Shown: piece after piece, positions 1-64,000 of the stretch | Layout: each line of letters opens with the position of its first letter | Numbering within the stretch: the stretch's first letter is position 1 | NCBI GenBank assembly: GCA_032718475.1 | Contig: JAUCBJ010005202.1 | Coordinates: 1-64,000 of the forward strand | Source of the DNA: Nemertoderma westbladi | Taxonomy: Eukaryota > Animalia > Xenacoelomorpha | Direction of reading: 5' to 3' | Length of the DNA stretch: 64,000 nucleotides | Program-made: the position numbers and the translations under genes | The notes under the pieces: generated by a model | The model's database searches: none | What the model was told of the DNA's origin: nothing | The model's input: only the letters and a program-made list of their open reading frames with translations

Positions 1-420
1 GAAATACATATTAAATTAAATTTTTTTAAAATAAATACATACAAATTTAAAAAAATAATAAAAAAATTCGTAAAAAAGATTAAAAAAAATAATACAATAA
101 AATTAAAAAAAATTCAAAAAAATAAATAATAAAAAATTTAATAAAAAAAAATTTAATAAAAAAATTAATAAAAAAATATAGAAATATAAAAAAAAAATAT
201 ATATATACTAAAAAAAAATAAAAAATATAAAAAAAATTTTAAAAATTCATAATAAAAAAAAATAAAAAAAATATAATAAAAAAAATATAAAAAAAATAAA
301 AAAATATAAAAAAAATAAAAATATATATGATAAAAAAAATTTATAAAAAAAAATTTATAAAAAAAAATTTATTGCAAAAAAAAAATTTTTGCAAAACAAG
401 TGTTGCAAAAAAAAATTCAC
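1..420. repeat. A/T-rich low-complexity tract
   Basis: Almost only A runs punctuated by T. Confidence 0.9.
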
Positions 421-442
421 ATGTAAAAAATATACTGCTTGT

Positions 443-1980
443 TACTACTACTAGGATCGGCATGCTGCATTGCAGCTGCATTTTTAAGAATGCCGTGCCG
501 GCTTGTCGACAAAATTGCGCCGCCACAACTCCTTATCACCCATGACATTTGCTAGATCATCCGAATCTTCAAGGCCAGTGTCCTTTAAAATGCGTCTCAA
601 AAAAGTAATGGGCTGTCCACCATGCTTATTCACTCCATGAGGCTGCCAAAGTACAAGATTATGCACTGGCTGGTCCTCATGGAGAAAGCAATGTCCTGGA
701 AAGCGGAGGCGATTTTGTTCTAGTGTCAAGCTTGGGGGAACCAATGAGACACCTCCAATGTTATATAGTGTCTGGTTGGAGATGTGTGCATTGTACTTGA
801 CACAATGTACCCGGCGTAGCATTCTTGTGAATGTGCCATCCAGAGATTTGGTGTCCTCAGCAGTTAGAGCCCAGCATGGACTCCCGTAGAGGAGTACTGG
901 AACTACTGCTGCTCTAAATAATCGGACCTTAAGTTTCCGATTAATTCTCGGTGACTTCCAAATCCTGGAAAGCCTATTCAAGGCTGCCCATGCCTTTCCC
1001 TTACATATTCGAAGCTCCTCACCTGACTTCCGGATCCATGATCCCAGGTAACAGAAGTCGTCCACATGCTCAAGCATACCATCCTTTGAGATTATGCTCA
1101 TCCGATCAGAGACTTGCTGAGGACTTTCAAAGTTAACTGTCAAAATTTTGGTCTTTCTGGAGTTAATAAAAAGACCAACACTAGAAGCAGCATGTTCTAA
1201 TGAGCTGAGGAGCCGTTGGGCTCCCTCTAGTGATTCTGAGAGTACTCCTAAGTCATCAGCAAAGTCTAGATCAGTTACGTATTTGGCAGGATTTCCTCGA
1301 CTTCTGGACCCAGTAGGTGGAGTTATCATCACCCCATCATCATTATGATGATCTAAGGACATGCGTAGATCATAGTCAACCACAATTATGATCAAGAATG
1401 GTGCAAGTGCGTCTCCCTGGAGGACGCCCCATAACACTTCAAATGGTTCTGTGTCACCGTCAACAGTAGACACAAATGTTGTCGAAACATCGTATACTGA
1501 TCTGATTGCTGCAATAATTTCATCACGAATCCCATATAATGAAAGTATGCTGAACATACGTGAGCGCAATTATGATCAACCACAATTATGATCAAGAATG
1601 GTGCAAGTGCGTCTCCCTGGAGGACGCCCCATAACACTTCAAATGGTTCTGTGTCACCGTCAACAGTAGACACAAATGTTGTCGAAACATCGTATACTGA
1701 TCTGATTGCTGCAATAATTTCATCACGAATCCCATATAATGAAAGTATGCTGAACATACGTGAGCGAGAGACTGAATCAAAGGCCTTGAAGAAGTCAACA
1801 AAGATAACAGCCAGATGCCTGTCTTTCTTTTTTGATAACTCTTCAATTATCCTTCTAAGTGCCAAAATGGGCTCCATGGTCCCACGACCTTTACGGAACC
1901 CATTCTGATTTCCACGGAGCAGTCTCTCAATGGGATCCCTGATGCGATTTAATGGAATTCTATTGTATAGCTTTGCAGCA
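443..1980 (-). mobile_element. RTE-clade non-LTR retrotransposon, family A, 5'-truncated, with internal 191-bp duplication
   Basis: ORFs 1392-1877 and 484-1569 carry RT motifs (FVDFFKAFDSV, GVLQGD-LAPFL, DLDFADD, FCYLGSWI) and an RTE-type C-terminus (RLRF-GH, LWQPHG). A (TAG)n tail lies at 443-453. Confidence 0.93.
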
Positions 1981-1994
1981 AGGCGCAGTGGCGG

Positions 1995-2124
1995 TTCGGC
2001 TAATGTCGCGTTACGGAAAGTCGCGTTACGGCTAATTTTCAGAGTAGCCGTAACGCGACTTTGAAAGTCGCGGTACGGCTACTCAAAAAGTCGCGTTACG
2101 GCTACTTGTCGCGTTACGGCTAAT
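1995..2124. repeat. Cluster of direct and inverted GTCGCGTTACGGCTA motifs, possible DNA-transposon subterminal repeats
   Basis: About six copies, one inverted (TAGCCGTAACGCGAC at about 2045), immediately after the RTE 5' break. Confidence 0.6.
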
Positions 2125-2716
2125 CTATTGTCATGGTTTTACATGTGAATCCTTATCAATTTATTCTATGGTGATTACGTACAGATGAGAAAGGTTCGAA
2201 AAATTTAATGTAATTATGTTTTACAACATGGGAGTATCCGGGGGGGGGGGGGGGGGGGGATTTTAACTAAAAAAACTAAATTTATTAATTATTGTATTAT
2301 TTTTGTTGTATTGAATAGGCCTACCACAGTACACAGTACCATATAGGTAAATTGGTCGAAAGTATAATCAGTATTTTGCCGAAACATTGCACAATATTTA
2401 TCATTATAATAAATAATCAAATCAAAAGTATCTAAAACTAAAGCTCTTGAATTAGCCAGTCATCGCCCGCGTATGGCATTTGGTTCGGTGGAGGGGTGGG
2501 TTGGGTTGGTATGGTTGGCCACGGAGGGGTGGTCGGGGTTGGGTTGGGAAGAAATAGTTCCGCCGCGAAGGGTGGTTCACTACACCAACATGCCAGTCGG
2601 GATCAACACCCCCTCCCAATGCCAAAATGCAGATGGACTTTCAACTGGGTGATCGGCGGCTGGAAGGACGGCCATTGCCTGCTTGTCAATCCCCAAACAG
2701 AAAGCCATATGGTCTA

Positions 2717-5700
2717 GGTGGGATAAATATTTCTCCATTTGACGCAAGACCGCCGCGGCCGCTATGAGGGAGGTGAATACCGCGGCCGCTCCTAAAGCCG
2801 CAGGCCATCGCTAACTATATAGGTTAACTTGGGATTCTGGGGGACTTTTCGATGAAGGAACTGACCAAATTTTTTTATTTTCTCACCAGGGGAGCGGCTC
2901 GGAATTCTAAGATATTAGCAACTCTAACATTATTAAATCTAACCCTTCGACGGACACGGCGGACAAAAATCCGTCATTTTTTCGACAATTTTAAAATTTT
3001 TTTGAAAGGCGCTCTACAGTGGCTCGAAAAAACCCTAGGTTATTGCTTAGCCGACGCCGGGATACGATAGAAGGGATTAATTAGTGAATTCGTTTTTTTT
3101 TTTCAAAAAAGATTACCACGCCTTTTTTCCGAAAATGTCCGTCAAAGTTGAAAAAACGGACAAAATGACTTTGCGGGATCCGCTATAACTCGGCTAATAT
3201 TAATCGTACGGGGACGAAAGTAACGCGGTTGGAAAGGGGAAGAGTGGTACTACCTTCGTATCGAATGGGGGTAAGATATTTATTAAAATTTCGGGTGGAA
3301 AAAGGGGCTGTAAATTTGTACGTTTTGTCCGTCTTTCTTGGAAAACTTATTTCCGAAATGTTTAATTCGACAACGCGGGTAGTAATCCACTAATTCTTTC
3401 ATGAAACTCGTAGAAGACCATTGGGGCTACGTTCCTATCGAATGGGGGTACAACAAATATGTCGGCAATAGGGGCCAAAAAGGGCCAGAATTTGTAAAGT
3501 AGTTTTTATCGAATAATTTTTTATTTTTCACTTTAGTTGGTTAAGGTACATTCTATACAGTCAATATCCATACGGGGAATTCAAATATGCTATCGGTTTT
3601 GCTCCAAGGATGATATTAAAAAAATGAGGGCCAAAATTATAATTTCGCGCTTCAAACTTGCTTCGCGGGAAATCGTCTAGCTCGAAAACTACTTAACTTA
3701 CGGGAGATTTGTTTACACAGACTTATAGTGCGTTAAATTATCTATCTAACAGCGTTAATCACAGCGCCGGAGGTATTATAAAACTGGAGCGGCAGGCGAT
3801 CGTGTGAAATATAATATTTATAAAAAGGGACGAAAAATTTTTTTTTTTAACAAATCGCTATTCCATTATAATTTAGCGTATTGCGCCAAAAGTACCTGTA
3901 AAAAGTATCAAATTAACTCCGCTATCTTTTATCTTAACATATATAATTAAAATTACGAATTTTAAGGGTCGAAAAATATCGCGTTATTTTGGCCCTTTTT
4001 TTTAATTTTATTGGGGCCAAAAATAACCCCTTCTCAAAAGATTAAGAAAAAAATTACGGCAAAGAATATACCAATTTTATTGAATTTGGACCACCAGAAC
4101 CGGAGTTAGAGCGATTTTAGTGAAAAAATAAAAATAATTTTTTTTGCAAAAAAATTAAGAATGGTCAGGTCATTATTGGATTTCGAACCCGCAAACTTAG
4201 GTTTCATTAACGTGATTGATAACCACTAGACTATGTGACCAAGAGAATTTGAAATTTTCGAGTGACTATTTTTAAACATAAATAACTTCGGTTCTGCAGG
4301 GCTGTTTAATCTGAAACTTTTTTCATTGGATAGAGGATAGATTGTAGTGTGTGAAATAGGATACAACTTGGGAAAAGACGCATGTGCACTTAGTGCAAAA
4401 TGCACTTAAATAGTGAACATTTTTTCGATATTTCAAACACTGTTATTTCCAGTTCCATTCATCGTAGAATGTTATTTTTTGGATTAAAATGTAGTTTGGA
4501 ATGATTTCTAACTATAATCGTAACATTTGTTTAACTTTTTATGTCTATAAAGTGACTTAAAAATGTCCATGAATATGGTCCAAAATCGCAAATCCAGATT
4601 TATTAAATTGGATTTTTGACACTTTTAGCGACTGACACTTGATCATACACCATCGTAGATCGGTAGAGGATAAACATAAGTTTGTTAAATAAGAGCCACC
4701 ATTACGATCTTCTAAAGTGCATTTGTACAAATAAGTGTGCAAAAGTGCAAATTTTTTAATAAGGTCAAATTATATAGTGGTTTTTCTTGGGTTCTTTTCT
4801 TTGCAGATACTTTATTTTCATATTAATATGTTGTTTGAACCTTACTGAGCGCATTAGGGGATATGCGTACAAATAACCGGCCCTTATGAGGCTTCGATTG
4901 GGTAAATTAATAAAACATAAGGTTGTATAGTATAATATTCTAAAAACCAGTGTGATATTAAATGCACTTTAAATAATAAATAGAAATCAAATAACAATTG
5001 GACCACACAATTAAAAACTCGCACAATTTTGTACTTATTATATCGCTTCAAATTAATTCAACAGTGGATATTTGTGGGAAGGGGGAAGTTACAGTGTGCA
5101 TTCGGGGGAAGTTTGGTGAACTGCATTTATGCAGTGAATCCAAACTTCCCCCTTGGATATATCATATACTTAAGACATGCTAGGGCGACGGGGAAATATT
5201 TGTTACTGTCACACTTTGCTTCCATTTATCCTATCCTTTATTATTACCCCAGTCAGATAAGAGATAATAAATCAGTAAAAACTAAACTAAACTGTCTTTC
5301 ATGCAAACAAATTTCTAACTAAAGACGGGTGAATGACCATGACCATGGAAATAATTTTAAATATAATTGTATATCAACTATTTGGGGAGGCTTCCAAGTT
5401 AAACCCGAAAACAATTATTTTGTTACATATATAGTAAATAACGTTGTATGTTCTTCTTCCTCTCATAATAAAATATAAATGAAATATCTCAGATCGCTAT
5501 GCCCTGTAACATTTCACAACCAAAATATTTAAGTGTGAAAAGTGTAGGCCTACCACACTCCGCCCAAACAACCGCAAACGCATAGCCAACAAATTTAACA
5601 AAAGGTTACATACATGTTGGGTTCATGATGAGATGAGTGAAAATTGATCGCGTATTATAAAGTAAAAAATTAAGAGACGGGTTGGCTCTCCTCCACTTTC

Positions 5701-8700
5701 TTACCCAATGGATATGTTGTTGTAATAATCTAATATTGGGGCGGCTTTCTCTCGGTGGGATAAATATTTCTCCATTTGACGCAACACCGCCGCGGCCGCT
5801 ATGAGGGAGGTGAATACCGCGGCCGCTCCTAAAGCCGCAGGCCATCGCTAACTATATAGGTTAACTTGGGATTCTGGGGGACTTTTCGATGAAGGAACTG
5901 ACCAAATTTTTTTATTTTCTCACCAGGGGAGCGGCTCGGAATTCTAAGATATTAGCAACTCTAACATTATTAAATCTAACCCTTCGACGGACACGGCGGA
6001 CAAAAAACCGTCATTTTTTCGACAATTTTAAAATTTTTTTGAAAGGCGCTCTACAGTGGCTCGAAAAAACCCTAGGTTATTGCTTAGCCGACGCCGGGAT
6101 ACGTTAGAAGGGATTAATTAGTGAATTCGTTTTTTTTTTCAAAAAAGATTACCACGCCTTTTTTCCGAAAATGTCCGTCAAAGTTGAAAAAACGGACAAA
6201 ATGACTTTGCGGGATCCGCTATAACTCAGCTAATATTAATCGTACGGGGACGAAAGTAACGCGGTTGGAAAGGGGAAGAGTGGTACTACCTTCGTATCGA
6301 ATGGGGGTAAGATATTTATTAAAATTTCGGGTGGAAAAAGGGGCTGTAAATTTGTACGTTTTTGTCCGTCTTTTTTGGAAAACTTATTTCCGAAATGTTT
6401 AATTCGACAACGCGTGTAGGAATCCACTAATTCTTTTATGAAACTCGTAGAAGACCATTGGGGCTACGTTCCTATCGAATGGGGGTACAAAAAATATGTC
6501 GGCAATAGGGGCCAAAAAGGGCCAGAATTTGTAAAGTAGTTTTTATCGAATAATTTTTTATTTTTAACTTTAGTTGGTTAAGGTACATTCTATACAGTCA
6601 ATATCCATACGGGGAATTCAAATATGCTATCGGTTTTGCTCCAAGGATGATATTAAAAAAATGAGGGCCAAAATTATAATTTCGCGCTTCAAACTTGCTT
6701 CGCGGGAAATCGTCTAGCTCGAAAACTACTTAACTTACGGGAGATTTGTTTACACAGACTTATAGTGCGTTAAATTATCTATCTAACAGCGTTAATCACA
6801 GCGCCGGAGGTATTATAAAACTGGAGCGGCAGGCGATCGTGTGAAATATAATATTTATAAAAAGGGACGAAAAATTTTTTTTTTTAACAAATCGCTATTC
6901 CATTATAATTTAGCGTATTGCGCCAAAAGAACCTGTAAAAAGTATCAAATTAACTCCGCTATCTTTTATCTTAACATATATAATTAAAATTACTAATTTT
7001 AAGGGTCGAAAATATCGCGTTATTTTGGCCCTTTTTTTTAATTTTTTTGGGGCCAAAAATAACCCCTTCTCAAAAGATTAAGAAAAAAATTACGGCAAAG
7101 AATATACCAATTTTATTGAATTTGGACCACCAGAACCGAAGTTAGAGCGATTTTAGTGAAAAAATAAAAATAATTTTTTTTTGCAAAAAAATTAAGAATG
7201 GTCAGGTCAATATTGGATTTCGAACCCGCGAACTTAGGTTTCATTAACGTGATTGATAACCACTAGACTATGTGACCAAGAGAATTTGAAATTTTCGAGT
7301 GACTATTTTTAAACATCAATAACTTCGGTTCTATTGGGCCGTTTGATCTGAAACTTTTTTCATTGGATAGAGGATAGATTGTAGTGTGTGAAATAGGATA
7401 AAACTTGGGAAAAGACTTATGTGCACTTAGTGCAAAATGCACTTAAATAGTGCACATTTTTTCGATATTTCAAACACTATTATTTCCAGTTCTATTCATC
7501 GTAGAATGTTATTTTTTGGATTAAAATGTAGTTTGGAATGATTTCTAACTATAATCGTAACATTTGTTTAACTTTTTATGTCTATAAAGTGACTTAAAAT
7601 GTCCATGAATATGGTCCAAAATCGCAAATCCAGATTTATTAAATTGGATTTTTGACACTTTTAGCGACTGACACTTGATCATACACCATCGTAGATCGGT
7701 AGAGGATAAACATAAGTTTGTTAAATAAGAGCCACCATTACGATCTGCTAAAGTGCATTTGTACAAATAAGTGTGCAAAAGTGCAAATTTTTTAATAAGG
7801 TCAAATTATATAGTATTGGGTTATTTTCTTTGCAGATACTTTATTTTCATATTTAATATGTTGTTTGGACCTTACTGAGCGCATTAGGGGATATGCGTAC
7901 AAATAACCGGCCCTTATGAGGCTTCGATTGGGTAAATTAATAAAACATAAGGTTGTATAGTATAATATTCTAAAAACCAGTGTGATATTAAATGCACTTT
8001 AAATAATAAATAGAAATCAAATAACAATTGGACCACACAATTAAAAACTCGCACAATTTTGTACTTATTATATCGCTTCAAATTAATTCAACAGTGGATA
8101 TTTGGGGGAAGGGGGAAGTTACAAGTGTGCATTCGGGGGAAGTTTGGTGAACTGCATTTATGCAGTGAATCCAAACTTCCCCCTTTGATATATCATATAC
8201 TTTTAAGCCACGCTAGGTTGTCAGGGAAATAATTGTTACTGTCACACTTTGCTTCCATTTATCCTATCCTTTATTATTACCCCAGTCAGATAAGAGATAA
8301 TAATCAGTAAAAACTAAACTAAACTGTCTTTCATGCAAACAAATTTCTAACTAAAGACGGGTGAATGACCATGACCATGGAAATAATTTTAAATATAATT
8401 GTATATCAACTATTTGGGGAGGCTTCCAAGTTAAACCCGAAAACAATTATTTTGTTACATAGTAAATAACGTTGTATGTTCTTCTTCCTCTCATAATAAA
8501 ATATAAATGAAATATCTCAGATCGCTATGCCCTGTAACATTTCTCAACCAAAATATTTAAATGTGAAAAGTGTAGGCCTACCACACACCGCCCAAACAAC
8601 CGCAAACGCATAGCCAACAAATTTAACAAAAGGTTACATACATGTTGGGTTCATGACGAGATGAGTGAAAATTGATCGCGTAATATAAAGTAAAAAATTA

Positions 8701-8781
8701 AGAGACGGGCTGGCTCTCCTCCACTTTCTTACCCAATGGATATGTTGTTGTAATAATCTAATATTGGGGCGGCTTTCTCTC
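2717..8781. repeat. Tandem duplication of a ~3037-bp non-coding unit (2717-5753 and 5754-8781)
   Basis: Near-identical copies. Both start GGTGGGATAAATATTTCTCC, and matching ORFs at 2852 and 5889 are offset by 3037 bp. Confidence 0.95.
4177..4240 (-). other. tRNA-derived (pol III A/B box) remnant, duplicated at about 7214-7278
   Basis: The minus strand reads TAGTCTAGTGG (A box) ... GGTTCGAAATCC (B box). No intact cloverleaf. Confidence 0.45.
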
Positions 8782-9981
8782 GTTATGAAACAAGACTTCA
8801 AGATGGGCTTACAATAGCCTTTCTAATTCATTATTAAGAAATTGTATATCGGGTTTAATCTACAATGTAGAAAAAAAATTACAAATACTTGTAACATTTT
8901 CCAGTTGAGGGAATTACTAATTAATGCGGAGTCCATCTAGGTCGAGCGAGCTCGTACCTCGTTGTAAGGGTTACACAGGTTTAATCGTGTAATGGTATAA
9001 TAATTTAAGATAATAGTTTATAATAATATATGGTGAGGGGTAATAGCTGTACATAGGCAGCCGGTCATAAGGATATATAATTGTGATAGGCAAGAAGGAA
9101 CGTGGTTCATTATACTATTTTTGGATTAATTTATTATTAAATTATATTGAATAAAATATACTTGATTTATTTGTGATTCATAACTGTTATATTGTCACTG
9201 CGAGTATGCCGAATTTACTAATTTTAACAGTAGAAAGTCAGTCTGTTGATGCATTAATGGGTATTTCGTCGGAAAAGATATTGATGATGATATAAAAGAA
9301 ATTAGAAATGTTACCAGTATTTATTTGTGAAGATATTTTGATACCTTTGGAAGGAAATTTATCAGACGGCCGTGTTTCATGTGTCTTTAAATTTATTGAA
9401 ACAGAATAGAACTGACAAAAGAAACCATCTAATCCAGGTGATGAATTTGCCAACTATGTTACTGAGTACCCATCCCACGTTCAAGTATCATTAAGAAGGC
9501 TGCAGTTCCTTGGACACTATATGTCGTTAGGAAAAGATGCCATAATGCAATGATTGAATGATGGGCTGTCCCATGGCATAAAAACAACCATTTTAGCTTG
9601 GTGGTATGAACATCAAGGTTCAACTGCACAAGCTGTGGCCGATTTCATTCAAGCTCTTCCAGATCCTGCTCATGTGAAAACCTTCAGTGGTCAAGTGAAC
9701 TCTGTTTCCGCTAAGGGTCTGAGTGATTCAAGTAGGCGTTGGTGCAGTCTTATGCCAACCCAAAGATATTGAATCCCACTGCTGAATGTTTTATTCCTTC
9801 TTCTTGCTTTACCGTTTAAACTGCTATATTAGATCCTGATTGGAAGAGACAACAGTCACAGGACCCAGAACTTCATAAGCTCATCAATTCAACTGCATTG
9901 CCAAGTAATTATTCTATCGGTAATGGAATATTGATGTACTTTGGCCGAGTACTTCCTAATGACAAAATTTCTAATATATTA

Positions 9982-10620
9982 TTATCATCATCATCATCAT
10001 CATTATTTCACAATTGCCTAATGCCATAACGATTAATCGCTTACTTTCCTTGTTAATTCCTCTCTCACTATGTATGGGCAATGGCTTGTGGTTAGGCAGC
10101 CGATGTCTATAGTAGGTTGTTATTTTCACCATACCAATAAATATACAATTTGGTTCCTTTGGCAAGTCTTCCGATTGTACGTTGACCTTTGGAATTTGGC
10201 TTACAATCGGGGTGCTAATAGATTTCCCATTTGGGTTAATAACTGTCTTGAGGTGACATATTCGTTTTCTGGGTGATGAAGTGCCTAAGGGATCGCACCC
10301 GTAACAGTATCCCTTTCAAGTTCGTTTATATATGTTATAGTGGGTCGTCCATGGCTACGCTTTCCTTGTGTTGGTTGCCAGAAAAGTCGATCTGGAATGT
10401 TCTCGTCTTTATTTCTCCAGCAGTGCTCACTGAATATTAATCTGCTTTCACAGAGGGTGGTTGATACAGGTGGTATTGTACCAGTACCATAAGGCTCAGC
10501 ATTTGTCATGTGTTATCTCCTGATGTTTAGGGCTGCCCTTAGTAGTCTTGTGAAGTTTTTTTTCTGCGACTGTTCATTCATTAACCATGCATTAAGTATC
10601 CTTGAGTCAGGAGACTCTTT
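9982..10620 (-). mobile_element. 3' end of a degenerate RTE (not family A) with (TGA)n tail
   Basis: ORF 10285-10509 has RTE C-terminal motifs (RLIFSEHCWR, LFWQPTQGKRSHGRP-TYI). (TCA)n lies at about 9984-10003 on +. Confidence 0.75.
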
Positions 10621-11357
10621 AGTTCAGTTGTATTATTTTGTGACACGTAATCGACTTTTGTTTATTTACAGTATTTATTTATATAATATATATTATTTAC
10701 CATACAACATATGTAATATTATTATCTACCTACATTATTTGGTTTTGATTGAGTTTGAATGAAACACATAGGCTTACTTATAGCCACATATACCCCTCTC
10801 ATAAAAATACATAAATAAGTGTGAATGAATTTTATATTTCAATGAAGACTGTTAGTGATCGCATATTGGCATTGATTATTGTTGAGGTCCGTCGCTTGGA
10901 TCAGAGCATTGCTGATGGGAATGCTTATGACGTTGTTCAGTGAGTCTGCAGTCTGGACACCTTTGGTGCTGTATAGAATGTTGAGGACAACGATATTGAT
11001 TGTCGGAGTAAATGGGAATTCCTGGGTTGATTATAATAGAAGTACAACTTGGGTGTGCCTGTTGTATTGGTGTTGCAGGGTAGCACTCCATGCTGCCTGT
11101 AAGATTAAAAATAATTAAAGTAGATTTCAATCAAGGATCTTTATGGCCTTGCTACCCTTGATAACTGAGTTATTCAAGATCCATGAATGCTTGGACTTAA
11201 TACATCCCATTGCCCAAGACATATGTACTGTGCAAAAATCGCACCACATACAAAGGGGTCTGCATACATACATCTTTCACACCACAAGGATGCATCCAGT
11301 CTCTCAATGCAACACATCCACAGTTCATTTATACATTGCAATTGTACATTACAATGC

Positions 11358-12260
11358 ACATTGTGCATTGTATTTGACACAGTGAACCCAGCGTAGCATT
11401 CTTGTGAATGTGCCATCCAGAGATTTGGTGTCCTCAGCAGTTAGAGCCCAGCATGGCCCCCCATAGAGGAGTACTGGAACTACTGCTGCTCTTAATAATC
11501 GGGCCTTAAGTTTCTGATGAATTCTATGTGACTTCCAAATCCTGGAAAACCTATTCAAGGCTGCCCATGCCTTTCCCTTATGTATTCGAAGGTCCTCATC
11601 TGACTTCCGGATCCATGATCCCAGGTAACAGAAGTCATCCACATGCTCTAGCATGTCAGTTTATGCTCATCTTACTGAGGACTTTCAAAGTTAACTGTCA
11701 AAATTTTGGTATTTTTGGAGTTAAAAAGACCAACACTAGAAGCAGCCTGTTATAATGAGCTGAGGAGCCGTTGGGTTCCTCTAGTGATTCTGAGAGTACT
11801 CCTAAGTCATCAGCAAAGTCTAGATCAGTTAGGTACTTGCAGGATTTCCTCAACATCTGGAGCCAGTAGCCAGTAGTTGGAGTTAACATCACCCCATTAT
11901 CATTATGCATGATGATCTAAGGACATGCATAGATCATAGTCAACAACAATTATGAACAAGAATGGTGCAAGTGTGTCTCCCTGGCGGACTCCACATAACA
12001 CTTCAAATTGTTCTGTTTCACCGTCAACAGTAGACACAAAAATATCTCAACAAACAGTGATTCCAAAGGTCTTATACATGTTTAGGAAGATCGAAGGCCT
12101 TGAAGAAATCTAAAAGATGATGACTTGATGTCTTGATGTCTTTCTTTCCTTGTAGACATTCCTTCAATGATCAGCTGAAGTGGCAGAATGGGCAAAATGG
12201 TACACTTACCTTTATGAATCATATTTGGGTTGCCATGCAGATTGGCTAATCCTTTATATT
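11358..12260 (-). mobile_element. Degenerate RTE family A fragment
   Basis: Clear nucleotide match to the other family A copies. ORFs 11349-11654 and 11698-11910 carry FCYLGSWI and DLDFADD. Confidence 0.88.
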
Positions 12261-14742
12261 TGATCCGATATATGGTTCAATATATAGAAGTAGACCACAT
12301 ACGGTTGGATATGGACCAACTCGCTGGGTGGATGGCTTATGCATGACCCCGCACCTGGTTGGAGAAGAAGTTTCTGAAAGTGAACCTATTCAATCAGCCA
12401 GGCGATCAGCTGGATATCACGCAGTTACCTTGGCATTAGCAGTTGATTGGCTCTTCCTTCTGGTGAGAATATTAATTGCTTGCCATGCCTCAGCAGATTT
12501 CCTAAATAAGTGGAATTGGTGGCAGAAATCTGCTCACTGAGGGGCTAACTCAGTCTGTTTGTCAGAGTAATGTCGATTTAGTCATGCCAATATAGCCATG
12601 ACTGCAACTTTAGCAGCATTTGATTTGCTCAATATATACGCCCTTTGAGTTTCCACTAGTCTGTGTAGTCTGTCTCCTGTGGTTCGGAATGCGCTGGTCT
12701 GCACATGGGATCTTTTACCTCTTTGAAAATAAAGGAACAATGTCATTGACTGGATCTTTCACATCGTTAACAAATTCGAAACTATGTGTTGCGTACGGTA
12801 GGTGTACCCATAACAGTGATCCATTTCATCACTGATCAGTGCATTATATCCCGTCAGAGTTCATCAAGGGAGTTAAGTCATCCGAGCAGAGGACTCTTGC
12901 ACGGTCTTGTTGGAACTGAGACTGAGTGAGTTTATCTTTCTTGTTAAAGAAATGAAGATTAACAAGCTAGTTGCTTTCCCTAAGAAAGGAAACCTAAGGC
13001 TGTATGGGTCATATCGTGGAATATAAAGTTATTCAACAGAATATTATAAGTGATCCTTTTAAGAAAACATGTGAAAAAAGGCAAAAGCATAACAAAAATA
13101 ATAAAAAGTGTATACAAACATACTGTTAATGACAGTAGAGTAAGGAAGGTGTCGTCTGTGTATTTGACTAGCTGTAGTTTACTCTGGTTAACTATGGACC
13201 TAAAAGTATATAATTACTATTAAAGGTCAAAGAAGTGCACACCTAGAAGAATTTGGAGGCTCTTTTGAGTTCTACTCGTTTATATCTATTTAGTTTCTTA
13301 TTAATTAACAAAGCATTGTTGGTGGATTTGTGTAATCTCAGTTGAAAGGTTTTATTACGAATATTTATCAGCACCGTGCAGCACAATGTATGAGCCTTGC
13401 TAGCCACTTCTATTGATCAGTCTATGCTTGAAATTCTTCTATGGCACCAGGTTGCTGATAGGAAACGTGTTAGTCAGACTGAAACGCTGGCTAATGGCTG
13501 ATTGCGAACTCTGAAAGTGTTCCATTACGGAGGCAGTCTCCAATGTCTCCTAGTGATTTGCCCAATATATGTATGTTGGTATCTAATTAACCTCGCTATG
13601 CTCGGGAAATAAAGTATCTCGAGCATATCTCGGGTACTTTATTTCTCATGCGGTGATAGCTCAAGCAGAAATGTAAAGGTAAATCTAAGGTTGAGAGTAG
13701 GCTGGAACGAAAAAAACATTCAAATAATCTGCATCTAAGTTCAGAAGTTTTTACACATTTGAAATCCTAGTAAGACCACATGTGCTCATTGGATTCGAAA
13801 ACTACATATAGTTGCTGAGGTGATAGTAATACAGTACTGTCATGCTTGTCATGTTTTATTTACTAAATTTTAGAGGGAGAGGGGGGCACACACTCTTCCT
13901 GGTGTTGTGTGGAATATCGGACACACCAACCAATAGGATGGATTGCCACCCGACGCCCCAGCAACGAGTAACCTCTACAGAACGCGATCAACCCAGTAAA
14001 TCCTCACATATTATTCTGCCATGAATTGTGTCGAGGCTAGAAAGGTTTCAGGCCGACATCACCCATTAAATATTATAGATAATGAGTATTATGGAACCAT
14101 TAGCATTGACTTCAGCAGAGAAAAAGGGAATTAAATTCATAGCTAATGCGTTATAAGGTCTTTGAGTGACTGACCACAGATTACAAACATCTGTTCGGAA
14201 ATGATAGTGATGACACAAGTACTATGACCTAAGTGCCTTCGCAGCCCTCGAATTGATGTACAGTATAGTTCTAGAGATTTTTGAAATCTGTGAATATAAA
14301 AACTGTTAACTGGATGCATATGTTATGAACTTCAGTAGATGGTGTTCGTTGTTGCTAGCTGTGTGCAGAAAGTGCTTCAGATGTTACCTTTTTCATCAGT
14401 ATTGCGCAACTTTTGCTGATTGAACAGCTGGCATTAGACATTAGTGGTACCTCACCATGTATTTTTGTTTAGTTATCAGTCAAGTGTGGGTTTTCCTCGT
14501 GGTTAATTTTCTATATAATGGTATACAGCATGAAGGGTTTCAAAATATCACAAATCAAAATTATTATACTGTACCTTTTTCATAAAAAAACATATCGGAA
14601 TTATTTTGTAAGTAAGCCTCGGTTATCTCCCACACTATTACTACTACCACTACAGAAAGGCCCAACTCTATAACAAAATACATTATGATTATTATCAATT
14701 TATTATATACACATCAAAAATAAAATTAACTAATTAGCGTTT

Positions 14743-15528
14743 CTAACATCTTAATATCCGGTACCATTGAATTGATTTTAAAGCAAAAGCTGTATCCTTG
14801 TTTTCAATTACCCCCGCCTGAACTATCACAATTGATTGCTTACCTGTACCTGGTCTTTGTTGCGGAATGATTGCTTGACTCCGGGGAGGTCTGTCTTGAA
14901 TTAGACCCGCCTTTCTTCCCTTTTCAAACATTATCTCCTGTAAGTTCTCCATATCGTGTTGGGCTGCATTATGCAATGCTCGAGCTAGTGGTCTAACCTG
15001 AGACTTTTTTTTTCTGTAATCCTCAACAGATTTGAGAATGATGACAAACTCTTCATTGTTAATGCGATGATCAATTAAAGCCTTACTTACCAAACCATTC
15101 ACTGTGGTAAATTTACTTTCTGCGAGCATGAGAATTCGTTCGTGTCTCTCCATTTTACGCAGAAATAGTTTCTGTATGACATTGAAACCCGCTGATGTTG
15201 CGCCTGTGATGGCCCCAACATACGCTAAAGGTTCAGCCACAGATTCATTTAGACCTTTGGCCAATGCCCCAACTATACATGCAGAGCTTGTAAAACCGAA
15301 CAACGTATTTGTGTAAAGTAAACAGTTGTATAACCATTTAAATCTAGTTCGGGAATCCCCATGTTCTTGTGTCTCTTGTTTCAAGTAGTCTCTGGCTTCT
15401 GATATCTCTTTCAAACGGAAAGTTTGTGTGTATGATGGTCCCAGAACTCCAGTACTCTTTATTCCCAATTGTTTTTGCTCATCCACGTCTACAGCCTCTA
15501 ATGGTTTGTCAACATCTGTTGCTGCCAT
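14743..15528 (-). CDS. 261-aa ORF with two hydrophobic helices, resembling a Maverick/Polinton (adintovirus) accessory membrane protein family
   Basis: Long open frame in AT-rich DNA, with pattern FRLKEISE...two Gly/Ala-rich helices...KMERHERILMLAESKFTTVNGLVSKALID..INNEEF..IL...EDY. The family resemblance is from memory, not from a search. Confidence 0.6.
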   Translation of the reverse strand: MAATDVDKPLEAVDVDEQKQLGIKSTGVLGPSYTQTFRLKEISEARDYLKQETQEHGDSRTRFKWLYNCLLYTNTLFGFTSSACIVGALAKGLNESVAEPLAYVGAITGATSAGFNVIQKLFLRKMERHERILMLAESKFTTVNGLVSKALIDHRINNEEFVIILKSVEDYRKKKSQVRPLARALHNAAQHDMENLQEIMFEKGRKAGLIQDRPPRSQAIIPQQRPGTGKQSIVIVQAGVIENKDTAFALKSIQWYRILRC

Positions 15529-16776
15529 TATAAATGTTTTTAATTATTGACAAATAAATTAATTATTATGTTTACCATTTAAAAAATGAGGATAGGAAGT
15601 AACAGTGCATAGACAGTAATATCATAGTACCTAATGGTTTTTATCACTGATAAAATATTCTTTATTAATATATTAAATATTTACAATATTATGGTGAAGT
15701 TGTGAAAAGTCATCTTTCGAACAAAACGAAGTGCTAAAAATGTCCCTAGCATTTGATCTCTTTTTGATCGCATTTTCTTTGATATATTGTAATCACCACT
15801 TTTGTTGGGTATCCCTGTTGGTATTAATCGACTATATTTTATTCTATATAATATGAGCACAATACGGATATTGATTTTTTTGGATGATCCTGTTTTACTG
15901 CTACTAGATATATATATATACTATATTAATAACTCTAATCTCTATTAACTAGTTAAATATTGATTCACACTCATCTAACGACATAAATTAAGAAATTGGA
16001 AGGATTGGGTTGCCCTTAGAAAACTGTACCGGGCTATAAAGCGTTGTACAAATACCAGGGGGGGGGGGTGTCATATTGACCCTCCCCCCCTTCGAAAATC
16101 TACAAATTTTAACAAAAACAAAAAAAATTTAGTATTATCGGTTATTTTGCAGCACCAAAATTACAAGTAGTGAACAATTTCATAAAATTTGAAAGTTAAA
16201 ATTTTCGGATAATTGTTTTTCAATACAGGTATTCTGGTGCGTAAAATCCATTGGAAAATACTGAAAGATAATCTGAAGTATAAATGGCTGTTTTAATCCT
16301 CTACGTAAGCAAAAAATGAAAAAAACAAGTAACCAGCACTTTTCAGTATGAACATAAAATTATTAATGCACTTATACGATGCCGTAATTTCACATTTTTA
16401 GGTTTTCTGGGGCGCTGATTCTAATGGAATATATTTCTAATTTGCCAGATTATTGCTAATCGTATTTTTCGGCGTAATATGGCAAATTTTGGTGCTAGCA
16501 CCAAATTCCGTACCCATCACCAAAAAGTGCAAGTTTGCGATGTCTAGTGCGGTTTTTATTGATTCCATCGGATTTAGGACCCTCAAAAACCCATATAACG
16601 CAAGAAATAAGATGATACTATCTATTGCTCAATTTTAAAACATTTGGTGCTGGCACAACAATTTTCATCCATCGGCGAAAAATACAAGTTTGAGAACTCT
16701 TATGCAATTTTCAATTATTCCATTGAATTCAGAACCCTCATAAACCCGTATAACGCAAGAAATAAGGTGACATAAT

Positions 16777-19700
16777 GACAAATTTGCGCATTAGTTGCGT
16801 GAAATCGAGTAGGTAGGTCTAGTGCTTTTAGTGCTCTTAGTCAGGTCAGGTCCCCAGATCCTGCTACCACTATGGCAGTAATGTGGTACTACCTGTAGCT
16901 GTCAGCCCAGTAGGGCAGGCCCGATAAGCAATAAGCATAGCCTATTCATTATTTAGTTGATCAAGAGTGGGTTGGTTCAGCCCCGTCAACTAAATAAGTC
17001 ATTGAGGGCTATAGCGCCTAGGGCACCATTGAAGGCAAAGGCTTGATACGCATCTGCATTAGAGATGATACACGCCCCGCCCTGTCTATACTGGATGCTC
17101 CTCTACCAGTGTTAGGTAACCTAACCCAGGAGGCACACTTGGTTCAGGGTGTAACAAATGGACCCCTTCAGTCGGCAGCAGGGCTGTAGGCCATGGATAG
17201 GCGGAAGGTAATCAACCAACGGCTAGACATGCTGACAAGGTCGGCGGAAGGTAATCAACCAACGGCGACCTACTGCGAAGACGCTTGTAGGAGTTGCGAC
17301 CACAAGCGGTTTACCCCCGCAACTGAAAGATATGAGTATGAGAACCCTCCAGGAGAAATACCGGCTCGGTCGTCGCCCGGGTTAACAAGGACCGCGTCCC
17401 TCAGTGGTACACCAGGCTGGGGTCGATAAATTGGCTACTGGAACAGAAGACAGAGAAGAAAGAAGAACCAACCTGTTGAAATGTAAAAAGACACTAAAGA
17501 TTGCTACAATGAACGCACGCACGCTGAAAGCACAGAGCAAACAGGGTGGCATGGTCGCTCTGGCAATGGAATATAACATCGACATCATCTGCATCCAAGA
17601 ACATCGGATTTGTCATGAAGACAATGCCATGAAGTACAATGACATTGGAAATGGATGGACGTTAGTAACAAGCTCAGCAGTAAGAAACTAGGCCAATGCA
17701 TCAATTGGTGGAGTAGGAATTCTGCTAAGCCCATTTGCACTTAAGACCCTAAACAACATCGAATCTATAAATTCCAGGGTTATGATCGCAACATTTGATG
17801 GGAATCCCAAGACAACAGTTATATGTTGCTACAGTCCAACCAATGCATCAGAGCCAGAACAAGCAGTCAAGTTTTATGAAGAACTGACTGGACTTATTAA
17901 GGACATCCCGAAACACAATGTTAAAGTCATTGCTGGTGACCTGAATGCGCAAATTGGCCCAGAAGACATGAAGGGTTACACCTATAACACCAGTTCTAAC
18001 ATAAATAGGTACTTACTCTTAGACCTAATGGAAGAATGTGAATTGATACCAACAAACAACACATTCGAAAAGAGTAAGGGGAAGCTATGGACCTTTCAAT
18101 ACCCTAATGGAACCAAAGCACAACTGGATTACATCCTTATAAACAAAAAGTGGAGAAATAGCATGATCAACTGCGAGGCATACAGCTCGTTCAACCTAAT
18201 TGGTTCGGACCACAGAATTGTGACTGCAGAGATCAGACTCAGTTTGAGAGCCAGCAAACCCAGGACAAGCAAGCATATCAACTATGACTGGGAGAAACTC
18301 AGAACTGACAATGCTGTAAAGGATGCTTATACAGTAGAAGTTCAAAACCGCTTTGAAGCACTTCAGTCAATGGATGAAGACCAATCCACCGATTCAATAT
18401 ACCAGAATATAATAACAGCCCACAAGGAATCAGCTAAGAGGCATATCCCCCAGAAACCTAAACGAAAACAGTATGTGCCATGGCAAAACTCTGAGGTTAC
18501 TTGTAAGAGAGAAGATCTTAAGATAGCCTACAAAGTTAAAACCGAACAACCAGCAACCGAAAACATTAACAAGGTTGAGAAAGCGAAGGACGATCTTAAA
18601 TTGGCCTACAACATCAGCCAGGAAAAGTACATACAGGATAAAACTGAAGCAATTACAACAGCTCACATACAGCAACAATCAAGACTTACCTGGCAAACTG
18701 TAAATGAGGTATCTGGTCGGAAAAGTTGTGCAAAGGGGCGCCTCAAAGCCGATAGTCCTGAAGAACGTGTTGGGAAGTGGAAAAATCACTTCAGCAACTT
18801 GCTTGGGCAGCCACCAAACATCGAGGTCAGCCCTACAAGGAAAATATATGACAAGACACTACCTATAGAAACAGGGGACTTCACACCTGCCGAACTCCAA
18901 AGAAGCATTAAAAGCATGTCCAATAATAAAGCGAGTGGATTAGATGAAATCCCAGCGGAGGTATGGAAAACCGGAGTGCTAAATAGTCCATTATTGAATG
19001 TTTGCAACTGGATGTTAAAAGGGGAAAAGCCACCACCAATTTGGACTAAAGGTCAACTAAAGCCTCTCCCCAAGAAAGGAGACCTCGGCATACCAACAAA
19101 CTATCGTGGGATCTGTCTGCTTGTGGTAGCTGCCAAAATATACAATAAAATGATTCTATATAGGATTAGGCCTCACATAGAGAAACTACTGCGTAAGAGC
19201 CAAAACGGATTTCGACCAAGTAGATCAACAATAGCTCAGATACTTGCACTACGGAGACTGATTGAAGGAATTAGGTCAAAGAATCTCCCCGCAGTCATGA
19301 CTTTTGTGGACTTCAAGAAGGCATTCGACTCCATCCATAGAGGTAAAATGCTTGAAATCCTAAGAGCTTATGGAATACCAGAAGTAATTGTTGCTGGCAT
19401 TGGATTGCTATATTGTGACACAGAAGCGCAGGTACTCTCACCAGATGGTGAAACTGAGTTTTTCTCAATCCTGGCTGGCGTACTGCAAGGTGACACATTA
19501 GCACCATTACTATTTGTAATTGTGCTGGATTACGCAATGAGGACGGCCACAAAGGGTGAAGATCTGGGATTCACACTTCAACAACGCAGAAGTAGTAGAT
19601 ATCCGGCAACTACAGTCACAGACACTGACTTTGCGGATGACATCGCCCTGCTCTCTAATACGCTAGCAGATGCACAGCTTCTACTAATTAAAGTGGAGAG

Positions 19701-19945
19701 GGCTGCTAAGGAGGTTGGATTGCATATAAATGCTACCAAGACCGAATTCATGACCTTTAATGTTGATGGAAACTTGACAACCATTGATAATAATCAACTA
19801 AGGAAGGTCGATGACTTCCAGTACCTTGGATCATGGATAGAGAGTAGCAAAAAGGACATAGAAGTTAGGAATGCAAAGGCTTGGGTAGCTCTATCAAAAA
19901 TGGATACCATCTGGAAATCAGATCTCTCCAGGCACCTGAAGACCA
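16777..19945 (+). mobile_element. RTE family B: 5' UTR + APE endonuclease + RT, 3'-truncated
   Basis: APE motifs (IATMNARTL, ICIQEHR, AGDLNA, LDYIL, SDHRIV) and RT motifs (FVDFKKAFDSI, GVLQGD, FADD). Flanked by ATAAT at 16772-16776 and 19946-19950. Confidence 0.93.
17404..19945 (+). pseudogene. RTE-B APE-RT ORF with one in-frame TAG (17689-17691) and missing C-terminus
   Basis: ORFs 17404-17691 and 17782-19989 share a frame, and the bridge reads ANASIGGVGILLS, an APE motif. Confidence 0.88.
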
Positions 19946-22039
19946 ATAATCAATTAATATATTTGATGGTTTTCAAAATTTCGTGCTAGCACCAAATTTT
20001 GCACACAGCGCCGAAAAATACAAGTTTGATACGCTTGGTGCAACTCGAATTTATTCCATCGAAACCAGAACCCCAAAAAACCCCTATTGCGCAAAAATCA
20101 GGTTCGAACAATAATAAATTTACAAAATTGACATATTTCAAATTTTGTTGCTGGCACCAAAATTGGCACCTGCCGAAATAAACAAGTTTGAAATTTCTAA
20201 ATTTATGTATATGAATTCCATCTAATTGTAAATAACAAAGAACCGGTGTAAATCAAAAATAGAGATGTTACAAATCATATTTACTGAAATATAATTTTCA
20301 AAAAACGCCTCAAAAAAATGCCAAAAGTAGGGTTAAAAAATGGTGCTATAACTCGGAAAACTTCCTAATATTTTTGAAAACGTTTTCACTATTAGGAAGA
20401 CAATAGATTTTTAGGAAAAGTCATAAAATGTCAGATTCCCCACCGCGTTTGATTCGGAGTTATAAAAAAAAACCACGGGGGGGGGGGGGTCATATTGACC
20501 CCCCCCCCCCCCCCCCCCCTCGGGTTTAATAGGTCTAAGTTCTGGAATTCCACAATGGTCCGTTTAATTCACCTTATACAAAACTAGTACCGAGTTGCAA
20601 TCCAATTATATTCTAGTACATCCAATTTATATGGTATGAGAGCTCCATATTTACCATGGCAACAGGCAGGGACACTAGGGGTCGCGCATAAACACTAGGA
20701 TGCTGACTATGGTGAACAACACACCCCATGAATGATCTATGGACGAAAATAATCAAAGATTCATTGTTTATTATTCACTGGTAAAACCGAAAGTATCACC
20801 CTGCAGAAACACCGTCTGTCTCGGATTTATAAGATGTTTCCACGATTCAACCACTGAATGTATCATAGCTCCCCTCTGCCAAATCTGAAGACCAGTCATC
20901 CTCAGCTCTGTGCTGACTTACCGAAAGGATACAGGCCTAGGAGTTTCAGTGGTGAGTCATAATAGGGCAGACTACTCACACTAATGTAGGTTTATTCTAT
21001 AGTATTCAATCACTACTCACTATTATAGAATATATGACATCGAATATCATCATTACCTAAGAATACAACATTGTTTGGAATGGTGATAATTCGATTTTTA
21101 TTATATTGTTTCATCTGTTACGAAATTGTAACTGGTTCGACCACGGATTGAATACGGGACATCGCAGCGAGTAGCGAAAGTTTTACGATCGGTGACAAAT
21201 TTACTTTATTTTTATATTCTATTTTTACTTATATTTTTACTATTTTACTTATAACTGAATGTGGTAAATATTTAATTAATTTCATTAACAAACATTTAAA
21301 AACAATAATTATATGCCAAAAGTGTGTAGAACCATTATCATCGTGCAGTAACCATTACATTAAATTTTGGCAATACAACTGACTGTATTTTTTAGGACTT
21401 GCCAACTATATAGTCAGTGGTTTTGGTTACGGTCAGTAATTAGGATGAGTAGCTAACTAAATGAGCCAAGTAATGATAATAAGAATGACGCCTTCACTAA
21501 CTCTATAACACCGTTACTAAATAATTATAGACATAAATACAGTACAATATTTTGCTACGACTACTGCACTGCAGTTTCTTCCAAAGAAATAACTTGGGTT
21601 GGAATTGTTTCCCCTCAAACAACGGTACAAATACCTCAGGTTCAACCCAGGGCTACATACTATTCTTATGGGTACAAAATTAATATTCTTGGGATTAATT
21701 CAACTGGACTGTCGACGCTACACATATAGAGTTCTGCAGTAATCCCCCTTTGTTGTCTTTCTTGTAGGAAAGGTTACCACCGCGACCGGGTGCATTACTT
21801 CTTCCCTTGTGACGAAGATGGTTTCAAAATAGAATTTAATCTGGTTAACAAATAGAATAACATATTTTACAGATGAAGTGCCGCTAAGGAAATTTACATT
21901 CGCCTTTAAATTTGAATTGATTTATTTTTCTTTATGATAAAGCATAGATATTACTGAATTGGTGCATTTTTAATAGCATTAAATTTAATTATATTTTAAT
22001 TTTACCATATGAAAAATATAAAAATGAATTGGATGTGAG

Positions 22040-22304
22040 AATCTTTTAGGCTTGTTAGGAGGTCAAGGAATGCATGTTCTCCACCATTATGGGTGATGTT
22101 TCGCAATAAACCATTCCTCTACTGTTTCCCAAGTTGCCTTTGTTCCAATTTCTCGACAAAGTCAAGGATGAAAGCCAGGGTTAGGCTAGGCTGCAGCGTT
22201 TAATGCACTGTGCCGAAACAGTGCTGCCCCTTCTAGGGATCGAACCAGGGCTTCCTAATTGGAAGCCCAGCCCCTGGAATGTCACCACTAGACCAAGCTG
22301 CTGC
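22040..22304 (-). mobile_element. tRNA-derived SINE
   Basis: Minus-strand A box TGGTCTAGTGG (22285-22295) and B box GGTTCGATCCC (22236-22246), followed by a ~190-bp body. Confidence 0.65.
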
Positions 22305-23100
22305 TTGGTCTAAAAATTCCAATAAAATTATAAATAAATTATAATAATTGACTCTTAGAATTCTTAGTTTTTGATCTTATAATACATTTGTAATTAATAT
22401 AAGTGGAATTTTCGAAATCTCATTTCAGCTATTCATCAACGTAAAAAATGAATATTAAAAAACTTAAAAAAACATAAAAAAACTTCATGGCCACCTTTCC
22501 AGCGGTACGAAAGGAAAGGTGTAACGCTGTAACGGTGTAACGTATAGCTGTGACGCAACTGATACAATATTGCTAATTGATTGAAATCATACTTTTTCCA
22601 AAACATGCAGAAACAGTTTGAAAACGTTAGATACTGTAATGTAAATAATGTCTCATTCTGACTAGAATTCCGGAAACCACAACGAGAAAAATCTATGTTA
22701 TTATTATTATTTTTTTTGGGGGGGGGGGGGGGGGGGGTGTGGGGTCACTAAACCTAAGACACAAAAAACAGGTCATAAGGACATCTGTCAAGAATCAAAA
22801 TAATTTAAATTCATTTATCACAAATATCAAAATAATTATTATTTCCTTTGATCTTTTGATATTACTACACCAATATTATGTCATAGAAGCAGAAAAAAAG
22901 TTAAAATTTCCAAAATGTTGCCAGAAGTCGTTTATCGTAATTCTCGTAATTCTCGTAGGAAGTCAAATCAATTGCTCAACTATTGTTAACCACATCCGCT
23001 GTTGTCTTTCCAATAACAAGGATAAGCTGAAACATAAAAAGAATTAAATTCAAAATGCATTATGTTTGAGGCATGGTAGTTTAGATTATTCTTAAAATCA

Positions 23101-23290
23101 CATCCGTACCGATAACACATTCGTACCAATAACACATTCGTACCAATAACACATTCGTACCAATAACACATTCGTACCAATAACACATTCGTACCAATAA
23201 CACATTCGTACCAATAACACATTCGTACCAATAACACATTCGTACCAATAACACATTCGTACCAATAACACATTCGTACCAATAACACAT
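23101..23290. repeat. 17-bp minisatellite (CATTCGTACCAATAACA), about 11 copies
   Basis: Direct inspection. The overlapping ORFs repeat every 17 aa. Confidence 0.97.
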
Positions 23291-26200
23291 CTATTAAAAA
23301 GTACAGTAAACAAAAGACCTTTTACTGTTAAAAAAAAGTACATTAAACAAAATACCTTTTACTGTTAAAAGATACACCCTGAGGACAGTCTACTGTTAAA
23401 AGCACCCCAGGGTGGTCTTTCCATTTGATATGTTTGTATTTTCAAATGAAACGAATTTAATCAAGCTATAACACATCAAGCTAATCGTCCTAAATATAAG
23501 CCAAACAGAGATAACCAAAACAATAAATCTGATTTGACTTCCTAAGCTACTTAATATGAGTGCGGGTGACTTCGCACTCGGCGTTCACTTTCCACAGAGA
23601 AATACAGGCAGTTTGTTGGACAGAACAATGTCGAATGTGAGAATATTTTAATTTGCAAAGAAATGGGATATTAATGTTAGCTTATTCAATTCCGCTAACC
23701 ACCCCATAAAGTGAGCCGTTAAGCAATATTGGGGAACACGAGGGTGATCAATCAACCTCGTGTCACCCCAACAAAGTGGGAAGGAGAAACCCCAGAGAAC
23801 ACACACACAATAGGGGTCAGGGGTTACACCCCTGAGAGAGAGGAGAGTAACAGCAGCGGGGGGGGGGGGGGGGGGGGGAAACACCACCGCAGGGCAGAGG
23901 GTGTGAAATAGGTTATTAGCCAATGGGGGGGAAGGCATCGGCTGAGTAGTATAGTGCGGCCAACCGTGCAATATATATTACCAGTTGATTGTGTCATTTA
24001 ATCAGTTTAGTTAGTCAGATCAGTTAGGGTGGAACGGCAACATCTATTACCGTCCACTACCGTCACCATATCATTTAATCAGTATTTACCGGTATATCAT
24101 TTTAAACCTATTGACCGTGCTCGCACTACTCGTTTATTATATTTTATACATATGAACTTCAGGACTCTCAACTTAACTGACCCTTTTCATACACACGGCG
24201 GGGACGCGTAAATAGAGAAACCCAAATGGATAAATCGGGATCCGTAGATCCCGTCACAATTAATTACCTTAGTGTCGATACTTTGGCCTTGTGCTGATTG
24301 AATTCTGCAATCTTACTACTGTGCTAATCTAGCTACCGTTGTAAACCTGCTAACCCGCTACTATCACATAACCGCCTAGCGTCGAATATCCTAAAGTATT
24401 TCTAAACGTAATTTACTCGAACTATTCTCCGCTATGCAGCGTACAAACTCTTAATTTTATTCGAAGTGCTAAAATAAATTACAGTGTCTCCAATATACAG
24501 AGTTGCGTACTAATTGCTAAGTATTCCAGAATACGTACTACTAATTAATTACGCTATTTGGTTATACTAGCAACAGCCTAAATACTGTATTATTTGACCT
24601 AACAGCAATTAACAAGCATAAATTAGAAATCGAAACAATCAAGAAAATAGTGCCTATCTAAACATCGAATCAAGAATAAGGCACTTTCTAGACAACACAA
24701 CATAAAGCAGCATTAGTGGCGCGGCATTCCTAGTGCTAGCGTGGAACTAGTTTAAAAGGTCAAGGCCACCCAAGCTAAACGTGGTCTCCCTAGCTAAACC
24801 CATTAAAACAGCGCTACAGCCAAACAATACTAAGACAAAATCTTGTTCGCCAGCCCCCTAACAGCCGTAACGGCGACCGGTCCCCCCCCCCGGTCTTCCA
24901 CTCTGGTTCGCCCGACCACAACTACTAGCCCCCGCCAGCATTGCCACAGATTGGATCCTCCACCTCTCCTTTCGTCGCTTCCAACAGTGCGCCCGCGACG
25001 CCTACCGGTACCCTTAGCCCAACATGCTAAAGCAAGTAATTACCGTATCGGCGCAAGCATGACAAACAGTCTGACAGTCGCTTAAGAGATCTTTGATTAA
25101 GATCTGCTACATTGCAAAGAATAAGAAATAATCAAGAGTAAGTCCAAACAGTAATCATATTCAAAAGTCATAAATCAAGTAACAGTTACAGCCGAAATCA
25201 GCAATTTTACAAACGAACGGAAGTACAAAATCTCAAGAAGAAAGATGGCTACTATTAAACTGCAAGAATGACGCAATGCCCAAGCCTGCTCACATGATTA
25301 GGCGCATCCAGGGTTCTCTCAGCTGGGTTTTTAGCCAACCAGTGCGCAGGACTTAATTTGGCGATCATTTAAGCACATAATCGCCTCAACTTAATTTGGC
25401 GATTATTAAAGCACAATTTAGGTATTAATTCGGTACAGCATTGGTTTATAGAGAAATATAAATGAAATTAGCACAAATACATATTAAATTCAAATGATTT
25501 CAAGAAACGGCAAATTCATATTCATATTTTATAAAAGTTTGCCACCATAAATTAATATGCTAAGGTTTTATTATAAAATTACGTAAGTAGGGCTACATAC
25601 TGTATAAAATCGGTTGAATATAAATGAACTTGTGTATTTTATTTACCCTATCTAATTACGGCTGTACATCAATACGACTTATCTAATTATTCTATACTGT
25701 ATGATGGGTTGTCTTAGTACACAACGCCATATATCGTAACACCGCTCCAAGAGAAACAAGTAATGTTTCCCTCCAATTGTAGAAGAAATAGGGCAATGTG
25801 AAATAATGAAATAAAATTTACTTTCAAACAAATCAAACATCTCAGTTCTAATGGTTCTAATAATTATAATTATTAGAACCATTAGAACATTGCAACATTT
25901 GTATGTATACATACAAATGTTGCCATTGTTATTGCATAATAATGATTACATACAAATTAATACAAATTAAGTTACAAAATACTACTTTCTTGCTATATTT
26001 ACAAATTAACATTTACTCGCTGAAATGGAACATGGCTAGGACAATGTCCCCCATTTCCCATCTCAAATTATAGAGAACAATAATAACAAAGGAACTAAAA
26101 TTTTATAAAACATGTTGGAGGTTAACTATTAAACTAAATATTATTGCGTTTTAAGGCTGATAATTAAACTAAATATAAGATACATAATTTATTGTTTATA

Positions 26201-26419
26201 GTTTATTGTTTTGGTTGAAAAAACACGTACTTACAGATAGGCCTACAGTAATACATATAAACACATATAATTGTATTGCGGTTTTTTTGGTGTATTCCAG
26301 GTATTTTTGGGAAATTCGTAGGACCCGAAACTCCCGAAAAAACGAATCGTCATTCTCTAAATCACTAAAGTTGTTGAGCACGACCAGATCGTCAAGAAGG
26401 ATGTTACTATTACTGTACA

Positions 26420-27037
26420 GTGACGGCCCTAGAAGGCCCGGTAAGGAACCGACCTTTTACTTGTGACGGGCCTAGAAGGCCCAATAAGGAACTGACCTTT
26501 TACTAGTGACGGGCCTAGAAGGCCCGATAAGGAACCGACCTTTTACTAGTGACGGGCCTAGAAGGCCCGATAAGGAACTGACCTTTTACTAGTGTTGGGC
26601 CTAGAAGGCCCGATGATGAACCGACCTTTTGCTAGTGACGGGCCTAGAAGGCCCGATAAGAAACCGACCTTTACTAGTGATGGGCCTAGAAGGCCCGATG
26701 ATGAACCGACCTTTTACTTGTGACGGGCCTAGAAGGCCCGATAAGGAACTGACCTTTTACTAGTGTTGGGCCTAGAAGGCCCGATGATGAACCGACCTTA
26801 TACTTGTGACGGGCCTAGAAGGCCCGATAAGAAACCGACCTTTACTAGTGATGGGCCTAGAAGGCCCGATAAGGAACCGACCTTTTACAAGTGATGGGCA
26901 TACTAGAAGGCCCGATAAGGAACTGACCTTTTACTAGTGTCGGGCCTAGAAGGCCCGATAAGGAACCAACCTTAAGGCCCGATAAGGAATCGACCTTTTA
27001 CTAGTGACGGGCCTAGAAGCCCCGATAAGGAGCCGAA
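26420..27037. repeat. 43-bp minisatellite with GGGCC-TAGAA-GGCCC hairpin, about 14 copies
   Basis: Unit GTGACGGGCCTAGAAGGCCCGATAAGGAACCGACCTTTTACTA. Confidence 0.95.
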
Positions 27038-27596
27038 CTATTATTTCATTAAAAAAACAGTTAACTGGTAGCAGTTATGAATTTAAGTTCCTGATTACAA
27101 ATCTGAGTTTCAAGTTAGAAATCTGAATTTCAAGTTACAAATCTGAGAGTCCTGTATAAAATTGGAGTTCCTGGTTACAAATCTGTATTCCTGGTTTCCA
27201 ATCATTGTGTTTGGTTAATTATATGAACATCCGTCGCATATTGATGTCCCTGTTTATGATTTGTTACACATGCAGTATTTACAAATCTGCATAACAAATC
27301 TGAGCACCCAGTTACACATTCAACTGCTCAGTTACAAATCCAAGTAACCAGTAATAAATTAAAGCACCATATAACAAATCTTAGTACCCATGACCAAAAG
27401 CACCATATAACAAATCTTAGTACCCATGACCAGATCAGACTGTCCGTCCAGTTACAAATTCGACTAGATTGAAAACTGGGTGTCAGTAAACTTTGTATCT
27501 GCAACATAACTTATACTGTATCTTGCAAAAGCTAATGTATTAAATATTCACATTAATACTGTGAATTCAGTTGGGATCGGTTGCTTTAGATTACAG

Positions 27597-28652
27597 TTTA
27601 TAGCCACAGCGGATATCTGTGGGGCGAGCCACGAAAGTAAGCGAGCTTAGCAAACGGGTACCACTAACTCAATCGGTGTGTCTGTTTTTCTGTTGTTCTG
27701 TTATTCTGTTATGCCAAATTTTAAAAGTTAATAACTCAGCCCAATCTATCTTAATCTATCCAAACTTGGTACACATGTTGTTTGGCAAAAGTTTAGAAAT
27801 TTTCCAAGTTGAATTTCCGTGTGGCCTTCGAGAAGCTAAGATAATAACAGTTAATTAATTAAATTGAAATTAATTATGTTGGTTAGGGTAAAAACAGCAT
27901 TTACAACATGACCTTTAATGGAAATTAATTATTTTATAGTATAAGATATAAATAATTATATTTAAAAATTATACAGCTGTAATCCCCATACTCCATTCCA
28001 TTATAGTTTTTAATTAATTCAAGTGATTTGCATTAGGAAATGTGTTTTTATTTGATCTAAACATAATTAAGTTATTAAAATATACTGTCACTCTATACTA
28101 CTTCCAGCTCCCTCATTCCAAGGCATGCCTGAGATTAGCAAGCCTATTGTGTTTACCTTATAATGTGATTGGCTGAGTATTTATTCTTGATTCTTTAGAA
28201 TAATTAGCTAGATAATTTCGCTGTGGTGTTGACATGATAAATAAATGTTTCAGTATATCAATACTATCGGCATAAGGTAAGTTTTCATATTTCTTACAAA
28301 TTGGGTCGCTTCCACGCCTAAAATATTTAATATATTACTTTATGAGTTTAACATAATATTACAGTATCAATAACATGAGTTTATTGATTTCTTTGTTGGT
28401 TAAATAAATTAAATAATATGCGATCTTTATTTATTTTTGCTAGACATTTGTGCTGTTTTTATATTTGTGAATCGCTTCCAAGTGTATTTCGTGTTATATA
28501 AAATAGGGGGGGGGGGGGGGGGGGGTTTATTCCACTCTCTTTGATTTATTGGTGTTTGGTTAAATTTCTTAAATACCAAGTGCCATATTAAACGTATCTC
28601 ATAACTGAGCCTCGTGCTGCGCCCCACTAAAGTGTTTGGCTTACTTATTAGT
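27597..28652 (+). mobile_element. Helentron/DINE-1-like non-autonomous element (HINE-like)
   Basis: 5' palindrome CCACAG-CGGATAT-CTGTGG and a (CTGTTRTT)n microsatellite near the 5' end. GTGGGGCG and AAGTAAGC recur inverted at the far end (CGCCCCAC 28620, GCTTACTT 28639). Confidence 0.6.
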
Positions 28653-29929
28653 AAATAATTTAATAATTTGAAAATACTGTGGAAACCAATGATTATGACA
28701 GATATACACTTATTTGCTCTCTAACTTTGTTCAACTGCCATGTTGCTAAAACATAATTAACTTCGCTCTACGAAATTATTTTAATTAAATACATTCAACA
28801 ACTATTATAGAGCAGTGAACTCCACAATCAGCAGTACGCAATATCTAAAAAACCATTGAGCTGACCAGTTATTTACATTAAGCTAATATATATTCGATTG
28901 TATTCAATATAGTCAGTGTGAGAGGGAAATCATCTATGGCTTGCAAAAAATTACAAACACACATTATGCTTAATGTTTGCCTACTGTATGGTCTGAATCG
29001 GAGTCTGGTAGAGAGTAATCTTAGCCGCTAAATGTCAATCACCTATAAAACATTTTGAATGCCACAGTGACTAATCTGAAACAGATAATAAACAGTGATT
29101 TTTATATTTAAAACTATAATGTTAGCCTTATGGGTAATTATTATGAGGCCGAATAAACATTCAGCCTCCACAGTATTAATATTGGCCCAAAGATTTATAA
29201 ATAAAACAATTATTATTAGATGAGAATATAGTGCAATCAATACTGTAGTACCGGTAGTCACCATACTGTGTAATAAGTTTAGTATTATATTGTATTTATA
29301 TATTATATATTTATATATATATTACATTATATATTATATTTATTATATATACATATTATATTATTTGTGTATAAATATATTATATAGTACTTTATTTTAC
29401 TGTAGTACAAGGGATTCTGACCCCGATATCTCTGATTCGTTAAGTACAAGGGAGTCTGACCCCGATATCTCTGATTCGTTATTACAATGAAACTCAACTC
29501 CCTAAAGACGGCATGTCAGGTCACCAACAACCATACTGTGTAACTAACAGTCATTCAGCATGCACACTATCTAACATAGCAGAGTGAGTAACCTTGCATA
29601 GGATGCATTGGGAAAAGTTTTCAGCTGAGGCATTAATAGATTACAAACTACTGTAAACCAGTTAATGTTTGCTTATAGACTGGGTTGAAAGAGTGAGTGA
29701 TTAAACTTGGTACAGAAGGTACTTTCCTTGTTAGTTGGCCCTTCCTCAGTCATTCAATCAGTCAGCCAGCCTCGAAAAATTCTTACAGTAGGCCTAAGTA
29801 ACCTCTCGATTCCTAATTAGGCCTACCAGTTACAGGACTTCTCTCTGCTGGATGGGCTGGCGCTATACAAGTACCAGTATTACGATTGTATAGTATTAGT
29901 ATTATGTACTACTGTCTTTTTTTAAAAGC

Positions 29930-30180
29930 TGGACTGAGGGACCAGTTGACCCCTGGACTGTAGGACCCTTTGACCCCTGGACTGAGGGACCAGTTGACCC
30001 CTGGACTGTAGGACCCTTTTACCCCTGGACTGTGGGAACTACTACTACTAGGATCGGCATGCTGCATTGCAGCTGCATTGCACTGAGTGACAAATTGACC
30101 CCTGGACTGTAGGACCCTTTGACCCCTGAACTGAAGGACCAGTTGACCCCTGAACTGAGTGACCAGTTGTCCCCTCGACT
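29930..30180. repeat. 24-bp minisatellite (TGACCCCTGGACTG...) interrupted by a ~40-bp RTE-A tail
   Basis: Alternating unit variants. The sequence ACTACTACTACTAGGATCGGCATGCTGCATTGCAGCTGCATT lies at about 30038-30079. Confidence 0.9.
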
Positions 30181-31169
30181 GGGGATAGTAAATCCAAATA
30201 AAATAGTAAAGGTAAAGTAAAATTAGTGTACTTACTGTTTACAAACACCGTACAATCTGTATATAGACATCTATCTAAATGCCGGTAATTACTCAATGAG
30301 TGAGCTGTGATGAAAAATTAATTAAGAAAAGTAAAAAATTAATTAGGAAAGTCTTTTTTAACTAATTTTTACTTATTAATTTTCTGGAAAACTAGTGAAA
30401 AAAGGTAAGATTAAATCACTGTCTTTTTTAATTTGTGAGAAAAGGCGATTTTTCAAATAACATTATTTATTTACCTCATACAACTGCCACCCACGACCAA
30501 ACAACCAACTAGCAAACTATATTTTCACAAACACCAAATACATTGTTGAATGAACCAAGACCATCATACTGCGCTAGGCGGTTAGGACCAACCGTCTGTC
30601 TGCCCTGAATGGCCTGAAGGTTAGCCAGACGCACAGATACTTTGCACTAAGCTTACGTCAGCACATGACTGGTACCCGCCTACCATACTGCCAGTGTACC
30701 TACTGTACTACCTTACCATTGGACGTGCCCAACCCATCCTTCCTTACTTCTGGCGCTGTATTATATAACTTACGGGTTACACTATCAGGTGATCTCAATG
30801 CATAGCGAATTCCCGGTTTATGGAGCTGCCTCCTTCTCATCAGCCAAAATACTCCATAAGGATCCTGCAGTAGAAACGTTAATTTAAATATTAAATAATA
30901 TCAAAAATTTTATTATATGATGGGAAAAGATGCGATACTGACAAGATATTAAGTGAAAATGTATTTTTCGCACGGTAATATTAATTAATAATCCTTTAAA
31001 TTGGATGGTATCGCACTGCCATAGCCAAACTTCACCATAGAATCCCACAATATTTAGCCACAGAAATGGCATGAAATGCCGGATATACTAATACTACTAC
31101 AGTACTATAAACGGCCTGGTTGATTGCAGCTGCTATACTGGCTAAAAACAAAAAGTAGGGCCACGCAAT

Positions 31170-32220
31170 TCACAATTGGCATGCTGTGATGCAGCATCCA
31201 TTAATAATGCTATGCAGGGTTACGGACAAAATAGTGCCACTACAACTCCACATCACCCATGACATTTGCTAGATCATCTGCATCTTCAAGGCCAGTGTCC
31301 TTTAAGATACGTCTCAAGAAAGTCATGGACTGTCCACCCTGATTATTTTCTCTATTATGCTACCAAAGCATAAGATTGTGCACAGGCTGATCATCACGGT
31401 GAAAACGATGTCCTGCAATGCGGAGGTACTTTATTCAAGTGTCGAGCTTGTGGGGAACCAATGAGACACCTCCAATGTTATATAGTGTCGGATTGGATAT
31501 GTGTTCATTATACTTTAACACTGTGAACCCGACGTAGCATTCTTATGAGTGTGCCATCCAGACCATCCAGATTTGGTGTCAAAAGCAGTTAGAGCCCAGC
31601 ATGGACTCCCATAGAGGAGTATTGATTGTATTGTTGCTCTTAATAATCGGACCTTAAGTTTCCGATTAATTCTCGGTGACTTCCAAATACTGAAAAGCCC
31701 ATTCAATGCCGCACATGCCTTCCCCATACGTATTTGGACGTATCCTTACTTCAGTATCCATGTTCTGTGGTAACATAAGTTGTACACATGCTCAAGCACG
31801 CCATCATCAGAGCTTATGCTCATTTCCATATATTTCCTAAGGACTGTCGAAGTTAACCATCAAAATGTTGGTGTTTTAGGAGTTAATAAAAAGATCAACT
31901 CTAGAAGCAGCCTGTTATAATGAGCTTATAAGCCATTGGGCTCCCTCTCGTGATTCTGAACGTACTCCTAAGTCATCAGCAAAGACTTGATCAGCAAGGT
32001 GTTTTGCTGGATTTCTTCGACTTCTGGAACCAGTGTAACTGCGAAGGACACCAAATAAATCTCTGGATGGCACTTGTTCAAGATTACTACATTGGGTTAA
32101 CTGTGTCAACTGCAATAAACATCTCCAATCAGACTCACTTCAACATTGGAGGTGTATCATTAGTCCTAAGCTTGCCACTTGATCGGAGCCTTCTGTGCTT
32201 GGCAGGATATTTCTTTCGCT
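31170..32220 (-). mobile_element. Older diverged RTE family A copy, with a short + strand piece at about 32110-32220
   Basis: Nucleotide similarity to family A. ORF 31515-31727 has IWKSPRINRKLKVRL and LLYGSPCW. Confidence 0.85.
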
Positions 32221-32958
32221 TTGACCCTTTCTTTCGGTTTGTTAATAAATATACCCCAAAGACACTCTTATTACTTGTTATACAACCCCCTACAGCTTTG
32301 ACACAAATTGAGTAAAAAATTGCTTGAGCGAGAACTAGGCTCTCTACATTCCCAAACTACGTAAAATCGGGCATGGTGGCCAGGAATAGTTTTCAAAATT
32401 AAATAATAATATAAGTGCCACCTTGTACAGATACTGCTGAAAGTTTAGTAAACCTTAAATAATTAAGCACAAAATGGAAATTATAATAATTCCAATAATT
32501 CCAACAATTCAATATTCAGCATGGAACCCAGTCCAGCTGGGACTTTAATTAATAAAAAGTACGTATATTTATATACACATGTGGTACAGCAGAATATAAA
32601 ATTAAGAAGTAAAATGCTTAGTAAAATGTGCAGTTCACGCACTAATGGTTGAAAGAAAGAAAAAAGACATGAGGGGGAGCAGTTCCCTGAATAATAAATA
32701 GTTATAAAAAAAAAAAGTTATAAAAAGTTATAAATAAATAGTTATGTGTTTGAATGAGAAGACTGGCGTAGTTTTAGTTAATTAATTTAATATTATAAAT
32801 AGAAAATAAATACCTGAGGGTATGTATTTCTCCAGGTGTCAGCTAGCCTTCTACTTTTTCTAGTCCTAATTGTAAATGGATCATAACCAATGTAATGATG
32901 TAAGGAACCGTGCTGAAAGAAATGTTAGATATTGTAATAATAACATTGTAATGTAAGA

Positions 32959-33640
32959 GGGTGTCCCACAAACAGGGTGTCCCACAAACAGAGTGTCCCA
33001 CAAACAGGGTGTCCCACAAACAGGGTGTCCCACAAACAGAGTGTCCCACAAACAGGGTGTCCCACAAACAGGGTGTCCCACAAACAGGGTGTCCCACAAA
33101 CAGGGTGTCCCACAAACAGAGTGTCCCACAAACAGGGTGTCCCAAAACAGGGTGTCCCACAAACAGGGTGTCCCACAAACAGAGTGTCCCACAAACAGGG
33201 TGTCCCACAAACAGGGTGTCCCACAAACAGGGTGTCCCACAAACAGGGTGTCCCACAAACAGGGTGTCCCACAAACAGAGTGTCCCACAAACAGGGTGTC
33301 CCAAAACAGGGTGTCCCATAAACAGGGTGTCTCACAAACAGGGTGTCCCACAAACAGGGTGTCCCACAAACAGGGTGTCCCACAAACAGGGTGTCCCACA
33401 AACAGGGTGTCCCACAAACAGAGTGTCCCACAAACAGGGTGTCCCAAAACAGGGTGTCCCATAAACAGGGTGTCTCACAAACAGGGTGTCCCACAAACAG
33501 GGTGTCCCACAAACAGGGTGTCCCACAAACAGGGTGTCCCACAAACAGGGTGTCCCACAAACACGGTGTCCCACAAACAGGGTGTCCCACAAACAGAGTG
33601 TCCCACAAATAGGGTGTCCCACAAACAGGGTGTCCCACAA
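32959..33640. repeat. 16-bp minisatellite (GGGTGTCCCACAAACA), about 42 copies with recurring variant blocks
   Basis: Direct inspection. A 15-bp variant recurs at about 33138, 33297 and 33441. Confidence 0.97.
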
Positions 33641-33859
33641 AATTTGATACTTTTTGTATTTTGATTTGTGCAGCTTGATATTAATGATTTTTAGTAATTA
33701 TGGTGTTATTGGATGGATAGCTAGAAAGGGGAACGCCGCCCAACTAGTTAGTGGAAGTGACTTAAAAAAGTTACACAATCGGACAATCTAACAATCGGAC
33801 AATTTAAGCCATATAAGTTAAGTTATGGCTTGTTTATATATCATAAACCTGTAAAAGTG

Positions 33860-35408
33860 ACCTTAGTACATACATACATAGAATACAGGTTTTCTGGGGT
33901 TCAAAATCCATTGGAAAGTATTTAAAATTGATCTAATTACTATAAATGGCTGTTTTAGTCTTCTACTTAGGCAGAAAATGAAAAAAAAAAAACAATTAAC
34001 CAATTTCGGTTTGAACACAAAATTTATAATTCCTTTATACGATGCTATAAATTCACATTTATAGGTTTTCTGGGGCGCTGATTCTAATGGAATACATTTC
34101 TAATTTGCCAGATAATTGTTACTCGTAATTTTCGGCATAATATTATGGCAAATTTTGGTGCTGCAGCAAATTTCGTACCCAACACCAATAAGTACAAGTT
34201 TGAGATGTCTAGTTAGATAATTGCCATATTAATTATGTTTGAATAATTCTTCCAATTTACTCAGAATAATTAAATATTCTTACGCAATTAATTCTACAGG
34301 TTATTTATTGGTATCCGTTTCCCGGCAACAGGAGTCTATAGATAATGGAACGACCCGCACTAAATCGTAACAGAATTAAATTATTGTCTAAATTGTTAAT
34401 CCAGTGCGCTGTTTTTATTGATTCCATCGGATTCAGGACCCTCCTACGTTTATCGCGATAAACAAGATGATACTATCTATCGATCAATTTGAACAAAAAA
34501 ATTTCACCCACCGGCGAAAAATACAAGAAATTTGATTTGAAAGAAATTTAAAAGAGATTTGAAATCTTTTATGCAATTTTCACTTATTCCATTGAATTCA
34601 GAACGCTCACAATCCCGTATAACGCAAGAAACAAGGTGACACAAGCAATTGATATATTTGATGGTTTTCAAAATTTGGTGCTAGCAACAAATTTTGCACC
34701 CACTTCCGAAAAATTCGAGTGTGAGATGTCTAGTTAGATCATTATTTATTCCATTGAATTCAGAACAGCTCTAAACTTCTAAGACGCGGAAAATAAGTTG
34801 TCACAAGCAATTTAACTATTGAATAAATTTTCAAAATTTCGTGCTGGCACCAAATTTTGCACACGCAACGAAAAATACAAGTTTGATATGCGTAGTGCAA
34901 CTCGTATATATTCCATCGAAACCAGAACCCTAAACAGAACCCTAAATAACCCATATTGCGCAAAAAAATAGGTTCAAACAATCAATTTACAAAATTGAAA
35001 TATTTCAAAATTTGGTGCTGCACCAAAATTTGGCACCCGCCGAAAAAAACAAGTTCGAAATTAATAAATTAATTTATATGAATTCCACCCAATTGCTAAC
35101 ACCAAAAAACCGGTGTAAATCAAAAATAGAGATGTTATTAATCATATTTCGTGAAATGTAATTTTAAAAAACGTCTCCAAAAAGTGCCAAAAGTAGGGGG
35201 TTATTAAATGGTGCTAAAAACTAGAAAACTTCCCAATATTTTCTAAAACGGTTTTCACTATTAGGAAGACAATAGATTTTTAGGAAAAGTCATAAAATTT
35301 CAGATTCCCAACAGCTTTTGTTTCAGAGTTATAACAAAAAAAACACGCGGCGGGGGGGGGGGTCGTATTGACCCCCCCCCCCCCCCCCCCCCGGTTTAAT
35401 AGGGTTAA
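33860..35408. mobile_element. Second copy of the piggyBac-like non-autonomous element
   Basis: Homologous to 16200-16770 plus 19950-20538. Ends ...TTTAATAGGG|TTAA. Confidence 0.7.
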
Positions 35409-36041
35409 TGGTAAATGAAGTTGTCCCAAATGAATTTCCTTGAAGGATTGGACATCCTTGTTAGGCAATGTGGTACGAGATACTTATCTTTCTTTAGGTC
35501 TTCATGCTATCCTTTAATACAATAACTCCTCCAATTGTTTGTTTTACATAACTAACCTTAATTGTGCAGCTGGAGATAGAGAAATATAACAACATCCACA
35601 TTATAATCAACTTGGCTAACAACTCAGACATTTCTATATGATATTATTAGTGATATTAGAAATTGCAATTAGAAACTGCAAATATAATACAGGACTCTAA
35701 ATGTTTTTTACTAATATACAATCTAAATAAAAAATTTACTTTGACAGAATAGTTACAGACGTAATTGTAGTCCCAGGAGGATATCTTAGTTTGAATCAAA
35801 TTAATATAGTAATTTGGAAAAACATATTAAAGTTTATATAAAATCCGGGACGTTTCGTATAATTGCTTTACACGTTACACACACCGAAACAACGGTAAAA
35901 ATTATGACTAAAAAATTACACATAAGTATATTAATTAGAGACTGTAAAAGTGAATATTAATTATAATTATGTTAAATATTCCGAGTAGTAAATAAAGAAT
36001 TACAGATACTGTACAGTACTGAATTATTATATGTAATAACA

Positions 36042-36859
36042 TGTACATTCAGTTTGGGGTTATCTCTACAAATGTTGATGCTTTCTTTTAGTAGAAAGTC
36101 GTAGTTAGTAGCAGGACGACCAGTAATTTTGAGTTAAGAATCTCAGAGCACCTGGGAAAGTCCCCGCGAACTGGTAAGCCTGTAGCTTGGGGTGTTTCTA
36201 AAAAACACTTTTTTCTTATTTTCATTGCTGAAGTGAATTTTCCCATTGCATTTCACCTCAAAACATTATATACAAATTTTTTTCAAAAAATATTAAACTT
36301 AAGGGGTGGTACATCAGACCCGAAATGTTGAAAAATGATGCCGCGCCTACTTTTTTTGCATTTCAACCTGAAATTTTCAAATGTGAGATTTGCAGTCCTC
36401 AAGTTGTTTAATTTAATCATATGGTGATTGTGAAGATTTACTTATGAAAATTTTTTGATTGAGTTGATGCATAGGGGTGGTACAGATACACTCACGTTTT
36501 TCAAAAACTGGAAAATTCTGAAAAATTGTCACATATTAACTTTTCAGTTGTCATATTTTAGGTGTTAGATCTATTATATCCAGCCCTAAAGTAGTTTATC
36601 TAGTTAATCTTGTTAAAGTGAAGTTATTAACACAAAAATTAATTATGAGTTGAAATAAAGGGGTGGTATAGAAACAGTTCAGTAGGCCTAATATTGACAT
36701 AACTGGGATCATGATTACAAGTTCTCCTACGACGACTTCAAAATGATTGGTCGTCCTGCTACTAACTACGATCTTCTACTAAAAGAAACCATCAACATTT
36801 GTAGAGATAAACCCAAACTCAATGTACAGGGCACCTCATTCAACCTGAAACTATTCTAC
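36042..36859. mobile_element. Penelope-like element 3' fragments in inverted orientation (36042-36132 on -, 36710-36859 on +)
   Basis: 36710-36859 translates HDYKFSYDDFKMIGRPATNYDLLLKETINICRDKPKLNVQGTSFNLKLF, like a Penelope GIY-YIG C-terminus. The two pieces are reverse complements over about 90 bp. Confidence 0.72.
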
Positions 36860-36939
36860 CCTTAAAACTTTTTATCTTAAAACTTAAAATTATTCTACCC
36901 TTAAATTATCGATAGGGTCAAAATCAATATTGAGGGGTA

Positions 36940-37240
36940 AATGAGCTCCAGCTGAAGACCTGTCTTCTTCAATACTCAAAAGATATGTCACCATTGGTAT
37001 ATCTGTAAGTACCGACTCAGACACACGATGTATCACAAACATATCATGCGATACCCTGTCATTGTTTAGGAGCTTCTCAAAGTTGGCTCTCGAAATAATA
37101 TTGAAGCGTTCAGCTGGAGATTCAGCCTTATCTTTGGTGCTTAACATTTTTATACCAATTGATTTCCATTCCTGTACGGATTGCTTGCTGCATTGGTGGC
37201 GTTGACGGCGTCAACCAGCTGTTTGATAAGATCCTCATTA
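36940..37240 (-). mobile_element. RTE fragment (APE-RT linker region)
   Basis: KAESPAER..FEKLL resembles KADSPEER..FSNLL of RTE-B, and VSESVLTDIP matches the DNA at about 59991-60022. Confidence 0.65.
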
Positions 37241-37256
37241 ATTAATTAATTAGTGG

Positions 37257-38730
37257 CTACTACTACTACTACTAGTATCGGCATGCTGCATTGCAGCTGC
37301 ATTTTTAAGAATGCTGTGCCGGCTTGTCGACAAAATTGCGCCGCCACAACTCCCTATCACCCGTGACATTTGCTAGATCATCCGCATCTTCAAGACCAGT
37401 GTCCTTTAAGATGCGTCTCAAGAAAGTCATGGGCTGTCCACCATGCTTATTCACTCCATGAGGCTGCCAAAGTACAAGATTATGCACTGGCTGGTCCTCA
37501 CGGCGAAAGCAATGTCCTGCAAAGCGGAGGCGATTTTGTTCTAGTGTCAAGCTTGGGGGAACCAATTAGACACCTCCAATGTTATATAGTGTCTGGTTGG
37601 AGATGTGTGCATTGTACTTGACACAATGAACCCGGCGTAGCATTCTTGTGAATGTGCCATCCAGAGATTTGGTATCCTCAGCTGTTAGAGCCCAGCATGG
37701 ACTCCCATAGAGGAGTACTGGAACTACTGCTGCACTAAATAATCGGACCTTAAGTTTCCGATTAATTCTCGGTGACTTCCAAATCCTGGAAAGCCTATTC
37801 AAGGCTGCCCATGCCTTTCCCTTACGTATTCGAAGGTCCTCACCTGACTTCCGGATCCATGATCCCAGGTAACAGAAGTCGTCCACATGCTCAAGCATAC
37901 CATCCTTTGAGCTTATGCTCATCCGATCAGAGACTTGCTGAGAACTTTCAAAGTTAACTGTCAAAATTTTGGTCTTTCTGGAGTTAATAAAAAGACCAAC
38001 ACTAGAAGCAGCATGTTCTAATGAGCTGAGGAGCCGCTGGGCTCCCTCTAGTGATTCTGAGAGTACTCCTAAGTCATCAGCAAAGTCTAGATCAGCTAGG
38101 TACTTGGCAGGATATCCTCGACTTCTGGAGCCAGTAGGTGGAGTTATCATCACCCCATCATCATTATGATGATCTAAGGACATGCGTAGAACATAGTCAA
38201 CCACAATAATGAACAAGAATGGTGCAAGTGTGTCTCCTTGGAGGACGCCCCATAACACTTCAAATGGTTCTGTGTCACCGTCAACAGTAGACACAAATGT
38301 TGTCGAACCATCGTATACTGATCTGATTGCTGCAATAATTTCATCAGGAATCCCATATAATGAAAGTATGCTGAACATACGTGAGCGAGAGACTGAATCA
38401 AAGGCCTTGAAGAAGTCAACAAAGATAACAGCCAGATGCCTGTCTATCTTTTTTGATAATTCTTCAATTATCCTTCTAAGTGCCAAAATAGGCTCCATGG
38501 TCCCACGACCTTTACGGAACCCATTCTGATTTCCACGGAGCAGTCTCTCAATGGGATCCCTGATGCGATTTAATAGAATCCTATTGTATAGCTTTGCAGC
38601 AATCGAGATCAATGAGATCCCCCGAAAAGAACCATAGAGTGTTAGGTTGCCCTTCTTGGGTACTGGCACCAACTTATTTGTTTTAATTGCTTGTGGGATT
38701 CTTGTTGTTCGGTACATGTCTACTATGATG
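37257..38730 (-). mobile_element. RTE family A, 5'-truncated
   Basis: RT ORF 37566-38717, a premature stop, C-terminus 37305-37565, and a (TAG)n tail. Confidence 0.95.
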
Positions 38731-41297
38731 ACTATGATGTCTACTATATAATTAGTTGCATTACAAGTAGGAAGGGAATTTTGACCAAAAAATTTAATTC
38801 ACATTTTTTACAGAGTCAGATATACAATTTTTCGAGATTTTTTGTTGAATATGATAATTTCATTGGTGACAATTTCTCTGGAATTTTTGTTTTGACAAAA
38901 GGATCAATGTAAATAATCCATTTTAGGTACATAATAAAGTAAATATACATTTGTTCAATTAGGCTAATTTATAACCTAGTGAGTTTTTTACTAGAATTTG
39001 ACTTTACAAATTTGAAATAATCTGGGCAGTTACGGAATGTAAATATTTTTATTTCACTACTTGCAAATTTATTTTCATTACAAAATTTTAAAATAATAAA
39101 GATTTGTCCAATTAATTTTATTTTCACTAAATTAAATATGTATGAAGTTTTAAAGGTTTTTGAATTTTATGGTAACATTTTATATAAAATCTGGTTCTGG
39201 GATGGTGAAATTTTGTGCTGGAATGAAAAGTGGAAGTAGTGAAAAAACCATAGTCTTATCAAATGTAACGGTTTTGGGTTCAATGGGTGTATAAAGCGTA
39301 AAAGGTGACCGACCATACCTACCGTAATGCATTGGCCATCAAAATTTTATAACAACAATATTTTTATAATCGTCGTGAATTCAGAAACATTGATTTTAGA
39401 TCATATGTGTTTCAATTGGACGAGCTAAGTGTAAAACAAACTTTCACGAAATTTTAAAGGCCTTTTTTTTTAAATCTCATTATGTGTTTTTATCTAAAGT
39501 GATCTCGTACTAAAGTACTCTTTAAAATACTGGGAACGTTACAATAGCAAAAGTAATTATAAACTTATTTAATAATTATGTTGAATATTTTTCGTTTAGT
39601 CGTTTAAGTCGTTTAGACACTAACTCAGTAATACAGCGATAAATTAAATAATAACTTTATATATTATGTTGTATGTATATTAGGATAATGCCAACTTTAT
39701 TTTACTCCAGAATGCGAATTTCTACGTTACTACGTACAGTACTTAAAAAACTTAAATATGTATGATAAATGTTGAATATAATGTCCAATTTTATCAGTGT
39801 CGTTATTTTAAGTAACACTATTTTTAAACAAATATTTATAAATTGTTGTTATTCTATAGGAAATCATTAGGTGTAGTCACAATTTGTTTTTACTACCTTG
39901 TTTAATTAATGTTAATTAGTTGTAATTAAATTCTCCTTTATCGTTAGCACAAATTATCATTAGTGCCATGTCTTAATAAATATCAATGGCAATGCCAAAG
40001 ACATATTTGTCTGATAAAACTGCCAAAAATGAAAGCTGTATGCAGTATATCCATCCATGCAGGTACATTTAAAGTTATCATAAACAGCGTGGAATGATAC
40101 AGCAGGTGGGGGGAGTTAATAATAATCTATTTAAACTGCATCCGAAATGCAAATACCAGTTGTCGTCGTAAATCCTTAAATAACTATACAACTATTGTAG
40201 GCCGAAATCCTATTACGTGAGAGGGATGCGTCTGTATTCACTGATGATTGGCTGGATAGGATGAGGGGCGTGTTGATTGGCTGAAAGGATTAGGGGCGTG
40301 TTGTCTTTTGGCTTAATGGCTTAATTAGAATGAATTTTCGATTTGACCGAGATTTCATCAGGTAGAGTAATGATGCAAGATAAAACGAAATATCGAATCC
40401 CAGAAGTATTACGCCTACAAATAGGCAAGTCATTACATAAATATATTAGGGGATGTAATTAGGGTGGAGCGGGGGTAAAAGTTACGCTTACACCTATGCC
40501 TACGCCTACACACCTACCCAAGCCCGAAGCCAGGGGGGGGGGGGGGGGGTTCGTTGGTTCGAACGAACCGCCCTTTTGAGAAAAGCGCCCTATTATACGA
40601 ACACATGTTTGGGAAATGTGCAATTTTTATACTCACCTTTTTGAGAAATATTGTCCTTTTATATTCACCTATTCGTAAAAGTGGGCCTTTCCGGCAAAGC
40701 AAATGTTAAAGTTACATTAACAGCTTGAACAGTTTCATTTGAGTTATATTTGTCATTTCAGGTAGATGGCCCTCAAAATGCTTGCGTTTTATTAAATTGT
40801 CTTCAAGCTCAGGAGCTGCATGTTCAGAGTACAATTATTAATTAAAGCAAAAGGATAACTTCTAACTTAGCTTTCTTTTGGGTGTTTACATGAGAACAAT
40901 CCTGTGTTTGTGTTTGTCTTATAGCTGGTTTTTCTTCTAATATTGAGGAATGTTAATGAAATGCAGTCAAAGTTTGCATTTATTAAACATTTGTGAGCCC
41001 CTTTGGCTTTGAGCGGACAAAAATAATTTGGAATTTATGATACTAGTTTTGTTGAAATTACCAAAATGCAGGTGACCTGCCCCTCAGAATGTAGGTTTCT
41101 GCAAATTAATTTTTCAATATATTATATTATATTTGCCAAAAAAAGTGCATTTTGTATAAGTATATTGCCCATTGGTTACCCATTTGTGTAAAAATTTGTT
41201 TGATGATGACACTGCTGCGACAAAATGAACCAATGTATATATTTGTTGTGGTTACAGCTGTTGTAGGTACACTGTGTGTAGGCAACTTCTATCTGCA

Positions 41298-41770
41298 ATA
41301 CTCAAATTATAAATATTAATGACGAGTAAGGGTCTTGAGCCACGGCTAATATAAAATATTGTTAGTTTACCATATAGCTATTTCACGCTTCCCGCGCGTC
41401 GTCAGTGGTATATTATTAAACACAATATTAATAAAATTTAACTAAAAAAACCAATTCAAAGCCTAAAAGATTTATACAAAACCGATACCGTTATGGTACT
41501 GTATAGTGTACAGTAGTTATGACTATTTTAATAAAGATATTAGCTGTGTAAAGTGGCAGACCGGTACAGTATCATAACGTTATCGGTTTTGTATATATCT
41601 TTTAGGCTTTGAATTGGTTTTTTAGTTAAATTTTATTAATATTGTGTTTAATAATATACCACCGACGACGCGCGGGAAGCGTGAAATAGTTATTATGGTA
41701 AACTAACAATATTTTATATTAGCCGTGGCTCAAGACCCTTACTCGTCATTAATATTTATAATTTGAGTAT
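41298..41770. mobile_element. Foldback/MITE with ~205-bp inverted arms
   Basis: 41298-41502 is the near-perfect reverse complement of 41565-41770, with a ~60-bp spacer and TA at both outer ends. Confidence 0.88.
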
Positions 41771-42136
41771 GCTTACTCCACGAAAAGCATCGTTCAATTA
41801 CATTAACTCGCTACTGCAATTCAGTACGTCACAGGGAAGATGCTACTGTAGTTGTTTTCAAACTAAATCTGTTCAGTATGTACTGTACAGTGAGTGCTTT
41901 AAAGGCAGCTGAGTGTAAGTTGATTATAGCTATTAATATATATTATTCACACTATTAATACCTAATAGTTTAGGAGAAAAACACCAAGGTACAGTAAAAT
42001 TACACTAACAACAAGTACCATATCGCATAAAACAAATAAAATTAAATATAAATAACGGATTGATCAATTTTCCAATTCCAAAAGATAAATTTTCCTATCA
42101 AATCTTGAAGCTGATGGTTGCCAAAATTCAGACTAA

Positions 42137-43107
42137 ACTACTACTAGGATCGGCATGCTGCATTGCAGCTGCATTTTTAAGAATGCTGTGCCGGCTTGTC
42201 GACAAAATTGCGCCGCCACAACTACCTAACACCCATGACATTTGCTAGATCTTCCGCATCTTCAAGGCCAGTGTCCTTTAAGATGCGTCTCAAGAACGTC
42301 ATGGGCTGTCCACCATGCTTATACACTCCATGAGGCTTCCAAAGTACAAGATTATGCACTGGCTGGTCCTCACGGCGAAAGCAATGTCCTGCAAAGCGGA
42401 GGCGATTTTGTTCTAGTGGCAACCTTGGGAGAACCAATGAGACACCTCCAATGTTATATAGTGTCTGGTTGGAGATGTGAGCATTGTACTTGACACAATG
42501 AACCCGGCGTAGCATTCTTGCGAATGTGCCATCCAGAGATTTGGTGTCCTCAGCAGTTAGAGCCCAGCATGGACTCCCATAGAGGAGTACTGGAACTACT
42601 GCTGCTCTAAATAATCGGACCTTAAGTTTCCGATTAATTCTCGGTGACTTCCAAATCCTGGAAAGCCTATTCAAGGCTGCCCATGCCTTTCCCTTACGTA
42701 TTCGAAGGTCCTCACCTGACTTCTGGATCCATGATCCCAGGTAACAGAAGTCGTCCACATGCTCAAGCATACCATCCTTTGAACTTATGCTCATCATCTG
42801 GTCAGAGACTTGCTGACGACTTTCAAAGTTAACTGTCTCTGGAGTTAATAAAAAGACCAACACTAGAAGCAGCCTGTTCTAATAAGCTGAGGAGCCGTTG
42901 GGCTCTCTCTAGTCGTTGGGCCCTCTAAGTCATCAGCAAAGTCTAGAGCAGTTAGGTACTTGGCAGGATTTCCTCGACCTCTGGAGCCAGTAGGTGGAGT
43001 TATCATCACCCCATTATCATTATGATGATCTAAGGACATGCGTAGAACATAGTCAACCGCAATTATGAACAAGAATGGTGCAAGTGTGTCTCCCTGGAGG
43101 ATGCCCC
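42137..43107 (-). mobile_element. RTE family A, 5'-truncated, with small deletions
   Basis: ORFs 42222-42863 and 42863-43111, plus a (TAG)n tail. Confidence 0.93.
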
Positions 43108-43222
43108 TCACCTGCTCCCTGGTGCGGATTGGCGCTTTGTACCTAAGAAAATGATGAGGGATGACAAGAGTGAGATTTTTCTACACTACTACTCGGAAGT
43201 TATACAAATGTAGATTATAAAT

Positions 43223-43253
<31 letters not shown>

Positions 43254-44138
43254 TTTTCAATAAAGCTGTGACGGGGTACATCAGGTTTTGTAAAAAAAAT
43301 AGTGTGACCATTTCAAAAAATAAAAATTTGACTATCAAAATATCTTGGAAATTGACAAGGGAGAACTGGAACTTTTATGTTGGTGATATACTCATAAATA
43401 TGACATATCCAACAAGTTGTCACAGGTGGTCTGATGATGCTACATTATACTAATTGAGTTTTCCATCCTGATAACTCTGTTTAATTTAATTGATTTTAAT
43501 ATGATTATAATAATCATCCATAAGCATCAATCAGTCTGTCCAACTTTCCAATAACTCATTGAACCGGAAGGACGCCCCTGCCAAACAACATAAATCAAAG
43601 CTAAAGTAAACATTATCTCTCCTTCATAGACTATGTCTTCAATATACTTACTGTACTACCCAGAGACAGTCAGTTTTTGTGTAGTATCATGACACTTTAG
43701 TTCACAACCAGTTTATTGCAGATAGATTATATAACATTAAGTAATTAATATAATCAGATGGGGGGGGGGGGGGGGATACGAATAAAATTAAATTAGTATA
43801 ATTAAAAATTAACCAAGACTATACAATATCTACACCTACGACCTCGACTTGTAAGCAGGTTAGTAAAGAAGCAGGTTACAGTAGTGGCGGGTTGAAAGAA
43901 ATCAAAACAATAAACTAGAGTTATAATATTGTAGAAAATCCAATTTAATTGAGAATCAACAGATTGAGAATCAACAGTCTGGTGTATAGGCCAACATGTT
44001 AACAGTACGTGTATGTGTAGGCGTAGCGTTTACCCCACATGAGGGGTGGGGAGGTGAGGCACTACTCACCATTTTGAAATACATATTGCTCCAAAAAAAA
44101 ATATGTAGAAATAAAGCGTAAGATCAATTTTGTGTGAC

Positions 44139-44647
44139 TACTACTAGGATCGGCATGCTGCATTGCAGCTGCATTTTTAAGAATGCTGTGCCGGCTCAGG
44201 TCAGGTATTCTAAGTCATTGATCAAGAAAACTTGCCACCTCCATGCAGCATAAAGGAGGTGCCACCTGTAGCTGCATAGACCCTCTTACTAGGGCAAATC
44301 TGGTCCTGTAACTAGGACCCCCTTCGTTCTGGGATAAGGACGCCCTTGGTCCTGGATTAAGGACCCATATACTTGGCTGCAGGGGTATATGGCCTGACCA
44401 GGCAGATGGTGATCTACCAATGGCTGGTCAGGAGTAGAGTGTTCTCATGTCCACTCTGAGAGCACTTCACTGCGACCTGCACCTGGCAGCAAGGGTACAG
44501 GGCATGACCCAGCAGATGAGCTGCAACAGTCAATGGTGGGTCATGTGCGCCAGAGTAGATATGGGTGATGGGCCTCATATCTGACTCCATTGCGACACCC
44601 ACCCTGTGGAATGGCAAACCAGGGTGCGGTATTTGCCCCGAGAGCTT
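44139..44647 (-). mobile_element. Composite insertion: 57-bp RTE-A 3' end plus 452-bp inverted structured segment
   Basis: Flanked by the 12-bp direct repeat ATTTTGTGTGAC (44127-44138 and 44648-44659). Confidence 0.8.
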
Positions 44648-44744
44648 ATTTTGTGTGACAGCTAGTTTACAGAGGCGCGATTTGGGAACCTAAATAATAA
44701 ACGAATGTTATCACAGGTTATTTAGATAATGCAGGTTAGTAGGC

Positions 44745-46222
44745 CTACTACAACTACTAGGATCGGCATGCTGCATTGCAGGTTATCTTATTATTTTAAG
44801 AATGCTGTTATCGACAATGTTAGACCGCCACAACTCCCTACTCACAATGGGATTATCCGCATTTTCAAGGCCAGTGTCCTTTAGGAGGCGTCTCAATAAA
44901 GTCATGGGCTATCCACCATGCTAATTCACTCCATGAGGCTGCCAAAACACAAGATTATGCACTGGCTCATGGCACATGGACTCCATCGGACCTTAAGTTT
45001 CCGATTAATTCTCGGTGACTTCCAAATCCTGGAAAGCCTATTCAAGGCTTCCCATGCCTTTCACTTACGTATTCGAATGTCCTCACCTGACTTCCGGATC
45101 CATGATCCCAGGTAACAGAAGTCGTCCACATGCTCAAGCATACCATCCTTTAGGCTTATGCTCATCCGATCAGAGACTTGCTGAGGACTTTCAAAGTTAA
45201 CTGTCAAAATTTTGGTCTTTCTGGAGTTAATAAAAAGACCAACACTAGAAGCAGCATGTTCTAATGAGCTGAGGAGCCGTTGGGCTCCCTCTACAGTAGT
45301 GATTCTGAGAGTACTCCTAAGTCATCAGCAAAGTCTAGATCAGTTAGGTACTTGGCAGGATTTCCTCGACTTCTGGAGGCAGTGGGTGGAGTTACCATCA
45401 CCCCATCATCATTTTGATGATCTAAGGACATGTGTAGAACATAGTCAACCACAATTATGAACAAGAATGGTGCAAGTGTGTCTCCCTGGAGGACGCCCCA
45501 TAACACTTCAAATGGTTCTGTGTCACCGTCAACAGTAAAGAGAAATGTTGCCGAACCATCGTATACTGATCTGATTGTTGCAATAATTTCACCAGGAATC
45601 CCATATAATGAAAGTATGCTGAACATACGTGAGCGAGAGACTGAATCAAAGGCCTTGAAGAAGTCAACAAAGATAACAGCCAGATGCCTGTCTTTATTTT
45701 TTGATAATTCTTCAATTATCATTTTAAGTGCCAAAATTGGCTCCATGGTCCAACGACCTTTACGGAACCCATTCTGATTTCCACAGAGCAGTCTCTCAAT
45801 GGGATCCCAGATGCGATTTAATAGAATTCTATTGTATAGCTTTGCAGCAATCGAGATCAATGAGATTCCCCGAAAAGAACCATAGAGTGTTATGTTGCCC
45901 TCCAGGATCACCTTAGGAAACTTCTTAGCCAGTCTTCCAGAACATGAGAAGTGGCAACGGATGATGCGGTTAGAGATTTGGTCTATTTTGTCCAATGCTG
46001 CATGTGCAGTTGGATTCATCAATAGACCAATTCCACCATTGCCACTATCATCTGCTGTCGCGAGGGCGAGTCGCCAACCGCCCCCCATGTCCTTAATCAG
46101 ATCCTCATCAGTTTGTCCAAGCTTGAATTCCCACTGCGCTAAGAGAAAGCTAATCTGCCAAGGCAGTCAGCTCACTTTGTCGCATTGGGGAAACGAATGT
46201 TGTGTTAACTGAGGCTAGTCTG
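44745..46222 (-). mobile_element. RTE family A with internal deletion fusing APE N-terminus to RT
   Basis: ORF 45291-46088 runs from GNGGIGLLMN...ISNRII directly into RT (LYGSFRGISL). Flanked by CACAGGTTATTTAGATAATGCAGGT (44712-44736 and 46223-46247). Confidence 0.9.
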
Positions 46223-46340
46223 CACAGGTTATTTAGATAATGCAGGTGTAGGCGTAATGCCTTTACTAACCTGCTCTCGTTCCTCTATCAACACATCCGT
46301 ACTTGTTACTTGTTTATTTCGGACTGCAACAACTTCAGAA

Positions 46341-46586
46341 ATACCCTAATATCACATACCCTAATACAGTATTGCATACCCTAATATTGCATTACCTAAT
46401 ATCGATACCCAAATATTGCATACCCTAATATCGCATACCCTAATATTGCATACCCTAATATCGCATACCCTAATATTGCATACCCTAATATCACATACCC
46501 TAATATCGCATACCCTAATATCACATACCCTAATATCGCATACCCTAATATCGCATACCCTAATATTGCATACCTCAATATCGCAT
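46341..46586. repeat. 15-bp minisatellite (TACCCTAATATYRCA)
   Basis: Direct inspection, about 16 copies. Confidence 0.95.
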
Positions 46587-47330
46587 GTTATTCAGTGAGA
46601 CCTACAAATTGTTTTGTTTTGTTATTTTTTTCTTGTTTTGTGCTTACCTCGTTAAAATATGTCGTACTGTATATATTAATAATTATGACACTCTGATTAG
46701 TATGACTTACATTGTTTCCTTCTAAGATTATGTCTGAATGCATACAGAGTAGAGTATGTATACAATCTATACATATTTGCTATATGATATGTTTACAACT
46801 TTTTCACTTTGTACTGCAGCAAGTGTTGCTTGTATGGTGGACATTTGTAAATTTAAGGAATATATTAATTCGAGCTACTTAAAGAACAAATGCAAATAAG
46901 TTTCAGAGTTAATCCTTTGAATTGTTTTATTACAATACATGTACAATAATGTACTAAAGTTTACTATTGTCGTTTTGTTTTATGTTAGGAAGGCGGTTTT
47001 GATTTCCCTTTTATACTACAGGGGATTTAGATATAATTTAAACTCAAAGAAACATTTCACAGTAATCAATCGATCACCCGCCTACTCATACGGTCATACT
47101 GCTTACAGTACCGGTTGCGGCGGTTCTCAGAACAATTAATCAAACTAGAAAGACCGTGGCCTTCGCCCTCGAGTATTCTCTCAAACAAACACTATCAGTA
47201 TATTTTAATTAATCCGCAACCAATTAAGTCCATTGGAACTATATGATAAGAGTGCTGCACCGTACGGATTCTAACGAAGTAGTTCTAATAATTTGTTGCA
47301 CTTTAATTAATTACTAACAATTTATAATTT

Positions 47331-47560
47331 TTATATTTCACAACAAATTTTAAATCGCACGTTGTTGGGTTCATTGATATATCGAGACAAATTGATCAGA
47401 CCTATTTTAGAAGGAACACTGAGTAATTCACGAAACTTATACATAGAATGAGAACTGTTATATCGTAAACCTAAAAACTGTGCTCGAATATCAGAATAAG
47501 CATCACAACATAATAAAAAGGGAATTTGATCCTCTACCTCCATTCTAGAACAAAATACAC
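47331..47560 (-). mobile_element. LINE C-terminal cysteine-motif remnant (CR1/L2-group-like)
   Basis: EVEDQIPFLLCCDAYSDIR resembles the ED-xHFLL-C-xY-xR motif. Confidence 0.5.
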
Positions 47561-48574
47561 ACTAGAACGCCATCAAGATGGCTTTAAACGAACCTGTCTT
47601 AAACAGACTCCAAGAAACAGATGGGATTGGAAGATGTAAACCAAGAATGACTTGCATCAACCAAAAAACTGCCTCCCATCTAATGTAATACACATTCGCC
47701 TAGGCAAACAAATCATAATCACAATTACTACGATGATGTCTGAAATGGTATCCATATCCGCAACCTGAGAAACGGCCCAAAAGAGCAGTTTATTCTGCGG
47801 GGGGGGGGGGGGTCTTTCTGTATTAGATAAATAAAATAAAGAACACTAATTATTTCTACCTAATACATTCTCAGTTAGCCTAATAAAAACATCGGAGCAA
47901 CCAATATAATGTACAAACAAGCCTCCTTTGAAAATTTGTGAAATCTTCCATTAAGTCTACCCAACAGCCGTTGGTATCCGGCTAGCACCCTGGGTTCAGT
48001 TTCCTGGTTTTGTTAGTTTAATCGACAGCAGCTGTTGTAAACGTCCCAGATATACAAAACCTCCTAAGCCTTTACATTATAATTGAGCTTAGCCTGAGTT
48101 GATGACAGTATTATAACGATGGCAATAGGCCCTATAGATACATACGATATATAAATGATGTACTGCTTGACATTACACTAACTGACTGAATAGAGCTAGA
48201 GACAATACAATTAACTATACTGTATTATTAATGTACGTAACTCCAATTGAGAATAAGTAGTGAAATGTTGTTCAGCTGTAAAAGTTTAGTTGTGGGTATT
48301 TAATTTCGCGTTCCATAATACTGTATGCTAATATTTCGAATATCGCACATCGAATCATTCCCAACTTTTTTATTCAACAACTAGATACTAATTGATAAAT
48401 AGTCGCGTTAAAAATTTCTGCGTACCTGCTTGAGTTTTTGAGATATTGGATGGTTATACACCTACACACACACACAACCACATCGTGTTTTTGAACGGCT
48501 CAACTCTTGAAAAGAACTACCCAGTTAAAAGACAGGTTCGTTATAAACAGTAAAGCATCTTTACTTGGCAGGTT

Positions 48575-48622
48575 TCTACTACTAGACTAGGATCAGCATG
48601 CTGCATTGCAGCTGCATTTTTT
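48575..48622 (-). mobile_element. Ultra-short RTE-A 3' tail
   Basis: CTACTACTAGACTAGGATCAGCATGCTGCATTGCAGCTGCATTTTT. Confidence 0.85.
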
Positions 48623-51459
48623 GGGTATCTTGGAAGGTTTCTACTACGGTACAACATAATAAATTAGCTATAAGATTATGTTGTAGTACAGTAGATACCC
48701 TGTCAAGATATCACTTCTAAAGCATTACAAACAATAAAATAAGGGAGAAGGTTAAAACTGTCAGACATCCTCGTAAACATAACCTATAGTTTAGTATGTA
48801 CTTCGCTACTAGTAGGATCTACTATGTAGTAGAATCGCCTCAAAGAATCAACTCTAAAGTATAAAATGGGCCAAAAATAGAAAAAAAAGCATTATAGGCC
48901 CTAAATAAAGAAATGGAAGAAGGGTTTTAATTTTCTAACAGTCGCCCCCTAACGGTCTGAGAACTGCAGATTGTTCAGCGTCCTCCCCATATATGCAGTA
49001 TGATGTAGTAAAAATATGCAAAGTATCAGCTCAAAAGCATTCTAAATAACGAAATTGAAGAAGGTTCTTCACTTTCTGGCATTTCGCCCCATAACGGCAG
49101 ACTGGGGAACTGCAGACTGGTGAGCGCCCTCCCTCCCCAAACACACAGCATATGCTGTAGTAGAACCCTACAAGTACCATCAAAAAAATATTAAAACAAA
49201 GAAATGGGAGAAGGTTTTCAATTTCAGACATTTCGCACCCTAGCGTCAGGCCGGTCAGTGTCCTCCCAAATACGCAGCCTATGGTCAGTTGCACTATCTG
49301 CAAAGTGTCAGTTAGAACAGATTGAGTCTGATGGTGCAACTGCTGTTTTACAGTTTCCTACCAGCTGACATACTTTGTCTGAAACCGGGACAGGCCCGGG
49401 TTTTAGACAGTCCCGACCCGATTCTAAGGTCCCTGGCTACTCTATAACTCTGTCCATAGCAGAGTAACCACACAACCAGACCAACAGAAAAACGGCACAA
49501 GCGCAATGATAAAAACACCAGCTGGTGCTGGTGTATATATGGGAATTTGGTAGAGGGTCTAAGTAATGATATTCAATGGATTGGGGCAGAATGCAGAGAA
49601 GTATATTATTTGCCAAGTTTTAGTAAGGCAGTCAAGCACAGTAAGCAAACATAAACTGTAAGTTTGTAATGTTTAACCCCATCAGCTGATCTGATAGCTC
49701 TCCCCAGTGAATCCTATGGGAATATCTAAACAATAAACCAACAATAATAATTGTGGTGGTGTATTTAATTAATGCGATAAAATGACCCTATTTATGCAAT
49801 GATTAGACAAACTATACAATAATACACTATATTATACAACACATTGACGCACAACGTACACACAGAGGACTGGCCAGAAGTAGCCAGAATGATATTATGA
49901 ATAACCTCATTCATTGATTTGAATTAATAATAGAGACTCAAATAGATCAGTGCTGTAGTACACGAGACAAATAATAGGGCCTACAGTAAATTGGCAATTT
50001 AGCAACTGGCAGGGGAGGAGGAGTAGTCGTACTTTTGCGCTTTTATAGTAGTAGAGATTCATCAAATTATCGATTTAATTTTTAAAATAAATAGAGAGTA
50101 ACATTGATATGGATGTTAAGCAGCGTGCAGGGGAGGGGGTATTCGTTGGAGATTGATCTCAACTCCAGCTCCCTGTCTGTACTTGCACGCCCTTCTTGGC
50201 AGGAGGGGCGTGGTTTTGGAGATAGGGTTGGGGGGATGTCTAGTATACACGATGGAAGTTCTAGCTCTACATTATAAATAAATTTAATTTTAATTATTTT
50301 TTACACTAAATCAATAGATTTATTTCATCAATAATTATAAATATTTCATTAATATATATATGAAAAAATGGTTGTAATTAAAAGTAAAGACATGTAAGAA
50401 GAAAAAGTACAAAATTATAATAAAAATAAATATTTATATTATCAACGTAGTTATTATTATTTGACAGCTATTTTCAAATAGATATCTTTATTATAATAAT
50501 ATACTGAGCCCCAGCTATTTTCAAATAGATATCTTTATTATAATAATATACTGAGCCCAACTCTTAATTTATGTTCTAATTACAACTATAAGCCTACCCG
50601 TTCAATAAAGCTTTCTTAATCATTGAGTAAAGTCACCCACGGCATAAATTTATAAATAACCATTTCATGTAGTTCAACCCTTGGGTTGGTGTAATTCTTT
50701 TTCAAAAGTGATATTTTTTTATTTAAATCCGCAGGAAAAACAGAAGGATTAAGAAGATGACTTATTTCGAGCATGGTGGTTTTATGCAGCGAAACTATAT
50801 GAGCCGTGAATTCATCTAAAGTTCATGGCAGTCCGGTGTAATTTCTTCTAGAATATGTAATGCTGATTTGATAAAAGTAAAGTAGTCGATTACAAGTCTT
50901 GGAAAAATTTTATTACAATTTCAAATAATAGTTTATTAGTTTTAAAACCATTATTTTTTTGAGAATGATTTTGATAAAAAAGATGACCAACTCTATGTAA
51001 AGTAATCTACGTGTCATTGCGAGTTGGTGGTAACTTATATATAGGCAGTGATTTTTTATGTCCTTTTATTTGACTTTTTTGTCCTCCTTTTTTTACGAAT
51101 TGTGCATAATGACTTTTTTTGTCCCTTTAATGACTTTTGTTGTCCTTTAATGACTTTTTATGTATGTATATCTTCAAACTGTCAGACTGCTGATTTCTGG
51201 ACTGTCAGACAGTTGATTTCAACATGCCTATGCCAAAACATTCAAAATTTGTTGATTTCGGGTCTGTCGGACAGTTGGTTTCACTATGCCTGTGCCAAAA
51301 CATTCAAAATTCCATGATTTATAGACTATGAGATAGATTTCCATATGCGCCTGTGGTAAAAGACTCTAAATTTAATAGTTTGTAGTTGTTGTCGATAATC
51401 GATTACCACATGACGTAGCAAAACACTCATTTTATAGCCAAAAACAATTACCAATTGAT

Positions 51460-52253
51460 GGAAAGGAGCAGGTTAAGGCCGGATTTTCTAACCAAAACAA
51501 TAAACTGTCACTTTACCAAATGAAGGAAATGAGCAGGTTACAGAGGCTAGCCTTTCTAACCAAAACAATAAACGGTCACTTTACCAAATCAGGGAAAGGA
51601 GCTGGTTACAGAGGCGGGATTTTCTAACCAAAACAATAAACAATCGCTTTACCAAATGAAGGAAAGGAGCAGGTTACATAGATGGTCTTTTCTAACCAAA
51701 ACAATAAATGATCACTTTACTAATCGAGGGAAAGGAGCAGGTTACAGAGGCGGGATTTTCTAACCAAAACAATAAACGATCACTTAACTAATTGAGGGAA
51801 AGGAGCAGGTTATAGAGGCGGGATTTTCTAACCAAAACAATAAACAGTCACTTTACTAAATGAAGGAAAGGAGCAGGTTACAGAGGCGGGCCTTTCTAAC
51901 CAAAACGATAAACGGTAACTTTACCAAATCAGGGAAAGGAGCAGGTTACAGAGACGGGATTTTCTAACCAAAACAATAAACGATCATTTAACTAATTGAG
52001 GGAAAGGAGCAGGTTACAGAGGCGGGATTTTCTAACCAAAACAATAAACGATCATTTAACTAATTGAGGGAAAGGGGCAGGTTACAGAGGCGGGATTTTC
52101 TAACCAAAACAATAAACAGTCACTTTACTAAATGAAGGAAAGGAGCAGGTTACAGAGGCGGGCCTTTCTAACCAAAACAATAAACGGTCACTTTACCAAT
52201 TCAGGGAAAGGAGCGGGTTACAGAGGCGGCATTTTCTAACCAAAACAATAAAC
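51460..52253. repeat. 68-bp tandem repeat (TTCTAACCAAAACAATAAAC...GGAAAGGAGCAGGTTACAGAGG), about 11.5 copies
   Basis: TTCTAACC recurs at 51486, 51554 and onward with period 68. Confidence 0.95.
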
Positions 52254-53477
52254 TCTGTCATGAACATAACAATAAACTATGTCATGAACATTAGAGGGAA
52301 TGGGACAGCTTAAAGAGACAGCATCATTGATATACATTTCAAATTACATAAATTCAATTAAATTATATTTCAAATAAAATTAATACAATTTCTTCACCTG
52401 TCAAATTAAACCAATACAATGTAATTACGCATCAAATTAAATAAATTAGTAATTACTCGACAAATTCAATCAATACAATTGAATTTCTTGCTAAATTAAA
52501 TAAGGTGGGCCTACCATTACCGTATTTAAATGGTAGGCTACACAGTAGGCCTACAGCAGTACCGGTGCCGGTACCGGTACTAAAATACCTAAAATACCTG
52601 CTATATACCTACATCTGTACATACAATGCAGCAATACTGCAAAATAGTGCTCTATTACTAATACCGGTACAGATAGCCTGAGAGAACAGCAGTAGAGAAA
52701 CCGGTAGCATGGAACCTAGCGGTAAATTTCTGAAGGACATAAAAAGTAAAAAAAAAAGGACATCATGAGTGATTTAAACGGACAATAAAAATTATTGCGT
52801 TATATATATGGACGGGGAGTAGGTATTCCCGTTATTTCGGCGACCATCCGCAAACACAAACCAACAAAAAATAAGTAATTGATATGGTCAAGTCCGAACC
52901 AATCACTTAAATTTACTTAGGTTCCCTTTGGTATACTCAGAAAAACTCCTACTTCAATTGTCAGTATTCCGTTGGCGAGTAATAATACAATAGATGTCAT
53001 TAACTACCCAGTCCTCTGGGATGAAATCTGAATTTGGTTGCACAGCACAACCCCACAAATTGGGCATTAACATCAAGGTGGGGGTCGAAGCGGTTACTTA
53101 GTAATATACCAACTCATCGATAATAATCACACCAACCAAACCTCTTGGTATCTACTTTCTAACTGGAAAAATTTAATCACACACAGCGTTTATTAGGCCT
53201 AATTTGACGATATCCATTAATGAGTGTTTCCCGAAATTATAAATTTTAAATGCTTATAGTCCTACAGAAACCTACGAACAAACATTAATAAAGCGTCCCT
53301 TAATCGTTGATACAGAGTTTGCCTAATATATTTATTACAGTTGCATTTCAACCACAATTTATATATTTCTTACAGAAGTTCTTCAGGAGCCAAAGATTTG
53401 CCAAAATCAAATTTAATCATTCCAATACCAATGTAAATCTAGAGTAAAACAAATTTCTGAAGAATTATTATAAACAT

Positions 53478-53810
53478 TGTTGGGCGAGCGACGGAAGTAA
53501 GCGAGTTTAGCATACAGGTACCACTAACTCAATCGGTGTGTCTGTTGTGGAGCGAGCGACGAAAGTAAGCGAGTTTAGCATACAGGTACCACTAACTCAA
53601 TCGGTGTGTCAGTTGGGCGAGCGACGGAAGTAAGCGAGTTTAGCATACAGGTACCACTAACTCAATCGGTGTGTCTGTTGTGGAGCGAGCGACGGAAGTA
53701 AGCGAGTTTAGCATACAGGTACCACTAACTCAATCGGTGTGTCTGTTGTGGAGCGAGCGACGGAAGTAAGCGAGTTTAGCATACAGGTACCACTAACTCA
53801 ATCGGTGTGT
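53478..53810. repeat. 68-bp satellite, left part (about 5 units)
   Basis: Unit GGGCGAGCGACGRAAGTAAGCGAGYTTAGCATACAGGTACCACTAACTCAATCGGTGTGTCTGTTGTG. Confidence 0.97.
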
Positions 53811-54543
53811 AACTCTTTGAGTTGATGCCCATATGAGGGATATTAGGCAAACATATGAGGCATGTTGAGCGTGACACTGTGAAACCAATGGAAGGGCCTC
53901 TGACTGAGCCATTAGCTGCTGGATGGTGTCTGTTTCCGCTCACTGCCAGAGTGGATAAATCTGTCTCCCTTTCCACGAGGGAGGATAATATATTGTTGGG
54001 GAACACGTTGGCCTACGTCTAAAGCTGCGGTCACGGCTGTCTGGGCACTCTGTGCAAGGAAAGGGATTAACTGGAAGTTGGGTTTGATCAGATAGCGTAA
54101 TGCAGGTCTCAACATGTTGCACCCACAGGTATTAGTCCGAAGGACTCGTTCCCAAGGCTTCCTGTGGGTTCAGGTTCTGTCAGTCCGAGGGACTTTGTGC
54201 CTAAGGCGTTTTCCTGGATAGTATTTCGGGTAAATAGAGTGTGAGGGCTTGGATGAGTGCGCAAGCTGTCTCAGTCTCTAACAACTCCGAGGTGACCCCA
54301 CAAACTGGTAGCAAACTGCGATGTAGCAACCTGCGCGTAAGTCGGTTTAACGTGCCACTTGGACAAGGACAGTGGTTAAATTGCGGCACCAGGATGTGAG
54401 GTATTGACTACACCTCCGCATTAAAGACGTTGACCCTTCGGGGAATCCCTCCATGATACTGAAGTAATGCGTAGAAAGTCCAACCGCCCACCTCCATGTG
54501 GTAAGAGTTGGTAATAGGATTGGCACTCCTAGCAAAGCGGCGG
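53811..54543 (+). ncRNA. HDV-like (R2-type) self-cleaving ribozyme with very long J1/2
   Basis: P1 AACUCUU (53811-17)/AAGAGUU (54503-09); P2 CCGCC (54484-88)/GGCGG (54539-43); P3 ACC/GGU with L3 UCCAUGU; P1.1 CC/GG (54510-11); P4 UAGGA/UCCUA; J4/2 GCAAA with putative catalytic C at 54533. Confidence 0.78.
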
Positions 54544-55348
54544 CAATGGCACAAGGACAGAGGTGTTCATCCAACCATGGTAACTTCATTAGTTAACATG
54601 AGAGTCTATGTTGATATGGGAGTTATGCTCGGGGTCATGTGTGTTTGGTTGCCCACTGAGTCCTACCCGTGGCTCAGTGGTCTACAGCCTCTCACATGTG
54701 GCCCTAGTCTCGAGCCGCGATTACTGCTGATAACCTATAACCTAGCTGTTAGATTTACAGCTCTAGGCGGTCGTTGGATTAGATAGCTCCTCGCTTGGGG
54801 TCTACGGTTCGTGGTCACTGCATCATCCACGGTTACGTAGTTAACTCGATTGCGGTCTGGCAAGAGTGACAGCCACACTTGCCCAGTCAGTAGAGCCAGT
54901 CAAGGGGGTCACATCTGTTGAATGGAACGTAGGGAGGTCCTGAGCTATAGCACACTGCCCTTTAAACACACCAGTGTGCACCTCCAACTGCAGTAGTAGC
55001 ATATTGCCGACCTGCAATACGGTAATTCCAACGTAAAGCCGAGTCTGGTGAACTATGCTCCACTAGGGTTGACATCTGACCCACGCACTCAATGGGATCC
55101 TGCCATACCAGAGCACAACACTAGCTGGTATGCCCATATGAGACACCGCATGTGGCAGCGAAATCTACACACCCGGAAACGACACCAACACCAACTGCGT
55201 TAGGGTGCATGTTTGGAAGCGTGTCGAGGGGCGGAGCGTATACCAGGTGAAATTCGAGTGCTCTTAGTAACGGCAGGTGGCTCTGCCGTCGTTCTGACGG
55301 TTTGGCAAATCAGGGGAACGGCGGTGAGTAACTATGACTCTCTTAAGG
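53811..55348 (+). mobile_element. Non-coding structured retro-insertion with HDV-like ribozyme and 28S-like 3' end
   Basis: Sharp shift to balanced base composition inside the satellite, an apparent TSD (AGG)TACCACTAACTCAATCGGTGTGT, no ORF over 100 aa, and many hairpins. Confidence 0.8.
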
Positions 55349-55350
55349 TA
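55317..55350 (+). other. 34-nt 28S rDNA-like segment (R2 / I-PpoI target region)
   Basis: AACGGCGGTGAGTAACTATGACTCTCTTAAGGTA versus conserved 28S AACGGCGGGAGTAACTATGACTCTCTTAAGGTA; one extra T. Confidence 0.93.
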
Positions 55351-56730
55351 CCACTAACTCAATCGGTGTGTCTGTTGTGGAGCGAGCGACGGAAGTAAGC
55401 GAGTTTAGCATACAGGTACCACTAACTCAATCGGTGTGTCTGTTGTGGGGCGAGCGACGAAAGTAAGCGAGTTTAGCATACAGGTACCACTAACTCAATC
55501 GGTGTGTCTGTTGTGGGGCGAGCGACGAATGTAAGCGAGTTTAGCATACAGGTACCACTAACTCAATCGGTGTGTCTGTTGTGGGGCGAGCGACGAAAGT
55601 AAGCGAGTTTAGCATACAGGTACCACTAACTCAATCGGTGTGTCTGTTGTGGGGCGAGCGATGGAAGTAAGCGAGTTTAGCATACAGGTACACTAACTCA
55701 ATCGGTGTGTCTGTTGTGGGGCGAGCGATGGAAGTAAGCGAGTTTAGCATACAGGTACCACTAACTCAATCGGTGTGTCTGTTGTGGGGCGAGCGACGAA
55801 AGTAAGCGAGCTTAGCATACAGGTACCACTAACTCAATCGGTGTGTCTGTTGTGGGGCGAGCGACGAAAGTAAGCGAGCTTAGCATACAGGTACCACTAA
55901 CTCAATCGGTGTGTCTGTTGTGGGGCGAGCGATGGAAGTAAGCGAGTTTAGCATACAGGTACACTAACTCAATCGGTGTGTCTGTTGTGGGGCGAGCGAT
56001 GGAAGTAAGCGAGTTTAGCATACAGGTACCACTAACTCAATCGGTGTGTCTGTTGTTGGGCGAGCGACGAAAGTAAGCGAGCTTAGCATACAGGTACCAC
56101 TAACTCAATCGGTGTGTCTGTTGTGGGGCGAGCGACGGAAGTAAGCGAGCTTAGCATACAGGTACCACTAACTCAATCGGTGTGTCTGTTGTGGGGCGAG
56201 CGACGAAAGTAAGCGAGTTTATCATACAGGTACCACTAACTTAATCGGTGTGTCTGTTGTGGGGCGAGAGACGGAAGTAAGCGAGCTTAGCATACAGGTA
56301 CCACTAACTCAATCGGTGTGTCTGTTGTGGAGCGAGCGACGAAAGTAAGCGAGCTTAGCATACAGGTACCACTAACTCAATCGGTGTGTCTGTTGTGGGG
56401 CGAGCGATGGAAGTAAGCGAGTGTAGCATACAGGTACCACTAACTCAATCGGTGTGTCTGTTGTTCTGTTGATCTGTGGGGCGAGCGACGAAAGTAAGCG
56501 AGCTTAGCATACAGGTACCACTAACTCAATCGGTGTGTCTGTTGTTCTGTTGATCTGTGGGGCGAGCGACGAAAGTAAGCGAGCTTAGCATACAGGTACC
56601 ACTAACTCAATCGGTGTGTCTGTTGTTCTGTTGATCTGTGGGGCGAGCGACGAAAGTAAGCGAGCTTAGCATACAGGTACCACTAACTCAATCGGTGTGT
56701 CTGTTGTTCTGTCGTTCTGTTGTTCTGTCA
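55349..56730. repeat. 68-bp satellite, middle part (about 20 units), ending in the HINE-type CTGTT microsatellite
   Basis: Direct inspection. Confidence 0.97.
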
Positions 56731-58269
56731 TAATTATATGTCAAAATTATGTCATAAAGGTAATCTATCTCTGAGGATACATCGCCTGGGCTGCTCTCAC
56801 ATTACTGTTTGGCGCTGCAAGTTCAAATCCGACTAAAGACTGTATAAATTTCGCACCCTAGACAAGACCCTTTAGATGTCAGTGCACACAAACCCAATAG
56901 GTAAATAGTGTGGCGACCTTCCTGCTTTAAAGGGAGATAAGCGTGAATGTGCGGATTAAATGCATAATAAAATAAACCTACAGTGAGTAACCAAACATAG
57001 CACAAACTTACACAAAGTCGCTATACAAAATCCTCAAGGGTAGCAAAATACAATTAATTGTAAACTAAAGAAATCGAACAAGCTTATACATTCCAAAGAG
57101 AAGGAAAATAAGCAATTTTAACTGGAGATTGTAACTTCAAATTCTGTAAATTATTTTTCAAATTCCCTAATGATGAAACTGACTCAAACTTTTCAAAAGG
57201 GTTTCTAAATGGCACTTGAACTCATTCTCTGATGGGGGGACACCATCTTATTGATCACTTATTACATTAATTTTCCAATTAATACCACCTCACACCATGG
57301 CAGGGTCACCATTTGATCAGAGAAATTTCTATTGACATGTACCGCGGGCCGGATTAGGAGCAGCATTCAGCACCAGTTAGCTGAACAAGGACAACATCCA
57401 TTAGCTACATTGTTAACTACTTGATAAAGTTTGATGTGATCGAGTTCAGGTTGTCAAACAATAAAGTTATGAAGTTCTGGTGTGATAATATCATCGATGA
57501 GCGAGGCAAATAGAGGTTCGTATGCCAGCATCTACTGATATTTCAGATGTCACACAGAAATCAGAACTCAGGTTTAATTAAATAAACAACAGTGCATGGT
57601 CCAACACTTTATGAGACTGATCAATGTTGCATTCTTGCATTGGTCTGAAGTGTAAAAATACTGTAGGTTCTGAACCAAGTGAATATGAATTCCAATTCTA
57701 AAGTCCAATGTAAACTTTCCAGTACCTAAACGCCCACCCATGGATTTCGTTGGGCAACAATGGTGATTAATAATAATTGTATTTGGTGAATTTTAGATGT
57801 TGAAAAGGACACGTTTGTCCATTTCATTTACAGTATTATCTACAATTCTTGATAACTAAACACACGCGCCTGTAATTCCTCTGGAAGACCTGGTGTTAGG
57901 TGGCAGCTATTGAAATCTCCTAAGATGGAAAACATGATAATTTGAACTATAGTTCGCCTTCAACATCAACAAGATTCCAATAATGTAATCAACTTCATTT
58001 TTTAATCAGAAACGCATTGCCACATGGATGGTAACCTTAGTTGGGTTATTAAAGGTTTTAAATCCTGGAATGTATATAGATTTATTAGATTTTAATTCTA
58101 ATATAATCACTCTATTGAAATCTACTAAGAACCATATACAATTATAGTTTTAAAGCTTATTCTTTCCTCCAGAGACTTTCCATCATGTAATCCGTAATAA
58201 GGGGGCCATCTATCAATATATTATAATCTGCACAGTGAGATGCTATGAGGGCTTAACAAATAAATTAGA

Positions 58270-59370
58270 TTGGGATCCATAATCCCAGGTAGGAGAAGTC
58301 ATCCAATTACACCTAAACTAAGGCTAGTAAGCTTAGTAAGCTAACCTTAGAGCTTATAGTTGCATATTTAAATATTCCCTGAGAACTGTCGAAGTGAACT
58401 GTCAAAATTTTGGTCTTTTTTGGAATTAACAAATATATCAACACTAATTAAGCACTATGTCTTATGCCTGTCCAATGAGATGGGAAGCTGTTGGGCTCCC
58501 TCTAATGATTCTGAGAGTACCACTAAGTTATCAGCAAAAATCTAGATCAGTTAGGTACTTGCCAGGATTTCCTCGACTTCGGGAGCCAGTAGGTGGAGAT
58601 ACCATCACCCCATCATCATTATGATGATCTAAGGACATGCGTAGAACATAATTAACCACAATTATGAACAAGAATGGTGCAAGTGTGTCACCCTGGAAAA
58701 CTCCCCATAACACAATGGATCTGTGTCACCATCAACAGTAGACACAAATGTTGTTGAACCATCGATAATGATCTTATTGCTGCAATAATTTCAGCAGGAA
58801 TCCCATATAATGAAAGTATGCTGAACATACGTGAGCGAGAGACTGCATCAAAGGCCTTGAAGAAGTCAACAAAGATAACAGCCAGATGCCTGTCTTTCTT
58901 TTTTGATAACTCTTCAATTATCCTTCTAAGTGCCAAAATGGGCTCCATGGTCCCACGACCTTTATGGAACCCATTCTGATTTTCACGTAACAGTCTCTCA
59001 ATGGGATCGATCCCATATGTATTTCATATAATTATATTGCATAGCTTTGCACCAATCGGGATCAACGATATTCCATGAAGAGATCCATAGTGTGTTAGGT
59101 TGCCCTTCTTGGGAACTGGCACCAACTTATTTGTTTTCATTTCATGTGGGACGCTCTTTGTACATGTCTATATAATAGGGTAAATGAGCTCCACAGGGGG
59201 GGGGGGGGCACCATTTACTTCACTGGCACGATTGGTCTTAATGATCTTTGTAGCAGCAGCCTTGACTTCAGCAACGGAGATATCATCAATGGGTACATCC
59301 GGGAGTACAGATGTAAAGTGGTTCGTTGTTGGTGGTTCCCAGTCAGCAAGTTGATCGATTTCCATACCTG
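58270..59370 (-). mobile_element. Diverged RTE family A fragment
   Basis: ORFs 58531-58713, 58688-58948 and 59168-59365 match family A. Confidence 0.88.
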
Positions 59371-59989
59371 AGCTGATTGCCTGTGGTCATCGGCATCATT
59401 GATGGCTGTTCAGTATGTGAGTTGTTTGATCCTGGTCTCTTTCGCCTTGAGTGTGCCATGCTCACTTATGAAAATCCACCACTAATGGGGAGAATACCTA
59501 TCTATAATGATATCATCATGCAAGAGAATTCCTTTCCACAGCATCACAAAGAATATTAAACCCAGCTTTATCATGGCATTGGTGATCCTACTGCGCTTGT
59601 TGGATCAACCATCACTCTTCTTTCCTTATCATGGCATGGGTGAACTTGATTCTCTTGATATATACCTTCTTCAAACTCTAGACTTGGGACTCCTTAAATT
59701 TACTGGTGGTGTGTGTAAAATAATATTCTAATGACAAGTGGTGATGGTGATAATAATTAGTATCAGTCTATGATGGGAATCAGAGCCAGAATATGGATCT
59801 CTCACTTGACCAAGCCATTTTATTTTTGAATTCGATGTTGGGGTTGGGCTTCCAATAACTTAGAGTCATTTATTTCAAGTAGATTGAAATTGCCCGATAA
59901 ATGGTTGTCAATTTCCTTTAGATTGTTTACCTGCTTTACTTCCTTGTCAATAATGACAGGGTATTGCCTGATAACTTTATAGAAGTAAA

Positions 59990-61455
59990 AGTGTCTGAGT
60001 CTGTACTCCCAGATATTCCCATTGGCGATATCTCCTTTGCAGAAGTGAAGGCTGCTGCAAAGAGCATTAAGACCAATCGTGCCAGTGTGGAGTAGATGGT
60101 GTTCCCTCTGAGGTCTTTAAAATACCTGAGTGTTTAAAGCTCATCTATCCCATCATAGTAGACATGTACCGTACAACAAGAGTCCCACAAGAAATGAAAA
60201 CAAATAAGTTGGTGCCAGTTCCCAAGAAGGGCAACCTAACACTCTATGGTTCTTTTCGGGGAATCTCATTGATCTCGATTGCTGCAAAACTATACAATAG
60301 AATTCTATTAAATCGCATCAGGGATCCCATTGAGAGACTGCTACGTGGAAATCAGAATGGGTTCCATGGAGCCCATTTTGGCACTTAGAAGGATAATTGA
60401 AGAGTTATCAAAAAAGAAAGACAGGCATCTGGCTGTTATCTTTGTTGACTTCTTCAAGGCCTTTGATTCAGTCTCTCGCTCACGTATGTTCAGCATACTT
60501 TCATTATATGGGATTCCTGATGAAATTATTGCAGCAATCAGATCAGTATACGATGGTTCGACAACATTTGTGTCTACTGTTGACGGTGACACAGAACCAT
60601 TTGAAGTGTTATGGGGCGTCCTCCAAGGAGACACACTTGCACCATTCTTGTTCATTATTGTGGTTGACTATGTTCTACGCATGTCCTTAGATCATCATAA
60701 TGATGATGGGGTGATGATAACTCCACCTACTGGCTCCAGAAGTCGAGGAAATCCTGCCAAGTACCTAACTGATCTAGACTTTGCTGATGACTTAGGAGTA
60801 CTCTCAGAATCATTAGAGGGAGCCCAGCGGCTCCTCAGCTCATTAGAACATGCTGCTTCTAGTGTTGGTCTTTTTATTAACTCCAGAAAGACCAAAATTC
60901 TGACAGTTAACTTTGAAAGTCCTCAGCAAGTCTCTGATCGGATGAGCATAAGCTCAAAGGATGGTATGCTTGAGCATGTGGACGACTTCTGTTACCTGGG
61001 ATCATGGATCCGGAAGTCAGGTGAGGACCTTCGAATACGTAAGGGAAAGGCATGGGCAGCCTTGAATAGGCTTTCCAGGATTTGGAAGACACCTAGAATT
61101 AATCGGAAACTTAAGGTCCGATTATTTAGAGCAGCAGTAGTTCCAGTACTCCTCTACGGGAGTCCATGCTGGGTTCTAACTGCTGAGGACACCAAATCTC
61201 TGGATGGCACATTCACAAGAATGATACGCCGGGTACATTGTGTCAAGTACAATGCACACATCTCCAACCAGACACTATATAACATTGGAGGTGTCTCATT
61301 GGTTCCCCCAAGCTTGACACTAGAACAAAATCGCCTCCGCTTTGCAGGACATTGCCTTCGCCGTGAGGACCAGCCAGTGCATAATCTTGTACTTTGGCAG
61401 CCTCATGGAGTGAATAAGCATGGTGGACAGCCCATCACTTTCTTGAGACGCATCT
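59990..61455 (+). mobile_element. RTE family A, truncated at both ends
   Basis: RT ORFs 60164-60388 and 60330-61460, frameshifted by a small deletion. Stops at FLRRI with no tail and abuts the satellite. Confidence 0.95.
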
Positions 61456-61469
61456 ACTAACCACTAACT

Positions 61470-64000
61470 AGGTACCACTAACTCAATCGGTGTATCAGTG
61501 GGGCGAGCGACGAAAGTAAGCGAGTTTAGCATACAGGTACCACTAACTCAATCGGTGTGTCTGTTGTTGGGCGAGCGACGAAAGTAAGCGAGCTTAGCAT
61601 ACAGGTACCACTAACTCAATCGGTGTGTCTGTTGTGGGGCGAGCGACGAAAGTAAGCGAGCTTAGCATACAGGTACCACTAACTCAATCGGTGTGTCTGT
61701 TGTTGGGGCGAGCGACGAAAGTAAGCGAGCTTAGCATACAGGTACCACTAACTCAATCGGTATGTCTGATGTTGGGCGAGCGACGACAGTAAGCGAGCTT
61801 AGCATACAGGTACCACTAACTCAATCGGTGTGACTGTTGTGGGGCGAGCGACGGAAGTAAGCGAGCTTAGCATACAGGTACCACTAACTCAATCGGTGTG
61901 TCTGTTGTTGGGCGAGCGACGAAAGTAAGCGAGCTTAGCATACAGGTACCACTAACTCAATCGGTATGTCTGTTGTTGGGCGAGCGACGACAGTAAGCGA
62001 GCTTAGCATACAGGTAGCACTAACTCAATCGGTGTGTCTGTTGTGGGGCGAGCGACGGAAGTAAGCGAGCTTAGCATACAGGTACCACTAACTCAATCGG
62101 TGTGTCTGTTGTGGGGCGAGCGACGAAAGTAAGCGAGCTTTAGCATACAAGTACCACTAACTCAATCGGTGTGTCTGTTGTGGGGCGAGCGACGAAAGTA
62201 AGCGAGCTTAGCATACAGGTACCACTAACTCATTCGGTGTGTCTGTTGTGGGGCGAGCGACGAAAGTAAGCGAGCTTAGCATACAGGTACCACTAACTCA
62301 ATCGGTGTGTCTGTTGTGGGGCGAGCGATGGAAGTAAGCGAGTTTAGCATACAGGTACACTAACTCAATCGGTGTGTCTGTTGTGGGGCGAGCGATGGAA
62401 GTAAGCGAGTTTAGCATACAGGTACCACTAACTCAATCGGTGTGTCTGTTGTGGGGCGAGCGACGAAAGTAAGCGAGCTTAGCATACAGGTACCACTAAC
62501 TCAATCGGTGTGTCTGTTGTGGGGCGAGCGACGAAAGTAAGCGAGCTTAGCATACAGGTACCACTAACTCAATCGGTGTGTCTGTTGTGGGGCGAGCGAT
62601 GGAAGTAAGCGAGTTTAGCATACAGGTACACTAACTCAATCGGTGTGTCTGTTGTGGGGCGAGCGATGGAAGTAAGCGAGTTTAGCATACAGGTACCACT
62701 AACTCAATCGGTGTGTCTGTTGTGGGGCGAGCGACGGAAGTAAGCGAGTTTAGCATACAGGTACCACTAACTCAATCGGTGTGTCTGTTGTGGGGCGAGC
62801 GACGGAAGTAAGCGAGCTTAGCATACAGGTACCACTAACTCAATCGGTGTGTCTGTTGTGGGGCGAGCGACGAAAGTAAGCGAGTTTATCATACAGGTAC
62901 CACTAACTTAATCGGTGTGTCTGTTGTGGGGCGAGCGACGGAAGTAAGCGAGCTTAGCATACAGGTACCACTAACTCAATCGGTGTGTCTGTTGTGGAGC
63001 GAGCGACGAAAGTAAGCGAGCTTAGCATACAGGTACCACTAACTCAATCGGTGTGTCTGTTGTAGGGCGAGCGACGGAAGTAAGCGAGCTTAGCATACAG
63101 GTACCACTAACTCAATCGGTGTGTCTGTTGTGGGGCGAGCGATGGAAGTAAGCGAGTTTAGCATACAGGTACACTAACTCAATCGGTGTGTCTGTTGTGG
63201 GGCGAGCGATGGAAGTAAGCGAGTTTAGCATACAGGTACCACTAACTCAATCGGTGTGTCTGTTGTTGGGCGAGCGACGAAAGTAAGCGAGCTTAGCATA
63301 CAGGTACCACTAACTCAATCGGTGTGTCTGTTGTGGGGCGAGCGACGGAAGTAAGCGAGCTTAGCATACAGGTACCACTAACTCAATCGGTGTGTCTGTT
63401 GTGGGGCGAGCGACGAAAGTAAGCGAGTTTATCATACAGGTACCACTAACTTAATCGGTGTGTCTGTTGTGGGGCGAGCGACGGAAGTAAGCGAGCTTAG
63501 CATACAGGTACCACTAACTCAATCGGTGTGTCTGTTGTGGAGCGAGCGACGAAAGTAAGCGAGCTTAGCATACAGGTACCACTAACTCAATCGGTGTGTC
63601 TGTTGTAGGGCGAGCGACGGAAGTAAGCGAGCTTAGCATACAGGTACCACTAACTCAATCGGTGTGTCTGTTGTAGGGCGAGCGACGGAAGTAAGCGAGC
63701 TTAGCATACAGGTACCACTAACTCAATCGGTGTGTCTGTTGTGGGGCGAGCGACGGAAGTAAGCGAGTTTAGCATACAGGTACCACTAACTCAATCGGTG
63801 TGTCTGTTGTGGGGCGAGCGATGGAAGTAAGCGAGTTTAGCATACAGGTACCACTAACTCAATCGGTGTGTCTGTTGTTCTGTTGATCTGTGGGGCGAGC
63901 GACAAAAGTAAGCGAGCTTAGCATACAGGTACCACTAACTCAATCGGTGTGTCTGTTGTAGGGCGAGCGACGGAAGTAAGCGAGCTTAGCATACAGGTAC
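61470..64000. repeat. 68-bp satellite, about 37 units, runs off the window
   Basis: Direct inspection. Shares diagnostic variants with 55349-56730. Confidence 0.98.

What the first reader, a model, noticed from the sequence alone, without database searches (positions are those of the whole stretch)
53811..55348. Candidate new non-autonomous retroelement: 1.54-kb non-coding RNA with a 5' HDV-like ribozyme and a 28S R2-site tail, inserted in a satellite
Seen: a discrete insert with an apparent 23-26 bp TSD (53785/53788-53810 and 55346/55349-55371), no coding capacity, dense hairpins (54653-54680, 54741-54767, 54859-54883, 54950-54979, 55104-55132, 55270-55289) and a 13-nt repeat ATGCCCATATGAG (53825 and 55130). 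It starts at a ribozyme cut site and ends at the R2 nick position. Established: R2 elements and their Drosophila SIDE derivatives are released from rRNA co-transcripts by 5' HDV-like ribozymes and insert at AAGG/TAGC. Inference: a full-length copy of an rDNA-associated parasite RNA mobilised in trans, with an architecture I do not recognise from known SIDEs or SINEs. In a tandem array a TSD cannot be formally told from a partial-unit deletion.
Basis: partly seen in the sequence, partly recalled or inferred. Interest (0 to 1): 0.92.

Follow-up and report, generated by a model that had tools for sequence, protein, structure and literature searches.

The report
Ribozyme-capped R2 parasite with rRNA tail
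This 1.5-kb insert is one of several diverged copies of a protein-free repeat that starts with a predicted self-cutting RNA and ends in a copy of the ribosomal-RNA site where R2 jumping genes land; it likely moves by borrowing an R2 enzyme, as a three-times shorter fruit-fly parasite does.

Summary
A 1.54-kb ORF-less insert splits a 68-bp satellite between two copies of a 26-bp stretch. An HDV-type ribozyme fold has its core at 54484-54543, and its P1 partner is the first seven bases of the insert (J1/2 666 nt; 0 of 1000 shuffles). The insert ends in the 28S R2 site.

Public contigs show a multi-copy family. A diverged subfamily keeps P2 and five other helices by double changes. Other copies stop at the same 3' base in other flanks. 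One deep contig starts at the predicted cut G and ends in poly(A); its library type is not on record.

Best reading (0.7): a long R2 SIDE-type non-autonomous retroelement, here inserted off target. Each part has precedent: Drosophila SIDEs, J1/2 above 700 nt in honeybee R2, 28S-like 3' UTRs in fish and Hydra R2. The combination was not found in 8 paper searches.

Untested: an autonomous R2 partner, rDNA residence, cleavage. No circles were seen. The scan noted dispersed R2 passengers before in other genomes (unchecked notes).

The parts
53477..53810 (+). 68-bp satellite, left block (5 units)
53785..53810 (+). left copy of the apparent target-site duplication (21-26 bp; both borders ambiguous)
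   Evidence: a deep X1 contig with another flank also matches 53809-53810, so these two bases may belong to the element
53811..53817 (+). P1 5' strand of the ribozyme and predicted cut site; likely derived from the 28S -13 segment
   Evidence: one X4 and one X2 contig have G as first base, giving the G.U pair
53818..54483 (+). J1/2, 666 nt; two stretches replaced in the other subfamily, two helices kept by double changes
   Evidence: (joints 53930-54029 and 54419-54469)
54484..54543 (+). HDV-type core: P2 54484-88/54539-43, P3 54490-92/54500-02, L3 54493-99, P1 3' 54503-09, P1.1 GG 54510-11, P4 54515-19/54527-31, predicted catalytic C 54533
   Evidence: C54488-G54539 becomes U-A in the deep subfamily
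54627..54715 (+). long hairpin, the most stable part, kept by two double and four single pair-keeping changes
   Evidence: z -6.2
55088..55142 (+). hairpin holding the 3' copy of the 13-nt repeat; the deep subfamily lacks the bulged base 55138
   Evidence: z -2.7; table 4
55253..55253 (+). last base shared with the deep subfamily; six bases later the X4 contig runs into poly(A), whereas three other runs continue with four A and a G
   Evidence: table 7
55317..55349 (+). 28S-derived tail (upstream half of the R2 site, one inserted T), fixed 3' end of the element
   Evidence: other copies leave the window sequence after 55349
55346..55371 (+). right copy of the apparent target-site duplication
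55346..56707 (+). 68-bp satellite, right block (19.5 units)

Best explanation
The insert is a full-length copy of a multi-copy, protein-free retroelement family that likely descends from R2 and likely works as a long SIDE. Step 1 (inferred): master copies are co-transcribed from 28S rDNA or another read-through transcript. Step 2 (predicted, supported by covariation): an HDV-type ribozyme closes P1 across 666 nt and cuts before the first base, a site inherited from R2 lineages that cut 13 nt upstream of the insertion site. Step 3 (inferred): an R2 protein binds the structured 3' half and starts target-primed reverse transcription at the end of the 28S-like tail. Step 4 (position shown, enzyme inferred): this copy landed off target at AGG/TAC in a satellite, which shares those bases with the R2 site, and a second cut 21-26 bp downstream gave the duplication.
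For: P1 begins at the first base of the insert, 0 of 1000 shuffles. P2 has a C-G to U-A change and J4/2 changes at its variable base in the deep subfamily. Five further double changes lie in locally predicted helices, against a null mean of 0.27; 0 of 5000 random placements reached five. Most indels listed between the subfamilies are 1-2 nt, so the family as a whole looks non-coding. The X4 contig (1423 nt, depth 541) is colinear from 53821 to 55253; its 10 remaining 5' letters begin at the predicted cut with G and resemble the 28S -13 segment. One X2 contig has a 28S-like stretch directly upstream of the head. Contigs in X1, X2 and X3 end at 55349 and go on into other flanks, at least two besides the window's. 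Published R2 ribozymes cut at -9 to -36, at -13 in two lineages, with J1/2 up to over 700 nt. R2 families with 28S-like 3' ends exist. Off-target R2 insertions share little with rDNA beyond primer-complementary bases after the nick. No tRNA and no B-box.
Against: No autonomous R2 was seen: no genome is held and no sequence relative turned up in the collections. No listed contig joins the element to 28S beyond its own tail. R2 proteins nick the second strand at a 2-bp offset in vitro, which does not give a 21-26 bp duplication, although R2 duplications over 20 bp and a 22-bp downstream duplication are reported in vivo. The deep subfamily leaves the window sequence at 55253 and one contig goes on for 255 or more unlike letters, so the tail may not be shared by all subfamilies. 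12 of 27 affected predicted pairs are broken, not significantly fewer than chance (P 0.17). Rfam support for the ribozyme is only E 0.98. Cleavage is untested.
Confidence: 0.7

Rival explanations
1. The element has R2-like ends but its dispersed copies are inserted by an APE-type LINE (RTE-like elements are abundant in the window) or at DNA breaks, not by R2.
For: A 21-26 bp duplication and scattered flanks fit such LINEs (established knowledge, recalled). The window holds several RT ORFs, one with an APE domain. RTE elements also carry HDV-like ribozymes.
Against: No significant DNA or protein similarity between the insert and the window's LINEs (best E 1.0). The commoner LINE family ends in TAG repeats, unlike the insert. 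The 3' end stops at the R2 nick position in several copies.
Confidence: 0.12
2. It is a retrozyme-like element that lives in head-to-tail arrays. The tail of one unit supplies the cut site for the next unit's ribozyme, and unit-length RNAs are released and may circularise.
For: The tail holds a segment (55336-55342) that pairs with the P1 3' strand at 6 of 7 positions. One X2 contig has tail-like letters upstream of the head. The deep subfamily is very uniform (a 515-nt unbranched contig at depth 603).
Against: No joint from the element's 3' end back to its 5' end in 4 runs or 3 runs; contigs show presence, not absence. The head and the last 13 nt of this insert differ, which a copy made round one circle would not give. 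No hammerhead core.
Confidence: 0.08
3. It is a dead, one-off internal deletion or decayed piece of an ordinary coding R2: 5' UTR joined to 3' UTR, not a self-propagating family.
For: No partner could be checked. R2 UTRs are long and structured. An internally deleted bird R2 copy is known.
Against: A diverged subfamily has the same ORF-less layout in one 1423-nt contig. Compensatory changes lie on both sides of the ribozyme core. Several flanks occur at one 3' end. No Pfam or tblastn trace of RT.
Confidence: 0.05
4. It is a retrocopy of a domesticated, stable host non-coding RNA that uses the ribozyme only to form its 5' end.
For: Structure is conserved along the length. X4 holds one uniform variant, 53 to 160 times enriched over the satellite relative to the other runs, and it ends in poly(A).
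Against: X4's library type is not on record and depth is a poor measure of expression. Depth of the deep subfamily differs about five- to six-fold between runs, as for a mobile or arrayed repeat. No Rfam family matches.
Confidence: 0.05

Closest known systems
[quoted passage not shown]
   Same: No ORF, 5' HDV-like ribozyme that sets the 5' end, structured 3' module, no Pol III promoter, compensatory changes against relatives.
   Different: 1538 versus 529 bp; J1/2 666 nt; head looks like the 28S -13 segment; 3' end is a 28S-derived tail instead of poly(A); copies lie outside rDNA, this one with a 21-26 bp duplication; partner not identified.
R2 ribozymes that cut in upstream 28S (Eickbush, Burke, Eickbush 2013, PMC3774820; parts 1-5 of 7 read; figures not held)
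   Same: P1 formed with the segment 13 nt upstream of the R2 site (Nasonia vitripennis, flour beetle B); very long J1/2 (over 700 nt in honeybee); 28S duplications absorbed into the 5' end.
   Different: Those elements encode the R2 protein. Here P1 5' has drifted from 28S and travels with the element.
Fish R2 families with 28S-like 3' UTR (R2Gs, R2Pt, R2Bs-A/B, R2Sb, R2Kp, R2Op) and Hydra R2Hm-B; non-specific R2NS families (Kojima et al. 2016, PMC5035012; parts 2-4 of 5 read; Fig 5 alignment not seen)
   Same: Diverged 28S sequence as part of the element's own 3' end; R2 lineages that insert outside rDNA exist.
   Different: Autonomous; three have 5' junctions shifted 110-130 bp upstream. Here the 28S-like tail is about 33 nt and no longer colinear match was found (P 0.6).
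Retrozymes (PMC4918200, PMC7761336; search listings and abstract starts only)
   Same: Non-coding, ribozyme-bearing, mobilised in trans.
   Different: Retrozymes use hammerheads and circular RNAs. No hammerhead core and no end-to-start joint here.

Membership tests
R2 SIDE | HDV-like ribozyme whose cut site is the element's 5' end | tested here: met
   Fold, shuffles and P2 covariation; activity itself is not tested
R2 SIDE | No open reading frame for the R2 protein | tested here: met
   non-triplet indels between subfamilies
R2 SIDE | No Pol III (tRNA-type) head | tested here: met
   ARAGORN none; no B-box motif on the + strand
R2 SIDE | 5' and 3' ends homologous to an autonomous R2 of the same genome | not testable with these tools
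   No genome held; contigs could be laid only on the window stretch
R2 SIDE | Copies at the R2 site in 28S rDNA | tested here: inconclusive
   This copy and the flanks listed are not rDNA; 29 loose ends were not shown and the tool leaves out records that match human DNA, which may include 28S
R2 SIDE | 3' junction at the R2 first-strand nick position | tested here: inconclusive
   The tail ends at the matching position in at least three flanks, but none of them is rDNA
Retrozyme | Hammerhead ribozyme | tested here: not met
   No core motif on either strand; no Rfam hammerhead hit
Retrozyme | Tandem units or circular RNA | tested here: inconclusive
   No end-to-start joint in contigs; no run on record as RNA
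RTE-derived bipartite element | Ends shared with an RTE-clade LINE, short tandem-repeat tail | tested here: not met
   Tested against the LINEs of this window only

The most novel reading that the evidence does not exclude
This is a self-seeding rDNA parasite. Its 3' end rebuilds the upstream half of the R2 site (24 bases of site sequence up to the nick), so every insertion into 28S leaves a fresh target behind it. Copies and R2 itself can then stack. The ribozyme of the next unit can cut in the tail of the one before (6 of 7 P1 pairs), releasing an abundant 1.4-1.5-kb structured RNA whose 5' end is set in vivo across a 620-670-nt loop.
Probability: 0.2. Interest if true: 0.75.

Novelty: new variant of a known kind. 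Interest (0 to 1): 0.5.

Why it matters
In the paper searches here R2 SIDEs were found described only from Drosophila, where they are called rare. A 1.5-kb one with several subfamilies gives natural covariation over a whole R2-type template RNA. That shows which structures a template needs in trans, a live question for R2-based gene insertion. Its dispersed copies would be a natural record of off-target R2 priming and of second-strand cutting. If X4 is RNA, it would point to in vivo cleavage by an HDV ribozyme with one of the longest J1/2 loops on record.

Tried and rejected
No whole genome is held, so copy number and the partner could not be searched. No RNA holder was listed by the run search; this is no evidence on expression.

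The 5' part and the tail of the deep subfamily are thinly covered in the three other runs. Empty-site joints in X2 and X3 are uninformative because the satellite is abundant.

Collection scans: the exact ribozyme core gave 0 hits in metagenome contigs and the tail gave 0 in viral contigs. A degenerate core gave 13 loci; 5 matched the insert only over the 22-27 nt of the pattern and 8 not at all.

Rfam: nothing at gathering score; the SNORD103, sR17, mir-711 and U3 hits are chance level. No second HDV core in the window, no hammerhead, no tRNA.

The long-range inverted repeat 54093-54108/55009-55024 is broken at two places by the deep subfamily (read by hand) and was dropped. The hairpin that sequesters the tail (55280-55329) is no more stable than shuffles of 55240-55349 (z -0.1). 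A longer 28S match upstream of the tail was not significant (P 0.6). The whole insert does not fold as a rod (median pair span 46 nt).

A protein search with the window's RTE-like RT, meant to place the host broadly, returned no organism names. Look-ups in the scan's notes by place and by sequence gave nothing on this element.

Full report
What is there. A 68-bp satellite (53477-53810 and 55346-56707) is interrupted by 1535-1538 bases of 51% GC with no other copy in the window. The last 26 bases before the insert are repeated after it. The borders are ambiguous: AGG can be given to the element or the satellite, and a deep contig with another flank also carries the two bases before 53811, so the duplication is 21-26 bp. 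The first unit on the right has the variant letters of the left block, which fits a duplication. A partial-unit deletion cannot be formally excluded. The longest stop-free stretch is 93 codons. Nine of the 28 listed ORFs were scanned with Pfam without a credible hit, and tblastn with the window's RT protein found nothing.

The ribozyme. A descriptor scan finds one HDV-type core in the 64 kb on either strand, at 54484-54543, with P2, P3, L3, P1.1, P4 and J4/2 in order. Its P1 3' strand has one perfect partner between 53477 and the core: the first seven bases of the insert. In 1000 dinucleotide shuffles a core arose 20 times, a core with any upstream P1 5 times, and P1 at the start never. Rfam alone is weak (drz-agam-1, E 0.98). 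J1/2 is 666 nt, within the published R2 range of 23 to over 700 nt (PMC3774820).

The family. Four coded runs from three samples and three studies hold the sequence; X1 and X3 are one sample label, and X1 may be the source of the assembly. Contigs identical or nearly identical to the window lie at depth about 65-175. A subfamily roughly 7-10% diverged lies at depth about 100 in X1 and 500-800 in X2, X3 and X4, and there are older variants. Depth is not a copy number.

Covariation. I took 63 substitutions from the rows shown for the deep contigs. 157 and 190 further rows were not shown, and the 63 need not all lie on one haplotype. In the core, C54488-G54539 of P2 becomes U-A and the variable base of J4/2 changes. 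No listed change touches P1 3', P3, L3 or P1.1. Among locally predicted pairs, the 60 changes from 54090 onward keep 15 pairs and break 12. Five are double changes (54125/54165, 54320/54336, 54640/54696, 54658/54675, 54864/54878), against a null mean of 0.27; 0 of 5000 random placements reached five. The last of them lies in an indel-rich stretch. The number of broken pairs is not significantly low (P 0.17). Most listed indels are 1-2 nt. So the family looks non-coding and under selection for RNA structure on both sides of the core, even though raw folding energy is unremarkable outside 54627-54715.

The ends. At the 5' end, the 1423-nt X4 contig has ten further letters before 53821. They begin with G at the predicted cut, give the G.U first pair, and read like the last 13 bases of 28S before the R2 site less two (the 28S reading rests and on recall). 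Other contigs show a 28S-like stretch directly upstream of the head (X2), a short duplication of the head (X2, X3), a satellite-like flank (X1) and a 1.1-kb other flank. Such duplications and additions are typical of R2 5' junctions. At the 3' end, 55324-55350 aligns with the LSU consensus. Contigs in X1, X2 and X3 follow the tail to 55349 and then enter other flanks, at least two. A 90%-identical X3 contig runs from the tail 27 letters into the satellite, short of the 31 needed to count as bridging. The tail is therefore the element's own end, and copies are dispersed. The deep subfamily departs at 55253, so its 3' end is not known.

Run X4. Its type is not on record and is guessed as DNA. 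It holds one uniform variant. The ratio of element to satellite depth is 0.23 against 0.0015-0.0044 in the other runs. Its contig ends in 24 A where the other three runs have four A and a G. I infer an RNA library (about 0.8). If so, the element is transcribed and its 5' end coincides with the ribozyme cut. Contigs cannot prove an RNA's ends, and the A run could come from internal oligo-dT priming, so this is a hint only.

Mechanism. The simplest account is a SIDE-type parasite of R2: co-transcription, release by the ribozyme, binding of an R2 protein to the structured 3' half, and priming at the end of the 28S-like tail. The satellite site shares AGG/TA-C with the R2 site. Off-target insertions by avian R2 proteins share little with rDNA except primer-complementary bases after the nick (PMC11371274 passages). 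Against this, R2 proteins nick the second strand at a 2-bp offset in vitro (PMC11601368 passages), although R2 duplications over 20 bp occur in vivo. No autonomous partner or rDNA copy could be shown. An APE-type LINE is the main alternative helper, but the window's LINEs share no end with the insert. The tail offers a 6-of-7 P1 partner, so arrays could be cut into units, but no end-to-start joint was seen.

Comparison. R2Dwi_SIDE is 529 bp, ends in poly(A) and sits in 28S. Seven fish R2 families and Hydra R2Hm-B carry 28S-like 3' ends, and two R2 families have lost specificity (PMC5035012). Some Drosophila species have non-rDNA R2 copies (PMC2718515 passages). Two 2026 R2 papers do not contain the word non-autonomous in their main text (PMC13188248 and PMC13580325, passages). 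Eight searches found no ORF-less R2 derivative of this size or with a 28S tail. Subscription journals and Repbase were not searched, and figures and supplements were not seen; Fig 5 of PMC5035012 and Fig S2 of PMC3774820 may bear on the comparison. The scan's own unchecked notes report shorter dispersed R2 passengers in other genomes; they are leads, not support.

Verdict. A real feature that works like an R2 SIDE; membership is likely but not proven. New variant of a known kind, interest 0.5.

Noticed in passing
L012 (whole, minus strand): A metagenome contig holds an HDV-type core with an R2-type P1 3' strand, about 1.1 kb of ORF-poor sequence, and then the 28S sequence downstream of the R2 site. 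It may be another internally deleted R2 derivative, unrelated in sequence to the insert.
   Followed up: partly
L007:1860-2030: A diverged 28S fragment upstream of the R2 site followed directly by an R2-type ribozyme core, in AT-rich non-rDNA context: a dispersed R2-like 5' end.
   Followed up: partly
L011:480-580: A compact HDV-like fold with P1 5' only 19 bases before the core.
   Followed up: no
window 60000-61470 and 61470-63878: A LINE copy stops short of its usual 3' end and joins a second array of the same 68-bp satellite through a short repeat of satellite letters; other copies of this family end in TAG repeats.
   Followed up: partly
window 16800-19989: An RTE-like LINE with APE and RT domains, cut off at its 3' end. 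Near its 5' end a 22-base stretch resembles insert positions 55257-55278 (E 1.0, probably chance).
   Followed up: partly
window 14743-15543 (minus): A 266-codon stop-free frame without a credible Pfam hit.
   Followed up: no
window 53825-53837 and 55088-55096: The 5' copy of the 13-nt repeat could also pair with the strand that pairs with the 3' copy, which would allow an alternative long-range 5'-3' contact; not tested.
   Followed up: no
runs X1-X3 laid on window 54418-55110: Low-depth variants with internal stretches skipped or replaced (54655-54974, 54715-54923, 54882-54982, 55033-55077) point to further, older subfamilies.
   Followed up: no
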